From a virus: a DNA stretch of 64,000 nucleotides. The stretch lies in the IMG/VR virus record IMGVR_UViG_3300045988_126875. The stretch is one strand, 5' to 3'. The notes beneath the pieces were generated by a model. That model was given only the letters and a program-made list of their open reading frames with translations, had not been told where the DNA came from and made no database searches. Position 1 is the first letter of the stretch. Each line of letters begins with the position of its first letter. Positions 1 through 64,000 of the stretch are shown here, one piece after another. The position numbers and the translations under genes are program-made.

Positions 1-7
1 TAAGTTT

Positions 8-496
8 CTAAGCATTAACTTCATGACCTCCCCTATCTGTGAAAACTAAACCAATACCTTCTACAATATATCCTACTACAGGAGCTTTGTCAAATTCCTC
101 CTTCGTAGCCCAAGTAGCATTATCAGGCATAAGATCCTTGAATGCGTCCGAAACATCACCTTGACACCAGCAATTGTTTGATGTAACAATGCCTTTCCCT
201 TCAATATTGATATACATTTTTCTTCCACCACATCCAAGGCTATTCCATCCTCTTGGCACGTTTTCCACCATAGGCTTAAGCACCCAGCTTTCACCGTCTA
301 TCCTAACCCATCCAGGATCGTCTTTGTGCTTGTCGTACATATTTTGCCAAAAAGAGCATTCGTAGCACCATCCCTTGTCTTCCATGATAGTTCTTATCTC
401 ACACCTTTCAAATCCATCTGCATCCATCGTGTGCGGAGAATGAGGCTGGTGAGGGGTGCCACATTTTGGGCATACGAGTTTTAAATTATTTTCCAT
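8..496 (-). CDS. hypothetical Cys/Trp-rich protein
   Basis: 162-aa ORF with CPKCG motif and many Cys; complete, stop at 8-10. Confidence 0.4.
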   Translation of the reverse strand: MENNLKLVCPKCGTPHQPHSPHTMDADGFERCEIRTIMEDKGWCYECSFWQNMYDKHKDDPGWVRIDGESWVLKPMVENVPRGWNSLGCGGRKMYINIEGKGIVTSNNCWCQGDVSDAFKDLMPDNATWATKEEFDKAPVVGYIVEGIGLVFTDRGGHEVNA

Positions 497-497
497 A

Positions 498-734
498 TTA
501 TTTCACTTTTACGATCTTAATAGAATCTCCGATATTGTATTCCCCTTGGCGTCCAATGAATTTGATGTATTTGGTACCACGAACACATGTAATGCCATTA
601 TCTTCTCCTTTGTATAACACACGCCCATCATTCAAAGGTTCTAAATTATATATAACCCATCCAGTATTAACATTGTCAATATCACATGATGACAATAACA
701 ATATTATCAATAAAATAAAGTACTTCATAATCAC
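498..734 (-). CDS. putative phage lipoprotein (signal peptide + lipobox LLSSC)
   Basis: N-terminal hydrophobic stretch ending LLSSC typical of lipoprotein signal peptidase II site; 78 aa. Confidence 0.5.
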   Translation of the reverse strand: MIMKYFILLIILLLSSCDIDNVNTGWVIYNLEPLNDGRVLYKGEDNGITCVRGTKYIKFIGRQGEYNIGDSIKIVKVK

Positions 735-746
735 ATCCCAATATCA

Positions 747-938
747 TTAACACAAAAATTTATAACCTGGTTTTACCGCTTCCGCTTCTTCTTTTGTATC
801 AAACATTAAGGTAGTAACGGCTCCCATGCCATAACAAATGTAAGATACTTTCACCCACCACCTGAAAATTCCAGATCCGTAATCATCATAGTACGGCTCA
901 GAAAGAACTTCTTCTACATACCCATCCAAATAATTCAC
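747..938 (-). CDS. hypothetical small protein
   Basis: 63-aa ORF, overlaps next gene start by 4 nt (operonic). Confidence 0.3.
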   Translation of the reverse strand: MNYLDGYVEEVLSEPYYDDYGSGIFRWWVKVSYICYGMGAVTTLMFDTKEEAEAVKPGYKFLC

Positions 939-1657
939 GATCGCTCCTCCTTATTTTTAGATTCTGCCTCTTCGAGTATGCTGATCACCTTATCAACAAT
1001 ATCCGAATCAGACATTTTCTCAATAAAAATATCCATTGCCTTAGTTATGTCATTGGCTTCTTTTTCTTCAAGAGCTATTTCTCCACCGGTAATAGCATCA
1101 GATAATGATGTAGATAAGTGTCTTATCTTATCAATGCTCATAAACGTAAATGGATTACCACCTTGACCCCCACCCATTTCTTTCATGATCTGATATCCAC
1201 CTGAGATAAGTCTGCCTGATGTCGTGGCCAAGGAGGATACGATTAGGGACAGTACCGCCGCTTCCGTCCGCTCCTCGGACACACCCTTCGACCACACGGC
1301 TGCCCTTATAGCGCCGGCCAGATCGTCTATGTATGGCATGAGGCAATCTTCCATCGCTTGTGTTATATCAGCTATAACCTCACTACGCTCTTTATTTATG
1401 TAGTAGATAGAAGCATTGTACCTCTTTATCTCCTTATCCATATCATTCAAAAATCGTTTGACATTATGTTTGTACATAGGACCACCCTTAATCACTTCCT
1501 TTAGCTTAAGAATGTAATTATAAGCCTGGTCGTTTACGAACAACGTCATGGTCTCAACCGTTGAATGAAGCGTGTTGAGGCTGTTAAGAATCTTATCGAA
1601 ATTGTTTATCAAATAAGCTTTTCTGGCTTTTGCTGCGTAATTAATCATCGCATTCAA
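935..1657 (-). CDS. hypothetical protein
   Basis: 240-aa ORF in co-directional tightly packed block. Confidence 0.45.
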   Translation of the reverse strand: MNAMINYAAKARKAYLINNFDKILNSLNTLHSTVETMTLFVNDQAYNYILKLKEVIKGGPMYKHNVKRFLNDMDKEIKRYNASIYYINKERSEVIADITQAMEDCLMPYIDDLAGAIRAAVWSKGVSEERTEAAVLSLIVSSLATTSGRLISGGYQIMKEMGGGQGGNPFTFMSIDKIRHLSTSLSDAITGGEIALEEKEANDITKAMDIFIEKMSDSDIVDKVISILEEAESKNKEERS

Positions 1658-1714
1658 ATTTTAGATTTACTTTATGTTTTACAACATGATTAGTATAATA
1701 TTGTATATAACCAC

Positions 1715-2023
1715 CTATGATAATTTTTCTATTTTAATTGATTTTGATGATAGATACATATTCCATGTCCCTCTGCCTCTGTCACCTTTTTCGTTTTGTT
1801 TTTGGATTGTCAAGTACAGATCTCCGTCTTCACATACTTCAACTTTTTTCAAGAAGCCTATCATTTCATCTCCTGCTTCGTGTAAAATACGGATCTTATC
1901 TCCTTCTTTTAATCCATAATTGGAATCAAAATATTCTTTTTTGATTCTATCAATATTGTCTTTATGTTTTTTTATAGCATAAAGCTCTTTTCTTAATAAA
2001 TAATTTAGTTGTTCTATTGTCAT
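1715..2023 (-). CDS. hypothetical protein
   Basis: 102-aa ORF, 4-nt overlap with upstream gene. Confidence 0.4.
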   Translation of the reverse strand: MTIEQLNYLLRKELYAIKKHKDNIDRIKKEYFDSNYGLKEGDKIRILHEAGDEMIGFLKKVEVCEDGDLYLTIQKQNEKGDRGRGTWNMYLSSKSIKIEKLS

Positions 2024-2577
2024 TTCTTTTCCTCCTTATTTAATGGTATTAATCCTTTCCCGTGCTTATCATACCACAGCATAGCTATACAGTTCCATGC
2101 ACATTGTGCAAGATGAAAAGCTCCTGTATCTGAGTCTATTCTTTCCCCTTTCATGTATTCCATTAAGTGCCTGGCAGCCGCAGCACGATACCGTTCAAAC
2201 CCGTTGTCAAGGTTCTGCCATTTATTGGGTCCGTACTTCTTTGCACCAGCATGATAGACTCTTACAATATCCTCAATCTCTTCCATTGGAAGCAAATCCC
2301 ATCGTAGTTTGTCGTCAATGATGTCATTTTTCACCGATTTGTTTTCTATGGGGTCTTTGGTAAGAATAATATCCATAATATCCGTTTCTATGACGAACGT
2401 CTCCCCATTGCAACAAACCTCAGCATATTTATCATTTACTTCTATGTCTGATACTGCCTCCGCTATAGCTCCTTTGACGATTTTAAATTCGGCACTGATT
2501 ATATCATCTTTTAATATGCGAAAAATAGATCCTTTTGGATAAAGGATATTTTTAGTATTATCATCCATCTTTTCCAT
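2020..2577 (-). CDS. hypothetical protein (conserved phage protein, possible nucleotide-binding)
   Basis: 185-aa ORF; motifs HAGAKKYG...RYRAAAARH...HLAQCAWN suggest an all-alpha nucleotide hydrolase-like fold; not confidently recognised. Confidence 0.4.
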   Translation of the reverse strand: MEKMDDNTKNILYPKGSIFRILKDDIISAEFKIVKGAIAEAVSDIEVNDKYAEVCCNGETFVIETDIMDIILTKDPIENKSVKNDIIDDKLRWDLLPMEEIEDIVRVYHAGAKKYGPNKWQNLDNGFERYRAAAARHLMEYMKGERIDSDTGAFHLAQCAWNCIAMLWYDKHGKGLIPLNKEEKK

Positions 2578-2629
2578 TGCTTTATCGTTGTTTTACCTCA
2601 TTTCGATAGTAATATAATCCATCTTCGTC

Positions 2630-2917
2630 TTATACCCTATCATTTCTGTTTTTCTCAAAATACTGTCTTACGGCTTCAATCGCCTTATCGTCATCAAAAG
2701 CCTCTACAAACCCCTCATAGAATCTATTTCGCTCCATAGAGAACGTATTGCTTCCATCCGGAATGGTTCTGAACACAACTACCTTCTCTCCATCTACGTT
2801 CGTTCCTATGATGTTGTTATGGAGAATAATAGAATACCGCCCAGAGTTTTTGTTCTGGACGACACTATGTTCGAGATTGTAGAGTCTAAGTAGTTCTCTT
2901 ATTTCTTTTACTCCCAT
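2630..2917 (-). CDS. hypothetical protein
   Basis: 95-aa ORF. Confidence 0.4.
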   Translation of the reverse strand: MGVKEIRELLRLYNLEHSVVQNKNSGRYSIILHNNIIGTNVDGEKVVVFRTIPDGSNTFSMERNRFYEGFVEAFDDDKAIEAVRQYFEKNRNDRV

Positions 2918-2918
2918 A

Positions 2919-3686
2919 TTATTTTACGTTTTTAGAAGTTACAGCCTCTTCTCCCCATTTCTTTACATATATAGATCTCATCATGTTCATTAAATTAGAG
3001 AAAGAAGAGATGGTTCCCATCTCTATGCAGAATGCAAGATTAGACTGTAGGGTTTCAAGTTCTTTCAACTGCTCCTGTGTAGCCCTATTTCTTATCATGC
3101 TTTCATGCTCATTAAATACAATCCAATTTAAGCCTTTAGCCATCTTGGAGTAATCGGCATCCGGAAATCTTGATATAGCTCTTGACAAGACATTGTATTT
3201 ATCACCTGCCTCTATTCGGTTTAAGATAAGCTTATCTGTTAACCACGTAACAACCTCAGCATACAACATAGGGTTTAGTTCCATAGCTACAAGCACCCAT
3301 ATATATGGATTACACATAGTTCTCCTATTCTCTCCTCTACCCATAGTTTTATAAGCTCCCATCTTTTTCATCACTTTTATAAGTGATTCTTTTTCAACAG
3401 ATTGGATAAAACCAGGAAATCCTGCTTCTATCGTATATCCCTGTTTTTCAAGGATATAGTATATTCGTTCAGCACTTTCTTTATTGGACAGAATGTTCTC
3501 TATTCTCTTTTCATTCCATCCCATTTCTATCCTTTTTCTCGTATAAGCCTCTTGTAGGTCTGTTAAGGACATAAATGATGTTTTGGTGTCTTGTTTAATT
3601 ATAACACCAAACAGTTCCCGATCTTTCGATACCATTGTAACATTTGTTTTCATGAAATGTAACACTAAAAAAATATCATGATGCAA
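2919..3686 (-). CDS. hypothetical protein, possibly KilA-N/Bro-N-like DNA-binding
   Basis: 255 aa; N-terminal segment ELFGVIIKQDTKTSFMSLTDLQEAY loosely resembles KilA-N; weak. Confidence 0.35.
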   Translation of the reverse strand: MHHDIFLVLHFMKTNVTMVSKDRELFGVIIKQDTKTSFMSLTDLQEAYTRKRIEMGWNEKRIENILSNKESAERIYYILEKQGYTIEAGFPGFIQSVEKESLIKVMKKMGAYKTMGRGENRRTMCNPYIWVLVAMELNPMLYAEVVTWLTDKLILNRIEAGDKYNVLSRAISRFPDADYSKMAKGLNWIVFNEHESMIRNRATQEQLKELETLQSNLAFCIEMGTISSFSNLMNMMRSIYVKKWGEEAVTSKNVK

Positions 3687-3754
3687 ATATATACATCATG
3701 ATACATCAATAAAAAATTATAGTGTTAAATTTCACTTATAGTGTTTTTATGGAC

Positions 3755-4111
3755 TCACATTATTCCTACCAAATTTACTTTTATAGAACCATTTATGGTT
3801 TTAATGCTCCCATCTATGGTCGAAATCACATCATCTATATCATTTATAATACTTTCCATGTCATCAACCACCTCCTCCATATCAGTTACAGCCTGATCTG
3901 ATTCCCAATATCTTTCTGAGTCTTGTAACGATTCCGGTATATTATCTCTCGCCTCAGTCTCTTCGTCTAAAATCATATCAACATCATCTTTGGCTGAATT
4001 TATGTTGTGCTTCAACTCCGACAACTTTGATTTGATGTATTCAAAATCTGTTTTATACTTATTTACATTGTTAATAACATCCGATATTTTTTTTCTTCTC
4101 TTGTTGTTCAT
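3755..4111 (-). CDS. hypothetical acidic protein
   Basis: 118 aa, D/E-rich; 4-nt overlap with helicase gene. Confidence 0.4.
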   Translation of the reverse strand: MNNKRRKKISDVINNVNKYKTDFEYIKSKLSELKHNINSAKDDVDMILDEETEARDNIPESLQDSERYWESDQAVTDMEEVVDDMESIINDIDDVISTIDGSIKTINGSIKVNLVGIM

Positions 4112-5529
4112 GCTTTTATCCTATTATAATATTCTATAACCTTTTCTTTTCTATCTCCTGGTTTTACTGCCATATTCTCAGCCAAGAACCTAAAATACGA
4201 CACCGGTATGTCCTTGAATCTAATTCCTTCATATTTTCCAAACCACATTATTATACTATCAAGATCGTCTTCTCTCCTACCATCTCCATTCACAGATTTA
4301 AGCGAGGCTGCCCGACGAAGGATCTCGTCTTTGGTAATAATATCACCCATCCTTATATTAGACAGAAGTTGATCGCCGGCAAACATACACCAGCCCTTAG
4401 AAGGGAATTGCTCGATTGTCAGGTCTTCTATCCGACCAAAGCGTCTCATATTGTCGCAGCAATCAACTATCAGCGCCTCTTTCTTGTCAGGATGGATGCG
4501 GACGGCGCGGCCTAATATTTGGTAATAAGTTGAATATGAGAAAGTTGGTCGACCAAACATCACACAATTAAGTTCAGGAAAATCAAATCCGGTAGCAAGC
4601 GTTGAATAATTAAAAACCACCTTCAACTTACCTTCTTTGAAATCGGATATGATTTGCTCTCTTTTCTTTTTGGTTGTTAGCGATGTTACGACACCGGTTA
4701 TGGCTCCCATCCTGGCATTCATGAACTCTGATATTCTATTACATGATTCGATAGAATCCATGCAAACCAAAATGGCTTTACGCTCGTTCATAAGCTGAAG
4801 AAGACGCTTATAGATAGAGTTGTTTAAGCCGTTTCGTACAATACTTTCTTTAATAGATTCGTTGGTGTATTCGGCTCCGGTACTGTTTAACATCAGAGCC
4901 GATTCATCAAACGACCATCGTTCGTACTTAAGTGGACACCAAAAACCTTGAGAAGTTAGCTCTTGTATTTGTATTACATGAACTATTTTCTTGAAGAAGT
5001 TATGTTCGTCTTTCGTCAGCATATTAAGTTTGCTGTAGTTTCCTTCCAGCATGGAATTGTAGGCCCTGAGTCGGCAGGGAGTGGCGGTGAAGCCCAGCAC
5101 CTTCGCCTCTGGGAACCTGTTCATAAACTCCATAAATTCAGAACCTTCTTCAGGAGAATATCCTGAATGACATTCGTCTATCAATAAGGTATCTATCCCT
5201 ATATCCTTCAACCTCACCACATCTTTCTTTATGCTCTTTAATGTTGCATAAGTCATAGCCGACAGTTCCTTTATACCACATGAAGCAGAATATATGGTAG
5301 GTTTAGCTCCAAATGATACGGCCTTTGCATAATTCTGTTCCAGAATCTCTTTTGATGGCTGCAATACTAACGTCGGTCTATTTATCTCATGCGCTATCTT
5401 GGATATCAGAAGGCTCTTACCTGCTCCGCATGGGGCCACTATTATGCCAGGCTTCTTAGATTTTCCTGTAAGAAACTTAAGCCCGGCATCTACTGCCTCT
5501 TTTTGGTAAGGTCTAAGTTCAAAGCCCAT
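4108..5529 (-). CDS. SF2 DEAD/DEAH-box helicase
   Basis: Motifs RPYQ (Q-motif), APCGAGKS (Walker A), LIDECH (DEAH), FTATP (motif III), later QILGRAVR (motif VI). Confidence 0.75.
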   Translation of the reverse strand: MGFELRPYQKEAVDAGLKFLTGKSKKPGIIVAPCGAGKSLLISKIAHEINRPTLVLQPSKEILEQNYAKAVSFGAKPTIYSASCGIKELSAMTYATLKSIKKDVVRLKDIGIDTLLIDECHSGYSPEEGSEFMEFMNRFPEAKVLGFTATPCRLRAYNSMLEGNYSKLNMLTKDEHNFFKKIVHVIQIQELTSQGFWCPLKYERWSFDESALMLNSTGAEYTNESIKESIVRNGLNNSIYKRLLQLMNERKAILVCMDSIESCNRISEFMNARMGAITGVVTSLTTKKKREQIISDFKEGKLKVVFNYSTLATGFDFPELNCVMFGRPTFSYSTYYQILGRAVRIHPDKKEALIVDCCDNMRRFGRIEDLTIEQFPSKGWCMFAGDQLLSNIRMGDIITKDEILRRAASLKSVNGDGRREDDLDSIIMWFGKYEGIRFKDIPVSYFRFLAENMAVKPGDRKEKVIEYYNRIKA

Positions 5530-5896
5530 CGCAATCTATTTTACTGTTTTTTGAAAGTTCTATTATCGCCTCTTTCAACATTTCCCTTGCTTTATTCTCA
5601 TTATCTTCGAGCAAGCATACACTGCACGATATGCCCATACGATCTCCATAAGCCTCGGCATTACCTAATGTGAATGCGCAGCAGTAATCATAATCCATGT
5701 TTTTTGCTACGGCAATAAACTGATTATCTTCTATCAGTACAGCATATTCAGCATCAGTTTCACACATGATAATGGCTTTATCTTTTTTTATAGACAATAC
5801 CTTGTTTCTGAAAAGTCCGTTATAAATCCATAGTTCCTTTCCTGCATTTTTATAAAACGCAACCATATCTTCCTTGATTGTAACTTCTTTTTTCAT
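5519..5896 (-). CDS. hypothetical protein
   Basis: 125-aa ORF overlapping helicase start. Confidence 0.4.
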   Translation of the reverse strand: MKKEVTIKEDMVAFYKNAGKELWIYNGLFRNKVLSIKKDKAIIMCETDAEYAVLIEDNQFIAVAKNMDYDYCCAFTLGNAEAYGDRMGISCSVCLLEDNENKAREMLKEAIIELSKNSKIDCDGL

Positions 5897-5899
5897 GAC

Positions 5900-6220
5900 T
5901 TACTTGTGTTTAACATCAGTAATTAAAACATATCTTTTAACAATATCTTCAAGCTCCATAGAAAATAATAAAGTTGGGCTTTTTCCGTACTCGTACAGAG
6001 CGAACCCTTCCTTTATGTCTAATATCTTAATCACATGCTTGCCTCTTTCAAATGGATCCATGAAGTAGCCTTCGTATTCGTATCTTTGACCGACTTTTAT
6101 TTTGTCGGTCTTCTTCTTCATCTTATACCGATCTATTGCCATGCTTATTTTTATAAGAATCGTTACAAACAAGTATAATAATAAAAAGGCCGCTGCTCCT
6201 GCTATCAATACTTCTTTCAT
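5900..6220 (-). CDS. hypothetical membrane-anchored protein
   Basis: 106 aa with N-terminal hydrophobic helix (AGAAAFLLLYLFVTILI). Confidence 0.4.
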   Translation of the reverse strand: MKEVLIAGAAAFLLLYLFVTILIKISMAIDRYKMKKKTDKIKVGQRYEYEGYFMDPFERGKHVIKILDIKEGFALYEYGKSPTLLFSMELEDIVKRYVLITDVKHK

Positions 6221-6386
6221 TGCACCTCTTTTAAGTAGTTAAACCATATATCTTCCAGTCTTTCTTGAAGCTCAAATGCTTTCTTGAAATTCCCGCATCT
6301 TACAGCAATGTCTCTCATGTATTCTACGTTTATGACTTCCGGATCTTGCCGGTATTTTGTTCTTAACTTTTGAACGTCCTCGTATT

Positions 6387-7406
6387 TCATCGATTTATCT
6401 TTTTAGACGGATCCCAATCCGAAGAGAAAGGGCATTCGTTTTTGTTATGTAATCCAAAGTCACAATAATAACACAGTGCCGACGGGCAGGGCAGCTTGTT
6501 TTGCGGAACAGGCTGGCTTAGGGTGGCACGCCGCTTGCTATATCTGGCTCCTTCTGCTCCCTGGATGTACGCTTGAAATGATTTTACACTATTATCTTCA
6601 AAATCATACATTTTAGACAAAGTGTCATTTAGCATCTCTATAGATTTTGTTTTACGTTCCTCATCTACCTTAACCTTTTGGTACTGCCTGGTCCTGGTAA
6701 AGAAATAGATGTTCATATCTGGTAGAACCCCACCATATCTTCTATAGATGTAAAATGAATATATAGGATGCTGTAAATTTGTTTCCAACTTCTTAGAATC
6801 AAAAACCTTATTACCTGATTTCCAATCTATGACATAATGGTGAACTACGTTCTTGCTTTTTATAGCCAAATGAAGATCCACCGATCCTACTATGTACACA
6901 TGAGTATGAACGTCACCATTTATATCAACAGGCTTAGGAAGACGGTATGGTAGCACAAAATCTTCTTCGACTCCAACTATAGCACCGTGTCTGATAAGTT
7001 TCTCACAGGGATTAAGATCACTATCAGCTATCATAAACCTATTCCCGTCTTTTTTAAATAGATCTACAATCCAGGCAAGAAGCTCCCCGGATTGCTTCAT
7101 GGCTATCATCATATTTTCCGGTGATTGCCAAGGTATGTCTTCTTGGTAAGCATAGTAACTTATAGCTTCCCCCAGGTCTTTTCCAGAAGGCTGTCTTCCG
7201 TTCTTAAAGAAGTATTCCAGTGTCTTATGGATAACCGTACCATAAGACGTAGCTTCTTGTTTTTCCGTAGACCTTTTGCCCTCTACGTAAGTCTTATACC
7301 ATTTCATTGGACAAGTAAGAAACGTGTCTATCTGGGAATAAGATATGGCAAGACGTTTCACGCCATTAAACTCCTTATATAGCAAATGCGTTTCCGGGAC
7401 CATCAT
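6387..7406 (-). CDS. PD-(D/E)XK nuclease, RecB/Cas4-like with Fe-S cysteine cluster
   Basis: N-terminal Cys (CPMKWY), motifs GSVDLH and VIDWKSG (RecB motif III-like), C-terminal CPSALCYYC...C cluster. Confidence 0.6.
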   Translation of the reverse strand: MMVPETHLLYKEFNGVKRLAISYSQIDTFLTCPMKWYKTYVEGKRSTEKQEATSYGTVIHKTLEYFFKNGRQPSGKDLGEAISYYAYQEDIPWQSPENMMIAMKQSGELLAWIVDLFKKDGNRFMIADSDLNPCEKLIRHGAIVGVEEDFVLPYRLPKPVDINGDVHTHVYIVGSVDLHLAIKSKNVVHHYVIDWKSGNKVFDSKKLETNLQHPIYSFYIYRRYGGVLPDMNIYFFTRTRQYQKVKVDEERKTKSIEMLNDTLSKMYDFEDNSVKSFQAYIQGAEGARYSKRRATLSQPVPQNKLPCPSALCYYCDFGLHNKNECPFSSDWDPSKKINR

Positions 7407-7762
7407 AAGTCATTGTCTTTAAACCCTTCTGGGTAATATACGACATACTTTTTACCGTCTTCTGGTGTCATGGCGAACTGCATGTAGTTATTACGATTAC
7501 GATGCTTGCCATCCAATCCTCGTTTCCAATACAGGATACCGCCTATATCCACATAAGACCGTCCGCGTTCGGCTCTAACCACGTCCGTGTGTAGCAGATA
7601 CCCGTCGGAAGACACGATCCACGCTTTATCCCCTTTGTTTAAATAAGATATTCTTTTTCTTACAACAACCTTTTTCTTATTATCCAATACAAATTCCTCA
7701 TCCGTCATATTCTTCATCCTCCTCTTCTTCTGTTTCAAAATCAACTCCATAACACTGATCAT
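7403..7762 (-). CDS. hypothetical protein
   Basis: 119 aa. Confidence 0.4.
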   Translation of the reverse strand: MISVMELILKQKKRRMKNMTDEEFVLDNKKKVVVRKRISYLNKGDKAWIVSSDGYLLHTDVVRAERGRSYVDIGGILYWKRGLDGKHRNRNNYMQFAMTPEDGKKYVVYYPEGFKDNDL

Positions 7763-7807
7763 AATGTCCGGTCAGTTCTTCTGGTTCTAAATCTTGTCCA
7801 AAATCCA

Positions 7808-7850
7808 TATTAAAAATATATTAATACATATTAAAAATATATTAATCAAT
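7808..7850. repeat. 21-bp direct repeat x2 (atattaaaaatatattaatMa) in promoter-proximal AT-rich spacer
   Basis: Direct repeat read in sequence between flotillin stop and next gene start. Confidence 0.5.
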
Positions 7851-7946
7851 AAAGCACTAAAAATCACTATTCCTGCTGGCATGAAATCTATAAATGCTGC
7901 TTTTGCTTCTTCAATTAGGCTCAAGTGTAACCTTGGGCCATTGTAT

Positions 7947-9647
7947 TTATTTTTTGTCATCTCCTTTTAACTTCTTTAAAGTATCTGCAATCGGAAGCTG
8001 ATCAATGACTCCCAATGCCGGAGCGACGGTCTTAACAACATTGTTAAGAAAATTACCGGTACTGTTCTGACCGCCGTCAAATACCGTGATATTTCCGAGG
8101 TTAATGTGCTCGAACGCCTTAACCTGTTCTCCAGCAATTTCTTTCCACTGATTAACCATCTTGTACTGGATGGCTATCTGAGGATTGGATTCTGCTGCTT
8201 CCACCATAGCCTTAAATCCGTCGGCTTCTGCCATCAACGACTTTTTCTTACCTTCGGCTTCTGCCTCCAGCTTCATCTGAATAGCTTTTGCTTCCGCTTC
8301 TGCTTTTGCCAAATGTGCTGCTGCTTCGGCATCAGCCCGACGTTTGATCTTCTCAGCTTCAGCATCAGCTTGCAACATAGCCTCCTGCTTCTGAATTTCA
8401 GCCGGCACAATCTTTTCAGCTTTAAGCGCAGCTTGAACCTTCTTAGCTTTAGCTTCTTCCACTTCTTTATCAGCAAGCTCTTTTGCCGTTTTCACAGCCG
8501 CTTCCGATTTAACTCTCTCTTCTCCGGCTTTCTTTTCTGATTGAGCTTTGATAACCTGTAGCTCTGATTCTGATACAGCAACCTCTTTCTGGGCATTGTT
8601 ATAACCCACAGATGCGTTTTTCTCAGCTTCAGCTTTCTTGATCTGAGCTTCGGAATCTTGGATTGCTATAGCTGCCTGTTTATCAGCTTCAGCTTTATTC
8701 TTCCCGACTTCTTCCATTCTTTCGGCTTCAGCTTTGTTTACTTCAAGTTCTGCCTTAGATTTTGCGATCGCTGATTCCTTATCAGCCAAAGTCTTTGCAA
8801 TAACCGCAGCCCTATCTCTATCGGCTTGAGCTACACCGATCTGTTTTTCTTTATCGGTTAAAGCCAAAGCTACTTCTTTTTCTTTCTTTGTTTCAGCTAC
8901 TACCGTTTCCTTTTCTTTTTCAGTATAGGCAATTTGAATCTCTTGCTCTTTTTGGGTATTAGCTACAGCCGTTTCTTTTTCCTTTTGCTGTACAGCAATC
9001 TTAATAGCACCCAGCTTTTCCTGTTCTTCGATATTAGCCTGTGCTTCGTTCAGGGCCTTACTTTCAGCTTCTTTGCCAAGATTCATGATATAGCCGGCTT
9101 CGTCTCTGATGTCACTGATGTTGATATTTAGGAGGTAAAGACCTAACTTATTAAGTTCGTTATCAATGTTTTTTCTTGCCTTATCCAAAAACTCATCCCT
9201 GTCAGAATTAAGTTTTTCAATCGTCATTTCAGCAATGATCAAACGCATTTGGCCATAAACAATATCCGTAATAAGATTTTCAGTAGATTCAGTATCCATC
9301 CCCAAAAGCCTTTCTGCTGCATTCTGCATAATTTCAGGATTTGTGCTGATTGCTACTGTAATAGTAGTAGGTACATCCACTCTGATATTTTGAGACGACA
9401 AAGCACCGGTGAGCCTACAATCTATTTGCATAGGCTCCATAGACAAAATATCATAGCTTTGAATAATAGGCAAGACGAATGCCGCTCCACCATGATATAA
9501 TTTCGCCGATTTCTTTTCCCCACCCGTCTTACCATAAACGACCAAGACTTGATTAGGCTTACATCTACGATACCTTGATAAGACTCCGATGATTGTCAAA
9601 ATAATCACTACAGCTAAAATAGCTGACACGTACATGATTGTTGTCAT
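7947..9647 (-). CDS. flotillin / SPFH (band-7) domain membrane protein
   Basis: N-terminal TM helix, SPFH-like core, long Ala/Glu/Lys-rich coiled-coil (EA-repeat) region typical of flotillins. Confidence 0.7.
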   Translation of the reverse strand: MTTIMYVSAILAVVIILTIIGVLSRYRRCKPNQVLVVYGKTGGEKKSAKLYHGGAAFVLPIIQSYDILSMEPMQIDCRLTGALSSQNIRVDVPTTITVAISTNPEIMQNAAERLLGMDTESTENLITDIVYGQMRLIIAEMTIEKLNSDRDEFLDKARKNIDNELNKLGLYLLNINISDIRDEAGYIMNLGKEAESKALNEAQANIEEQEKLGAIKIAVQQKEKETAVANTQKEQEIQIAYTEKEKETVVAETKKEKEVALALTDKEKQIGVAQADRDRAAVIAKTLADKESAIAKSKAELEVNKAEAERMEEVGKNKAEADKQAAIAIQDSEAQIKKAEAEKNASVGYNNAQKEVAVSESELQVIKAQSEKKAGEERVKSEAAVKTAKELADKEVEEAKAKKVQAALKAEKIVPAEIQKQEAMLQADAEAEKIKRRADAEAAAHLAKAEAEAKAIQMKLEAEAEGKKKSLMAEADGFKAMVEAAESNPQIAIQYKMVNQWKEIAGEQVKAFEHINLGNITVFDGGQNSTGNFLNNVVKTVAPALGVIDQLPIADTLKKLKGDDKK

Positions 9648-9678
9648 AACTTTTAAAATTTAATTGTTGATAAAAAAA

Positions 9679-10173
9679 TTAGATACTTAATTCTCCTTCT
9701 TCGTATTTTATATTCACCTTGTCACCGTTTTTGTAATTTTTTCCAGACAAGCACCTCACTCTCATCTGTTCCTGTCTTCCATTTTTCGAAATATTTACCA
9801 TATAATGATTCTTCCCTGATCTAAATACTATCTCCACTTCTCTGCCATTTAAATCTTCCGGACATTCGTACACCATTTCTTGCTTTAACTTAAGAAGTAA
9901 CTTATATACGTAAAACAAAACGATAAAGAAAAACGACCCTATTACGACCCCTATTAAATGGGAACCCGAAAAGTATGTGGTCCAGCTATATCCAAGAATA
10001 AAATGTGTTATGCCTTTGAATGATATGATGTCCGACAAAGACATGCTTAAATCAGAAGCGTTATCAATGTCAATATCCGTATCCAGATCAGATCCTAATA
10101 TCGACAATAAAAACTGTATAACAAAAGCAAATGACGCTATTAAAGCCATGCATAAAATTATATCATTTCCCAT
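9679..10173 (-). CDS. NfeD-like membrane protein (flotillin partner)
   Basis: Multiple N-terminal TM helices plus C-terminal small beta-barrel-like soluble domain; directly upstream of flotillin gene, as in bacterial nfeD-flotillin operons. Confidence 0.55.
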   Translation of the reverse strand: MGNDIILCMALIASFAFVIQFLLSILGSDLDTDIDIDNASDLSMSLSDIISFKGITHFILGYSWTTYFSGSHLIGVVIGSFFFIVLFYVYKLLLKLKQEMVYECPEDLNGREVEIVFRSGKNHYMVNISKNGRQEQMRVRCLSGKNYKNGDKVNIKYEEGELSI

Positions 10174-19844: not shown

Positions 19845-20105
19845 CTAAGGTAATAGATCATCCAAATAAGCCCATGATTCCATTTCATCTAATCTGCATA
19901 AAATACATCCTGGACGGCTGGATATAAAAGTTTTGTTCTCTTCCAATATACCCATAATTGGATCCTTTGATCCTATTGTTGATTTCTTAGGGAGAAACAC
20001 AATAAAACGGTGGCAATCTGGAATTACTGTTATAGAATGCCACACGCTGTTAATGCGCCACTCTGCACCAGCTTTAAAAAGAGGAATAGCAAATTCTTGT
20101 TCCAT
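19845..20105 (-). CDS. hypothetical protein
   Basis: 86 aa. Confidence 0.35.
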   Translation of the reverse strand: MEQEFAIPLFKAGAEWRINSVWHSITVIPDCHRFIVFLPKKSTIGSKDPIMGILEENKTFISSRPGCILCRLDEMESWAYLDDLLP

Positions 20106-20111
20106 GTCTAT

Positions 20112-20567
20112 TTAGTTTTGAATTAATGTGAAAAGAGCAATTATAGCCGCAACTGATATAATAGATAAAATAACGTTTGCCAATATATGCTTTAAGAGGC
20201 GCCTTTCGAGATTTGCGATATGCTTTCTTAGCCCTTCGCAATGTTTTTTTGTAGATCTGGATTCTTTGAGTTCTTTGTTGTATTTTACCATATTTTTGTC
20301 GCACCATTTCATTATATCAGCACTTGCCTTGTTAAGCATATCTCTGATTTTTTTATCATCATAGAATGGTATTTCAACATCAACACAAGTATTTGGCCTG
20401 TATAATAATCCATATGTGTCAAAGCACACTTTCAATGTGACAACTTCAGGCTTAGCCATTTCTTCGGCTTGTTTCTTTATCTGCTCATCTGTTGCTTCGG
20501 CTTTAGCTTTAAGCTCATTGTAGTCTTCTATATTCAGCAAAGCCATGTTTTCAAATTCTGTATTCAT
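20112..20567 (-). CDS. hypothetical tail-anchored membrane protein
   Basis: 151 aa with C-terminal TM helix. Confidence 0.4.
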   Translation of the reverse strand: MNTEFENMALLNIEDYNELKAKAEATDEQIKKQAEEMAKPEVVTLKVCFDTYGLLYRPNTCVDVEIPFYDDKKIRDMLNKASADIMKWCDKNMVKYNKELKESRSTKKHCEGLRKHIANLERRLLKHILANVILSIISVAAIIALFTLIQN

Positions 20568-20753
20568 ATCTACTATTTCTTATTTAGAGTGAATGTTTGC
20601 CAAATGCTTTATCCCAACGCCTGCTTGCTATCTGTACACATACTACCAACGCATCACGATATTTACGGGATTAGATGGTTCTTATGTGGCGGATGTTGAT
20701 AATCCTAACAACGCATTCGTACTGATTTTTGCAAACTGTTCACTCAATTATTT

Positions 20754-21005
20754 TTAATTTTTAATTAATTCAACTCCTATAATATCTTCGTAATCAATAT
20801 AGTGCATCATTGAAACACCGTTGTCATCATCAGCCATTATTTCAACACAAGCAGAACAGCCATTGAACGCACCTTCGATTGTTATACCTGTTAATTGCCT
20901 AAAGAATCCGAGAAATTTCTTTGGTTTGATAACCCTAATGCGGACAAGATCATTCCAAGTTATTCCTTTCTCTTTGCAAATAGATTTAAACTTCTCGGCT
21001 GTCAT
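20754..21005 (-). CDS. hypothetical protein
   Basis: 83 aa. Confidence 0.35.
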   Translation of the reverse strand: MTAEKFKSICKEKGITWNDLVRIRVIKPKKFLGFFRQLTGITIEGAFNGCSACVEIMADDDNGVSMMHYIDYEDIIGVELIKN

Positions 21006-21012
21006 AGCTCAC

Positions 21013-21210
21013 TTATTTTTTACGATTACGTTTATTCATTTTCTTCTTCTTACGATCTTTCTTGATCTGCTTTTCGCTTCTTCCGGATTTGTAAGAAGAA
21101 CCTTTATATGCCGGTGGTTTATTTTCCCACATCGGAAGGCTGGCTTCTATTTCATCCATAACAGGCTCTTTAGTCGTTGGCTTATTGTAGTAGATATACT
21201 CGTTATCCAT
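21013..21210 (-). CDS. hypothetical protein with basic tail
   Basis: 65 aa, C-terminal KKDRKKKKMNKRNRKK. Confidence 0.3.
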   Translation of the reverse strand: MDNEYIYYNKPTTKEPVMDEIEASLPMWENKPPAYKGSSYKSGRSEKQIKKDRKKKKMNKRNRKK

Positions 21211-21234
21211 GACTTAGTTCTTTTTAGATGTTAG

Positions 21235-21570
21235 TTAATCTTCTAAATTGCCCTTACCTTCTAATTCAGATAATGCTTGTTCAAATTCCTTTATTTCCTT
21301 TAAGGCATAATCCTTACGATAGGTGATAATATCACGTTGCGTATAATCCGTAAAAAATCGGTCTATCAAGTTCTTATAATGAAACCGTACAGGTTCTTCA
21401 CAATGATTTAGTAAAATCACAAAATTGGAATTTCTCGGATGAAAACACAGGAATCTGTAATAATTCACCTTCCCTGCTATACATTCAATTAACTTTTCAT
21501 CTGTCTTCAATTTATCGACGTCTTCTATGTTTAATATCGGTTTCATATCTTTAGTTTGTTTTAATATCAA
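21235..21570 (-). CDS. hypothetical protein
   Basis: 111 aa. Confidence 0.4.
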   Translation of the reverse strand: MILKQTKDMKPILNIEDVDKLKTDEKLIECIAGKVNYYRFLCFHPRNSNFVILLNHCEEPVRFHYKNLIDRFFTDYTQRDIITYRKDYALKEIKEFEQALSELEGKGNLED

Positions 21571-21818
21571 TTCGAATAAATATAATGCATTCCTGCTTCA
21601 TATACCTTATGTACATCAGGGTCATTCTTGTCTTCCGGTTCCAATTCACTCTCTTCACGAGTATAATCCCATTCAGAGTTGTAGTACATATCCTCGTTTG
21701 TTTTTTCCAAGGAACAATCTTTCATTAGATTCATATTTTCTCCCCAGACTGCAACTTCTTGCTGTTGCTCTTCTTCTGCCATAAGAGATATTTTGTCTTT
21801 CAATTCTTTCCAGGTCAT
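21567..21818 (-). CDS. hypothetical acidic protein
   Basis: 83 aa, 4-nt overlap. Confidence 0.35.
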   Translation of the reverse strand: MTWKELKDKISLMAEEEQQQEVAVWGENMNLMKDCSLEKTNEDMYYNSEWDYTREESELEPEDKNDPDVHKVYEAGMHYIYSN

Positions 21819-21842
21819 AATTTTTAAAAGATGATTAATAGT

Positions 21843-22226
21843 TTATTCTACATCAAAAAGTTGATCCAATACCAATAATTCTGCATTCATGTCTTCATCT
21901 TTCGGGAAACGAACTTTTATGTTTCCGAACTTAGATGTCTTAAACAAGATGTAGGGATTCATATCCTCGGAAGTTACCGGCTTATATTCCTTAACTTCCG
22001 ACATCTTGAGATACCAGTCGCCTATTTTTACAAATCCGGAGAAGACAGAACACAGATGCGCTTTTACAGACTGTATCTCCTTTTTATCTTTGAAAGGTAT
22101 AATTTCCTCCTTTCCCCTTATCCTGATTGACAGGAAAGGACGAATGTTATCTGTTTCATTTTGGAACTTGAAGCCTGTTATGGCTTGCTTTGGGATTCTT
22201 CTCCCCATTAATACAAAATAGCTCAT
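21843..22226 (-). CDS. hypothetical protein
   Basis: 127 aa. Confidence 0.4.
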   Translation of the reverse strand: MSYFVLMGRRIPKQAITGFKFQNETDNIRPFLSIRIRGKEEIIPFKDKKEIQSVKAHLCSVFSGFVKIGDWYLKMSEVKEYKPVTSEDMNPYILFKTSKFGNIKVRFPKDEDMNAELLVLDQLFDVE

Positions 22227-22228
22227 TG

Positions 22229-22537
22229 TTATAAGTGATTTTGTTTTATGTCAGGTAAGTAATTTGTAATAACATCAAGTGATATCCATAACTCTGGCTC
22301 TATGCTGTTTTTTATTCTATCACTGAAAAGAGAATTATCATCACAATCACAATGAGAGATTGTGATATAACAATCTTGATAATCCCACCAATGAGCCGAT
22401 TTAAAATCGTCCCCTCCATTCCAAAACCCTATTCTTATACCTCTTGGGTTGAAATCTTCATCTATCCAACTTGGATGGTAAGCCAACACCTCTTCTCCCT
22501 CTGGAGGTTTTTCCTCTTTGAATTTCTTCCAGTTCAT
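22229..22537 (-). CDS. hypothetical protein
   Basis: 102 aa. Confidence 0.4.
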   Translation of the reverse strand: MNWKKFKEEKPPEGEEVLAYHPSWIDEDFNPRGIRIGFWNGGDDFKSAHWWDYQDCYITISHCDCDDNSLFSDRIKNSIEPELWISLDVITNYLPDIKQNHL

Positions 22538-22578
22538 TTTTTTTTCTTTAATTAATTATAAATTGTGTTAAATTATAT

Positions 22579-22923
22579 TTATTTCTTCCCAATCTTTTTA
22601 ATCTTTGTTGGTCTTGACAATCGATAATCCTTTTCTATCGGTCTACCGAATACATCATTCCTGTATCCTTTATATCCTTTCTCGTAAATGCTAATCCTTG
22701 CGCAGAACTCAACCACATCGCCCGGTAATAAATCAGCGTTTTTGAATCCTTTTGTCAAATCAAACCACAAATGGTCTGTTACTACTTTACCATCGAGTAA
22801 CACGTCTTGTAAAAGTATTGTCTTTACAGGTCCTTTATACCCATCCCTGAATCCAAAACGAATGAATGTTGCTGTAAATACGTGTCGCTCTTTTGAGCCT
22901 ATTATTTTCAATTCCTTTCTCAT
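22579..22923 (-). CDS. hypothetical protein (downstream partner of ABC ATPase)
   Basis: 114 aa, start 7 nt after ATPase stop. Confidence 0.4.
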   Translation of the reverse strand: MRKELKIIGSKERHVFTATFIRFGFRDGYKGPVKTILLQDVLLDGKVVTDHLWFDLTKGFKNADLLPGDVVEFCARISIYEKGYKGYRNDVFGRPIEKDYRLSRPTKIKKIGKK

Positions 22924-22929
22924 GTTCTT

Positions 22930-23736
22930 TCATTCATTTGTTTCGCTTATAAAATTAACAACATTCTTTAGATACCCTTCTGTCATCTCTATGAAATTAA
23001 CACAATCCAATTTGCTTAATTTGTAAATCAATGCCGGATTGTGTACTATGGCTATAATTTGTGTTTGTGGTTTATGAAATGACAATACATTATAAATTTG
23101 CATTATGTTGTCAATGTCAAGATTCCTGTCTGGCTCATCCATGAGAACCGTGTATTCAAAACTGCTTTCTGTTAATGTTATGCGGTTTCTTTTATAATAC
23201 TTCAACAGGTTATCAATTCTTTTAATCCAAAACGCATTTGATTTTTTCTTGTATTCTACAAGATCTTGTATTGGAAACGTATAATCCTTTTGACCGAACA
23301 TTAAATTGAAAAGTGATTCCAATGATAACACCACTTTCTCTCCATAAGATCTTCGAATATTATTCACATACAAATCGAAATTGCTGATATTTTTCAATAC
23401 GCTATCTCGATTCATCTCCGCCGATGGCAATAAACGGAATACTTTCCCTGCATAATCGGATGATATGTCAATCCCATCAAGAACCTTGTCATCATCATCA
23501 AATATAGGTGGAAAATCCAGTGCCTCGATCGGTATTTCAGAGCACATGGACTTCTCGCATAACGCATACATTGATATGATGTTAAGCAAGGTTGATTTTC
23601 CACTACCGTTTTTCCCTATAATCACATTCACTCCTGGCTTGAAAATAAATTCTCTGCCATTTTCAAATGCTTCTATATCCGAAACATATTCAAATGGAGT
23701 TTTTGTATTGTCTTTTATTTTTACTGATGTTATCAT
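22930..23736 (-). CDS. minimal ABC-type (SMC/RecF-like head) ATPase
   Basis: Walker A GKNGSGKST within RecF/SMC-like N-terminal strand, Walker B/D-loop LMDEPDRNLD, H-loop AIVHNP; only 268 aa. Confidence 0.65.
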   Translation of the reverse strand: MITSVKIKDNTKTPFEYVSDIEAFENGREFIFKPGVNVIIGKNGSGKSTLLNIISMYALCEKSMCSEIPIEALDFPPIFDDDDKVLDGIDISSDYAGKVFRLLPSAEMNRDSVLKNISNFDLYVNNIRRSYGEKVVLSLESLFNLMFGQKDYTFPIQDLVEYKKKSNAFWIKRIDNLLKYYKRNRITLTESSFEYTVLMDEPDRNLDIDNIMQIYNVLSFHKPQTQIIAIVHNPALIYKLSKLDCVNFIEMTEGYLKNVVNFISETNE

Positions 23737-23781
23737 TGTAATCCTTTTTAAAAATCAATTACCGCCCGAACCCTGCTACTG

Positions 23782-24516
23782 TTATCCATTTTTATTAGTT
23801 CCTAAAAGATGTTCGTTACCCTCAAAATGAATACAATAATCCCATAATGTTCCATTGGAACATTCGTACTTATAAGGCAATCCATTATAATCGTCCACAA
23901 TTTCCCTTGCAAACAAACTGATATTCCATTTTTTATTTCCTTCTTTTCTTACCAGCACTTTATCAAACGGCTTAAACTCATATTTCGGCTTTTCTTCAAT
24001 TCCGAAGAAACGTTTCAGATACTCCTTAGCCTTTGGATTATTGCTTGCCTTTAATGCGTTAATCATCCTCTGTTTTTCCGAATCTGTTGCAAGTCTATAA
24101 CGTTCTATATTGTTTTCGCTTGCAGCAATATTATCCGATATATTAAGACTTGTTCCCGCTGCAAGACTCGCATACAAAGATGTTAAATATTTCCCATTAG
24201 TATTTAAGATAAAAATATAATTTCCTTCTTCGTCGCTTAGCACATCTCCATCTTTGAATGTGGCATATTCTGGAACTTCAAGAAGAAGACGATTTGCGTC
24301 GTTAAACGCTTTCCCCGTGGACGAAAACCAATCCGCTAATACAGGAATCGAATGAATTACAACCAATAAAGGATATTCATTACACAAATTATCTTCATAT
24401 ACTATTTCTGCTCTATTTCGTCCTTTCTCTGCCACAATCTGACCTAATCTTTCGCCTTTTCTTATTTTCTTTGCCGTTTCTAAATCAAACGGGATTGTTA
24501 CCATTTTATGTTCCAT
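23782..24516 (-). CDS. hypothetical protein, paralog 1 (internal PFD...VLVR duplication)
   Basis: 244 aa; shares C-terminus ...KYEC...EGNEHLLGTNKN with 24868-25608. Confidence 0.5.
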   Translation of the reverse strand: MEHKMVTIPFDLETAKKIRKGERLGQIVAEKGRNRAEIVYEDNLCNEYPLLVVIHSIPVLADWFSSTGKAFNDANRLLLEVPEYATFKDGDVLSDEEGNYIFILNTNGKYLTSLYASLAAGTSLNISDNIAASENNIERYRLATDSEKQRMINALKASNNPKAKEYLKRFFGIEEKPKYEFKPFDKVLVRKEGNKKWNISLFAREIVDDYNGLPYKYECSNGTLWDYCIHFEGNEHLLGTNKNG

Positions 24517-24867
24517 AATCTTATTTGTTTTAGTAATTATATACTATTTTACGACATCCGTATGTTGTAAAACATACGGATGATGATTAATTTCATATTC
24601 TTCTTTTCTAACTTTGTTTCACTCAATCGAATCACTCAGTCCCTTGTTTCGGACAAGACGGTTGGGTAAAAGAGGTCTTTGATATAAGGTTCCATCTTGA
24701 AAACGTAAGATGGGTAAAATCAAAAACGTTTTGTTCGGTAAAATAATCCGGTGATCTCACTTTTGAGCAACCGGTAGAGGGTATTGGTGATACCCAGTAT
24801 GATGCTTCGTACAAATGTATATCATTTTTCATTTTTGATATAAAATGGTGTATAATCACCTTAGTTC

Positions 24868-25608
24868 CTAAAAATTTTTGTTAGTTCCTAAAAGATGTTC
24901 GTTCCCTTCGTATGGGATACATTGACTAAATCCTACCCCTCCTAAGCATTCGTATTTATTATCTCCTCCTGATTCTCTGGAAAATAAATGCAATTTCCAC
25001 CTCTCTTGGTTAGTTCTTCTCACCAGCACTCGTTCAAATGGTTTGAAGTCGCGTTTCGGCATCTCATCTAATAGATACTCATATTCACTTAAATATCGTT
25101 TTACTATATCTATTTTTCTACTGTCTTCCGCTTTTATAATCTTTTCTGCTAAAAATTTCTTCTCTTCCTCTATAGCCTTTCTTACATGCCGTTTTTTATC
25201 TTCATCATACACATCAGTCCATAATCCGCTATGATCAAACTCAATATCTCCAGATGTTACCATTCCACATATACTTCCCATTACCCCTTTGGTAATAAGT
25301 CCATCATATATAAATTGACATCCTTTAGTGCTTGTTAATACATCTCCTTTCTTAAAATACGCTCCAGCCTCTACCCTCAATTCCAGAGTGGCGTCAGCAA
25401 AAGTACAACCTTCTGTGTTAGCATATATAGCACTTATCCCATATCCATCTTTTTTTACAAAAAGTAAATTATAAGGACTTGTACAGTCTTTCGACTCATA
25501 TACAAATTCTATTTCAATATCATTAATTAATACCGAACCTTCTATTTCTCCGCTTTTAATTTTTCTCGCCGTATTTAAATCAAACGGAACAATAATTGGA
25601 TTTTCCAT
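24868..25608 (-). CDS. hypothetical protein, paralog 2
   Basis: 246 aa; paralogous to 23782-24516 (IPFDL N-terminus, FKPFE[RK]VLVR repeat, EGNEHLLGTNKNF end). Confidence 0.5.
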   Translation of the reverse strand: MENPIIVPFDLNTARKIKSGEIEGSVLINDIEIEFVYESKDCTSPYNLLFVKKDGYGISAIYANTEGCTFADATLELRVEAGAYFKKGDVLTSTKGCQFIYDGLITKGVMGSICGMVTSGDIEFDHSGLWTDVYDEDKKRHVRKAIEEEKKFLAEKIIKAEDSRKIDIVKRYLSEYEYLLDEMPKRDFKPFERVLVRRTNQERWKLHLFSRESGGDNKYECLGGVGFSQCIPYEGNEHLLGTNKNF

Positions 25609-25648
25609 ATCTTTTCGTTTTTAATTGTTATAAAACAGGATGGGTTAC

Positions 25649-26047
25649 TTACGCCCATCCCAGTTGTTTCGCAATACTTTCCATCTCGCTATATGCAATC
25701 CGGTGGCATCCAGCGGTTAACAAATCGTTTTCGTACCGATTTAGACTCCACTGGTGGCCGGTGACGTCCTCCACCAGACCGTGCCGAAACTCGGCGCCCC
25801 GGTGCATTGCCGACACAGCCCGCCACAACCGGTCATACAATGCAGCCAGTTCACGATTGCTTTCATAATGCTGCCAGATTTTATGATTCAATACCAGCGT
25901 CAATTCTGTAAAGAACTTATAATCGTCTTTCCATTCATTAAACGCTCTTTTGTAGGTATCTTTGACACCTGCTATACCATACTTGTCGGCTATGCTGAAA
26001 TCTCCCCCAAAAGGTGGTTATTAGGTCATAGCCGTTCTCCTGCATAA
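25649..26047 (-). pseudogene. frameshifted gene in GC-rich (~50% GC) islet
   Basis: ATG at 26047 opens MTFKEFMQENGYDLITTFWG then hits a stop; the -1 frame continues DFSIADKYGIAGVKDTYKRAF... to 25649; shift coincides with C5/G5 homopolymer near 26005; local GC far above genome background. Confidence 0.4.
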
Positions 26048-26074
26048 ATTCTTTGAATGTCATAAACTATTATT

Positions 26075-26542
26075 TTAGGTATATAATTGCCTTATCTTAT
26101 TAATGATCTCTTCCTTAAATTCGTAATACTCATATATACGACCTTTGTAGTCAGCTATCATTTCTTCAATCTTACTTTCGGATGCCCATAACCCATAATA
26201 CACATAGCAATCCGATAATCTATCTACTGAAGAAACACCAATCAACATCATTTTGGAAAATGGATTTCCCTCTTTTTCCAATTCTTCTCTTGCTCTCTCT
26301 GTCACCGCATCCCACCATTGCCCTTCACACTTCTCTATCTCTCCGTTGTCAAGTACGATATCGAACTTTCTACCTCCGAAAGCTTCTCTTCTCTCATTTC
26401 TCTTTGCAAGGAAATCATAGAATATACCTCCTATCCTTCCAATAATGGTATCATCTCCGTACTTTGTACTAATTTTATCAGGCATTTCATCGAAGACGAG
26501 GTACTTATAGTCTCCTGATTCAACTACGTATAATAAATTCAT
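26075..26542 (-). CDS. hypothetical protein
   Basis: 155 aa. Confidence 0.45.
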   Translation of the reverse strand: MNLLYVVESGDYKYLVFDEMPDKISTKYGDDTIIGRIGGIFYDFLAKRNERREAFGGRKFDIVLDNGEIEKCEGQWWDAVTERAREELEKEGNPFSKMMLIGVSSVDRLSDCYVYYGLWASESKIEEMIADYKGRIYEYYEFKEEIINKIRQLYT

Positions 26543-26553
26543 GATCTATTCCT

Positions 26554-27033
26554 TTAGATGTAAGTTATGCCGCCAACCTTAATCTGCATTATATCGTTTT
26601 CAAGCATAATGAAATTATTTTGTTTTATGGATCCAAATATCAATCCATATACACTTACCGTATTAAACAGCCTAACAGTGTGAAAATCTTCATTTAGCTT
26701 TACTCTGTTTTTATCCCAATATCCCAAATCGTTGATAGTTATAGGGAATCCTCCTATGTTGTTATACCTGTAGTAATTGTTTTTATTGAAAACTATTTTC
26801 TTTATTAATAGGTTCCCGACGCTTTTCATGTTGAATCCGGACAACTCTATCTGTTCTGAAATATAATTAATCAAATTATTATGATACGTGTTTGGCTTAT
26901 CTTCTCTCTTGTCAATGATTTTCTTCCATTTCTTCGTTAGTGGAACCCTAATATCCATATATGTATTAAATACTACTATGGTGGGACATTCTTCTTCAAA
27001 CTTAGTTAAATCTTCTACTCTCATAATTATCAA
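26554..27033 (-). CDS. hypothetical protein
   Basis: 159 aa. Confidence 0.45.
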   Translation of the reverse strand: MIIMRVEDLTKFEEECPTIVVFNTYMDIRVPLTKKWKKIIDKREDKPNTYHNNLINYISEQIELSGFNMKSVGNLLIKKIVFNKNNYYRYNNIGGFPITINDLGYWDKNRVKLNEDFHTVRLFNTVSVYGLIFGSIKQNNFIMLENDIMQIKVGGITYI

Positions 27034-27365
27034 ACTTTTGCATTATCATACAATTCTCTTGTATATGGACTGTATATTGTTCCAGATTCTACTGCCCCTG
27101 GCTCTACGGCCATCAATCCTACACCTACCTCATAATACAATTCAAGGTCTATTGGCATCATCGCCTCCTTCTTTGCTTCTTCTTCGCTTAAGCCGGAAAG
27201 CATCAAACATTCTACTTTGTTTGCATATGCAATAGGAAACCTCTCTGGATCTAATCTTACTGAAATTATTTCAGCATCCTCTGCACTATTAAGAACTAAC
27301 TTATTTTTCATATTTATATTGTTTTCGCTGTTCACTATCTGATTAATATATGGGCCTGGCCACAA
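27030..27365 (-). CDS. hypothetical protein
   Basis: 111 aa. Confidence 0.4.
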   Translation of the reverse strand: MWPGPYINQIVNSENNINMKNKLVLNSAEDAEIISVRLDPERFPIAYANKVECLMLSGLSEEEAKKEAMMPIDLELYYEVGVGLMAVEPGAVESGTIYSPYTRELYDNAKV

Positions 27366-27402
27366 ACAGCCAGGCTGACCTCATGCCAGGGCGGGCTCCG
27401 CC

Positions 27403-27591
27403 TTACTCTGGCTGTTCCACCCACTCCCTGTATCCCACGTTAAAACCAATAGGATCATACCTTTTGATCATAGTGCCATAATTCTCTCTACCGCAATACC
27501 TGTTCTTTCCTCCAATGATCCATGCCTCATCGTCTCTATCTGGAGATATTGAGTTAAGATACTTCTCATAATCTTTTCTACTCTTTCCCAT
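27403..27591 (-). CDS. hypothetical protein
   Basis: 62 aa. Confidence 0.3.
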   Translation of the reverse strand: MGKSRKDYEKYLNSISPDRDDEAWIIGGKNRYCGRENYGTMIKRYDPIGFNVGYREWVEQPE

Positions 27592-27793
27592 CTTTGTCTT
27601 GATTTAAGCAATAGTTAATAAAATAAGCAACCTGTTCATTTTCCCCTGGATTGCTATAATCATAAAAAGTCATATCAGTATAATCCAGCATGACTACACG
27701 AAAATCGTTTTTTTTGACATACACTTCCGTTAAATACATAGAATTTCCATCAATTTCTATTATCACTGGAAACTGATCATCAAAGTCAAACAC
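27578..27793 (-). CDS. hypothetical protein
   Basis: 71 aa. Confidence 0.3.
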   Translation of the reverse strand: MFDFDDQFPVIIEIDGNSMYLTEVYVKKNDFRVVMLDYTDMTFYDYSNPGENEQVAYFINYCLNQDKDGKE

Positions 27794-28033
27794 GTTATTA
27801 GCTTCTTGCTATTCTTTAAACTCTTTAAATTTTAGCTTTACGCTTCCACCGTTCTCCGTTAATGCTTCTTTGATGTACTTTAATCTTTTTGCATTCAGAT
27901 TGACCTCCGCTTCTTCTATTTCTTTATACAATTTATTTAGATCCATATTCCATTATATTTATGTTGTCAAATTTTTCTTTTATAATATCCAAGACACCAT
28001 ACTCGTTTGTTATCATAGCATGCTTTCCCGGCT

Positions 28034-28285
28034 TCATTCCTTTATTCTACTTATTTTTAAATTGTTGTTCTTACAGTATTCCTTTAGCCAACTATCCGTT
28101 AAATAGCGATTGACTCTATCATATTTCTTTTTCGGACCCTTGCTCCAGAATTTCCATTCGTTTGTAATATCGTTCCCATATTTATCAAACCAATATATAT
28201 AATATACTACGTTACCGTATAAATCCACTTTGTTTCTCTCCTGTATGATTACCTCGTAAGGCATTTCCTTGTCTCTTTTCTCCAT
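28034..28285 (-). CDS. hypothetical protein
   Basis: 83 aa. Confidence 0.35.
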   Translation of the reverse strand: MEKRDKEMPYEVIIQERNKVDLYGNVVYYIYWFDKYGNDITNEWKFWSKGPKKKYDRVNRYLTDSWLKEYCKNNNLKISRIKE

Positions 28286-28359
28286 CTTTATCCTCCTTTC
28301 TTAAAAAAAACGACACCTATCTTCACAGACCAGTGCCGGTAACTAACTTACATGGAAAA

Positions 28360-28770
28360 CTACTTAACCTCAACTAATTCTACAGAGTTGTAGAATTTAG
28401 TGAAGCTACCAACAAATTCTCTTATATTATTGTATTCTTCTGGTCGTTTTCTGTTACCGTCTTTTACATAATTTACCCACAGTCTATCCTCTATGTTCTT
28501 AATCGCATTCTCTATCGTAAATTCGTCGCTGACGCTCATTAAACACGAAGACCCGGTTTTCTTATGTGGTTTATATATCCTTGAAAAAGACCACATTTTT
28601 ATTCTATCATATATATATCCGTTGTTGGGATAAACGAATCCTATCCGGCTGTCACCTTCTTTGGCGTAAAATACACCCGGCTCCTTTCCGCCCTTTCTAT
28701 ATACCACAAATCCTTTTTCTTTTAGGATCTTAACTACTTTATCTAATTTGTTTTCTACGTTCATTTTCAT
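28360..28770 (-). CDS. hypothetical protein
   Basis: 136 aa. Confidence 0.4.
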   Translation of the reverse strand: MKMNVENKLDKVVKILKEKGFVVYRKGGKEPGVFYAKEGDSRIGFVYPNNGYIYDRIKMWSFSRIYKPHKKTGSSCLMSVSDEFTIENAIKNIEDRLWVNYVKDGNRKRPEEYNNIREFVGSFTKFYNSVELVEVK

Positions 28771-29221
28771 GCAAAAATTTAAAAACGACCCTCATTATAT
28801 CTCCAAAGTTCTCCACCTTAACCCGCTCATTAGCCACTGCTCTAAGTACAGACGTTTCGTATGTTGGAACATTGTCTTCTTCAATCATCTTACAGGAAGC
28901 CAGAACTCCTTCAGTCGGCTTTAGTCCACGGTCATGCAGCTCGCAGAGACCGTCCGGCTGGCGGAATGCGCACCACCCGTCTTTCTCTGTTGGCTGGATC
29001 ATCGCTATTGGTTTCTCTCCCACTGCAAGATACCCTACCATCCACATTGTTTCTTTTAACCTGTCAGCGTATCCGACATCTATGATAGCCTCTATGTCTT
29101 TTGGCGTACCAATACAAGGAACCTTACACATGTTCTTGCATTTATCACATGTACAAGGTTGCTCCCATCTGTTATGATCTATGCCAACCAACTTCTTCAT
29201 CCGTTCTACTTCTTCTTTCAT
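28739..29221 (-). CDS. hypothetical Cys-rich protein
   Basis: 160 aa with CTCDKCKNMCKVPC cluster. Confidence 0.4.
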   Translation of the reverse strand: MKEEVERMKKLVGIDHNRWEQPCTCDKCKNMCKVPCIGTPKDIEAIIDVGYADRLKETMWMVGYLAVGEKPIAMIQPTEKDGWCAFRQPDGLCELHDRGLKPTEGVLASCKMIEEDNVPTYETSVLRAVANERVKVENFGDIMRVVFKFLHENERRKQIR

Positions 29222-29222
29222 A

Positions 29223-29504
29223 TTATACTATCTCTGTTAGTTTTTCATAATACAACTTCATTTCCGGTGAAGCATATTCCATGAATGCTTCGAATAAGTA
29301 GGGTACCTCTATTATCATATTCACATTACAACCTTCTGCCTGTGAAAGAGATTCAAGATCATTACTGTATGAACACGTTACATAAGCTCCTACATTAAAC
29401 ACATGTAAATCTAATCTTACATATTCCATACATAAATCTAACGCTTTAAACAAGTTCTCTACCTCAATCTCCTGAAATAGGTCTATAAACATCCTTAAAT
29501 CCAT
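29223..29504 (-). CDS. hypothetical protein
   Basis: 93 aa. Confidence 0.35.
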   Translation of the reverse strand: MDLRMFIDLFQEIEVENLFKALDLCMEYVRLDLHVFNVGAYVTCSYSNDLESLSQAEGCNVNMIIEVPYLFEAFMEYASPEMKLYYEKLTEIV

Positions 29505-29887
29505 TATTTTACCACCCTTTCTACGTGTTTAATTAATACTACTGCTATTCCCTTACCGGTTTTTATCGCACATTCCGATCCTTTTATCCATTCTACACAC
29601 CCTACATACGTTTCCGTAGTATGAAATCCGGGATTGTATTTTCCAGATGTACTGAACTCTACCGTATCCCCTACCCTCAGATCATCAAAAGCAATAGACC
29701 ATGTGGTCCAAATTCTGTCATGTCTCCCAGGCTGAATGACCCCGATTACGCCTTTTTTACGACCGTTTTTTATTGCCCTTAGTATTATCTTCCTATCACC
29801 TTCGATAAGGCTGCAAAAGCGCCCGTAAAAGGTTAAATCAACCTGTTTTCCTCCTATTTCTTCTCTTATTTTTGTTATTCTGTCCAT
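29504..29887 (-). CDS. hypothetical protein
   Basis: 127 aa. Confidence 0.4.
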   Translation of the reverse strand: MDRITKIREEIGGKQVDLTFYGRFCSLIEGDRKIILRAIKNGRKKGVIGVIQPGRHDRIWTTWSIAFDDLRVGDTVEFSTSGKYNPGFHTTETYVGCVEWIKGSECAIKTGKGIAVVLIKHVERVVK

Positions 29888-30131
29888 TTTCTGATTTTGT
29901 TTTATTTTTTTCTTTGTTTTTTCTATCTTCTATAGAAGATGATAATAACATTATCTTTTCTATGTTACTTTTTGACTGTAAAAAAGAATCGCATTTCATT
30001 ACCACTACCACCTTCTTAAGTTCCCCATTATCGTATAGCGATACACGCATCATGTTTTGTGCCTCGTCCACTATCAGACCTGGAGTAGTCTTAGCCATTT
30101 TGCGTAGCTTATTATACTCCGGTCTTTTCAT
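29838..30131 (-). CDS. hypothetical protein with basic tail
   Basis: 97 aa. Confidence 0.3.
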   Translation of the reverse strand: MKRPEYNKLRKMAKTTPGLIVDEAQNMMRVSLYDNGELKKVVVVMKCDSFLQSKSNIEKIMLLSSSIEDRKNKEKNKTKSENGQNNKNKRRNRRKTG

Positions 30132-30396
30132 TTCCTCTGTTTATTACTCTATAGTATTTATCCTTATCCCCTTCTTTCAACTTCTCCAGATAGAAAATTC
30201 CATCATGTAAATGAGACAAACAAAACCTGTATCCGTATTTCTGTACTCTTCTTACATGATCCCGCAGTCTTATCTCTTCACTTTTGTCTTGTACTTTGAT
30301 TTTAATACTGTCTCCTTCTTTGATTGTGTATAAAATAGTTTGAATCTCTTCTCTTTTCATCTTATAAAATATTTTAACGGCAGCACCTATACTCAC
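30112..30396 (-). CDS. hypothetical protein
   Basis: 94 aa. Confidence 0.35.
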   Translation of the reverse strand: MSIGAAVKIFYKMKREEIQTILYTIKEGDSIKIKVQDKSEEIRLRDHVRRVQKYGYRFCLSHLHDGIFYLEKLKEGDKDKYYRVINRGNEKTGV

Positions 30397-30423
30397 GCAC
30401 CACTACTGCCTTATGTTTAACAA

Positions 30424-31233
30424 TTAAATACTTAACTCTTCAATGGTCAAGCCTTTTTCTTTTGCCCACTTTAGCATCGCGCATAATTCTGTTTCTGACT
30501 TATATTTCGGATCACGCCACGCCCATCCGAATTTATCCAGGACATGATGATATAATTCGTCGGCCTTTGCCGTGTAAATGTCTTTGAATAAATGCTCCGA
30601 ACCTTCTGGTATAAGCATCTCTGTTGTTGCAAAATCGGAATACGACAAACATCCGTAAGCATATTCTGTTATTTCACTCCACGCTTCTCCGGCTTTAAAT
30701 CCAAATTCTTTTACAAAAGCCAAAGTTAGATACATATTTAATAATATTGTTGCATCATATCCAGAATCCGACTTTCTTTCTATTATTTTCTTTTCAAATT
30801 CCTTTAAATCATCAGGTCCTAAAAAGATGTATCCTGATACTGACCGATAATTAGCTTCCGCATACTTCTTGCATTTATCATCATTAATAATCTTACCAAT
30901 GTTAGATAACATCTTTCGCCTCCATTCATCACAAAACTCTATCCTTACATCCATCCAATCAGTACCATAATTGCGATCTTTTGGATATCCGACCGATGTT
31001 ACCTTTATGTTATTCACACCATATTCATAAAGGCGTTCGCCCACCTTATTCGCCCATTCCTGTACAAAAGGAATAAACTTATTGCAATAAGAATCAAAAT
31101 CAAAATCCGATTCTTCTTCATATTCCGGCATCTCATCATATTCCTGTGAAAAGAAATGACGCGGGTCTGCTACTGTTTCATAAAAACTTACGTTAATGAA
31201 ACAAAATTCGTTGGTTGTTGTTTTTAATATCAT
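30424..31233 (-). CDS. hypothetical protein
   Basis: 269 aa. Confidence 0.45.
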   Translation of the reverse strand: MILKTTTNEFCFINVSFYETVADPRHFFSQEYDEMPEYEEESDFDFDSYCNKFIPFVQEWANKVGERLYEYGVNNIKVTSVGYPKDRNYGTDWMDVRIEFCDEWRRKMLSNIGKIINDDKCKKYAEANYRSVSGYIFLGPDDLKEFEKKIIERKSDSGYDATILLNMYLTLAFVKEFGFKAGEAWSEITEYAYGCLSYSDFATTEMLIPEGSEHLFKDIYTAKADELYHHVLDKFGWAWRDPKYKSETELCAMLKWAKEKGLTIEELSI

Positions 31234-31484
31234 AGCTTTTTGTATTTACGTACATTTTTCTTGCCATAGAATCTACACATGGCACGAATCTGACTATAAA
31301 ATACTTTTGTCCTCCTGGCCTCAAAGTATTTAAACATTTCTTCATTCTTTGTTTCCCACACGTAATCCGTTTGAGAACTCATGTGATTTTTGTCCTTGCG
31401 TGAATAATGGTAATATGATACCACAACACGTTTCGCACCATTCTTTACAGGTACGATATTCACATCTATGTTATTATCTGTCAT
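31230..31484 (-). CDS. hypothetical protein
   Basis: 84 aa. Confidence 0.35.
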   Translation of the reverse strand: MTDNNIDVNIVPVKNGAKRVVVSYYHYSRKDKNHMSSQTDYVWETKNEEMFKYFEARRTKVFYSQIRAMCRFYGKKNVRKYKKL

Positions 31485-31603
31485 ATTATTATCGTTCTAT
31501 TCATTATACAAATACAAAGAGCGCATACCTTCACAGGCCGGCGCTCCTTTCAGTAAAAATGAAAAAACTAATATTACATAAACATATTGTTTTCTACTCT
31601 TTA

Positions 31604-31837
31604 TTACAATACTTTTGTTCCGCAATTATTATATCTTCCGTACTCTTTTTTCGTATCATTCAAGATTTCAAAAACCATCTTCTTGTGATCTTCGTTTGGT
31701 AACCTATCCTTAACAGCCGATATTACGCCCGCTATAGACGTAAAGCCTGAATCTGTTATTGAACACAGCAACACGCCTCTGTCGGCTCCGGTGCTTATTG
31801 CTGACGCCTTTATAATATCATTCTTATATATTTTCAT
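31604..31837 (-). CDS. hypothetical protein
   Basis: 77 aa. Confidence 0.35.
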   Translation of the reverse strand: MKIYKNDIIKASAISTGADRGVLLCSITDSGFTSIAGVISAVKDRLPNEDHKKMVFEILNDTKKEYGRYNNCGTKVL

Positions 31838-31857
31838 AACTTTTTTGTTTTATTGTT

Positions 31858-31955
31858 TGTGAGATGCCCAGAATCGAACCAGGACCGGCACATACGCACC
31901 GGCACGCCGCGTCATCCCCTCTATGATGCAGAAATAGGCATGCCTATCCTCACGA
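31858..31955 (-). other. tRNA-like element 1 (T-arm GGTTCGATTC + acceptor-like 3' end, non-canonical body)
   Basis: minus-strand cctgg-ttcgatt-ctggg T-arm and ...atctcaca 3' end; no canonical D/anticodon arms in ~98 nt. Confidence 0.3.
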
Positions 31956-32012
31956 ACCGACATGCCAAAACCCAAAACTTAATTTGATGAATAAAATAGA
32001 TTAACAAAAATA

Positions 32013-32327
32013 CTATTCTAATTCTTTTATAATATCTTTCACAATATTCAGCCTTACCTCCTTCGTTTCTGGACTAATACAACCAAACCACCCATAAAAC
32101 GTTCTTGTTTCCTCTGGTTCTGTGGCCATACTTATCTTCTCCTCCAATTCCGGGAAATATATTCTCACCGTTTCGTCTGAACGAAACTCATAGATATTTT
32201 TATGTGTTTTGAAATACATAAACACTACATTTCTTAACGCAACACATATGTATTCCCCATCCTCTAACCTATCAATCATCTCATATACCTTTTTCCATAT
32301 GAATAATCGCTCTTCTTTTGTAAACAT
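32013..32327 (-). CDS. hypothetical protein
   Basis: 104 aa. Confidence 0.4.
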   Translation of the reverse strand: MFTKEERLFIWKKVYEMIDRLEDGEYICVALRNVVFMYFKTHKNIYEFRSDETVRIYFPELEEKISMATEPEETRTFYGWFGCISPETKEVRLNIVKDIIKELE

Positions 32328-32335
32328 ATCTTTCT

Positions 32336-32683
32336 TTATTTTTGTGGTATTATTTGACTGTACGCAGACTTTTCCATGTACACAATACTATGCTCCTGTC
32401 CAAATAGCTTCTTCGCTGCCTCTTTCTTTATCGCACAATATCTTCCTGTACGATACGGATTCTTTTGATCTGATCCATCCTCGACTTCGATAATAAAACA
32501 ACCTCCATCATCTATTATCTTTTTGCAATTGTCACATACTTCGCCCGTGCATATATGATGCGGCGCCTGCCCCTTGATGTTATTCCCTAATAAAGCAATC
32601 CCCATCTCTTCGCCACATATCATGCAAACTTCTATAGACGGATTCAATCCGTGTTCTGGATGTAATGTAATACCATCTTTCAT
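32336..32683 (-). CDS. hypothetical zinc-binding protein
   Basis: 115 aa with CMICG...HHICTGEVCDNC. Confidence 0.4.
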   Translation of the reverse strand: MKDGITLHPEHGLNPSIEVCMICGEEMGIALLGNNIKGQAPHHICTGEVCDNCKKIIDDGGCFIIEVEDGSDQKNPYRTGRYCAIKKEAAKKLFGQEHSIVYMEKSAYSQIIPQK

Positions 32684-32710
32684 TTTCTTTCCTCCTTTGT
32701 TTTTAATGTT

Positions 32711-32800
32711 GTGTGAGATCGCCGGAATCGAACCGACCTACCGCACCATGAATCCCATAAAGCAAATGCTCCGATCTTCGCAGATGGGAGCATTCTGTCT
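32711..32800 (-). other. tRNA-like element 2
   Basis: minus-strand gtcgg-ttcgatt-ccggc T-arm followed by gatctcacaca, same 3' motif as element 1; body non-canonical. Confidence 0.3.
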
Positions 32801-33024
32801 AAAGCATAAGAAAATTAATGAAGAAATTTTTCTCACTTACGCCATAGCATCTAAAATAGCTATCAACACTATTTCTATGACAAACATAATAGAAAATATC
32901 TTAAATGCCTTTTTCATATCGCTATCTCCTCCTTTTTATTTTTTTTAGTTCCACAATAAACTGTTCCGGCTCTGCTCCGACCTACGTTCCACCTACAACC
33001 GCAGGCCTTAGCCCAAGGCGCCGC

Positions 33025-33285
33025 CTACTCCCCCTCTATGGCAGCCTGTTCGTACCTACAACACCAGTCTCTATCTATACAACTATCACTACGCGATAAC
33101 AAACATTTATCCTTATAACAATCATAAAAAATACACCTATCACAACTGTAATCCTTAACGTCTACACAGCTAACTACCTTAGCATATACTATACCATCAC
33201 TACCTTCTATTCCTTTCACCCCAAAAATAGAACCTTCTACCTCCTTACTCAAATCTAAGTCAGGCGCAAAGTCATATACGTTCAT
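33025..33285 (-). CDS. hypothetical Cys-rich protein
   Basis: 86 aa. Confidence 0.35.
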   Translation of the reverse strand: MNVYDFAPDLDLSKEVEGSIFGVKGIEGSDGIVYAKVVSCVDVKDYSCDRCIFYDCYKDKCLLSRSDSCIDRDWCCRYEQAAIEGE

Positions 33286-33356
33286 GTTGTTTATGTTTTA
33301 ATTGTTATACATTCCGATTGAAAAAAATACTCACATAATGCAGTCCTTAACTCTTA

Positions 33357-33655
33357 CCTACAGAATACTGTTTTAAAAACGCTGTAAGTCTTAATTTTGT
33401 TGGAAAATCCTACAGAATGCTGTTTTAAAGCTCTGATCTGTTGAATTTTGCGGGAAGAAACTACAGAATGCTGTTTTAAAACTCTGATCTGCTGAATTTT
33501 GCGGGAAGAAACTACAGAATGCTGTTTTAAAGCTCTGATCTGCTGTTTTAAAGCTCTGATCTGCTGTTTTAAAGCTCTGATCTGCTGAATTTTGCGGGAA
33601 GAAACTACATTATGCTGTTTTAAAGCTCTGATCTGCTGAATTTTGCGGGAAGAAA
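33357..33655. repeat. tandem 51-bp repeat array (~5.5 units) with nested triplicated 21-bp sub-repeat
   Basis: Unit ctacagaatgctgttttaaagctctgatctgctgaattttgcgggaagaaa at 33410, 33461, 33512 (with ctgttttaaagctctgatctg x3), 33605; degenerate unit at 33357. Confidence 0.85.
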
Positions 33656-33658
33656 GTG

Positions 33659-33716
33659 CCCTCCCCCTCCCTCCCTCTCTCCCTCCCTCTCCCTCCCTCC
33701 CTCTCCCCCTCTCCAA
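33659..33716. repeat. CT-rich (polypyrimidine) low-complexity tract
   Basis: 58 nt composed only of C/T (ccctcc/ctctcc motifs). Confidence 0.85.
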
Positions 33717-33874
33717 CCCCGGCTAATCCTCCGGCTTTCCGCATAGAACCTACGCTCTGGAGCCTCGCTACCGGCATACGGAGAGCGCTACAAGCTTATA
33801 CTCTGGCATGAAGTGTTGGGTGTTTGGAGATAATATCATTCCATAGAGAGAATAGAAAGTATTCAGCCCACGCC

Positions 33875-34060
33875 CTACCGCCTGCTCCTCCTATCAAGAT
33901 AGATATTTAAGCCTATAATCAAAGCCAATAAGGAAAAGCAAAAGACCATTACAATATTATACTGATCCGGTCCGTACTCCAACATAGAACGAATACCAAC
34001 CGACAGAAAATACAAGTCAGCTACTAATAAAAACCACCACATAAAACAAAAAAAATACAA
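33875..34060 (-). CDS. small 2-TM membrane protein
   Basis: 61 aa with two hydrophobic helices; inside non-coding hub, so uncertain. Confidence 0.3.
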   Translation of the reverse strand: MYFFCFMWWFLLVADLYFLSVGIRSMLEYGPDQYNIVMVFCFSLLALIIGLNIYLDRRSRR

Positions 34061-34413
34061 TAAGTATGTCCGAAAATACGGGTATTATAAAACCTAACTA
34101 ATTAATAATCAAGCATACCTCATTTTTGAGAAAAATACAATAAGCCCAATTTTCAATCCATAGAGACGAAAAAGGCGGCATCCGACACCCTATTTTGGGT
34201 CAGAAAACCGCCTAAAGTTTCGTTTTAAACCAATTTTAACGACATGATATAGACAAAATACCGGCATTATATCCAAACTATCATATTTTAGTTTCGTTTT
34301 AGACCAATATAGCTCACATCCGCCGTTCACTCTCAGAATATCCTACCCGTAAATAGAAAGAGTATGATACAAAAATAGGGCTGCTCCGATATTCGGAACA
34401 ACCCTACTCCTGT

Positions 34414-34620
34414 TTAAATACTGTTTATGTTTTCCTTCACGTATGTTCGTGATGTATGGACTTTGCGTTTGCATTTGTCCTTTCCCGTATCGGCATGATA
34501 CGCTTCTTTGAGATCACGATACAATATAAATTCACGATACGCTCTTTTCCGCTTTTCTTTAGCTTCTTTCCTGGACAGACCGCGGACATCTACCATATAA
34601 GATTTAAATTTCCTTTCCAT
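34414..34620 (-). CDS. hypothetical small basic protein
   Basis: 68 aa K/R-rich. Confidence 0.35.
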   Translation of the reverse strand: MERKFKSYMVDVRGLSRKEAKEKRKRAYREFILYRDLKEAYHADTGKDKCKRKVHTSRTYVKENINSI

Positions 34621-34642
34621 TTTCTTTATGCTTTAATTATGA

Positions 34643-34810
34643 TTAACTCCATCTATTAAGTGCTTCAATATAGAAACTCTCCGCCTCTTTATACTCATTT
34701 TCACTAAGTGTTTCCACCGTCTCGATATAGTTACGCAATGTTATTTTTACGCAACTGTTTTTAGATTTATTGAACGCTTCAATTAAAGCGTTGATCATTG
34801 CTTTCTTTTC
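34643..34810 (-). CDS. hypothetical small protein (55 aa; below ORF-track cutoff)
   Basis: Hand-translated MEKKAMINALIEAFNKSKNSCVKITLRNYIETVETLSENEYKEAESFYIEALNRWS; immediately upstream of 34414-34620. Confidence 0.3.
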   Translation of the reverse strand, partial: EKKAMINALIEAFNKSKNSCVKITLRNYIETVETLSENEYKEAESFYIEALNRWS

Positions 34811-34835
34811 CATGCTATTATATTATTTATAATTT

Positions 34836-34912
34836 AGAGGTTGCTCCGGAATCGAACCGGACACGCATTCCTATCCTATAGAGATTTTATGCTACAACCA
34901 ACAGCCCGTAAT
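34836..34912 (-). other. tRNA-like element 3
   Basis: minus-strand tccgg-ttcgatt-ccgga T-arm + gcaacct acceptor-like end; body too short (~61 nt) for canonical tRNA. Confidence 0.3.
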
Positions 34913-35368
34913 TAGTACGTAGTTCTTGCGTACAGGCCCGTACTATGCTGTTATTATATTTTCCGTCTGCTACACAACTTAGCCACAAATAAAGGCGATT
35001 GTGTCCTTGCGCTTTGATACGGCACGTCCCTACATGGTAGGCTACATGCTTGTACCCTGTAATTTAATCTACAGCCTTGTTCTATTTTTTCGTGTAAGCA
35101 AGTAAGACACGTTTCGATCTGGAGATAAACCTCGTACAACGGCATGTTTTCCAAACTGTAATCACATACCTAACATGAATTACGCCTATTCGGGTGATTC
35201 ATGCAGTAATACCAGCCCTTTAATTGCCAACGGCAAGGGCAACGGTATATCTATCTCCAATATGTAAAATAACTCTCTTTTTGTCAGCTTTAGTCTAAAG
35301 CATACGCGGGACGTGCACCCTCTGACAATGGCGTACAAGCGCGTTTAACGGTACGCGCCTAACCTTTT

Positions 35369-35908
35369 TTACTGCTGGTTGCTTTCATGCGTTAAATACT
35401 CACTCACACACTTTGCAATGGTACGAATCGAATAAGATTTAATCTTAACGGCTACGTAGGTAGCTTTATATTCATCCGTTTCTTTAACAAGCCACTTTGC
35501 GCTTTTTTTAGTCTCCAACGTTTCAGCGGTTGAAAAACCGAAAGATTTATACTCCCCGCCATAAATCACATTTTCCGCGCACCAGTCGGCCGTTTTTGCC
35601 TCGATTCCTTTCTCCTTGTCTACCTTGTTATCCTTATATACTTTAGAGTATAGAGAAAATTTAACAAAGGTATCACCCACTTTAGGTAACATTTGGCTAC
35701 ACACGGCAACCAGCCGTTTTTTGTCCTTTGCGAGTGCTGCAACCTTTACAGCATATTCGGCTGGCATTTCCAACGTCTTACAAATCGCTTTCAGGTCAGC
35801 ACCATTGGAAAATAGAGCGTTGTACAACTTAACCGCACCTACCAAATTAGAGGCATTCTCTTTAATAACAGCGTTTTGCAGCTTGTTTACATTCTTTTTT
35901 GTAATCAT
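35369..35908 (-). CDS. hypothetical protein
   Basis: 179 aa. Confidence 0.5.
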   Translation of the reverse strand: MITKKNVNKLQNAVIKENASNLVGAVKLYNALFSNGADLKAICKTLEMPAEYAVKVAALAKDKKRLVAVCSQMLPKVGDTFVKFSLYSKVYKDNKVDKEKGIEAKTADWCAENVIYGGEYKSFGFSTAETLETKKSAKWLVKETDEYKATYVAVKIKSYSIRTIAKCVSEYLTHESNQQ

Positions 35909-36130
35909 AATTCTAATATATTTTAATTGTTAAACAAATGATATTCAATTTAATGACCCACAACTCAGGCAATTAACAGATACAAATATAGTTAGCCCAA
36001 CGGGTACACTATATAAGTTCATCATATCAACTCGAGATCTCTCTCGATCACGACGCAAATATACGACATTTATCAATACTACAAATATATATGCTATATT
36101 TTTTTTGTTAACTTGTATTAATTTCGATTC

Positions 36131-36290
36131 TATTATCTGATTATCAGTGAGTTACAAAAGCGTACAAGAGTAGTATTACACGCGTACATTAATATGTGGG
36201 ATATATGTTTATTTAAGTGGCTTATAATCAATATGTTATAATAATACATTGATTATCAATAATTTAAATAAACTGTTGATAATCAGCGAG
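36131..36290. promoter_or_regulatory. cluster of three TGAT(A/T)ATCA palindromes (operator-like sites)
   Basis: ctgattatcag at 36137-36147, tgattatca at 36250-36258, tgataatcag at 36276-36285. Confidence 0.5.
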
Positions 36291-36396
36291 TTTGTGGGTT
36301 TAAGATAAAAATGCGTTTCCGGTTTTCCAGCGAAGGGGGTGTGGGGGAGAAAACGCGTTTCGGGGGCGGGGGGTTCGTGGTAGGTACCCCCTCTCC

Positions 36397-36512
36397 CCCA
36401 TCGCACAAACCTATTTCTGTCCCTCTCCCCCATCGCACAAACCTATTTCTGTCCCTCTCCCCCATCACACAAACCTATTTCTGTCTTTCCCACATCGCAC
36501 AAACCTATTTCT
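36397..36512. repeat. four tandem ~32-bp iterons (cccatcgcacaaacctatttctgtccctctcc), preceded by G-run/GC-rich block and aaacgcgttt palindrome
   Basis: Copies at 36397, 36429, 36461 (variant), 36491 (truncated); candidate origin/partition site. Confidence 0.8.
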
Positions 36513-36603
36513 CATTTTATCATCATCACACCCGCCTCTCCACGCAACACAAAAAAATAGGATTGATAGAAACCAATCCTATTTAAAACACGACCTTATT
36601 AAT

Positions 36604-37563
36604 TTATTGAATTGAAGTAAGTTTGTGGTTTTCAAGGAAGTCCTTAAATTGGTCGCTTGATACGTCTATAACGAATCCAGCAGCACCGGCATGTCCTCCA
36701 CCACCGAATCTCTTACTTACCTCACAGCAATCTACGCCGTCTTCTACGCATTTGTAAAGAGAGAACCTAACTTTTCCACCTGGCATGATACAGAATGGCA
36801 TCAGGGCTTTAATTTTTCTACCATCTAACCAGTCAGGTGTAAGAGAATCAAATACCTTAGAACCTGATTCAGCGGTATTCATCGCCACGACCTTCACCTC
36901 ATCGACGTGCGCTTCGAACGAACACCTACTTACCTCATCTTCGTTTTTACCAGCCATGTAGTTAATTATAGCACGTCCTTCTTTAGCGAGATCATAAAAA
37001 ATAAGATCAATTTCATTGTCTTTCATATTTTCTTTAAAGTGATCATACAAGTACGACAATGCTATTAACACATTGAGTCTTATTTTTGATCTCAAGGCAT
37101 ACTGGACAGCTACTACCGTATCCCAGCCTAAACCGGATTCTTTATTCCACACATCGTAGTCTGACAGGCACCGGACGATCGCCGGCACCTTCCCCATCAG
37201 CAGGTCCGAGGCCAGAGCGCACGCACCGACACCGACTCTCCTCAACCCTGGAACTACGAACCCCCATGTCTTACTATCTTCGATAATCCCCTTATGATGA
37301 TCTATCCACATCAGGCTCTTTCCTTCATCAAGCCATTTCTTGAAAACCGTTTTAGAATCGGCTCCGAAAGACACGTCAAGAACATAAACAACATCTAAGT
37401 CACGCACTTGGTCAACAACTTTCTTAACATCATCTTCATACGAATACGGGATATAAACAACGTCCTTGTTTTTACTGTGTTCATACATAGTTGCGATGGC
37501 TGCCGACACAACGCCATCTAAATCCGATTTATGATAAACTATCGCTGTTTTCTTTACTTTCAT
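36604..37563 (-). CDS. DHH-DHHA1 phosphoesterase (NrnA/RecJ-like)
   Basis: Motifs DLDGVVSA (DHH I), WIDHHKG (DHH III) and C-terminal GGGHAGAAGF (DHHA1 GGGH); 319 aa, NrnA-sized. Confidence 0.7.
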   Translation of the reverse strand: MKVKKTAIVYHKSDLDGVVSAAIATMYEHSKNKDVVYIPYSYEDDVKKVVDQVRDLDVVYVLDVSFGADSKTVFKKWLDEGKSLMWIDHHKGIIEDSKTWGFVVPGLRRVGVGACALASDLLMGKVPAIVRCLSDYDVWNKESGLGWDTVVAVQYALRSKIRLNVLIALSYLYDHFKENMKDNEIDLIFYDLAKEGRAIINYMAGKNEDEVSRCSFEAHVDEVKVVAMNTAESGSKVFDSLTPDWLDGRKIKALMPFCIMPGGKVRFSLYKCVEDGVDCCEVSKRFGGGGHAGAAGFVIDVSSDQFKDFLENHKLTSIQ

Positions 37564-38407
37564 GATACAAACTTGTATATTTGATACTACCGTCTTTTAA
37601 TGTTTCTATTTTTATAACATCACTATATAAATTGAAATTCTGATCTTTATCAATCCTTATATTCAGCACATCATCTACGGTTGCAGTTTTTCCATCATCG
37701 GTTTCAATCTTATAAAAATCTTTTAAAGTGATTTTTATATTAAGACCAACACCATATGGATTTTCAAGGATATATATATGATCGTTGTTGAGAATAACTA
37801 TTCCTTCACTTGTATGTTCTTTGGACAATACATACTCTAAATCAAGATCTTTACCAAGAAACTGAATAACGTCCATATAGTCAACGCCGGCCTTCTCAGC
37901 GCATACCTTATCCGAATCAGAGAACTGCCCTGGAAGACCACTGGCGTCCCCGACCATCAACGAACATCCCTTAAGTTGACTAAAGTTCATACCACGCATT
38001 ACCGTGTCTTTACACTTCATAAGAATATCATCAATCATGCCAGTGTTAGGCTTCCTCATCGGATCTTGTTCGTCATTTGAATAACACAACCTTTTTTCAT
38101 ATAGGACGCCTCTTATGCCTCTCTTTACCGCCAGATCATGTACGGACCTCAGTACGTATTCTATCTTAGCTTCAATATCAGCTCCAGAAACAAACCCAGC
38201 TTCTACTCCTCCTTGATTGCTTACGATAGCAAATACCTTAACACCGTTCTCCTGCATGAGGTCAAGAGCCTTATTCACCACATCCATCTTAATCCTCATA
38301 TCTGTCAAGTCTGTAGCGAACGTATTCCCAGAAGCGGTTTCTATAAGCGTCCCGTCAAAATCAAATAGCAGTATTCTTTTGTTTTTAATATCTATATCGT
38401 TCATCAT
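37529..38407 (-). CDS. HAD superfamily subfamily IIIA phosphatase (polynucleotide 3'-phosphatase-like)
   Basis: FDFDGTL (motif I DxDGT) and VSNQGG (IIIA signature SNQxG); overlaps DHH gene start by 35 nt. Confidence 0.65.
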   Translation of the reverse strand: MMNDIDIKNKRILLFDFDGTLIETASGNTFATDLTDMRIKMDVVNKALDLMQENGVKVFAIVSNQGGVEAGFVSGADIEAKIEYVLRSVHDLAVKRGIRGVLYEKRLCYSNDEQDPMRKPNTGMIDDILMKCKDTVMRGMNFSQLKGCSLMVGDASGLPGQFSDSDKVCAEKAGVDYMDVIQFLGKDLDLEYVLSKEHTSEGIVILNNDHIYILENPYGVGLNIKITLKDFYKIETDDGKTATVDDVLNIRIDKDQNFNLYSDVIKIETLKDGSIKYTSLYHESKENSDSLS

Positions 38408-38814
38408 TTTTCACTCCTACTCTTTTTTATTACCCTAAGCTGAAGACGGAATAGATTACTGTCTTCTTTTATAATATCATACACAGCATAAGAATTTTCT
38501 CCTATATCCCATCCAAGATAATCGAGCAGGTCTTTTAAGTAAATTCTCTTGTATTTTACACCAAGGTTATTTACCTTAAACGATCTCTCGTCTTCAACAT
38601 CAGAAGCAGCCAGATAAAAAACCGTATTTTCAACTCCTTCAAATATCTTCCCTTCTTCTAAGCCGATAACAACCGCATCCGTTACCCCCATCCAATTCAA
38701 ATTATCGACAGAGATAGTCATTATCTTACTTTTGCTGATTGACAACTTCCGGATCTTGCTTTCTTTAGTTTTAGATCCTAAAAAATCCGTACTGTTAAAA
38801 AAATCTACTTTCAT
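38404..38814 (-). CDS. hypothetical protein
   Basis: 136 aa, 4-nt overlap with HAD gene. Confidence 0.4.
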   Translation of the reverse strand: MKVDFFNSTDFLGSKTKESKIRKLSISKSKIMTISVDNLNWMGVTDAVVIGLEEGKIFEGVENTVFYLAASDVEDERSFKVNNLGVKYKRIYLKDLLDYLGWDIGENSYAVYDIIKEDSNLFRLQLRVIKKSRSEK

Positions 38815-38894
38815 GGTTATAATATTTTATATTTATGTTGCAAACATACATAATAATATCAACAATACTATTTAAAAACAGTTAAAATATGATA

Positions 38895-40094
38895 TTATAA
38901 TGCTGGTAATTTTTTAAACTGCTCCGGACTTACTTCGGATATGGTCCCACGGAAAGCAAGACGCGAACCGTAGGTTAAATCCTGGCTCGACGCATATTTA
39001 CCAGCACCCGAATACGCCACGCCGCCATACTCATTCGAATTAAAATAGGAGCGAGCCAAAACAAGGGAATTGTCCGATGCCTGATAATAACGATCTGAAT
39101 AATATTTTAAATTGCTACCGCCAACTCTTGTAGGCACCACATCAAAAAACGGACCATTTTCGGCTGCTATATTTTTTATCCAACCGCTGACAGTCCCGGC
39201 GTTCACGTTGCGAATCGAACCGTCAGGATCGGTTATTTTCCAAACTCGGTTATTTATTTCTACACCTTCAACAAATTCACAGATACCACCAAATACGCCT
39301 TCAAGTCCTAAGCCACAAACGTACTTTGAATATTCGTTTTCGGTATCCGCACCACCGGTTGCGTTGCTGCTTCCCGTTGTTGTAGCCGGATCACAGGTTG
39401 CGCCACCGGGTCCTAATACGCCTTGCAGGTTACGTGTTTTGTATTTAGCATACAACATCATAGCAATCACGCAATGTTGTTGGAAATCTATCACCTGGTA
39501 TCCGGTACCACGTGCTTTTGCGTAACTTCTGAAATCAGATAATGATACGTTAGTCGTAGGAGTAACATCACTCCAGCTATATAATCTATTCAAAGATACA
39601 TATCCTTTATATGCTCCAACAAGAGATTTCGGGACATGGATGTAAGTGCCGTCAATATCATGATCAGCAAAATGATAAAGAAATCTATTATCATCCACCT
39701 TATACCATTTATACCAAAATTCTAAGAAAACGACCATCACATCACCTTCTTCTCCGGTAAGATTAGCCTGACTACCATCAAGATACAAATTGCTGTTGTC
39801 TTCCTTCAACCTACATACAAAAACCTCTCCTCCTCCCATAGCGCTCTTGCAAAGAACTCTATAAAAGCCACTTGTAATCAACCTATTTAAAAAATCACTG
39901 TCTTCGCTTATTGTTATATTAGCCGGATCTGATACAGATTTATCAAAAACTATAAAATTATCAGTAGGTAAATACCCCCCCCCTATTTTGTTAAAAAATC
40001 TTCTTCTCATAATTGTCTTATTTTGGGATAAAGATAGTTTTAATTTATGAAGATCAATAATAGGATTTCCGTATAAAAAAACTATATTTGTCAA
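38895..40094 (-). CDS. hypothetical protein with Gly/Thr-rich segment
   Basis: 399 aa. Confidence 0.5.
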   Translation of the reverse strand: MTNIVFLYGNPIIDLHKLKLSLSQNKTIMRRRFFNKIGGGYLPTDNFIVFDKSVSDPANITISEDSDFLNRLITSGFYRVLCKSAMGGGEVFVCRLKEDNSNLYLDGSQANLTGEEGDVMVVFLEFWYKWYKVDDNRFLYHFADHDIDGTYIHVPKSLVGAYKGYVSLNRLYSWSDVTPTTNVSLSDFRSYAKARGTGYQVIDFQQHCVIAMMLYAKYKTRNLQGVLGPGGATCDPATTTGSSNATGGADTENEYSKYVCGLGLEGVFGGICEFVEGVEINNRVWKITDPDGSIRNVNAGTVSGWIKNIAAENGPFFDVVPTRVGGSNLKYYSDRYYQASDNSLVLARSYFNSNEYGGVAYSGAGKYASSQDLTYGSRLAFRGTISEVSPEQFKKLPAL

Positions 40095-40128
40095 GATATT
40101 AATTAACTAAAAAAAAATCATTTATATC

Positions 40129-40785
40129 ATGGCAGAAATGAAAATAGGTTTTGTAACCTTCAATCCGGGATCAGGTAACGGTGATCAGGCAGTTACCGTA
40201 TCAGGTGAAAAATACAAAGGTCGTGTACAGCGTACGTTACAAGTAGAATTTGGTGCCGAATCAGGGGATGTTAAGAAAGCTGCTACCATCAACCAAGCTG
40301 CGGCAGCTGAGTTTGTAAGAATAGATTCTACTGCGTCTGGAGGGAAAGAAGGTGGCACTGTAACAATCAACGGCACAAGTAACTCAACTAAGTTAACGTT
40401 CTCCTTAACTCCGGACGGAACTCATCCTTTGACGTTGAAAATACCAGCCTCCTATAAGGCAGCAGGCAAGAATACCAATAACGGTGCTGTTATTGCCGAC
40501 GACCCTGGTGCAACAGGGGAATTTGCTTTCAGTATCGTATTCTCTGGTATTCCGAAAAACACTAGTGTAAATGATCTGGTAAATACTCTTAAGGTGACGG
40601 CCGCCGGTGGTCAGACAGCTAATACAGTTATTACCCAGACAGCAGGTGATCCGTTCTTGGAAATAGACAAGGATGTAATTAACTTGGATGTAAACGGTAC
40701 TCCTCAGACTATCAACGTTAATGCAAACATCAAGTGGACTATCACACAAGCTGTTTCTAAGTTGGTAAGGAAAGTAATGGAATAA
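40129..40785 (+). CDS. Ig-like/BACON-like surface or virion-decoration protein
   Basis: 218 aa, T/S/G/N-rich beta-strand-like repeats, no Cys, no TM; lone plus-strand gene with its own terminator. Confidence 0.4.
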   Translation: MAEMKIGFVTFNPGSGNGDQAVTVSGEKYKGRVQRTLQVEFGAESGDVKKAATINQAAAAEFVRIDSTASGGKEGGTVTINGTSNSTKLTFSLTPDGTHPLTLKIPASYKAAGKNTNNGAVIADDPGATGEFAFSIVFSGIPKNTSVNDLVNTLKVTAAGGQTANTVITQTAGDPFLEIDKDVINLDVNGTPQTINVNANIKWTITQAVSKLVRKVME

Positions 40786-40800
40786 CAATCACTTACAGAA

Positions 40801-40836
40801 AAAGAAAAGGGACGTCTATTTGGCGTCCCTTTTTTC
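40801..40836. terminator. bidirectional rho-independent terminator
   Basis: gggacg-tctatttgg-cgtccc hairpin flanked by A-run upstream and T6 downstream; between convergent genes. Confidence 0.7.
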
Positions 40837-41085
40837 TATGCATTGTATGTAGTATTTATCTTTTTGCCTACTGACAAAAATCTTTTTGAAAATCATCTGT
40901 TTTCTGATATGGACTCTTTTCCCGTCATCTAATTCCCTCCATATTTCATTAAAGATCAAATCTATTAATTCCATGACCTTCTTATCAGAGACAAGATTCT
41001 TTCTACCGGGACTGACCCATCCATCATCAGTCATCTTACCGGCTATCCTATTAGCTATCCTGCTTAATTCACGTGGGGTGCTCAT
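40816..41085 (-). CDS. hypothetical protein
   Basis: 89 aa. Confidence 0.4.
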   Translation of the reverse strand: MSTPRELSRIANRIAGKMTDDGWVSPGRKNLVSDKKVMELIDLIFNEIWRELDDGKRVHIRKQMIFKKIFVSRQKDKYYIQCIEKRDAK

Positions 41086-41774
41086 TTTAATACGTTTTTA
41101 AATATTCTACCTTTTTCACACTGAAGTATGCAGTCTCTCATGGGACGATCTTGTTCGTGATCGTCACACATCGGAAATTCTTTTCCATAGGGTAAAGCAA
41201 TGTGCGGGCACTGCGCCCTGAACGCATCCCAGGCCGACTTCCTCACAGCCTCAGCCCCGGCACGAACGCCCTTCTCTCTTTCCTTGGCCGGGTCAGCATA
41301 CACGTTTGAAATAGCTCTTTTCTTCCAAGTAAGCATATTGTAGTAAAACTTATCCACCAGTTTCCTACCCACTACATCAAACTTCTGTCTATGAATTAAA
41401 GGTGCGGCCTTAACGACGTTCTTCCTATTTTTACTAACATCGACATAAATCAGTCCAGCATAAGACGGAACTTCACTTACGTCAATCATATTAGGCGGAC
41501 AGGCGTAGTAGAAATAGTTTGGAGGATAGCTTATGACACCACCTACTTTAATAATGCCGTCTTTAAGAACCTTATGTTTTTTATCCTTTTTGAAGTCGTT
41601 AAAGAAATCTTGTTTAGACATCTTGACCTCTACTTCATAAGCGTACAATGATCTTGTTATGGCCAGGAAGTCAGATTCCCAATCATATATATGGAGATTG
41701 TTAATAACATACATCGGATTACTTAGCAGATCCCTATTAAGGATCTTAAGCATTTGTTGCTCTGGGTAGTTCAT
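41082..41774 (-). CDS. hypothetical protein (possible PD-(D/E)XK-like motif, Cys-rich C-terminus)
   Basis: 230 aa; IYDWESDF...AYEVEVK resembles D..E.K; weak. Confidence 0.4.
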   Translation of the reverse strand: MNYPEQQMLKILNRDLLSNPMYVINNLHIYDWESDFLAITRSLYAYEVEVKMSKQDFFNDFKKDKKHKVLKDGIIKVGGVISYPPNYFYYACPPNMIDVSEVPSYAGLIYVDVSKNRKNVVKAAPLIHRQKFDVVGRKLVDKFYYNMLTWKKRAISNVYADPAKEREKGVRAGAEAVRKSAWDAFRAQCPHIALPYGKEFPMCDDHEQDRPMRDCILQCEKGRIFKNVLK

Positions 41775-41791
41775 TGTCTTACTTTTTTAGA

Positions 41792-41862
41792 GGCTTGTGG
41801 CGGAATCGAACCGCCCTACGAGATTTTGCAGATCCCTGACTAAACCACTCATCCAACAAGCC
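41792..41862 (-). tRNA. tRNA-Cys (GCA)
   Basis: Hand-folded: acceptor ggcttgt/acaagcc, anticodon stem gggat/atctc loop cuGCAaa, T-arm ggcgg-ttcgatt-ccgcc. Confidence 0.7.
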
Positions 41863-41865
41863 ATG

Positions 41866-41937
41866 TAGCCCAACCGGGAATCGAACCCGGAACTAAAGTT
41901 TAGGAAACTTTTGTTATATCCGTTTAACTACCAGGCT
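41866..41937 (-). tRNA. tRNA-Arg (CCU)
   Basis: Anticodon stem aaagt/acttt loop uuCCUaa, T-arm ccggg-ttcgatt-cccgg; acceptor has 3 G-U pairs. Confidence 0.6.
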
Positions 41938-42007
41938 ATTTAATGTTTGCTATGTTCACACACCACAAACACCGAGATAATTAACACTTTACACAAAATA
42001 TGTACCG

Positions 42008-42078
42008 TTATCCAAGGAGGATTCGAACCTCCGCTAACAGAACCAAAATCTGTTGTGCTACCACTACACCATTGGACA
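42008..42078 (-). tRNA. tRNA-Gln (UUG)
   Basis: U1:A72 acceptor (bacterial Gln-like), anticodon stem acaga/tctgt loop uuUUGgu, T-arm ggagg-ttcgaat-cctcc. Confidence 0.7.
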
Positions 42079-42079
42079 G

Positions 42080-42152
42080 TGGTCCCGGAGGGATTTGAAC
42101 CCACGATCTTGCGGTTATGAGCCGCCTGCTTTCACCACTAAGCTACAGGACC
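42080..42152 (-). tRNA. tRNA-Met/Ile2 (CAU)
   Basis: Acceptor ggtcctg/cgggacc, anticodon loop cuCAUaa, T-loop ttcaaat; one mismatch in T-stem. Confidence 0.6.
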
Positions 42153-42190
42153 TTAAAAATATGCAGGAGCCTTCACAGACGCCTGCATAT
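42153..42190 (-). terminator. putative intrinsic terminator upstream of tRNA cluster
   Basis: 9-bp stem atatgcagg/cctgcatat with 14-nt loop, followed on minus strand by UUUU. Confidence 0.4.
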
Positions 42191-42296
42191 AACAGCTAAA
42201 TATTAACCAATAATTATCCTAAAAACTCTCTCAACGCAAAGTTAAGTACTAACCCATAATATGGCAAACATTAAAATATAAAAAGGATTAAAATAA

Positions 42297-43034
42297 TTAT
42301 TTCTTTTTCTTCTTCTTTTTAGTGTCTTTTACTCGTTCAGCTTCGTTTTCAGACTCCACAATATCACCGGCTTCTTCCTGAATCACATCCGTCTCAGGAA
42401 CAACATCGGACTTCTCTGGTTCTGCCACATCCTTATCTGACTCCCCATCTTTATCCAACTCCGGCTCGGCGACATTATTTTTGTCTTTACCGATTATACC
42501 TATCTGGTAGCCTCTTAATTCTACTTGCATTGATTTCAGCTTCGATTCTAACTCTTGTATTGTTTTGGACCCAACCGAAACCTCGTTTTCCAAATCTCCG
42601 ATTCTGATCCTGGCTTCAATCAATTCATTTGATTTCTTTTTTAAGTCAGATGAGATACTGTTTTTCTTTTCTTCCAAGTTGCTGATTTTGTAATTAGCCT
42701 CATCAAGATCAGACTTAGCTTTGTCAAGATCAGCCTTGGCCGCATCAAGTTCTTCCGTTTTCTTCTTGACGCTTTTTATCAGCTTCTTCTGATTTTCCTT
42801 CAAGGCGTCAATCTTTTCCTTAGACGTAGAAAGATCTTTGCCAATAGATAAAATCTCTTTATCCTTTGAAGCAATATCTGACTTAAGTTCTGAAAGCCTT
42901 TCCTTGTAAAAATCAGCCTTATCCTGCATTTCCTCAATTTCTTTTGCAAGATTTTCGGATTTAATAGCTTTCTCCCTGTACATTGAAAGCTTACTGTCTG
43001 TGATGAATGTAAAACCTAACATGCTCATTTTCAA
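42297..43034 (-). CDS. hypothetical coiled-coil protein with poly-Lys C-terminus
   Basis: 245 aa, K/E/L heptads, ends KKKKKK. Confidence 0.45.
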   Translation of the reverse strand: MKMSMLGFTFITDSKLSMYREKAIKSENLAKEIEEMQDKADFYKERLSELKSDIASKDKEILSIGKDLSTSKEKIDALKENQKKLIKSVKKKTEELDAAKADLDKAKSDLDEANYKISNLEEKKNSISSDLKKKSNELIEARIRIGDLENEVSVGSKTIQELESKLKSMQVELRGYQIGIIGKDKNNVAEPELDKDGESDKDVAEPEKSDVVPETDVIQEEAGDIVESENEAERVKDTKKKKKKK

Positions 43035-43046
43035 AATATTTAAATA

Positions 43047-43718
43047 TTACTTAACTCCAGAACTACCAAGACCTTTTTCTCCACGTTCATTTCCGTCTTC
43101 TACCTCAATATCTGTCACCTCTTCCAATACCATTTTGTATTGTGGAACGATTTCCATCTGAGCTATTCGATCGTTTTTATGGATTACGGTCGGTTTTTTA
43201 TTGATTTTAGTAAGATTAATCATATACTCTCCTTTGTAGGTAAATTCGCATTTACCGGGTGCGTTAGTAACTACCACTCCCTCGTCAAAAGAGAATCCTG
43301 ATCTTCCTTCTACATTCGCACACCATCCTTCTGGGATATTCAACTTGAAGCCGGTTCCGATTCTAACAGAATAACCTTGATATAAGGTTATTGATTCAAA
43401 ATCGGAAGGAACATCTATTTCCACTCCCATGTCATTCACCATCTTCACCACTCTATATGCACGAATATCACAACATGCATCGCCATCATGTTTGTATTCA
43501 GGTATCACGACATCAGGATAAAGTTTCTTAATACCTACCTGCACAGTCTTCTGATAACCTGGAGTCAAATACGATTCAGGTATTTTATTAACGACCTTAT
43601 CTTCTTTTTTATGTTTGTTGTTCTTTTCAGAAACAGTATCCTTCTTGCTATCTTCTTTTTCAGAAAGAAGTCTTTCAATATCTTCTAACTTATCCATGAT
43701 CATATTTTTATAGTACAA
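43047..43718 (-). CDS. dut: dUTPase
   Basis: Trimeric dUTPase motifs: RSG (motif III), VVTNAPGKCEFTYKGEY (motif IV-like), DRIAQMEIVP (motif V-like R-x-AQ). Confidence 0.65.
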   Translation of the reverse strand: MYYKNMIMDKLEDIERLLSEKEDSKKDTVSEKNNKHKKEDKVVNKIPESYLTPGYQKTVQVGIKKLYPDVVIPEYKHDGDACCDIRAYRVVKMVNDMGVEIDVPSDFESITLYQGYSVRIGTGFKLNIPEGWCANVEGRSGFSFDEGVVVTNAPGKCEFTYKGEYMINLTKINKKPTVIHKNDRIAQMEIVPQYKMVLEEVTDIEVEDGNERGEKGLGSSGVK

Positions 43719-43957
43719 TAAACAATACCTTCTTTTTTTATGTCCTTAGTTGATTCATAGCACTCACGAAAAGTACTTATGTCTGCATCATTAGGATCAT
43801 CGACCCACTCATCTCCTTGCTTATATTTTTCTCTGGTTTCTGAGTAGATCATACATAATTTATCCCCATGCTTCGCCATAATCCTTTCTTCTGTCACTTT
43901 CCTACGAAGTTTAATAAGGGGAAATCTTGTAACTATTTCTACTATCATTCTACACAA
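43700..43957 (-). CDS. hypothetical protein
   Basis: 85 aa. Confidence 0.35.
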   Translation of the reverse strand: MCRMIVEIVTRFPLIKLRRKVTEERIMAKHGDKLCMIYSETREKYKQGDEWVDDPNDADISTFRECYESTKDIKKEGIVYCTIKI

Positions 43958-44003
43958 TCTTTAAAAGCCCAAGAGATGTTATTCTCCTGGGCTGATGTTT
44001 ATA

Positions 44004-44945
44004 TTAAAATGGAAGGTCTTCTTCTTCCATAGGAGGGAAGTTCGGCATCTGTGCTTGCGGCTGCGTCTGATGCTGAGGCTTGGTGCTCCTTGTAGTAGGT
44101 GCCTGGGCAGGTGCAGCAGGCTGAGCCGGTGCCTGATACTGTGCTGGCTGTTGAGCAGGCTGTTGGTAATTCTGATACGGAATAGCACTCGGAACAGACT
44201 GAGGTTGTTGAACCTGTTGAGGCTCGGCCGGCTGCTGGGTATAAGTCTGAGGAGCTACCGGCTCTTGCTGAGTATTTCCTCCTAAACCTAATTTAGCCAT
44301 TATACCGGCTCTGATGTCTTTAATAGAAGCATTGAACCTGTTTGAATATTCCTTAATCTTCTGATAAGTAAAGTTGTTTTGAGCTGAATAATCGAGGCTT
44401 TTCTTGCCATCAAATCCTGTAACTTCAACAGGGTCAGGCCAACCATTTACGCCTTTTTTATAAAAACGTTCAACAAGCTGATCTTTTTCTCCGTCTACTC
44501 CGGCATATGCGATAATAAGTTCCGAAGATCCAAACTCATCATCTTTCTTCTTCTTAAAGACATTGAAATAAATTTCACGACTGAAATCGATGTTTTCGTA
44601 GTATTTTACGAAGCTCTTAACAAAGCCCTTGATATTTCCTTTTTGATTAACGAGAGGTATGGAAATACAATAGTTTTCATTAAGCTCGTAATCTTTTAAT
44701 ACGATAAGGAAATTAGTAACAGTATTTCCATTAGAGAAAGTGCTTGACTTTAACCCGATGTAGTTAATGTACCCAACTACTCCATTATAATACTCTTTCC
44801 AATATCCTGCCGGCTGACCGCTATTAGGATTTATGTGCTGAACAAAACCTTCTTTTGGTTCGTTACTTTTTTCATACAAGTTACCATCTGAATTAATATA
44901 CAGATAATAAGTTGTACCAAAACTTCTGTTTTCTCTAAAAGCCAT
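44004..44945 (-). CDS. putative ssDNA-binding protein (Gln/Pro-rich linker + acidic C-terminal EEEDLPF tail)
   Basis: C-terminal MEEEDLPF mirrors SSB DDDIPF protein-interaction tip; low-complexity QQPAQ linker; located in replication block. Confidence 0.45.
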   Translation of the reverse strand: MAFRENRSFGTTYYLYINSDGNLYEKSNEPKEGFVQHINPNSGQPAGYWKEYYNGVVGYINYIGLKSSTFSNGNTVTNFLIVLKDYELNENYCISIPLVNQKGNIKGFVKSFVKYYENIDFSREIYFNVFKKKKDDEFGSSELIIAYAGVDGEKDQLVERFYKKGVNGWPDPVEVTGFDGKKSLDYSAQNNFTYQKIKEYSNRFNASIKDIRAGIMAKLGLGGNTQQEPVAPQTYTQQPAEPQQVQQPQSVPSAIPYQNYQQPAQQPAQYQAPAQPAAPAQAPTTRSTKPQHQTQPQAQMPNFPPMEEEDLPF

Positions 44946-44959
44946 ATTATTATTTTTTT

Positions 44960-46069
44960 TTATAGATTATACAATGTTTGATTTAAGACGTATGTTGATT
45001 CGTATTTAGGATTGAACATCTTTATCATCTTATACTGATCAGACCAATCCATAACAACATCTCCTTTTATAAGTGATTTTACGGAAGACAGTATATTTTC
45101 CTTACCGATAGAAAAATTAAAACACGGGCCTTCCAGCGCATTAAAAGGCATTGATTCCATTATCTTTTTTCTATTTCCAAAATCCTCAGACATTACTGTT
45201 ATGCCGTTTTCTTCATCTACCTTAACATTGACAACATTATCCACTAAAGTCATGGAATTAAGAACCGATATAAGCAAATCCCTATCGAACTTAACACTCG
45301 AAGATTTTTCGAATTTGCTACATACGTATTCGTAGTTAGGATACTGTTGTTCTACGTTCATATCCGATATAATTACATTATCAAAGCATAAGAACGTCCT
45401 AACTCCATCTGTAGAAATACTGATCTCCGTATCTTTATCAGATAGAAAGCGGTACAAGATAGAAGCCGCAACCTCGCTTAGCATAATCGACCTTTCTTCT
45501 ACTGCATTAGCATACTCTTTCCTGTTTATAAACAGACGGAACATATCAGTAGAAACAATGTCAATATAGTCCTTCTTCACATTAAGAAGAATCGAGCATA
45601 TAGCTGGTCTAAATTCATCCGATCCAACAAACGCAAAAGATCTTTTCATAGACTGAATGAAAGACGAACTCATAACACGAATACCGTCACCTACAGGATA
45701 AAAGAAATCAGGGAAAGCCTTATCCTCAATCCAAGTAGAAGAAAAAGATCCTCTATCGTATTTAAAAACGATACTGTAATCATTTTTAATCTCTATCTCT
45801 ATATCCTGGTTATGATTTTTAAAAAATGAAATAAGAGTCCCGGCATCTACTAAAAGAGAAAACTTATAGTCACAAGAAATATCAGTATTCACATCGAAAA
45901 TATCATCCGTATATGTTATACGTTCGTTCATGGCTTGTATCCGGATATGATCAAAATATAAAGTAATTTTTATATTCGATGTGACACAATCCTTTAGAAC
46001 CTTATCAAACATCTTTGAAATGTTTGAAAGTTTCTCATTCATTAGTATGCCAGGAACTCTTACTTTCAT
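44960..46069 (-). CDS. putative DNA polymerase sliding clamp (DnaN-like)
   Basis: 369 aa, size and three-domain-like repeat pattern compatible with beta clamp; adjacent to SSB; weak. Confidence 0.35.
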   Translation of the reverse strand: MKVRVPGILMNEKLSNISKMFDKVLKDCVTSNIKITLYFDHIRIQAMNERITYTDDIFDVNTDISCDYKFSLLVDAGTLISFFKNHNQDIEIEIKNDYSIVFKYDRGSFSSTWIEDKAFPDFFYPVGDGIRVMSSSFIQSMKRSFAFVGSDEFRPAICSILLNVKKDYIDIVSTDMFRLFINRKEYANAVEERSIMLSEVAASILYRFLSDKDTEISISTDGVRTFLCFDNVIISDMNVEQQYPNYEYVCSKFEKSSSVKFDRDLLISVLNSMTLVDNVVNVKVDEENGITVMSEDFGNRKKIMESMPFNALEGPCFNFSIGKENILSSVKSLIKGDVVMDWSDQYKMIKMFNPKYESTYVLNQTLYNL

Positions 46070-46165
46070 TTTTTAAAACTTACGATTATGACTATCTAAC
46101 ACTGCAAATGTATTATTTTAAAATCTAATTACGAATTAATTGGATTTAAAATGATTTAAAATAGA

Positions 46166-46699
46166 TTAAATACTTCTTCTTGTTGCTTCTGCTATAAGCA
46201 TCGCATCAACTATACCGTCATGGGCTGTCTTACATCTTTCGTTTTTAACGAACGTATCGTTTGGCCACAGTCTTTTAGCGCAGGCCAATGATGTTTTCTT
46301 AGTATTTACCTTACTGGCTTCCATAACCTTATCAGAATGCGTCCAAACCAATTTCTGCCATGTTTTAGGAGCTATGAAATTAACGGAGCAACTTATGTAC
46401 GGAAATGCCATGCAGAGGGACAGGAACAGCCCATGCAGTTGGCCTTTGTTCTCCATGAGGGAGGCTGTAGAGGACGTGCTGACCCCGTACAGCGCGTGGA
46501 CGTCCTCTATGACAAATACTACCCTATCAGGATTGTTTTCTACGATCGCATCCCGGCAAAAAACATATTCTTTAGTCAAGTCTACCGGCCCTGAAGCTGA
46601 TATTCTCGGAGTGGAGATTCTCGATATTAGTTTGCTGTCTTGATCGATGCAGGCTATGGCTCCATCTTTTCCTGGATCTGCTGCTATATATAGTACCAT
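46166..46699 (-). CDS. RuvC-like Holliday junction resolvase
   Basis: N-terminal IAADPGKDGAIACID (RuvC motif I Asp) and C-terminal HDGIVDAMLIAE (catalytic Asp/His region). Confidence 0.6.
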   Translation of the reverse strand: MVLYIAADPGKDGAIACIDQDSKLISRISTPRISASGPVDLTKEYVFCRDAIVENNPDRVVFVIEDVHALYGVSTSSTASLMENKGQLHGLFLSLCMAFPYISCSVNFIAPKTWQKLVWTHSDKVMEASKVNTKKTSLACAKRLWPNDTFVKNERCKTAHDGIVDAMLIAEATRRSI

Positions 46700-46705
46700 A
46701 ACACG

Positions 46706-47140
46706 CTAATTTAAATTCATGTCGATTTTACCAATGCTATCGTCATTTTCAAAGCCTCCATTGTCTGTAAGTTCGTAATCGATAGCCACAGCACCATTAC
46801 TAAGAATGTAAAATCCTTTAAACATCTTTCCTATTTCAATAGGATACACGACATTTACGTCCCTTCCAATATCCTCAAACGGCATAGCGATATCTTCTGT
46901 ATTAGCATCCTTTTGTTTTGCTAATACACCAACGGGTATATTTTCACCTTTTATAGATGCGTATGTAACCATATACAGAACATCATTATTAACAAACGCC
47001 CTATCACTACTCACCTTATCCAAGCTGACATATATAATATGTTTTATAAAATTATTGATATCCCCACATATGTTAATAGCTTCTACTTCTTTAGGAATAA
47101 CGACTTCCACTTCTTCTGGTTTTATATTTTTCTTTTTCAT
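46706..47140 (-). CDS. hypothetical protein
   Basis: 144 aa. Confidence 0.4.
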   Translation of the reverse strand: MKKKNIKPEEVEVVIPKEVEAINICGDINNFIKHIIYVSLDKVSSDRAFVNNDVLYMVTYASIKGENIPVGVLAKQKDANTEDIAMPFEDIGRDVNVVYPIEIGKMFKGFYILSNGAVAIDYELTDNGGFENDDSIGKIDMNLN

Positions 47141-47400
47141 TGCATTAATCTTTTTGTATTTTGCTTTACTTCTTCAACAAGATCCTGATCTTTCATCATC
47201 TCTTGCTTAAGTTTCTCATTCTCCTTAATTCTTTTCACCCTATCGGCAAGAATCTTCTTATATTTCTTATCCGATATTTTAATAAACCAAGGACAGTTCC
47301 TTGATGGAATCCTTTTACATGGATAATAAGTTAGACCGTTCGGTCCAAACTGCTCGCATCTGTTACATTTCTCTTCGCCTGTCATGTCTATATTTTTCAT
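47137..47400 (-). CDS. hypothetical zinc-ribbon protein
   Basis: 87 aa, CNRC...C...C; immediately downstream of IscB-like gene. Confidence 0.4.
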   Translation of the reverse strand: MKNIDMTGEEKCNRCEQFGPNGLTYYPCKRIPSRNCPWFIKISDKKYKKILADRVKRIKENEKLKQEMMKDQDLVEEVKQNTKRLMQ

Positions 47401-47409
47401 TCAAATTAA

Positions 47410-48540
47410 TCAATTCATTTCCTTTTGTATCATAAAACGTTTACACCTTGACAGTTTCAATTTCTTGTACGTTATATCCTTCTGTTTTTTACCGTCAATA
47501 TCTCGAATATTAAAACTACCGGTTTTACGCCTTCCTAATATAAAGTAATAACTGTTTTCAAACATAACCCTATCAAACAAACGGAAACCAAAAACTTCAA
47601 AAGGAGATTGATTTAACCTTTTGATTCCTCCTTTTAGAATCTTTTGTTTGTGAATTTGACGATTATGTCTTCTTACTAATCTTACTTTATAATAATATCC
47701 TAACCTTATAGCATCAAAGTTTTTAGAAATAACAAAGGCATCAGAAACATGAGATTTTTCAATGTCGTGATTGATTCTATTATATTTTGTAACATAACCG
47801 AAAGTCATAGAAACTCTATCATATTTAGACTTTAGTTCTTCATACAACCTCCATTTCATGATCCCCATCACGGCTGCGTCGCGAAGCGACTTGCCTCTTC
47901 TGATCTTTAAATCTATATTACCTTTATGGTATTCTTTATGACAAGTTTCACATAAGGTAATAAGATTAGAAGGGGAATCCCCTCCGGTTTTTCGAGACTC
48001 AAGATGATGAACATTCAATACTGGGTCTTTTGACTTTCCTTTACAATACTGGCATTTGTGTCCATCCCTTGCCAAGACATATTCCCTTGTGTTCCAAAAA
48101 CCAAGTTGATCTCCTTCCTGATATTCCTTACCTGATATCTCAGGATTCTTGATCTTTTGGGTATCGAACTGAGCTACTTCAATAACAATACGAGATATTG
48201 GAAGTATAGAACAAACATTGTCAATAACACGAATATGGGCGTCTATTTTGTACCGCACCGAAGGTGCTACCCATCCCGGACGCTCGCTTTTTACTCTGTT
48301 ATTGAAACGAGGTTTTCTATACCTCAATCTATTTCGTCTTGTTCTTCGTAGCTGCCTTCTGGTAGATAAAAGATCTACGATATCATTTCTAAGAATAACT
48401 TCACTGCTGTAAAGTTCTTTGCTTTTCGTCGTTGCTGATAGACCAACGTGTTTAGTACCAGCATCAACGCCTAACACAATTTCTTGTTTGTAATCAGATG
48501 TTACGTACATTAATTTGATGGTAAACGGACATAGGTTCAC
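47410..48540 (-). CDS. iscB: IscB-like RNA-guided nuclease (split RuvC with inserted HNH, Arg-rich bridge helix)
   Basis: RuvC-I IVLGVDAGTKHVGLS; bridge helix RRQLRRTRRNRLRYRKPRF; RuvC-II IVIEVAQFD; HNH CQYC...NVHHLESRK...SNLITLCETCH; RuvC-III HVSDAFVI; C-terminal ~100-aa TID-like domain. Track start is GTG at 48540; in-frame ATG at 48510 is an alternative start. Confidence 0.7.
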   Translation of the reverse strand: MNLCPFTIKLMYVTSDYKQEIVLGVDAGTKHVGLSATTKSKELYSSEVILRNDIVDLLSTRRQLRRTRRNRLRYRKPRFNNRVKSERPGWVAPSVRYKIDAHIRVIDNVCSILPISRIVIEVAQFDTQKIKNPEISGKEYQEGDQLGFWNTREYVLARDGHKCQYCKGKSKDPVLNVHHLESRKTGGDSPSNLITLCETCHKEYHKGNIDLKIRRGKSLRDAAVMGIMKWRLYEELKSKYDRVSMTFGYVTKYNRINHDIEKSHVSDAFVISKNFDAIRLGYYYKVRLVRRHNRQIHKQKILKGGIKRLNQSPFEVFGFRLFDRVMFENSYYFILGRRKTGSFNIRDIDGKKQKDITYKKLKLSRCKRFMIQKEMN

Positions 48541-48875
48541 AACGACTGCCTTTTGTCTTTAAGCAGTCTCCTAACCTTACCATACCTCGTTGTGGGCATC
48601 ATAGGTTTACCATCTATATCCTGTACGTACACCATACTTACAAACGTTTTTAATGTTTATTCAACATAAGTCAGAGTAAAACTCTGTTAGTACCCATCGC
48701 CAATGTTATTTAAGGTTTTTCGTAAGCAACACTATAGCTCGAATACAACCATTGTTTAATCACTTACCTTAGAGCTACGAACTTGGGCAAACATCCGTAG
48801 GTAACTATCTATTCTTAAATAACGTAGTGTTTGTTTCAACACTTAGGCTAATAATCGGAATAGCTTTTGGCTATT
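48541..48875 (-). ncRNA. structured RNA upstream of iscB-like gene, copy B (candidate omega-RNA/HEARO RNA; conserved core 48668-48875)
   Basis: Non-coding 530-nt gap between thyA stop and iscB start; ~210-nt core shares sequence and covarying stems with 18291-18502; proximal part has gactgc/gcagtc hairpin. Confidence 0.45.
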
Positions 48876-49070
48876 ATACATAATACGATACAAATTGTTT
48901 GTGATTTGTATAAGTTATGCATTATTCGCGATTATACGCATCCGAATAAGATCCTTTCCTACATGGAAGTATATTTTCAACAACATAATCAAAACCTCCG
49001 ACATTAACTTCATCGCCGGAACTGATTTCCATAATAGGAATCATTTTGGCTCTTCTATCTATGCTTATTT

Positions 49071-49943
49071 TCATTTAGCTACTTCGAATTTTATTTGCTC
49101 CTTCGGTTCATAATTCCATACCTCAAAATCATCAGCCACAAAATCATAAAATCCTTTCCCTTCCATACGAGACGAGATAGTAACCTGTGGAACCGGGCCG
49201 AAGAGGGATCGACGGAGGAGCTCGTTTGCCTGCTCTTCGTGACGGTCATATACGTGCATATCTTGAATGAAGTGCGTAAAAATAGCCGGCCTTAACCCGG
49301 CGTCGTGAGCGAACATCATCATAAGTGCAGCGTACTGTGTTACATTCCATAGGCCGGCAACAATAGCATCCTGGCTGCGCTGGTAAAGAGTCATATATAA
49401 CTCATCTCCTTTAACAGATAAATTGACCTGAAACGCACATTCTTGAAGAGGTTTTAGTCCATTGGTTTCAGGATCGAACATAGATGCTACTATTCTTCTT
49501 GACGAACGATCATTCTTGAGTGACCAAAGAATGAAGTCTGTTTGGTTAAGAAAACCGTAAAGACCATCATGGATATCTGTCATACCATCTGGAGCTTTTC
49601 CGGTACCCATATAAACATGTCTGTTCACCATATCTCCATAACATCCTTCTATCTTTCCATTATCATCAGCCCACTGATCCCATATATGAAGACCAAGATC
49701 TTTGATATCTACCGATCTTTTTTGCCAAATCCACAATATTTCTTTTATGGAGTTTTTAAGATTAGTAGGTCTAAGTGAACCAAGAGGAAATTCCCGGCGA
49801 AGATCGTACTGGTTACATACTTGTAGGATACGCTTCACCTTGACGCCTGTCCCGTCACCGTAGACCGGTCGCTTTACCTCTTCCCACGGCTGACTCATTA
49901 TAAGAGCCAAATTGTCTTGAAATATTTTATCTACTCGCGACAT
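49071..49943 (-). CDS. thyA: thymidylate synthase family protein (divergent ThyA-like)
   Basis: ThyA-fold motifs: catalytic Cys in LQECAFQ, YQRSQD, QDMHVYDRH; N-terminal substrate region and Asn177-equivalent region diverge from canonical ThyA. Confidence 0.7.
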   Translation of the reverse strand: MSRVDKIFQDNLALIMSQPWEEVKRPVYGDGTGVKVKRILQVCNQYDLRREFPLGSLRPTNLKNSIKEILWIWQKRSVDIKDLGLHIWDQWADDNGKIEGCYGDMVNRHVYMGTGKAPDGMTDIHDGLYGFLNQTDFILWSLKNDRSSRRIVASMFDPETNGLKPLQECAFQVNLSVKGDELYMTLYQRSQDAIVAGLWNVTQYAALMMMFAHDAGLRPAIFTHFIQDMHVYDRHEEQANELLRRSLFGPVPQVTISSRMEGKGFYDFVADDFEVWNYEPKEQIKFEVAK

Positions 49944-49957
49944 AATTATATCTTTTT

Positions 49958-51385
49958 TTATAAATTAAACTCTGCAAAATCTATTTCAGATCCGGTTGAC
50001 AAATTGATCATTGACTTCTCAAGTTCTTCCATTGGGATAGGTTCAACAATTCCTTCGTTTGAAAGTGTTTTATTATAGAAATCAATAACCACCGGATCAC
50101 TTGTCTTTACCGTTTTAGGGATAGGTTGACGAAGATACATTCCGTCCAAGCTTTTCACTCTGGAAAGTGCCGTATATAACTGTCCTGTTTCAAAAGAGTT
50201 CGATACGTCCATCATGGCAGCATCTAACGTAAGACCTTGGCAGCGATGAACAGTTATCGAATAACCAGCTTTTATCGGGTACTGAACAATAGAACCAATA
50301 ACTTCAGATTCTACCTTGTACCCATTTCTGACGTATTTTACTTTATCAAACGAACATGGAATAATAACAACCTTAGTATGTTCTTCATCTTTAGGACGAT
50401 CAAGAACGACTTCAATCTCTCCACTCTTAATAGAAGACACAACGCCGAGAGATCCATTTACATACTCTCCTCCGTTTCTGGTGATCATAACTCTTGACCC
50501 TTCTTTTATAAGAAGCGTCTTTTCAACAGGAGCTTCTTTAGGATAATCACCTTTTATAATAGCTTCGAATTTTCTTAATGATCCAGGAACAGAATTTATT
50601 CTCATTTCATTAATGGCCGTAGCCTTGGCATTAGTCGTAACAATCTCAACATACCCGGCACTATTTTCAGGCTGAATACATCTGCTATTTAACGTACTAA
50701 ACACATCATCGTCCATCTGACCATCACGAACCTTATTAAGGATGCTGATAAATTTCTCATCTTTCTGACGATATATTTTTTCAAAAGACACCATTTCCAT
50801 ACCAGAAGCCATAAGGGACTTAGAGCTGAAGAAATAAGATGTATCGTATATTTCTCTAAAGAAATCTTCTTTGATTACGGGTGGTAACTGAAATAAGTCT
50901 CCTACCATAATAAGTTTCACGCCGCCAAACGGATCCTTGTCGCCTCTTGCACGACGAAGAATGTCCGCAACATTATCAAGAAGATCAGGACGAACCATAG
51001 AAATCTCGTCTATGATAAGATATTTTATATTCTGTAAAATCTTTTCGGATTCTCCTCTGAACTTGTTTTCACAATTGTCCATAAACTTGCCATTCCTTAT
51101 CTCTGGAATGTAAGGTTGCATACCGATTCTGAAAAAAGAATGAATGGTTTGGCCACCTGCATTAACAGCAGCAATACCGGTAGGAGCGACAACAACCGCA
51201 TTTTTTAATGCCGGTATAATACGCTTAAGGAAGTACGTTTTTCCTGTACCTCCTTTTCCCGTAATAAACAGCGGTTTAGGTGACTTACAAATAGACTTAA
51301 TAGCCTTTCCTTGTGCGACATTACCTTCGGACATAACTGAACGAAGAACGCACTCCATGATTTTTTTGTCGTAACTTATAGCCAT
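49958..51385 (-). CDS. SF1 Dda/PIF1/RecD-like helicase
   Basis: Walker A GKGGTGKT, LIIDEISMV (Walker B), GDLFQLPPV (motif III), C-terminal QGLTLD and TALSRV motifs. Confidence 0.75.
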   Translation of the reverse strand: MAISYDKKIMECVLRSVMSEGNVAQGKAIKSICKSPKPLFITGKGGTGKTYFLKRIIPALKNAVVVAPTGIAAVNAGGQTIHSFFRIGMQPYIPEIRNGKFMDNCENKFRGESEKILQNIKYLIIDEISMVRPDLLDNVADILRRARGDKDPFGGVKLIMVGDLFQLPPVIKEDFFREIYDTSYFFSSKSLMASGMEMVSFEKIYRQKDEKFISILNKVRDGQMDDDVFSTLNSRCIQPENSAGYVEIVTTNAKATAINEMRINSVPGSLRKFEAIIKGDYPKEAPVEKTLLIKEGSRVMITRNGGEYVNGSLGVVSSIKSGEIEVVLDRPKDEEHTKVVIIPCSFDKVKYVRNGYKVESEVIGSIVQYPIKAGYSITVHRCQGLTLDAAMMDVSNSFETGQLYTALSRVKSLDGMYLRQPIPKTVKTSDPVVIDFYNKTLSNEGIVEPIPMEELEKSMINLSTGSEIDFAEFNL

Positions 51386-51645
51386 CTTTTTTTTTCTGAT
51401 TTTGTTCTACAAAACAAAAGTATGAAAATAAAATAAAACCTAAAATATAAGATGAATTAATTAGGATTAAAAAGAAATAATAAGTTTTATAAGTGGTTTC
51501 GAATCAGACAGTAATATGGTTTCGTATAGATATGGTTATGGCATAGTGGTGGCTAACGGGTGTTTCCGTCGATGTTCTACGAGATTATCGTTTTTCGGCT
51601 CTGTCGGCGACCGCTAATAACAGACCCTCTCTCAAGTACCAAACA

Positions 51646-53214
51646 TTATAATGATGAATACTGAGATGAAGGGTAAAGATAGGTATCATTATAGAATGAT
51701 AGTTCTTCTAATGGTATATCCTTGAATACAGATTCACCATCTAATTCTTTATCATTATCTACTGTTGTATTAATATTAGGTAATGATTGGATAGATATAT
51801 CCATATTCTCTATCTTTTCCTTAAACTGTTCTGACTTAACATACGTATAGATGTCTTCGCTTACCGATCCCACCGCTTTAGCCATCTCGCCGGCGAACTC
51901 AGCATACATATCCCGTACCTCATTAAAACCTGCCTTTTTGTCAGGGGCGGTATTGTTATAGGATTTCATTCTCCTACTTACCCTACCGCAGACCCCGGCA
52001 ATGGACGTCCCCACCTCAGCGCAGCAGGCTTCTGCATTAGCCATGTCTGCCTTTACTGTGGCTACCTTCTCCTTGCTCCACCCACTAACCTTGTCGTATG
52101 ATTGTTTAAGACAGTTTAAGAACATGTCCATTCTTCGCTTCTTATCTTCTGCTATGATAGCGCGATAGTACTTTCTTATAATTTGGTTTTGTGTACTTCG
52201 CTCATATCCTTCCCAGAAGTCTTTGTGCGCTTCTTTAGCCATAACAGAAGCCAATGACCTTGCTTCTTCTTCTTTTGTCTTTTTACGATCTATGCCAAGG
52301 ATTTCTCCATCTTCGGAAACAACTTCTTCTGCGTTCAGGAAACGTAGGATACGAGTATTGTCTTTTAAGAAGAAATTGAAATCGTCTTTCTTACTCACTT
52401 TTTCTTTTTCTCCTTTCTCTATATCCTTCTCTCCAAAATACCATCTGTTTGTTGCTCCTTTTTTATACAAGGTCCAGGTATTTGCTATTTGCCAGAAAAC
52501 AGCTCCGTGCCTATATACCGGAATCAGCTTACCTATTGGGTAGTTATGTTCGTTTGCTTCAATGTAAGCACGAGGATTATCTACGTATGTTATAAATTGT
52601 ACGTTTTCGAACCTTTTTACGAGCTTGTCTTGTATCGCCATACCGACAATCTCTTTCGCTTTTGTTAGTCCTACATTCAAGTACAATGCAATTGTTTTAT
52701 TACTTATCGTCGAATCGATTAATCCATAATACGAGTGGCTTCCGTCTACGACATCAGCCTGAGAGTTTGTCTCTCCACTGTTCAGTACAGACTCATTGTT
52801 TCTGACTAAATTAACAAACATCGCCTCTCTTATCCTGTCAAGGACTTTTTCATGGTTTGTTATTTCATTTTTCTTTATCTTAATTAAAATCCTATTCTTT
52901 GGAAGATTCACTTTTCCACATCCGAGAGTAAGTTGTACGCCATTAACACGATATCTTCTTGCGACGAACGTACTATCCGTCATACGGAACAGTTCGTTAA
53001 ACATCGGATGTCCTGTCATGTTCTTGAACTTCGAATACCCGATCCCAAGTTTATGAAGAAGATCTTTCTGGTTTTTGAATCTTATTCTCGAATCCCGGCG
53101 GGAGATTTTTATCATACAGTATAAAGCATACAATTCCATGAACAGCGAATCTGATGACCACTGTTCCAAAAGTCTAAGACTTATGTTAATATTTCTACCT
53201 AATTGCAGCTTCAT
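51646..53214 (-). CDS. hypothetical large protein (first gene of leftward module)
   Basis: 522 aa, no confident motif; position next to the strand-switch and helicase is compatible with a replication initiator or regulator. Confidence 0.45.
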   Translation of the reverse strand: MKLQLGRNINISLRLLEQWSSDSLFMELYALYCMIKISRRDSRIRFKNQKDLLHKLGIGYSKFKNMTGHPMFNELFRMTDSTFVARRYRVNGVQLTLGCGKVNLPKNRILIKIKKNEITNHEKVLDRIREAMFVNLVRNNESVLNSGETNSQADVVDGSHSYYGLIDSTISNKTIALYLNVGLTKAKEIVGMAIQDKLVKRFENVQFITYVDNPRAYIEANEHNYPIGKLIPVYRHGAVFWQIANTWTLYKKGATNRWYFGEKDIEKGEKEKVSKKDDFNFFLKDNTRILRFLNAEEVVSEDGEILGIDRKKTKEEEARSLASVMAKEAHKDFWEGYERSTQNQIIRKYYRAIIAEDKKRRMDMFLNCLKQSYDKVSGWSKEKVATVKADMANAEACCAEVGTSIAGVCGRVSRRMKSYNNTAPDKKAGFNEVRDMYAEFAGEMAKAVGSVSEDIYTYVKSEQFKEKIENMDISIQSLPNINTTVDNDKELDGESVFKDIPLEELSFYNDTYLYPSSQYSSL

Positions 53215-53231
53215 AATCTATAACAAAAAAA

Positions 53232-53263
53232 ATCGGATGGATTTTTGGGGATATCCATCCGAT
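53232..53263. terminator. 11-bp perfect inverted-repeat hairpin with flanking A8/T6 runs (bidirectional terminator or attenuator) at module boundary
   Basis: atcggatggat / atccatccgat stems, 10-nt loop; U-run on both strands; ends 10 nt upstream of minus-strand ATG at 53214. Confidence 0.5.
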
Positions 53264-53265
53264 TA

Positions 53266-53533
53266 GTGTCTTTTTTCGTCCGGAAAACTCCAAAATCCCG
53301 TTACAGATTTGAGAAATATAAGAACAAACTAAGACAAGTAATATTTTTTTTATCATAATTTGTTTCTCATACTTTTCTAACCTGTAACGTACAGCAAATA
53401 TAGAAACAAATAATGAATATCAAATAATAAGTTGTTATTTTTTTAATGTTACAGTGCAAATATCGGGACAAATCCTGAATCCATTGTCATAAAATACGTT
53501 AATTTTAAATTTATAAATCCTTAATGCTTATCT
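53266..53533. promoter_or_regulatory. divergent promoter region between leftward and rightward modules
   Basis: AT-rich 270-bp gap with genes diverging on both sides. Confidence 0.5.
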
Positions 53534-53995
53534 TTGTATCAAAACGATAATCTCATGAAAGAAAGTGATAATAAAGATGTTAGTAATAGGGCTTATAGGC
53601 TTTTAGTACCTTATTCCAATACGGTGGATATGGCCAAGAAGATACTTTTGTTTTATAACGGATACTTAATGGCTTCCGGCAATGAGAAGAATGTCATAGA
53701 TGCGAGGCACTTAAATCTTATTGCCTATTATTTTGTGTTTGGATATTCGTATGAGACGAAGAAGAAGTTTTCTCATTGTTTCAGTACCGATCTTCAATAT
53801 GTATCGGTTTTGGATACGGAGATGAAGAAGCGTGGTATTTTGATTGACCGTGAAGGGAATTACAGGACAAGGTGTTTGTGCCCGGATATAGAGAACATGC
53901 GCCGTCTTTTTGTATTGGAGGGTTCAAGAGATCAATGTGCGTTGGTTTCTTTATTTTACAGAAAGAAAACTTTTGAATCAGATGCCGAAGAATGA
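53534..53995 (+). CDS. hypothetical protein
   Basis: 153 aa, first rightward gene. Confidence 0.45.
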   Translation: MYQNDNLMKESDNKDVSNRAYRLLVPYSNTVDMAKKILLFYNGYLMASGNEKNVIDARHLNLIAYYFVFGYSYETKKKFSHCFSTDLQYVSVLDTEMKKRGILIDREGNYRTRCLCPDIENMRRLFVLEGSRDQCALVSLFYRKKTFESDAEE

Positions 53996-54431
53996 TTTCC
54001 CTATATCATTTGAGTCACATATTATAGATGATGTGATGGATAAGACCGGGGGCGTTTACGACCGAAACCAAATACGTGACGTTTTCAGAGCCAGTATTTC
54101 TTATGCCAATAACTTATGTACGTACACAGATAACGTGTCTGTATCGTTCCCGTATGTGGGTGATATGGTTTGTAACCTTCATGAGATGGAGAGGCGAAAA
54201 CACAACCTTGAGCGTCTTAAATCCAAGGTAGAAAAATTATCTAAGTATCAGGAAAAAGAACTTCAGTGTCTTGATATTAAGATAAGGATGATAAAGGATG
54301 CTTATGACTCAGGTGAGATAAAGGGTGGTGATATGTTGATAAAACACAACAAATTATCTATCTTTAAATCTCGTAAGGGTCATAGTTTTAGTGAAATACA
54401 AAATATTCAAGAACAGGAATTTAACAGATAA
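53982..54431 (+). CDS. hypothetical protein (start taken at internal MPKND; track ORF begins 53910)
   Basis: Upstream 86 nt of track ORF overlap previous gene out of frame; internal Met trims overlap to 14 nt. Confidence 0.4.
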   Translation: MPKNDFPISFESHIIDDVMDKTGGVYDRNQIRDVFRASISYANNLCTYTDNVSVSFPYVGDMVCNLHEMERRKHNLERLKSKVEKLSKYQEKELQCLDIKIRMIKDAYDSGEIKGGDMLIKHNKLSIFKSRKGHSFSEIQNIQEQEFNR

Positions 54432-54434
54432 GTT

Positions 54435-55172
54435 ATGAAAAAAATTTTGCAAGCGGAAGTTATATACGATGCTTTTATGGATACGATATTAAAAAAACTT
54501 CCAAGAAAAAAAGAAGATTATCCTGATTGGTACAAGGAACGTCTTGAAAAGTGTGAGGGATGTAAATTCAATACTAAGAACGTCCCTAACTCTATGCTTC
54601 CTCTTTCTTTATACGTAAGCAAGAAAATAGGTAAAAATCGTTGTTCGGTATGTACGTGCTTCATCAAGCAGAAGGCCTGGAGCAAGACAGAGGAGTGTGC
54701 GCTTGGGGAGGGGCTTCCCCGTCCTTCGTGGATGGACCGTCAGTATTCTATTGATTTTTATGATGAGAAGTCAAGATGGAACAGGTTAGAACTTATTACA
54801 ATGGATTCTGATGAATTTAATGTTATTTCTACAGATGACAAGCAATACAATATTGACCTCTCTAAAGACGGTAAATCATTTGAAATCATTTTCGAACCAG
54901 TAGAAAAAGGAAATAGTATAAGGTTTTCATTCGTTCTTGAGTCGAAGCATGATATGAAGATAACAGCATCAGAGACATCTTGTGGTTGTACGTCATCTAA
55001 TTTGAATATCATTGACTCACGTCACTTTAAGTTCAATATAGAGATACATACAGCAGGATTTGGAATAGGAAGATTCGTAAAGCACATGACTATTCACTAT
55101 CAAAAAGATGGGTCTCAAAAAGAGGAATCGATTCCGTTTAATTTTGAAGGTACTATAATTCAAAAAAGTTAA
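54435..55172 (+). CDS. hypothetical protein with N-terminal Cys cluster
   Basis: 245 aa; CEGC...CSVCTC. Confidence 0.45.
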   Translation: MKKILQAEVIYDAFMDTILKKLPRKKEDYPDWYKERLEKCEGCKFNTKNVPNSMLPLSLYVSKKIGKNRCSVCTCFIKQKAWSKTEECALGEGLPRPSWMDRQYSIDFYDEKSRWNRLELITMDSDEFNVISTDDKQYNIDLSKDGKSFEIIFEPVEKGNSIRFSFVLESKHDMKITASETSCGCTSSNLNIIDSRHFKFNIEIHTAGFGIGRFVKHMTIHYQKDGSQKEESIPFNFEGTIIQKS

Positions 55173-55175
55173 GTT

Positions 55176-55457
55176 ATGGGCGGATGTGGTAAAGCAAGGA
55201 ATTTACAATGCGAGGATAAAAGGAAGTCCTTATTTTCTATGTTGCAGGCATCTTGTGACGATCTCCCCGATTATTCTGCCGGGGACATTCTCTATGCCGT
55301 ACTTAGATCTTTTGCAAAGAAAAGAGGATTGTCTGTTTCTTTTTTAAGGACGTTGACAGACAGCGAGCTTTTTGAAGTGGCTGATTATAATTTATCAATG
55401 GAGTTGATGGACGTTATTATTCATGATAAAAAGGTTCTTGATAATGAAGAAGATTGA
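55176..55457 (+). CDS. hypothetical protein
   Basis: 93 aa. Confidence 0.4.
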   Translation: MGGCGKARNLQCEDKRKSLFSMLQASCDDLPDYSAGDILYAVLRSFAKKRGLSVSFLRTLTDSELFEVADYNLSMELMDVIIHDKKVLDNEED

Positions 55458-55965
55458 TTTTGATTCAGATATAAAGCATCTTATTTCTTATTACAACCAT
55501 CTACTGTCTGCGCAAGACAAGGTGGGAGAGGAGATGGAAGATCTAACTAAGGATATTATTAGGAAGAAGGATGAGGAAAACGACATAGAGTTGGAAGACT
55601 TTATTGATTTGGAGGAAAAGTCGTTTATGACCAACTTGTATCAACAAGAGATGCTGAAAGTATCTTCTTCTATAAAGGCAGTTTACAGGTTATCTATTAA
55701 CGCCGGTCATGATCTTAACATAGATGATGGCAGCAAGAAGATTCTTGACAGGATAGTAAACGACGGAGAATCGGATTTTATTATGTACGTTGATAATAAT
55801 ACTGATTCTGTTGCGTTCAAGGAAGAATCTATTGAGGAAGGAATAAAAAACATGTGTAAGTATCGTGTTGATCCATCTTCTCTTGAAGACAGGTTTAATA
55901 TGCTTAAGTCTCAGTATGAGGCTTTTTTAAAAATGGTGAACAATGAAGGTAAGAAAGCCGACTAA
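55423..55965 (+). CDS. hypothetical acidic protein
   Basis: 180 aa. Confidence 0.4.
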   Translation: MIKRFLIMKKIDFDSDIKHLISYYNHLLSAQDKVGEEMEDLTKDIIRKKDEENDIELEDFIDLEEKSFMTNLYQQEMLKVSSSIKAVYRLSINAGHDLNIDDGSKKILDRIVNDGESDFIMYVDNNTDSVAFKEESIEEGIKNMCKYRVDPSSLEDRFNMLKSQYEAFLKMVNNEGKKAD

Positions 55966-56281
55966 CGATGATGTCTCTTACGTAGATCGGAAACTTATTG
56001 TGCTAAGGGATCAGATAGATAAGGCTGAACGTTATCTATCTGAAAACCCTTGGGATAAAATAGAAGATTCAGATAAGAGGGAGAAAGAATTTAGGTTTCA
56101 AAAGAACTTGTCTGATAGCTTAATGCAATGGACTGAATCTTATATTAAGATGTGTGGGATAATGGATGTCTATAATCAGCTTGAGGCTGCCAAAAACAAG
56201 AAGAGCCTAAAAGGAGGACAAACAGTATCAGGCATTCAGTCTTTTGTCAAGAATGAAGCTAAGAACAAGCTCAATAAGTAG
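55943..56281 (+). CDS. hypothetical protein, candidate small terminase subunit by position
   Basis: 112 aa immediately upstream of and overlapping terL. Confidence 0.3.
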   Translation: MKVRKPTNDDVSYVDRKLIVLRDQIDKAERYLSENPWDKIEDSDKREKEFRFQKNLSDSLMQWTESYIKMCGIMDVYNQLEAAKNKKSLKGGQTVSGIQSFVKNEAKNKLNK

Positions 56282-59200
56282 TTTTGTCATGAATCTTAAC
56301 AGCAAAGAACTTTATATAAATATGGGTAACGATATCCCGTTATGGAATGACCTTTATTCTTATGAAGAGCAAGACGATGATGTCAAGCAATTCTGGGAGA
56401 ATGAGGCTATGAAACTCCTTAACGGTGTTACCATAAATGGAGTATTTATACATCCTTGGCTATATTGGCATATCAATTTCTGGAAGATGATGATTGACGT
56501 AGGAGATGATCGTATTCCTGGAAATTCTCAGCTTCGTGATAATGAATGGATGTTTGCCGAATTTCTAAAGCAGGCGGAAGAAGAGAATAAAGGAATATTC
56601 ATGTTCGGGTGCCGTCGTTTTGGGAAAGCCCTTCTTGATTCTGAGATACTTTATCTTGAGGACCGGGAAAAGATGATAGGAAATATTGTTGTAGGGGATA
56701 AGATATATGACGATAAAGGGAATTTGGTAGAGGTCGTAGGTGTTTATCCCCAAGGAAAAGTAACTACCTACAGAGTCGTATTCGAAGACGGTCGTAACGT
56801 TATTTGCTGCGGTAATCATCAATGGCGCGTCAATCATGGCGGAAAATGGCATGTTAGGAGTCTTAGAGCCATAGCTGGATTAGATTATAAGAGTATGTCT
56901 ATTCCAGTAGGTGAGGCCCTGAACTACCCTACGGCAAAGCTGCCGGTTTCGCCGTCGGCCTACGCCTCGATGCTGGCGGCTTATCTCGGTGGCTATGGAG
57001 GGGATATGTTTTTTGATAAATACGTTTGTAAGAAGTTTTTAAGATCGTCCATAGATCAAAAGAAAGATTTTATAGAAAACTTCATTCGTTCTTTCAGAAA
57101 CGTAGTAACCGGAGAAGAAGAGCTTACGTTGTCTCATATTGACATGGATGTCATAAATTTTGTACAACGTATGTTTTGGGCTTCAGGTTGGTATGCTAAA
57201 TTGGAGGGGAACAAACTTATACTATCAAGGAATCGTAAGGAATTAAAAATAAGATCCATATCAATATACGGAAAGGAACATGCCACCTGTATAACCGTTG
57301 ATAATGATTCTCATTTATTTTTGACCACCAATTACGTCGTTACTCACAATACGGCTATAATGAGCTCCCTACTGGCTCGTAATGCTACAATGACATACAA
57401 TTTGACGCATAATGTTATTGGAGCAAGTAAAGAAGACCTTGCCAATATGGGAGAGTATCTTGAGTTTGGACTTGATAATCTTCCTCCTTATCTTACTATA
57501 AACAGGACCGGTAACGACTGGACTAAAGAAGTTGTTTTAGGTACAAGAAACATCAATAACCAACGTGATGTTCATGCCAGAATAAGAATCACCAACGTTG
57601 ATGATGGAAAGACGCGAGGCTCATTGAAGACCGCAGGTGGAACTCCATATACGTCTATATATGATGAGGTAGGTAAATTTCCGGTGCTTGGAGCATGGCT
57701 TGCCGGTAGGCCGGCTCATATGATGCATGGTAGAATGAGGGGCGTTTGTCTTATGGCTGGATGTTGTTGTGCTGGAACCATAGTATATAAATCAAATGGT
57801 GAGCCATGCCGAATAGAGGATTTGAAGCAAGAGGATGGAATAGTAGGATTCGATAATGTATCATCAAAAGCTGTAAGTCAAGACATAACATGGATGAAAC
57901 CTCCTGCCGAGAAAGAGTGTTACAGAATAACAACGAAAAGAGGAAGGGTGCTTGAATGCAGTGGGGATCATCCCATATTGACTGTTATAAAGAAAAGAAG
58001 TGGTGAATTTAGGTATTTTGGGGCTGACTTCAGAAGAGCTGACTCTCTTAGAGTTGGTCGTAAAATATGTGTATCGGATGGTGTGGATATATGGGGAGAT
58101 AAAAAAATGTTTGATCCATATCTTGTTGGTATTCTAATAGGGGATGGGAGCTATGGTTTTGATAAGACTCCTGTCGTGTCTACCAGTGATAATGAGGTGT
58201 ATGATTATATACGATCTAAATATGAGTGTTGTATAGAGAAACAGTATAAGACTAAGAACGGAAAAGACTATAGGGAAATAAGAATAAAAGGTATATGCCA
58301 TGAGTTAAGGGAACTTGGTATATATGGTCAGACTAAAAAAAACAAAACACTTCCTTTAAATATACATTTATATAGAAGGGAGGATGTTATTATGATGATT
58401 AGGGGGTATTTTGATGCTGATGCTACTTTTTGTTCTAATAATGATAAAAGACATCATCGTATAAGTGTAGGATCTTGTAATAAACATCTTCTTGAAGAAA
58501 TAAAGGATGTTCTTTTTAAATTTGGAATACATAGTACTATTTCTTATAGCCCATCTAAAAATCCAGCAGATAGATCTATTATTCTTGATTCATATGTATG
58601 TAATATATTGGATAAATTATCCATGTTTAAATATTGTAATATAATTGGAACAGATATAGGATATAGAAGAGAAAAACTTGATTCTATAAGGGAATTTAGT
58701 TCTAATTTTAGCACATTTGGTTCTTTTAGGTCAAAATATTTAGATGGAGTGATAATAGAAAGGATAGATAAGATAGAGTATATAGGAATTAAGCCTGTTT
58801 ACAATCTCACTGCATCAGATACTCACACTTATATAGCAAATGGTATTATAACTCATAATACCGGAGGTAATGTAGAAAAGTCTCAAGATGCCCAGAAAAT
58901 CATGAACTCTCCGGACGAATATGGATTCATTATAATGAATTATGATATTATGAATAAGAGAGTTATTAAACCAACATGGCGTATATGTAAATCCGGATGC
59001 TTTGTTCCTGCCCAGATGTCTCATGCGTATGAAAAGACAGAAACTACTCTTGATAAGTATCTTGGAGTAGAGAGTGCTCCCGGTCTTAAGAAGATAAAAA
59101 TAAAAGTTTCAGACTTTGATAAAAATACTGGAATAATAAAATCACGTCTTGACGAACTTGTCAAAAAGGATAGAGCTTTATACGTCCAGGAACGAATGGC

Positions 59201-60155
59201 ATTCCCTTTGTCTATAGATGATTGTTTCCTTAATACGAACGTAAATAGGTTCCCTGTAGAAGATGCGTTGAAGCACAAAAGCCGTCTTCTTGAAGAAGGT
59301 AGGCCTGGTAAAACAGTAGATATTTATCAGATAGACGGCATGAAAATGGGGTGTAATTTTAGTGATAAGCAGCTTGCTGATTATCCGTTTCAAGGTGGTA
59401 ACATAGATTCTCCTGTTGTTATATATGAGGATCCACCAGAAGAAGGAGGTGTTTTTGATTACACTTATGTCTCATCGCTCGACCCATATAAATCTGACAA
59501 GGCTGATACTGATTCTGTTGGTTCGTTTTATGTACTTAAAAGATATGTAAAAATCAACGATCCATTTGCTTATTGCATAGTAGCATCATACGCATCACGT
59601 CCTCCATCTTCTGATGATTTTTGTAGGAATTGTGAAATACTTCAAGAAGCGTATGGGGCCAAGTGTCTTATGGAGAATGCCGACCGAATGTATGAATTTT
59701 ATCTTACGAGACGAAATAAGCAGCTTATGTTGCTGGAAGATGGCGAACGTCTTGCCGGTAAGATTATCCGTGCCGGCGCCCGTCAGAACAACAAGCTCGG
59801 TTTGGCTCCTACGGTTCCCAATCAGCGCATGCTTTTCAATACCGTTATTCAATATTGCTGGGAGGATGTTGTTGTTGGGTATGATGATGATGGTAATGAA
59901 ATAACACAGAAAGGTATTTACCGTATCCCTGATATAGAACTTCTTGATGAGATCATAGCCTTCGGCCCCGGGACCAACACCGACCGTATCATAGCCTTCG
60001 GCCACGCTCTTCTTCTGGCTAAGTATTATGATGATATGGGTTACATGCCTGAAAGTACGACTCAGAAGGAGAATCAAAAGAAGAGAGAGCGCAAGAAGAT
60101 AGAACAGGTCAAAGGATTTACGGTAAGAAGACATAACCCTTATAAAATGAGGTGA
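56244..60155 (+). CDS. terL: terminase large subunit containing two inteins
   Basis: Extein motifs: P-loop GCRRFGK|T (split by intein 1), Walker B TSIYDEVGKF, LMAG|TGGN (split by intein 2); spliced length ~696 aa (~690-700 given the intein-2 boundary uncertainty). Confidence 0.75.
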   Translation: MSRMKLRTSSISSFVMNLNSKELYINMGNDIPLWNDLYSYEEQDDDVKQFWENEAMKLLNGVTINGVFIHPWLYWHINFWKMMIDVGDDRIPGNSQLRDNEWMFAEFLKQAEEENKGIFMFGCRRFGKALLDSEILYLEDREKMIGNIVVGDKIYDDKGNLVEVVGVYPQGKVTTYRVVFEDGRNVICCGNHQWRVNHGGKWHVRSLRAIAGLDYKSMSIPVGEALNYPTAKLPVSPSAYASMLAAYLGGYGGDMFFDKYVCKKFLRSSIDQKKDFIENFIRSFRNVVTGEEELTLSHIDMDVINFVQRMFWASGWYAKLEGNKLILSRNRKELKIRSISIYGKEHATCITVDNDSHLFLTTNYVVTHNTAIMSSLLARNATMTYNLTHNVIGASKEDLANMGEYLEFGLDNLPPYLTINRTGNDWTKEVVLGTRNINNQRDVHARIRITNVDDGKTRGSLKTAGGTPYTSIYDEVGKFPVLGAWLAGRPAHMMHGRMRGVCLMAGCCCAGTIVYKSNGEPCRIEDLKQEDGIVGFDNVSSKAVSQDITWMKPPAEKECYRITTKRGRVLECSGDHPILTVIKKRSGEFRYFGADFRRADSLRVGRKICVSDGVDIWGDKKMFDPYLVGILIGDGSYGFDKTPVVSTSDNEVYDYIRSKYECCIEKQYKTKNGKDYREIRIKGICHELRELGIYGQTKKNKTLPLNIHLYRREDVIMMIRGYFDADATFCSNNDKRHHRISVGSCNKHLLEEIKDVLFKFGIHSTISYSPSKNPADRSIILDSYVCNILDKLSMFKYCNIIGTDIGYRREKLDSIREFSSNFSTFGSFRSKYLDGVIIERIDKIEYIGIKPVYNLTASDTHTYIANGIITHNTGGNVEKSQDAQKIMNSPDEYGFIIMNYDIMNKRVIKPTWRICKSGCFVPAQMSHAYEKTETTLDKYLGVESAPGLKKIKIKVSDFDKNTGIIKSRLDELVKKDRALYVQERMAFPLSIDDCFLNTNVNRFPVEDALKHKSRLLEEGRPGKTVDIYQIDGMKMGCNFSDKQLADYPFQGGNIDSPVVIYEDPPEEGGVFDYTYVSSLDPYKSDKADTDSVGSFYVLKRYVKINDPFAYCIVASYASRPPSSDDFCRNCEILQEAYGAKCLMENADRMYEFYLTRRNKQLMLLEDGERLAGKIIRAGARQNNKLGLAPTVPNQRMLFNTVIQYCWEDVVVGYDDDGNEITQKGIYRIPDIELLDEIIAFGPGTNTDRIIAFGHALLLAKYYDDMGYMPESTTQKENQKKRERKKIEQVKGFTVRRHNPYKMR
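56628..57350 (+). mobile_element. intein 1 (241 aa, Ala1-type N-terminus, degenerate LAGLIDADG-like LAAYLGGYGGD) inserted in TerL P-loop
   Basis: Starts ALLDSEILYL (block A with Ala1), block B-like CCGNHQW, ends VVTHN followed by +1 Thr that restores GKT. Confidence 0.65.
57762..58859 (+). mobile_element. intein 2 (~366 aa) with LAGLIDADG homing endonuclease domain
   Basis: Block A CCCAGTIV, block B ECSGDHPILT, LAGLIDADG motifs LVGILIGDGS and IRGYFDADATF, C-terminal GIITHN + Thr; N-boundary uncertain by 1-5 codons. Confidence 0.7.
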
Positions 60156-60197
60156 CGAGAACAAATTCCTTATCTTTGTGAAAAATAGGATAATAGG

Positions 60198-62957
60198 ATG
60201 GAATATTTCAATAGAGATCAGGCTTTTCCGGCCAGAGGAGTATTTTCAGGTTTGCCGGTACAGGCGATACCTACCAAGAGAAAAACCAAGGAGTGGTTTA
60301 AAGCCACTATGGATTCTCTTGAATTGATTGGTTTGAAGCAGCTTGATGAGAACCAGAAGTTCAAGGATTTTTATAGAATGATGGAAGGTAAGTTATCCTT
60401 TATGGAGCTGAAAGACGTAATTCCTTATCTTAAGGATGTTCAGTCTATAAGGGACAATGTAAATATTCCATCATTCTTACGTCATTATGATATAATAGGT
60501 ACGATCGTAAACGCTTTTGTAGGATGGTTGGGCAACCTTTCTGACAAGTATAATGTAGTTGGATTGGACGAATCTGAAGTGAATCAGTATTCTGCCACGA
60601 AGGAGAATCTCCTTCATAATTACATTAAAGAGGAATTGGACAGAAGGGTTAGGCAAGAATTGTTAAATAGGGGATTGGATCCGGATTATAATAATTTTGC
60701 AAGCGAAGAAGAAAAGCAGGCTTATGCTCAACAGATACAAGAGGTGAAAGCATCTATGACCCCTCCTGAGATAGAGAATTTCATGAATACAAAATGGAAG
60801 ACTGCCGAGGTTATATGGGGTTCTCATACGCTTGAAGCAGACAGGGGGCGTTTTTACATGGATGAGATAGACACCGAGAATTTCATCGACTATCTTCTTA
60901 CCGGTCGTTGTTTTAGAAACTATCATGTAGGATACGACTATTATAAGCCGGAGAGATGGTCTCCGTTGAATACGTTTTATTCTAAGACATTAGATAGCAA
61001 GTATCCGCAGTACGGTGATTATATTGGTCGTGTTCATTATTATACTGCCAATGATATTATAGTAAGGTGGGGGCATCTTCTTACGGCAAAAGACAAGCAA
61101 AAGCTTATAGGAGGTGCTGATAATTTCAATGGCACTTATCATAATGGTGATAATGGAAGCTATGTAAGTTTATCCAAATCGGCGAGTGTAGGGATGTTAT
61201 ATCAGAATAAGGTAATACCTTGGAAAGGATATAATGATTATGCTTCTATAAAAGCTTATGAGGATTATTACGGTATTCCAGCCGGCACATATACCGGATA
61301 CGATAGTAATGGCAACGAATATCACAGAACCAGATTCATGCCAAATTTAGAGCATGGTAATTATTATAACCGTGCCCAGAGTTTAAGCGACGAGCATGTT
61401 CGTAGTGATTTGTATCAGGTAACTGAATCATATTGGGTATCCCCGGCTCAGGTGTATGTAATTACCTACCAAACTGAAACCGGATTAGTAACTACTGAAA
61501 TGGTAACCGACGAGCTTCTTCAAGACTTTTTACAGGAAAATGGTATTAAGAAAATTACCAGGACCATGAGTAAGGGAATGGAGAACCCGGAGATTAATAC
61601 CTATTTCGTAGATTACGTTCCACAGGTAAGGTATGGGGTTAAGATCAGCGGCGGTGCTCTCGCTCAGGACAACCTGTATCTGGATGGAGAACCTATCGAT
61701 CACCAGATAAAAGGGGATAGCAACATCTATGACTTTGTTCTACCCGTTGCCGGATATATCGGTACTTCTATGGCTAACAGGATTCAGCCATATCAAATAT
61801 TTTATAATTTCTCCATAAACCAGATAAACAATATTCTTGAAAAGGAGATCGGTAAATTCTTCTTAGGGGATATTAATTTGGTTCCAAGTGAATATAAGGA
61901 TTTGGGTGAAGATGTGGCTGATATATGGGCAAACCTTCTTGATGTGGCTAAGTCTGTTGGTGCTCTGACATTAGATACCTCATCTCAAAATACGAAAGGC
62001 GGTGTTCCTTTCAACCAGTTCGCCGTCTATGATTTGTCGCAGACAGAGCAGCTTAAAACAAGAATGGAGCTTGCTGAATGGTCAAGGATGAAGTGTTTTG
62101 AAATGGTTGGCATCACGCCTCAAGTAATTAACGGCCCCAACAGGTATGAGACTGCCACCGGAGTCCAGCAGGGCGTTACGGCATCTATGTTACAAACACA
62201 GATATACTTTGATAACTTCGGTTATTTCAAGAAACGGGCTCTCGATCTTCATCTGGCCGTTGCTCAACAATGCCAGGAAGAAGGAAAGGATATTTCTGTA
62301 ATGTACACAAAAAGTGACCTTACCAGAGCGTTTTTATCTATAGGAACCGACGGTCTTAGCCTAAGGCATCTTGGTGTTCAAGCTTTATCCAACTCGAAGA
62401 AAAGGGATGAGCTTGAAAAGTTCAAGACCTTTATGTTGCAGCTAAATACGGCCGGAGGAGACATTTACGATCTTGCATCTATCTTCACATCAGATTCTAT
62501 GGTGGAACTTATACAGAATGCAAGGAATACTCGCGCATACAACGAGCGTCAGATGCAGCAGCAACAACAGAATCAGATGCAGCTTAACCAGCAACAGATA
62601 CAAGCTGAAGCTGCTGAGAAGGATAAGCAACGTCAGCATGAACTTGCTTTGGAAGACAAGAAAGGTCAATACAGGATACTTCAAGAGAAGATACAGGCGG
62701 CAGGCAGGGCGGCAGACGCCAAGAGCGACGCCACCTCCCTCAACTTCCTGGCTTCTGTTTCAGATCAGACCGTAAGGCAAGCTGATATAGAAAGTAAGGA
62801 AAGGATAGAGGATAAGAAAATTGAAAACGATTCCAAACTTCATGATGATGAAATGAGAATGAAAATGGAAGAGTTAAAATTAAAATCCAAAGAGCTTGCT
62901 CAACGAGCGAGGGAAGATGCCACCAAAAGATATGTAGCCGGAATCAATAAGAATTAA
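60198..62957 (+). CDS. putative portal protein
   Basis: 919 aa directly after terL; C-terminal Gln/Glu-rich coiled-coil; call by position and size. Confidence 0.5.
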   Translation: MEYFNRDQAFPARGVFSGLPVQAIPTKRKTKEWFKATMDSLELIGLKQLDENQKFKDFYRMMEGKLSFMELKDVIPYLKDVQSIRDNVNIPSFLRHYDIIGTIVNAFVGWLGNLSDKYNVVGLDESEVNQYSATKENLLHNYIKEELDRRVRQELLNRGLDPDYNNFASEEEKQAYAQQIQEVKASMTPPEIENFMNTKWKTAEVIWGSHTLEADRGRFYMDEIDTENFIDYLLTGRCFRNYHVGYDYYKPERWSPLNTFYSKTLDSKYPQYGDYIGRVHYYTANDIIVRWGHLLTAKDKQKLIGGADNFNGTYHNGDNGSYVSLSKSASVGMLYQNKVIPWKGYNDYASIKAYEDYYGIPAGTYTGYDSNGNEYHRTRFMPNLEHGNYYNRAQSLSDEHVRSDLYQVTESYWVSPAQVYVITYQTETGLVTTEMVTDELLQDFLQENGIKKITRTMSKGMENPEINTYFVDYVPQVRYGVKISGGALAQDNLYLDGEPIDHQIKGDSNIYDFVLPVAGYIGTSMANRIQPYQIFYNFSINQINNILEKEIGKFFLGDINLVPSEYKDLGEDVADIWANLLDVAKSVGALTLDTSSQNTKGGVPFNQFAVYDLSQTEQLKTRMELAEWSRMKCFEMVGITPQVINGPNRYETATGVQQGVTASMLQTQIYFDNFGYFKKRALDLHLAVAQQCQEEGKDISVMYTKSDLTRAFLSIGTDGLSLRHLGVQALSNSKKRDELEKFKTFMLQLNTAGGDIYDLASIFTSDSMVELIQNARNTRAYNERQMQQQQQNQMQLNQQQIQAEAAEKDKQRQHELALEDKKGQYRILQEKIQAAGRAADAKSDATSLNFLASVSDQTVRQADIESKERIEDKKIENDSKLHDDEMRMKMEELKLKSKELAQRAREDATKRYVAGINKN

Positions 62958-63074
62958 GGATTAAATATCCCCAAATTTCATTAGAAAATCTCTAATAAAA
63001 TTTGGGGATATTCAATTTTTAGTGAAGATTAAACACTTATAAGTTTTTTGTCTGAAATATAGGTATTTAAATAT

Positions 63075-64000
63075 TTTTGCAGTATGGGAAAATTAGAAAA
63101 AAATGGAATAGTAGAATTGGACGATATTTTTAGTATCGGTCCGGTTGATGATGTTTATAATAGGGAAGAAGATATTCTGCCTATTAATGGTAATGAACCG
63201 GCTAAAAAAGATGAGAAGCCTGTAGAAGAAGGCTCTCAAATTAAAGAAGAGCTGGTTGTTGATCCTACTCCTGATCCTAAAGAGGATAAAAAAGGAGAAG
63301 AGAATGTAGTTGATGTTAATCAGGATCAGGTAGAGACTCCGGTTGTCAATTACAGAAAAGTATTAGATGCCCTTTCTTCAAGGGGAATCATTCCCGATTT
63401 GAAAGATGTGGTGTTTAGCGGTGAAAACGGCGAAGAGATTACTATCAATGATCTTGATTTTAGTAAAGAAGATTCATTGTGTGACATACTATCTACAGTC
63501 CTTGAAATCCAGAAAGAGGACATTGTTAAGGATAAGATAGATGTTACCTCTGTTTCTGATATTACTAAGAAGCTTATCCAGGCTGATAAGGCCGGCGCGA
63601 ATATCGTTGATATTCTTAAGCAATATGATACGAATGTCGCTCCTATAGAAAAGCTTGACATTGAAAACAAAGCAGATCAGATAAAGATTGTTCGCCATTA
63701 TGTTGATCTTCTTGGGTTGCCTAAAGATGAAGCTGATGAGTTTTTCAAAGGCATTATCAATAAAGGTGAAGAGTATGTTGAAGCAAAGGCTATAAAGTAC
63801 AAGGCTGAGCTTGATAAGAGAATGGATGATATTATCCAGCAACGTACTAAAGAGGCTGCCGAAAAGAAGGCGAAGGATGCAGAAGATTTTAGAAGGTATA
63901 AGAAAGACCTTAAGTCTTCTATCCAGGCAAAGTATCAGCTAAATGACACTATGGTATCTAAAGCTCTTGATTTTGCCCTAAAACCTTCTGAATCGAATCC
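63075..64000 (+). CDS. hypothetical acidic protein, partial (runs off window end); ATG at 63075; not in ORF track because no stop in window
   Basis: Hand-translated open frame MGKLEKNGIVELDD... >308 codons without stop. Confidence 0.5.

Follow-up and report, generated by a model that had tools for sequence, protein, structure and literature searches.

A selfish mobile element carrying iscB and its guide RNA in the replication module of a human-gut phage

The minus-strand feature at 47386..48935 of a 64,000-nt viral sequence (IMG/VR record IMGVR_UViG_3300045988_126875, the whole of which is hereafter the window) is a selfish mobile element of 1,550 nt that carries iscB and its guide RNA, and belongs to a family that is well known. 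We are fairly confident that the locus is a non-autonomous element of the IS200/IS605 type (ISC), with iscB and the omega-RNA as its only cargo, and that its family would spread in the manner proposed below. The phage that carries it comes from the human gut and has a genome of ~150 kb, with the element lying inside the replication module. The identity of the protein and its RNA, the boundaries of the element, the ATG motif beside it, the relation between guide and target and the frameshift in the nuclease gene are established. A first-pass annotation had called a phage OMEGA system at this position, consisting of an IscB-like nuclease and an upstream HEARO RNA, and this core call stands, with matches from Pfam, Rfam, NCBIfam and solved structures in agreement. 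For annotation purposes, the window should be recorded as holding a frameshifted iscB within a transposon that truncates a small phage gene (Table 1).

Cas9 is likely to have descended from IscB and its omega-RNA, which also make a compact scaffold for genome editing. To our knowledge, the natural biology of IscB is known mainly from one Geobacillus system. The phage clade described here provides a natural population for direct testing of the selfish-homing model: hundreds of copies occupy at least 14 sites, sibling phages provide the matching empty alleles, the adjacent motif is a simple ATG, guide-RNA elements also occur on their own, and the copies are at different stages of decay. The 408-aa IscB is, in addition, ~90 residues shorter than OgeuIscB. 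The presence of an IscB system in a phage is not in itself unusual, since >16% of HEARO/IscB loci were previously reported as viral or prophage-derived (PMC9755519). Literature searches for csAssE, and for IscB together with crAss, returned nothing relevant.

Table 1. Coordinates of the iscB element, its parts and neighbouring features in the window
Feature	Position	Strand	Description
Main iscB ORF, 376 aa	47410..48540	minus	GTG start overlapping the upstream TGA; RuvC-I, bridge helix, RuvC-II, HNH, RuvC-III, C-terminal region
PLMP-domain fragment of iscB, separate ORF	48537..48635	minus	32 codons and TGA stop; MVYVQDIDGKPMMPTTRYGKVRRLLKDK...
Frameshift site	48551..48554	minus	A4 where every relative has A5; GACAAAAAGG
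3' terminal hairpins of omega-RNA	48645..48685	minus	CAGAG-TTTTA-CTCTG and ATGTT-GAATAA-ACAT, directly ahead of the start codon; read from the sequence
Omega-RNA core	48686..48877	minus	Rfam HEARO RF02033, E 2e-21
Enlarged guide adaptor hairpin, 5' (RE) end	48850..48935	minus	Closing stem ATAATCG/CGATTAT and two internal hairpins
Predicted 16-nt guide	48936..48951	minus	TCTTATTCGGATGCGT; phage DNA, codons of the truncated 100-aa ORF, directly 5' of the element boundary
Truncated 5' half of 100-aa phage gene	48922..49074	minus	47 native and 3 element-encoded codons and stop; 3' half replaced by the element
3' (LE) tail of element past the stop codon	47386..47409	minus	TTAATTTGAATGAAAAATATAGAC
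ATG adjoining the element (transposon/target-adjacent motif)	47383..47385	minus	Also start codon of the downstream gene's csAssE-Sib homologue
Nuclease-less omega-RNA mini-element	18196..18552	minus	Type-2 5' module, HEARO core, own 3' hairpin, LE-like tail, then ATGGGA

The IscB protein and its frameshift

The 376-aa IscB-like ORF is confirmed on the minus strand, and the claimed order of RuvC-I, bridge helix, RuvC-II, HNH and RuvC-III is borne out by the positions of the residues. Against the NCBIfam model NF040563 ('RNA-guided endonuclease IscB', cut-off 175 bits) the ORF scores 317 bits, and 358 once the frameshift described below is repaired; its Pfam profile matches are RRXRR and HNH. 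Solved IscB chains, including OgeuIscB, match the ORF at E 1e-41 to 1e-43 by phmmer (~1e-41 for the OgeuIscB chains 7utn and 7xht), and the residue-level alignment was made to the solved IscB chain 11hr_A (495 aa). Numbered on the repaired 408-aa protein, the catalytic D, E, HH and H..D of an IscB are all in place, as D58 in GVDAG (RuvC-I), E153 in IEVAQ (RuvC-II), H210/H211 of the HNH region and H296/D299 in HVSDAF (RuvC-III), together with an Arg-rich helix at 93-111 and CxxC motifs at 195-198 and 229-232. The phmmer alignment to OgeuIscB ends at ~residue 332 of 408 and the NCBIfam profile at ~303, and the C-terminal tail, where an IscB has its WED/TAM-interacting domain, is conserved among the phage relatives.

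The presence of an HNH domain, and the frequency of such genes in phage replication modules, would also fit a free-standing HNH homing endonuclease with protein-based DNA recognition, the upstream RNA then being an unrelated cis-regulatory leader. Here, however, the HNH forms an insert within a RuvC fold that also has a bridge helix, both an IscB equivalog model and solved IscB structures are matched by the protein as a whole, and the RNA belongs to HEARO, the guide RNA of IscB, and to no other Rfam family. The classical homing-endonuclease reading is refuted by these matches and we regard it as vanishingly improbable.

The protein had been described as lacking the N-terminal PLMP domain, which proves to be mistaken: the domain is encoded directly upstream and has been split off by one missing A (Table 1). 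The fragment, with a PMMP motif at residues 11-14, is out of frame with the main ORF, a 1-nt deletion intervening between PLMP and RuvC-I where an IscB has the two contiguous; the intact relatives, including all those of 408 aa, read the same residues in frame. Adding one A yields the 408-aa protein that hundreds of related phages encode and extends coverage of the Pfam RRXRR profile to 1-174, as opposed to 33-174 before repair. All ~80 relatives have A5 in frame, and A4 occurs only in the window's allele, which is called as a 32-aa and a 366-aa gene in 12 ENA and Logan contigs that are 100% identical to the window over 5.1 kb, possibly come from one shared sample and so may not be independent. 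Sequencing error is an unlikely cause, since the A4 allele is also present in the ENA and Logan assemblies. Programmed frameshifting was considered because a rare AGG codon comes after the A-run and slippage by -1 would give the wild-type sequence back; it was rejected as the main reading, with A5 in frame in the ~80 relatives and C-AAA-AGG being no canonical slippery heptamer. Read from its sequence, then, the copy in the window is a disrupted member of the IscB family and not a PLMP-less variant. Its IscB is most likely inactive or strongly weakened, because the deletion parts the PLMP domain from the nuclease body; mutations in the PLMP motif are known to lower IscB cleavage (PMC9640706).

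The omega-RNA

The structured RNA that had been noticed upstream of the ORF is real, and comparison with the Rfam model identifies it: RF02033 matches on the iscB strand at 102.8 bits (gathering score 83 bits), its end lying 50 nt ahead of the ATG at 48635, and no Rfam family other than HEARO is matched. What was taken for a 530-nt non-coding gap holds the 3' end of a truncated phage ORF (to 48922), the guide, an omega-RNA of ~290 nt in total and 99 nt of PLMP coding sequence. RF02033 is without downstream structural elements, according to Meers et al. (10.1101/2023.03.14.532601); in the 3' hairpin of the phage RNA, pairs 271-275/284-288 covary, being GC versus AU in 15-16 sequences. In the guide adaptor hairpin at the opposite end, 95.6% of cells are paired, against 25-44% when the partners are slid, four pairs show compensatory changes, and the two strands of the closing stem change together from one element type to another (ATAATCG/CGATTAT, ATATCCG/CGGATAT and ATAACCC/GGGTTAT). 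Among 35 relatives, RNAalifold predicted 51 pairs, of which 19 show compensatory changes; it missed the 5' module when types 1 and 2 were aligned together, and a type-1-only alignment with explicit structure recovered it.

Element boundaries and the ATG motif

The ends of the element were placed by comparison with 80 related loci and with the element-free phage csAssE-Sib. The feature had first been drawn at 47410-48875; this is indeed part of the element, the true extent of which reaches 48935, or 48951 with the guide. There are 303 related stretches in IMG/VR. The 80 loci compared share the same element ends but differ in their flanks, and they represent 14 or more distinct sites; across 85 copies, the 3' flanks are of at least 14 kinds and the 22-nt 5' flanks of 47. 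A tail of 26 nt, taken from the stop codon on, is conserved at 12 of the 14 distinct sites. As in IS200/IS605 elements, conserved ends thus recur at several unrelated sites without target-site duplication, and simple insertions have the form X-E-ATG where the empty allele is X-ATG, for example at the L064 and L033 sites.

At 12 of 14 sites the 3' junction reads ATG directly past the 26-nt tail. Some junctions (L015, L016, L018, L037 and L075) have no adjoining ATG. In empty alleles at ~15 sites, ATG stands directly after the flank that matches the guide: this is so in 105 of 120 empty alleles of the commonest junction and, as ATGGAA, in each of the 74 homologous IMG/VR alleles that are empty at the site occupied in the window. 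IS200/IS605 elements have at their left end a short adjacent motif (TAM) that is shared with the nuclease, and here that motif is ATG. In the window, the end of the element adjoins the start codon of the downstream gene; that the ATG is solely such a start codon can be rejected, given its presence where the flank is a tRNA gene (L052-L059) and its internal, out-of-frame positions in empty alleles.

The insertion in the window was not clean. csAssE-Sib is without the element at both window sites, and in the alignment 166 nt of it (L001 4388..4553) correspond to 1,548 nt in the window; the 166 nt are gone, a loss expected neither from simple peel-and-paste transposition nor from simple homing. 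No Y1 HUH transposase (TnpA) was found in the element or among nine neighbouring genes, no HUH motif in 25 small ORFs of the window and no TnpA annotated in csAssE-Sib; the element may be mobilised by a TnpA encoded in the host, which is probably one of the Bacteroidales. Type II CRISPR-Cas9, with its adjacent array and tracrRNA, was rejected: 45000-51000 is free of CRISPR repeat arrays, phage genes flank the element and Rfam gives only HEARO. A csAssE-Sib gene at 64190-65413, annotated as an RNA-guided endonuclease and likewise of 408 aa, is a TnpB that is unrelated to IscB and absent from the window.

The guide and its targets

Copies at different sites show no variation within the element, variation beginning exactly at the guide-side boundary, and in OgeuIscB the guide is found directly 5' of the guide adaptor hairpin (PMC9640706). 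A guide just 5' of the Rfam P1 hairpin, and hence inside the element, was rejected, the stretch in question being identical in copies at three sites. When the predicted guide was matched against the sibling phage csAssE-Sib, its sole near-match was the empty allele of the same locus, with 1 mismatch and followed by ATGGAA, which points to a self-propagating transposon or homing element.

This result bears on the role given to the system in the first-pass annotation, that of an antiviral or anti-host weapon. An RNA-guided nuclease might be retained against competing phages or host DNA to the benefit of the phage and not of the element: cutting the empty allele of a sibling would exclude competitor markers, as is the case with the seg/mob endonucleases of T4 (reviewed in PMC13565253), members of the family are plentiful across the phage clade, and a separate solo guide RNA is also present in the window. 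Yet the guides are not selected but are simply the flank beside which the element landed. The window and csAssE-Sib contain no other ATG-adjacent match to either of the window's two guides, there is neither an array nor any other guide-acquiring system nearby, and phage genes are disrupted by the element. With a guide that is the phage's own flank, the weapon role is not upheld and we judge it quite improbable; selfish homing is the better fit to the guide's single near-match.

The state of the window's own copy is a different matter. The 74 empty alleles of its site in IMG/VR all carry a mismatch to the guide (TCA versus TCG) at position 8, counted from the ATG, and, since TAM-proximal mismatches abolish cleavage by OgeuIscB (PMC9640706), this copy may be without a cleavable target in circulation. 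We are evenly divided over whether it is a dead relic, that is, an old insertion whose nuclease is now a pseudogene and whose RNA and protein are without function in the phage. The 1-nt deletion that splits the ORF and the reduced cleavage of PLMP-motif mutants agree with this, as do other disruptions in 6 of ~80 related copies, the lack of a perfect guide match in any circulating empty allele, and the occupation of the window's site in 1 IMG/VR contig versus 74 that are homologous and empty. On the other hand, the GTG/TGA overlap (GTGA) could permit coupled translation of a two-piece protein, and any decay must be very recent, since the lesion is single, the other 376 codons are open with the catalytic residues all intact, and the score of the omega-RNA remains higher than Rfam's gathering score. 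Moreover, a relic would address the current state of this copy and not the nature of the element.

Comparison with known systems

OgeuIscB, from a human-gut metagenome (PDB 7utn, 7xht and 8csz), has the same domain order of PLMP, RuvC-I, bridge helix, RuvC-II, HNH and RuvC-III, and in its RNA, too, the guide is directly 5' of the adaptor hairpin, behind which come a pseudoknotted scaffold and then terminal hairpins (PMC9640706). Its TAM, reported as NWRRNA/NNRR, is compatible with the ATGR seen here, although the motif that we infer is a strict ATG. The differences lie in the length of the protein (496 aa versus 408 aa here, with the last ~75 residues of the phage protein unaligned by sequence), in the guide adaptor hairpin (43 nt versus ~85 nt with two internal hairpins here) and in the frameshift of the window copy.

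The guide of GstIscB, from the IS605-family element ISGst (10.1101/2023.03.14.532601), similarly comes from the flank, and its TAM, TTCAT, is the reverse complement of ATGAA, in agreement with the ATG motif described here. That element is also non-autonomous, iscB has the orientation of its upstream gene in both, and the residues mutated in GstIscB (D58, H209/H210) are close in number to D58 and H210/H211 of the phage protein. The host of GstIscB is a bacterial chromosome, whereas here it is a phage genome; unlike GstIscB, the phage element has no known TnpA and shows insertions coupled to loss of DNA between two ATG motifs. The free-standing seg/mob homing genes of T-even phages also lie between conserved phage genes, vary in presence among close relatives and would likewise be expected to spread through cleavage of empty alleles during co-infection, but their recognition is by protein and not by RNA, and they are without defined transposon ends or an adjacent motif of the ATG type.

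Proposed mechanism

Transcription would enter from the upstream thyA operon on the same strand and yield an RNA in which the last ~16 nt of phage flank serve as the 5' guide ahead of the ~290-nt scaffold. IscB loaded with this RNA would cut any genome in which ATG, and not the element, comes after these 16 nt. Its target would be the empty allele of this locus, brought in by a sibling phage that infects the same cell, or a copy that has lost the element by excision. Repair by recombination off an element-bearing genome would then copy the element in, which amounts to homing, and would at the same time exclude the competitor's allele. In the present case the insertion removed the 3' half of the 100-aa accessory gene, and it ends exactly at the ATG of the next gene. 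Such a mechanism would describe the family, the nuclease gene being broken in the window copy.

A more speculative extension, which we put forward tentatively and think rather doubtful, is that among these ~150-kb gut phages the IscB elements pass from one co-infecting phage to another by RNA-guided homing without a phage-encoded TnpA, and re-programme themselves through strand transfer of one element end to another same-strand ATG or through recombination between two insertions, deleting the accessory gene in between. Were this so, a new flank would come to lie beside the scaffold that is by construction ATG-adjacent in empty genomes, so that junctions become nested, a gene is replaced and the element gains a new guide that is valid, and synonymous changes in the ATG or protospacer of empty alleles would act as resistance alleles. 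Candidate changes of this kind are AAT to AAC at the commonest junction and TCG to TCA at the window's site.

A second, nuclease-less element in the window

The mini-element listed in Table 1 scores 93.4 bits against Rfam HEARO and has its predicted guide at 18553..18568, and no iscB ORF lies downstream of it. Like stand-alone omega-RNAs and small non-autonomous IS200/IS605 derivatives, it keeps both ends and the guide RNA without a nuclease, and would need IscB to be supplied in trans. Its 5' module differs in type from that of the window's iscB copy, and L046, L049 and L077 carry this mini-element at other sites.

Identity of the nuclease and its guide RNA

The first-pass annotation had proposed that a 376-aa ORF on the minus strand encodes an IscB-like RuvC/HNH nuclease without the N-terminal PLMP domain, preceded by a structured RNA. 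Nuclease and RNA are both borne out by profile searches: the ORF matches Pfam RRXRR (E 3.8e-47) and HNH, scores 317 bits against the NCBIfam equivalog 'RNA-guided endonuclease IscB' (cut-off 175 bits) and is matched at E about 1e-41 by solved IscB structures, such as OgeuIscB (7utn, 7xht). Its catalytic residues line up with those of the solved IscB chain 11hr_A, with the OgeuIscB chains scoring nearly equal. By homology, the identification of the predicted product as IscB is correct. Upstream of iscB, on the same strand, a covariance search returned Rfam HEARO (RF02033), a family since recognised as the IscB omega-RNA, at 102.8 bits (E 2e-21; gathering score 83).

Features of the window and of its sibling phage csAssE-Sib (L092 and L093 are pieces of the latter)
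Feature	Coordinates	Strand	Remarks
iscB ORF	47410..48540	-	376 aa
Catalytic residues			From alignment, numbered on the repaired protein: D58 in GVDAG; E153 in IEVAQ; H210/H211; H296/D299
HEARO match	48686..48877	-	Upstream of iscB
Element	47386..48935	-	1,550 nt; ends from alignment of copies at different sites
Predicted guide	48951..48936	-	TCTTATTCGGATGCGT; flank abutting the base of the guide adaptor hairpin
Mini-element	18196..18552	-	357 nt, nuclease-less; type-2 5' module (differs from the window iscB copy), same core, own GC-rich 3' hairpin; 3' tail like type-2 iscB elements, ATGGGA as next flank
Second HEARO match	18308..18538	-	93.4 bits
tRNA cluster	41791..42152	-	Four genes
csAssE-Sib TnpB gene	58986-60125 (L093 8986..10125)	-
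csAssE-Sib TnpB gene	64190-65413 (L093 14190..15413)	+
csAssE-Sib diversity-generating retroelement	L092 45751..47816		Annotated VR, TR and reverse transcriptase, beside tail-fibre gene

A frameshift that separates the PLMP domain

The Pfam and NCBIfam matches to the ORF both begin at profile position 33. The PLMP domain thought to be missing is encoded just upstream, out of frame through one missing A: an ATG at 48635 opens MVYVQDIDGKPMMPTTRYGKVRRLLKDKRQSL, ending in a stop. Adding one A to the run at 48551-48554 fuses both frames into a 408-aa protein that covers positions 1-174 of the Pfam RRXRR profile and 1-312 of the NCBIfam profile, is 80-94% identical to intact relatives, and reads RRLLKDKKAVVVNLCPFTIKL at the junction, as they do (DKKA, then I or V, then VVNLCPFT). 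Every related copy examined carries A5, with A4 confined to the window allele. As this split allele, annotated as genes of 32 and 366 aa, occurs on 12 contigs in ENA and Logan, the deletion belongs to the phage population rather than to a single assembly; the 12 contigs show 100% identity with the window across 5.1 kb, and their samples may not be independent. We read the deletion as a recent inactivating mutation; some product could hypothetically arise from a -1 slip at C-AAA-AGG or from coupled re-initiation where stop and start overlap (GTGA). Decay is recurrent in this iscB family: five other related copies (loci L013, L014, L028, L035 and L075) are disrupted by premature stops after 40, 195, 32, 335 and 390 codons, respectively. 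Two relatives are aberrant in other ways: P0001, an IscB of 520 aa, has about 112 residues duplicated internally in tandem, and P0049 (488 aa) is an N-terminal fusion without the PLMP domain.

Boundaries of a mobile element

The closest GenBank phage, csAssE-Sib (OR575929.1, 151 kb), comes from the human gut, shares 94-97% identity with the window on either side of the element, and lacks the element itself. In place of the window's 1,548 nt it has 166 nt, which make up the 3' half of a hypothetical gene of 100 aa. Intact relatives lie at other sites in related phages, such as upstream of a DUF4494 gene (L003) or between two large structural genes (L005). A search of IMG/VR gave 303 related stretches; among the 80 loci fetched, the 22 nt upstream of the element take 47 different forms, and the downstream flank takes at least 14. 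Conservation among aligned copies begins at ATAATCGCGAATAATG and ends at ATATAGAC, 26 nt after the start of the stop codon, enclosing the RNA and iscB and nothing else. No transposase was found among the nine neighbouring genes, the HUH motif is absent from all 25 small ORFs checked in the window, and no TnpA is annotated in csAssE-Sib; an element of RNA and iscB only, with no transposase found nearby, matches the published picture. csAssE-Sib itself has two TnpB genes and no IscB, and neither TnpB gene occurs in the window.

At its 5' end the element's initial 7 nt form a stem with the 7 nt directly before a conserved TAGCC, and this stem is compensatory across element types (ATAATCG/CGATTAT, ATATCCG/CGGATAT, ATAACCC/GGGTTAT). 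The roughly 85 nt between its strands fold into two further hairpins, in which paired cells make up 95.6% (25-44% after sliding the partners), with compensatory changes in four pairs. The element boundary is therefore the base of an enlarged guide adaptor hairpin.

Guide, motif and predicted target

The OgeuIscB guide immediately precedes its guide adaptor hairpin on the 5' side (PMC9640706). As no internal segment of the phage element varies between sites, only the upstream flank can supply its guide. An ATG abuts the downstream end of the element at 12 of 14 sites, including one flanked by a tRNA gene rather than a start codon, and empty alleles show the match to the upstream flank followed by ATG at about 15 sites. 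At the window's own site ATGGAA follows in 74 of 74 homologous empty alleles, and at the commonest junction ATG follows in 105 of 120. Because the element begins with ATA or ATT, an occupied site lacks the motif. The CAT of the GstIscB target-adjacent motif TTCAT (Meers et al. 2023, 10.1101/2023.03.14.532601) is the reverse complement of this ATG, and the NWRR motif of OgeuIscB is compatible with it. At the commonest junction (L095 onwards, 120 IMG/VR loci) those 105 alleles read GTAA/ATGAAGA, with the slash marking the junction, and the other 15 have the synonymous AAC, ATG being gone, as in csAssE-Sib; these could be motif-escape alleles.

The predicted 16-nt guide matches only itself within the window; in csAssE-Sib, with up to two mismatches allowed, it finds only the empty allele, TCTTATTCAGATGCGT with ATGGAA directly after it. 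Such a relation would be expected of a self-propagating element that cuts its empty or excised site, and is not the target pattern of a weapon against the host or unrelated phages, the first-pass annotation having suggested an antiviral or anti-host role. All 74 empty alleles (within L215-L291, IMG/VR) share one synonymous change relative to the guide, at position 8 counted from the motif (TCG in the guide, TCA in the alleles), and a single IMG/VR contig carries the element here. TAM-proximal mismatches abolish cleavage by OgeuIscB (PMC9640706) and, by analogy, the window copy may have no remaining cleavable target. A lost target would be consistent with the frameshift and with relaxed selection; simple linkage is an equally good explanation. 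The window also holds empty versions of two sites, matching AATATACAAGTTTGTATC/ATGAAAGTAA and GAAAAATAGGATAATAGG/ATGGAATATT, at which other phages carry an iscB element (L033-type and L051-type, respectively).

Nested junctions and gene replacement

Insertion in the window was not clean: the upstream junction lies at an internal ATG of the 100-aa gene, the downstream junction coincides with the following gene's start ATG, and the intervening 166 nt are lost. At the DUF4494 site (L003, L010-L028, L036) a single downstream junction, at the next gene's ATG, is combined with at least three common upstream junctions, each adjoining an ATG in empty alleles and with the DNA between lost; rare upstream junctions there are not beside an ATG. 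This pattern would fit adjacent deletion, in which strand transfer joins one end of the element to another ATG on the same strand, and would also fit recombination between two simple insertions. Under either reading the new flank would be a new guide, valid by construction. In five further loci (L037, L039, L040, L044, L074) the empty allele has no ATG at the junction (GGTA/ACAACGG) and the occupied allele reads ATGAAYAACGG after the element; in this subfamily the element apparently supplies an ATG from which the downstream ORF starts again, five codons in.

A solo omega-RNA element

No iscB ORF follows the second HEARO match. The mini-element containing it lies within what remains of an 86-aa ORF, upstream of a DUF4494 gene, and recurs at other sites in three related contigs (L046, L049, L077); some relatives carry a full iscB element in the same intergenic region. 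Its flank-derived guide has no motif-adjacent match in csAssE-Sib.

Place among known systems

Everything testable in the sequence places the locus, as a predicted member, in the IscB/omega-RNA/IS200-IS605 (ISC) system. IscB loci in viruses and prophages are already known (over 16% of loci; PMC9755519), and homing among phages that co-infect a cell has come under discussion as a category (PMC13565253). Several features are particular to these phage elements: a compact protein of 408 aa, an enlarged guide adaptor hairpin, a strict ATG motif, insertion coupled to replacement of small phage genes, guide-RNA elements that stand alone, and a large natural population of sites, both occupied and empty. 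The window copy itself is frameshifted. As a study system the locus is of moderate value. In the wider window, GC skew and coding strand both change sign at ~54000, with genes on the minus strand before about 53.5 kb and on the plus strand after.

Follow-up and report, generated by a model that had tools for sequence, protein, structure and literature searches.

Two inteins in the large terminase of an epsilon crAss-like phage: one fixed in its lineage with a lost nuclease, one seemingly younger and still spreading

Inteins are known from the large terminases (TerLs) of several phages, and the two elements considered here, intein 1 and intein 2, are of known kinds, though apparently as yet unreported for epsilon crAss-like phages. 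The mycobacteriophage TerL1-a inteins (Kelley et al. 2016, PMC5050341) occupy the same 'classic' P-loop site as intein 1, between the invariant Walker A Lys and Thr, but in another TerL family and host phylum, intein 1 being carried by a crAss-like phage of Bacteroidota; a further difference is that intein 1 is a probable class 3 intein with a half-decayed endonuclease. Its identity with the mycobacteriophage matches is ~25%, and no close relationship is detectable beyond the shared intein blocks. The TerL6-f inteins (PMC5050341) lie, like intein 2, in the ATPase coupling motif ~30 residues past Walker B, but in a different TerL family. The class 3 residues of intein 1 (a non-nucleophilic residue 1, W/C/T, His-Asn, and Thr or Ser at +1) are shared by the Bethlehem DnaB intein (PMC2807308) and the Msm and Mch DnaB-1 inteins (6BS8, 6RIX, 6RIY); however, the solved class 3 DnaB inteins are mini-inteins in another extein and site, whereas intein 1 retains an endonuclease remnant of ~120 aa. 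As regards crAss-like phages, introns and inteins have been reported in the delta and zeta groups, not in epsilon (PMC7886860). By its description, the delta crAss-like cMAG OBYQ01000140 (Yutin et al. 2021, PMC7886860) resembles the present case, its TerL being in three in-frame pieces with two 'Hint-Hop' inteins, but it falls in another crAss family, delta, with TAG recoding. The epsilon-crAss literature makes no mention of either TerL intein. Closest to intein 2 in sequence, with 31-46% full-length identity, are the TerL inteins of Dulem virus 42/41, uncultured phage cr53_1 and Podoviridae sp. ct2m58, which share with it an equivalent TerL site (...G/C, the slash marking the insertion point here and below) and a LAGLIDADG domain. 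Since these relatives reside in distantly related TerL exteins, it can be deduced that such inteins spread laterally, in a site-specific manner, among the TerL families of Crassvirales.

The window, a stretch of 64,000 nt of viral DNA (IMG/VR record IMGVR_UViG_3300045988_126875), belongs to an abundant human-gut epsilon crAss-like phage with ~97% identity to crAssE-Sib. One of its open reading frames (ORFs) is a TerL gene carrying two inteins, organized as follows.

55943..56281, plus strand: upstream ORF of 112 aa overlapping the TerL start; its crAssE-Sib counterpart is annotated as a putative small terminase subunit
56244..60155, plus strand: TerL precursor ORF, 1303 aa, 149.0 kDa, stop codon counted, TTG start
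56244..56627, plus strand: N-extein (aa 1-128), ending with the first part of Walker A, GCRRFGK (aa 122-128)
56628..57350, plus strand: intein 1 (aa 129-369), 241 aa, 27.4 kDa, most likely class 3, between the P-loop Lys and Thr
57351..57761, plus strand: middle extein (aa 370-506), opening with the Walker A Thr and holding Walker B, YDEVG (aa 473-477, 57660-57674)
57762..58859, plus strand: intein 2 (aa 507-872), 366 aa, 1098 nt, 41.9 kDa, class 1, directly 5' of the TGG of the GTGG C-motif (G/TGG)
58860..60152, plus strand: C-extein (aa 873-1303), opening with the C-motif TGG (TGGN, aa 873-876), with the nuclease domain inside
60198..62957, plus strand: portal protein gene, 919 aa, immediately 3' of TerL (context)

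A preliminary description of this DNA had read the 1303-aa ORF as a TerL, and all the motifs it named are in place. The start codon is ambiguous (TTG at 56244 or ATG at 56253, the latter used by the majority of database entries), and the reading frame is uninterrupted in 39 of 39 related two-intein contigs. Removal of both inserts leaves a TerL of exactly 696 aa (79.7 kDa), where a length of ~696 had been proposed, collinear with intein-free homologs and with a contiguous Walker A (GCRRFGK-T), Walker B (SIYDEVG) and C-motif (AG-TGG). The spliced extein matches the phrog_6681 family 'terminase large subunit' (E = 1.3e-78, residues 21-683 against profile positions 65-747 of 758) and, by tblastn, the annotated TerLs of Cellulophaga and crAss-like phages; with Pfam Terminase_6N it scored 13.9 bits, under the 22-bit cut-off, and the PDB gave no sequence match. 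Gene order agrees, with a TerS-like ORF on the 5' side and the portal gene on the 3' side. Alignment with the intein-free TerL of Cellulophaga phage phi17:2 is gapless across both junctions, and this homolog, P0172 and natural empty alleles bear out the insertion points that had been suggested. The C-motif is GTGG, unchanged in the Cellulophaga TerL, a probable assignment by position and conservation. The exteins have a GC content of ~40% and are constrained (pN/pS 0.05-0.09; pN/pS values here and below are non-independent pairwise sums). Spliced protein, as opposed to unspliced junctions, would be recognized by the predicted junction peptide GVCLMAGTGGNVEK.

Intein 1 extends from ALLDSEILYL to NYVVTHN and is followed by Thr370 (+1). 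Its key residues are Ala129 (position 1), His192 (B:10), Trp194 (B:12), Cys349 (F:4), Thr367 (G:5) and the C-terminal pair His368-Asn369. The borders are set by homologs with an uninterrupted P-loop (RRLFK/ST in Cellulophaga phi17:2 and SRRIGK/SC in P0172), so that the insertion is precise, in frame and at a conserved host site (K/T). Comparison with intein profiles, proposed earlier, had a divided outcome: intein 2 passes, but intein 1 stays below the cut-off of every curated intein model (Hom_end_hint 15.5 bits versus 32.1; TIGR01443 11.6 versus 15.6). Intein 1 nonetheless has significant phmmer matches, to class 3 DnaB inteins and, at 1.8e-8, to the gp41-1 intein; its matches to PHROG families that include inteins are significant as well. 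It can be aligned with the solved class 3 inteins 6BS8, 6RIX and 6RIY at HQW, xCxxVDN..HL and THN; with 6BS8, which also matches in fold, the alignment is direct over blocks B, F and G, and W194, C349 and T367 fall on the equivalent residues. In an AF2 model (mean pLDDT 76) the termini, blocks A, F and G included, are weak (pLDDT <50 for residues 1-9 and 225-241), but all 23 Foldseek matches in the PDB at E <= 1e-3 are inteins, as expected for a Hint fold. With Ala1, the WCT triplet (W194, C349, T367) and Thr+1, intein 1 is most likely a class 3 intein as this class is defined (PMC2807308; PMC5050341).

The middle of intein 1 is a separate domain.

56883..57242, plus strand: decayed LAGLIDADG endonuclease domain of intein 1 (intein aa ~86-205), from alignment to the homolog P0187, AF2 and Foldseek

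Its motif remnants are PSAYASMLAAYLGG (motif 1) and DFIENFIRSFRNV (motif 2); the segment LAAYLGGYGGD, earlier called LAGLIDADG-like, is indeed the motif 1 remnant by alignment to P0187. Relative to this endonuclease-complete homolog, the catalytic acids are replaced at both motifs (LGGYGG, IRSFRN) and most of half-domain 1 (~60 aa) is deleted; two motifs with catalytic acids are thus not found in the middle domain, and a Pfam LAGLIDADG search of it gave no match. The motif 1 region varies among homologs. The domain as a whole is confidently modelled (pLDDT 80-96), with a pN/pS of 0.11. Structurally, the intein 1 model comes closest to PI-SceI and the Tli and Pho VMA inteins (1DFA, 1LWS, 7QSU, 7QST; TMq 0.46-0.60), which likewise combine a Hint domain with an inserted LAGLIDADG-type domain; these are, however, class 1 inteins with active two-motif endonucleases, whereas in intein 1 about half of the domain is left, devoid of catalytic acids. 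All of the 176 related alleles examined contain intein 1, and its constraint is on a par with that of the extein (pN/pS 0.06 versus 0.05-0.09). GNHQW, ATCITV, VTHN and the WCT triplet are unchanged in 72 of 72 alleles, and A1, H64, W66, C221 and [TS]HN (intein numbering) are retained in homologs down to 42% identity, the catalytic residues also in same-site relatives that are mini-inteins or endonuclease-complete. Variants at the key positions are Asp instead of Ala at position 1 (P0230), Ser at G:5 in one lineage (P0150/L002) and Ser at +1 (P0160, P0187, P0230). Intein 1 is an old element, fixed in its lineage, that has lost its nuclease and most likely ceased homing.

Intein 2 (CCCAGTIV...GIITHN, then TGGN) is the canonical LAGLIDADG-bearing intein that the preliminary description had recognized, with Cys507 (position 1), His576 (B:10), His871-Asn872 and Thr873 (+1). 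It exceeds the curated cut-offs of PF14890 (Intein_splicing; 48-52 bits, cut-off 35.8), TIGR01445 (27.4, cut-off 24.5) and TIGR01443 (28.5, cut-off 15.6).

58077..58736, plus strand: LAGLIDADG homing-endonuclease domain of intein 2, PF14528 (LAGLIDADG_3), 45.7 bits, cut-off 22.5
57680..59039, plus strand: span of the co-conversion tract observed in relatives, 12 synonymous SNPs around intein 2

The endonuclease domain has a GC content of 29.7%, against ~40% in the exteins, and holds both motifs with their catalytic acids: LVGILIGDGS (58122-58151, Asp634) and IRGYFDADATF (58398-58430, Asp724/Asp726). LIGDGS (D634), FDADAT (D724/D726) and the catalytic motifs are unchanged in 40 of 40 alleles, and the two-motif endonuclease is apparently intact, as judged from its sequence. 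The site is polymorphic in IMG/VR viral contigs: 43 carry the full intein, 15 a mini-intein of 144 aa, and at least 76 are empty (34 of the window type and 42 of the Sib type). Empty alleles read VCLMAG/TGGN, with ATGGCGGGA before and ACTGGCGGTAAT after the insertion point in the DNA, and define the borders independently, N-border included, as an exact 1098-nt gap at 57762-58859. Two near-identical genomes (L011/L069) differ by an exact 1098-nt indel and by 12 synonymous SNPs from -82 to +180 nt, followed by ~2600 nt with zero SNPs (clustering P about 2e-13); the window has the intein-linked state at seven of the 12 SNP sites, among them all four upstream ones. Polymorphism and tract together reflect a localized recombination event, compatible with gain or precise loss, and with endonuclease action or general recombination. 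Intein 2 seems to be the younger element, still spreading.

Taken together, these features make it very probable that a 149-kDa TerL precursor would have to shed a class 3 intein 1 and a homing-capable class 1 intein 2 to give a working 696-aa ATPase-nuclease. In the absence of an N-terminal nucleophile in intein 1, Cys349 of block F would attack the Lys128-Ala129 bond, giving a branched thioester; the N-extein would then be transferred to the side chain of Thr370, Asn369 would cyclize, and an O-to-N shift would restore the P-loop GK-T. With its endonuclease shrunk to about one catalytically dead LAGLIDADG half-domain, intein 1 would descend vertically without homing, and would persist because only a precise deletion could free the essential active site. 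Between Gly506 and Thr873, intein 2 would use Cys507 as nucleophile, Thr873 as acceptor and Asn872 for cyclization. During co-infection its enzyme would cut an intein-less terL at G/TGG, and double-strand-break repair would copy intein 2 into the cut allele.

Several other readings of intein 1 deserve consideration. That insert 1 stays in the protein, either as a domain permanently belonging to TerL in this lineage or as a defunct intein that the P-loop tolerates, would fit its fixation in the clade, the lack of a working endonuclease and its escape from the curated intein models; but it is exceedingly improbable, as 241 residues would then separate the Walker A Lys from the Ser/Thr that follows it directly in intein-free homologs (contiguous GK[ST]), all class 3 splicing residues are invariant under strong purifying selection, and relatives carry mini, half and full-endonuclease versions at the identical peptide bond, which is how inteins, rather than host domains, are distributed. 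Splicing by another route, for instance direct attack of Thr370 on the N-terminal junction as in KlbA, is highly improbable: Ala1 is a hallmark of class 2 as well, but the WCT triplet is missing from class 2 inteins, whose +1 residue is Cys (PMC2807308), and the best solved-structure sequence matches of intein 1 include class 3 DnaB inteins. Because of its invariant triplet and Thr+1, intein 1 is assigned to class 3 and not to KlbA-type class 2; of the earlier label 'class-3/Ala1-type', the class 3 part thus stands, but not its merging with the class 2 mechanism. Post-translational control of packaging had also been proposed. Conditional switches gating TerL maturation, for example through redox-sensitive Cys-rich junctions, could draw on several cysteines that lie close to the catalytic centres (CCC opening intein 2; in intein 1, ICCG of block B and Cys349) and on the purifying selection acting on the non-catalytic middle domain of intein 1. 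Such regulation is very unlikely and the proposal is unsupported: no sequence feature demands it, nothing sets the two inteins apart from selfish elements that splice constitutively, selfish inteins generally insert into conserved active sites (PMC5050341), and about two-thirds of the related phages lack intein 2, which is therefore dispensable. Because of its clade-wide fixation and a purifying selection nearly matching that of the terminase, the endonuclease remnant of intein 1 may have acquired a new role: it might act as a chaperone of folding or splicing, bind DNA, or gate TerL maturation conditionally (e.g. in response to redox state or metals); although such co-option is quite unlikely, it would mean that the phage has, in effect, domesticated intein 1.

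Active homing, previously attributed to the pair, does not apply to intein 1; for intein 2 it is population data that argue for it. An old polymorphism reshuffled by ordinary homologous recombination, with an inactive or decaying enzyme, is unlikely, even though constraint within the gene is weakest in the endonuclease domain (pN/pS 0.22), an endonuclease-less mini-intein coexists at the site, the region recombines regardless (the Sib-type divergent tract), and the L011/L069 event can be read in either direction. Against it, the value of 0.22 still denotes clear purifying selection, the motifs and acids show no change and all alleles are free of frameshifts and stops, and the exchange tract is short, with the intein 2 site at its exact centre. 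Moreover, across extein backgrounds the conservation of intein 2 exceeds that of its flanks: in L022, a 94%-identical intein 2 lies within an extein whose flanks show only 78% identity.

The large terminase subunit (TerL) of this epsilon crAss-like phage is encoded by an ORF of 1303 amino acids (56244-60155, + strand). The ORF claimed in the preliminary description is real, and all motifs quoted there lie where they were placed:

aa 122-128, + strand: GCRRFGK, first part of the Walker A P-loop
aa 129-369, nt 56628-57350, + strand: intein 1, ALLDSEILYL...NYVVTHN, 241 aa, followed by Thr370
aa 473-477, + strand: Walker B, YDEVG
aa 507-872, nt 57762-58859, + strand: intein 2, CCCAGTIV...GIITHN, 366 aa, followed by TGGN

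In silico removal of both inserts leaves an extein of 696 residues (79.7 kDa, computed) that matches a single terminase-large-subunit family, phrog_6681 (residues 21-683, E = 1.3e-78), and is 34% identical to the intein-free TerL of Cellulophaga phage phi17:2; a search of the extein sequence against the PDB gave no match. The computed masses of the precursor, intein 1 and intein 2 are 149.0, 27.4 and 41.9 kDa, respectively. Alignment to the phi17:2 protein, a comparison proposed in the preliminary description, is gap-free at both junctions, which read, with the insertion point marked by a slash, RRFGK/TAIMSS in the window versus RRLFK/STGLAS in phi17:2 (junction 1) and LMAG/TGGN versus ILSG/TGGN (junction 2). 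The gene is preceded by a TerS-like ORF and directly followed by the portal gene. Either TTG at 56244 or ATG at 56253 could be its start codon, and most database entries use the latter; with the TTG start, TerL overlaps the 3′ end of the TerS-like ORF (55943-56281) by 38 nt (56244-56281). The nearest deposited genome, with ~97% nucleotide identity across the surrounding 12 kb, is that of phage crAssE-Sib (OR575929), the type genome of the epsilon crAss-like phages (PMC11054128).

Comparison with intein HMMs, likewise proposed at the outset, recovers one insert and not the other: intein 2 scores above the curated thresholds for Intein_splicing and LAGLIDADG_3 in Pfam and for intein_Nterm and intein_Cterm in NCBIfam, whereas intein 1 is missed by all, with no Pfam or NCBIfam match above cut-off. 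With phmmer, intein 1 matches the gp41-1 intein (E = 1.8e-8) and the class 3 DnaB inteins 6BS8, 6RIX and 6RIY, in an alignment that spans block B (HQW), block F (xCxxVDNxxHL) and block G (THN), and the significant structural matches of its AlphaFold model (mean pLDDT 76) are inteins only. Class 3 inteins are defined by a non-nucleophilic residue 1, Trp B:12, Cys F:4, Thr G:5 and Thr or Ser at +1 (PMC2807308; PMC5050341). The residues of intein 1 that fit this definition (Ala129, Trp194, Cys349, Thr367 and Thr370) are invariant in 72/72 close alleles and are kept in homologs down to 42% identity at the same K/T bond. Intein 1 is present wherever the P-loop region is readable (72/72 and 104/104 alleles), and its pN/pS of 0.06 is the same as that of the exteins (0.05-0.09). 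These features point to a fixed class 3 intein that most likely uses the class 3 pathway. An intein 1 homolog is also found in the ~53% identical TerL of locus L002 (MT839152, marked UNVERIFIED), where terL is split over three frames, probably through errors of sequencing or assembly; this protein also appears as the TerL homolog P0150 (126 member sequences).

Both inteins split motifs without which the ATPase cannot work, and TerL must therefore be spliced to function. That splicing does occur is suggested indirectly by the strong purifying selection on all splicing residues in this abundant phage. In intein 1, most likely by the class 3 pathway, Cys349 would attack the Lys128-Ala129 bond, the N-extein would be transferred onto Thr370, Asn369 would cyclise, and an O-to-N shift would restore the peptide bond; intein 2 would follow the standard class 1 pathway. 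The earlier proposal that two inteins imply post-translational control of packaging finds no support, most related phages being without intein 2 and insertion at conserved catalytic motifs being a general habit of selfish inteins (PMC5050341).

An exhaustive search of representatives shows that the TerL family of the window carries many inteins. Some members (P0172) are intein-free, others (P0168 and P0174) have mini class 3 P-loop inteins, the class 3 P-loop intein of P0187 contains a complete two-motif LAGLIDADG endonuclease, and further members have additional inteins. Alignment of intein 1 with P0187 bears out the degenerate LAGLIDADG-like segment first noticed in the sequence and adds a second remnant: PSAYASMLAAYLGG is what is left of motif 1, which has lost its GDG acid and is followed by a deletion of ~60 residues, and DFIENFIRSFRNV what is left of motif 2, the acid again being lost. 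In the model this middle domain is still well folded (pLDDT 80-96), and it is under constraint (pN/pS 0.11). Intein 1 has no working endonuclease and is passed on vertically; it stays trapped in the gene because nothing short of an exact deletion could take it out without harm.

Splicing residues of intein 2 comprise Cys507 (position 1), block B His576, the C-terminal His871-Asn872 and Thr873 at +1, and both LAGLIDADG motifs keep their acids (LIGDGS with Asp634, FDADAT with Asp724/726). The element is exactly absent from crAssE-Sib and from very common alleles of 934/937 aa, the length difference being 1098 nt, or 366 codons. These common empty alleles read VCLMAG/TGGN, with the same flanks as the window. 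At the nucleotide level, this window-type empty site reads ...GTTTGTTTGATGGCGGGA before and ACTGGCGGTAATGTAGAA... after the insertion point; the corresponding halves of the Sib-type empty site, which has crAssE-Sib flanks, are ...ATGATGATATGCTCCGGT and ACGGGCGGCAACGTTGAA..., and the predicted spliced-junction peptide of TerL is GVCLMAGTGGNVEK. Since natural empty alleles fix the boundaries independently, they settle the N-boundary previously flagged as ambiguous: intein 2 starts at the first Cys of CCC. The site lies 32 residues past the Walker B Asp-Glu, at the invariant GTGG, where the ATPase coupling motif (C-motif) is located; TerL6-f inteins of mycobacteriophages are already known from this site (PMC5050341). 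Dulem viruses 41/42, cr53_1 and Podoviridae sp. ct2m58 harbour the inteins closest to intein 2 (31-46% identity), at the equivalent G/C site of other Crassvirales TerLs, and farther relatives (35-37%) reside in a non-TerL protein.

The full 366-aa intein 2 is present in 39 of 74 related IMG/VR loci; in 13 others the same bond is occupied by a mini-intein of 144 aa, and 19 have an empty site. All reading frames are open. Lower bounds for each class come from unbiased exact-pattern scans across the entire viral collection; word-indexed searches with each intein alone returned mostly fragments and missed the 934-aa intein-1 proteins, and no frequencies were drawn from them.

Allele classes at the intein-2 site (exact-pattern scans, lower bounds)
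Full intein 2: at least 43 contigs
Mini-intein: at least 15 contigs
Window-type empty: at least 34 contigs
Sib-type empty: at least 42 contigs

The full intein exists as two haplotypes that share ~94% identity, and as recombinants. Its catalytic motifs show no variation in 40/40 alleles, and pN/pS is 0.14 overall and 0.22 in the endonuclease domain, where GC content is 29.7% versus ~40% in the exteins. The association of SNPs with intein status peaks within ±150 nt of the site and decays outward. The downstream anchor of a backbone-distance analysis failed in 28/72 loci, inflating the mean distance, and only the closest pair, verified by direct alignment, was used. The two loci of this pair, L011 (full) and L069 (empty), are distinguished by exactly the 1098-nt indel and by 12 SNPs, all synonymous, within -82 to +180 nt, with zero differences across the next ~2600 nt; the probability that 12/13 SNPs fall in that flank by chance is ~2e-13. 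Such a cluster is the classic co-conversion signature of homing-site repair, which does not itself give the direction of the event. With its predicted endonuclease, intein 2 probably continues to invade empty terL alleles when phages co-infect a cell. The mini-intein is 85-91% identical to full intein 2 at its termini and only 47-67% in its interior (nucleotide level), which marks it, by comparison of the two sequences, as something other than a simple deletion derivative; the pattern (L045-L056, L058 and L163-L177; proteins P0120 and P0141) suggests that two intein lineages compete for a single site and have recombined or become homogenised.

The crAssE-Sib genome (L001) matches the window at ~97% identity genome-wide, but identity falls to 65-85% around its empty intein-2 site, on which the divergent tract (about -390 to +280 nt; L001 ~5125-5518 and 5519-5795; window 57368-57728 and 58862-59135) is centred. 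This divergence might be taken for co-conversion by intein 2 entering the window lineage, a reading rejected on the grounds that the common empty allele has window-like flanks and Sib is therefore the divergent one. As the Sib-type junction occurs in 42 IMG/VR contigs (a lower bound), it represents a second common extein haplotype. The view of it as an endonuclease-resistant, 'immune' allele is weakened by locus L022, in which a full, 94%-identical intein 2 sits inside a Sib-type extein with flanks only 78% identical to those of the window; the Sib haplotype is therefore not simply an immune allele, and intein 2 has crossed between extein backgrounds. Another isolated identity drop versus crAssE-Sib (72%, background ~97%) lies upstream of the terminase module, at 53294-53443.

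Phage-terminase inteins, their P-loop and C-motif sites, class 3 splicing and LAGLIDADG homing are already established, and no new mechanism is involved here. No mycobacteriophage protein is richer in inteins than TerL, where they occupy P-loop, Walker B and C-motif sites and belong to classes 1 and 3 (PMC5050341), and two inteins have been illustrated in the TerL of a delta-group crAss-like phage (PMC7886860). The novelty is local and concerns inteins in epsilon crAss-like TerL: the epsilon genome paper does not contain the word 'intein' (PMC11054128), and mobile genetic elements were said in 2025 to be absent from epsilon genomes (PMC12386605). Every epsilon-type TerL examined has at least one intein, and about one-third of those classified have two. 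The record is corrected for an abundant human-gut group, whose TerL trees and TerL-based taxonomy were built on proteins with one to three inteins, and intein 1 illustrates that class 3 inteins, even when fixed, can go unrecognised by all curated intein HMMs. The terL locus further provides a natural cross-section of the homing cycle within a single uncultured phage population (endonuclease-bearing, mini and two empty kinds of allele, and a co-conversion tract), and this cycle can be tracked in public metagenomes.

Two further homologs deserve mention. In P0157 (1317 aa, 73% identical TerL), the nuclease domain is interrupted by a third intein, which contains a LAGLIDADG domain (YVSG/CLLPG...AISN/CDPYK), at the conserved LDPYK motif; the window is uninterrupted at this site (YVSSLDPYK, ~aa 1075-1081, nt ~59466-59490). 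P0001 (969 aa, NCBI), in other respects an ordinary allele without intein 2, has 35 residues duplicated in tandem (VEKSQDAQ...CFVPA), beginning 4 residues past the intein-2 site; either an artefact of assembly or a footprint of repair could account for this.
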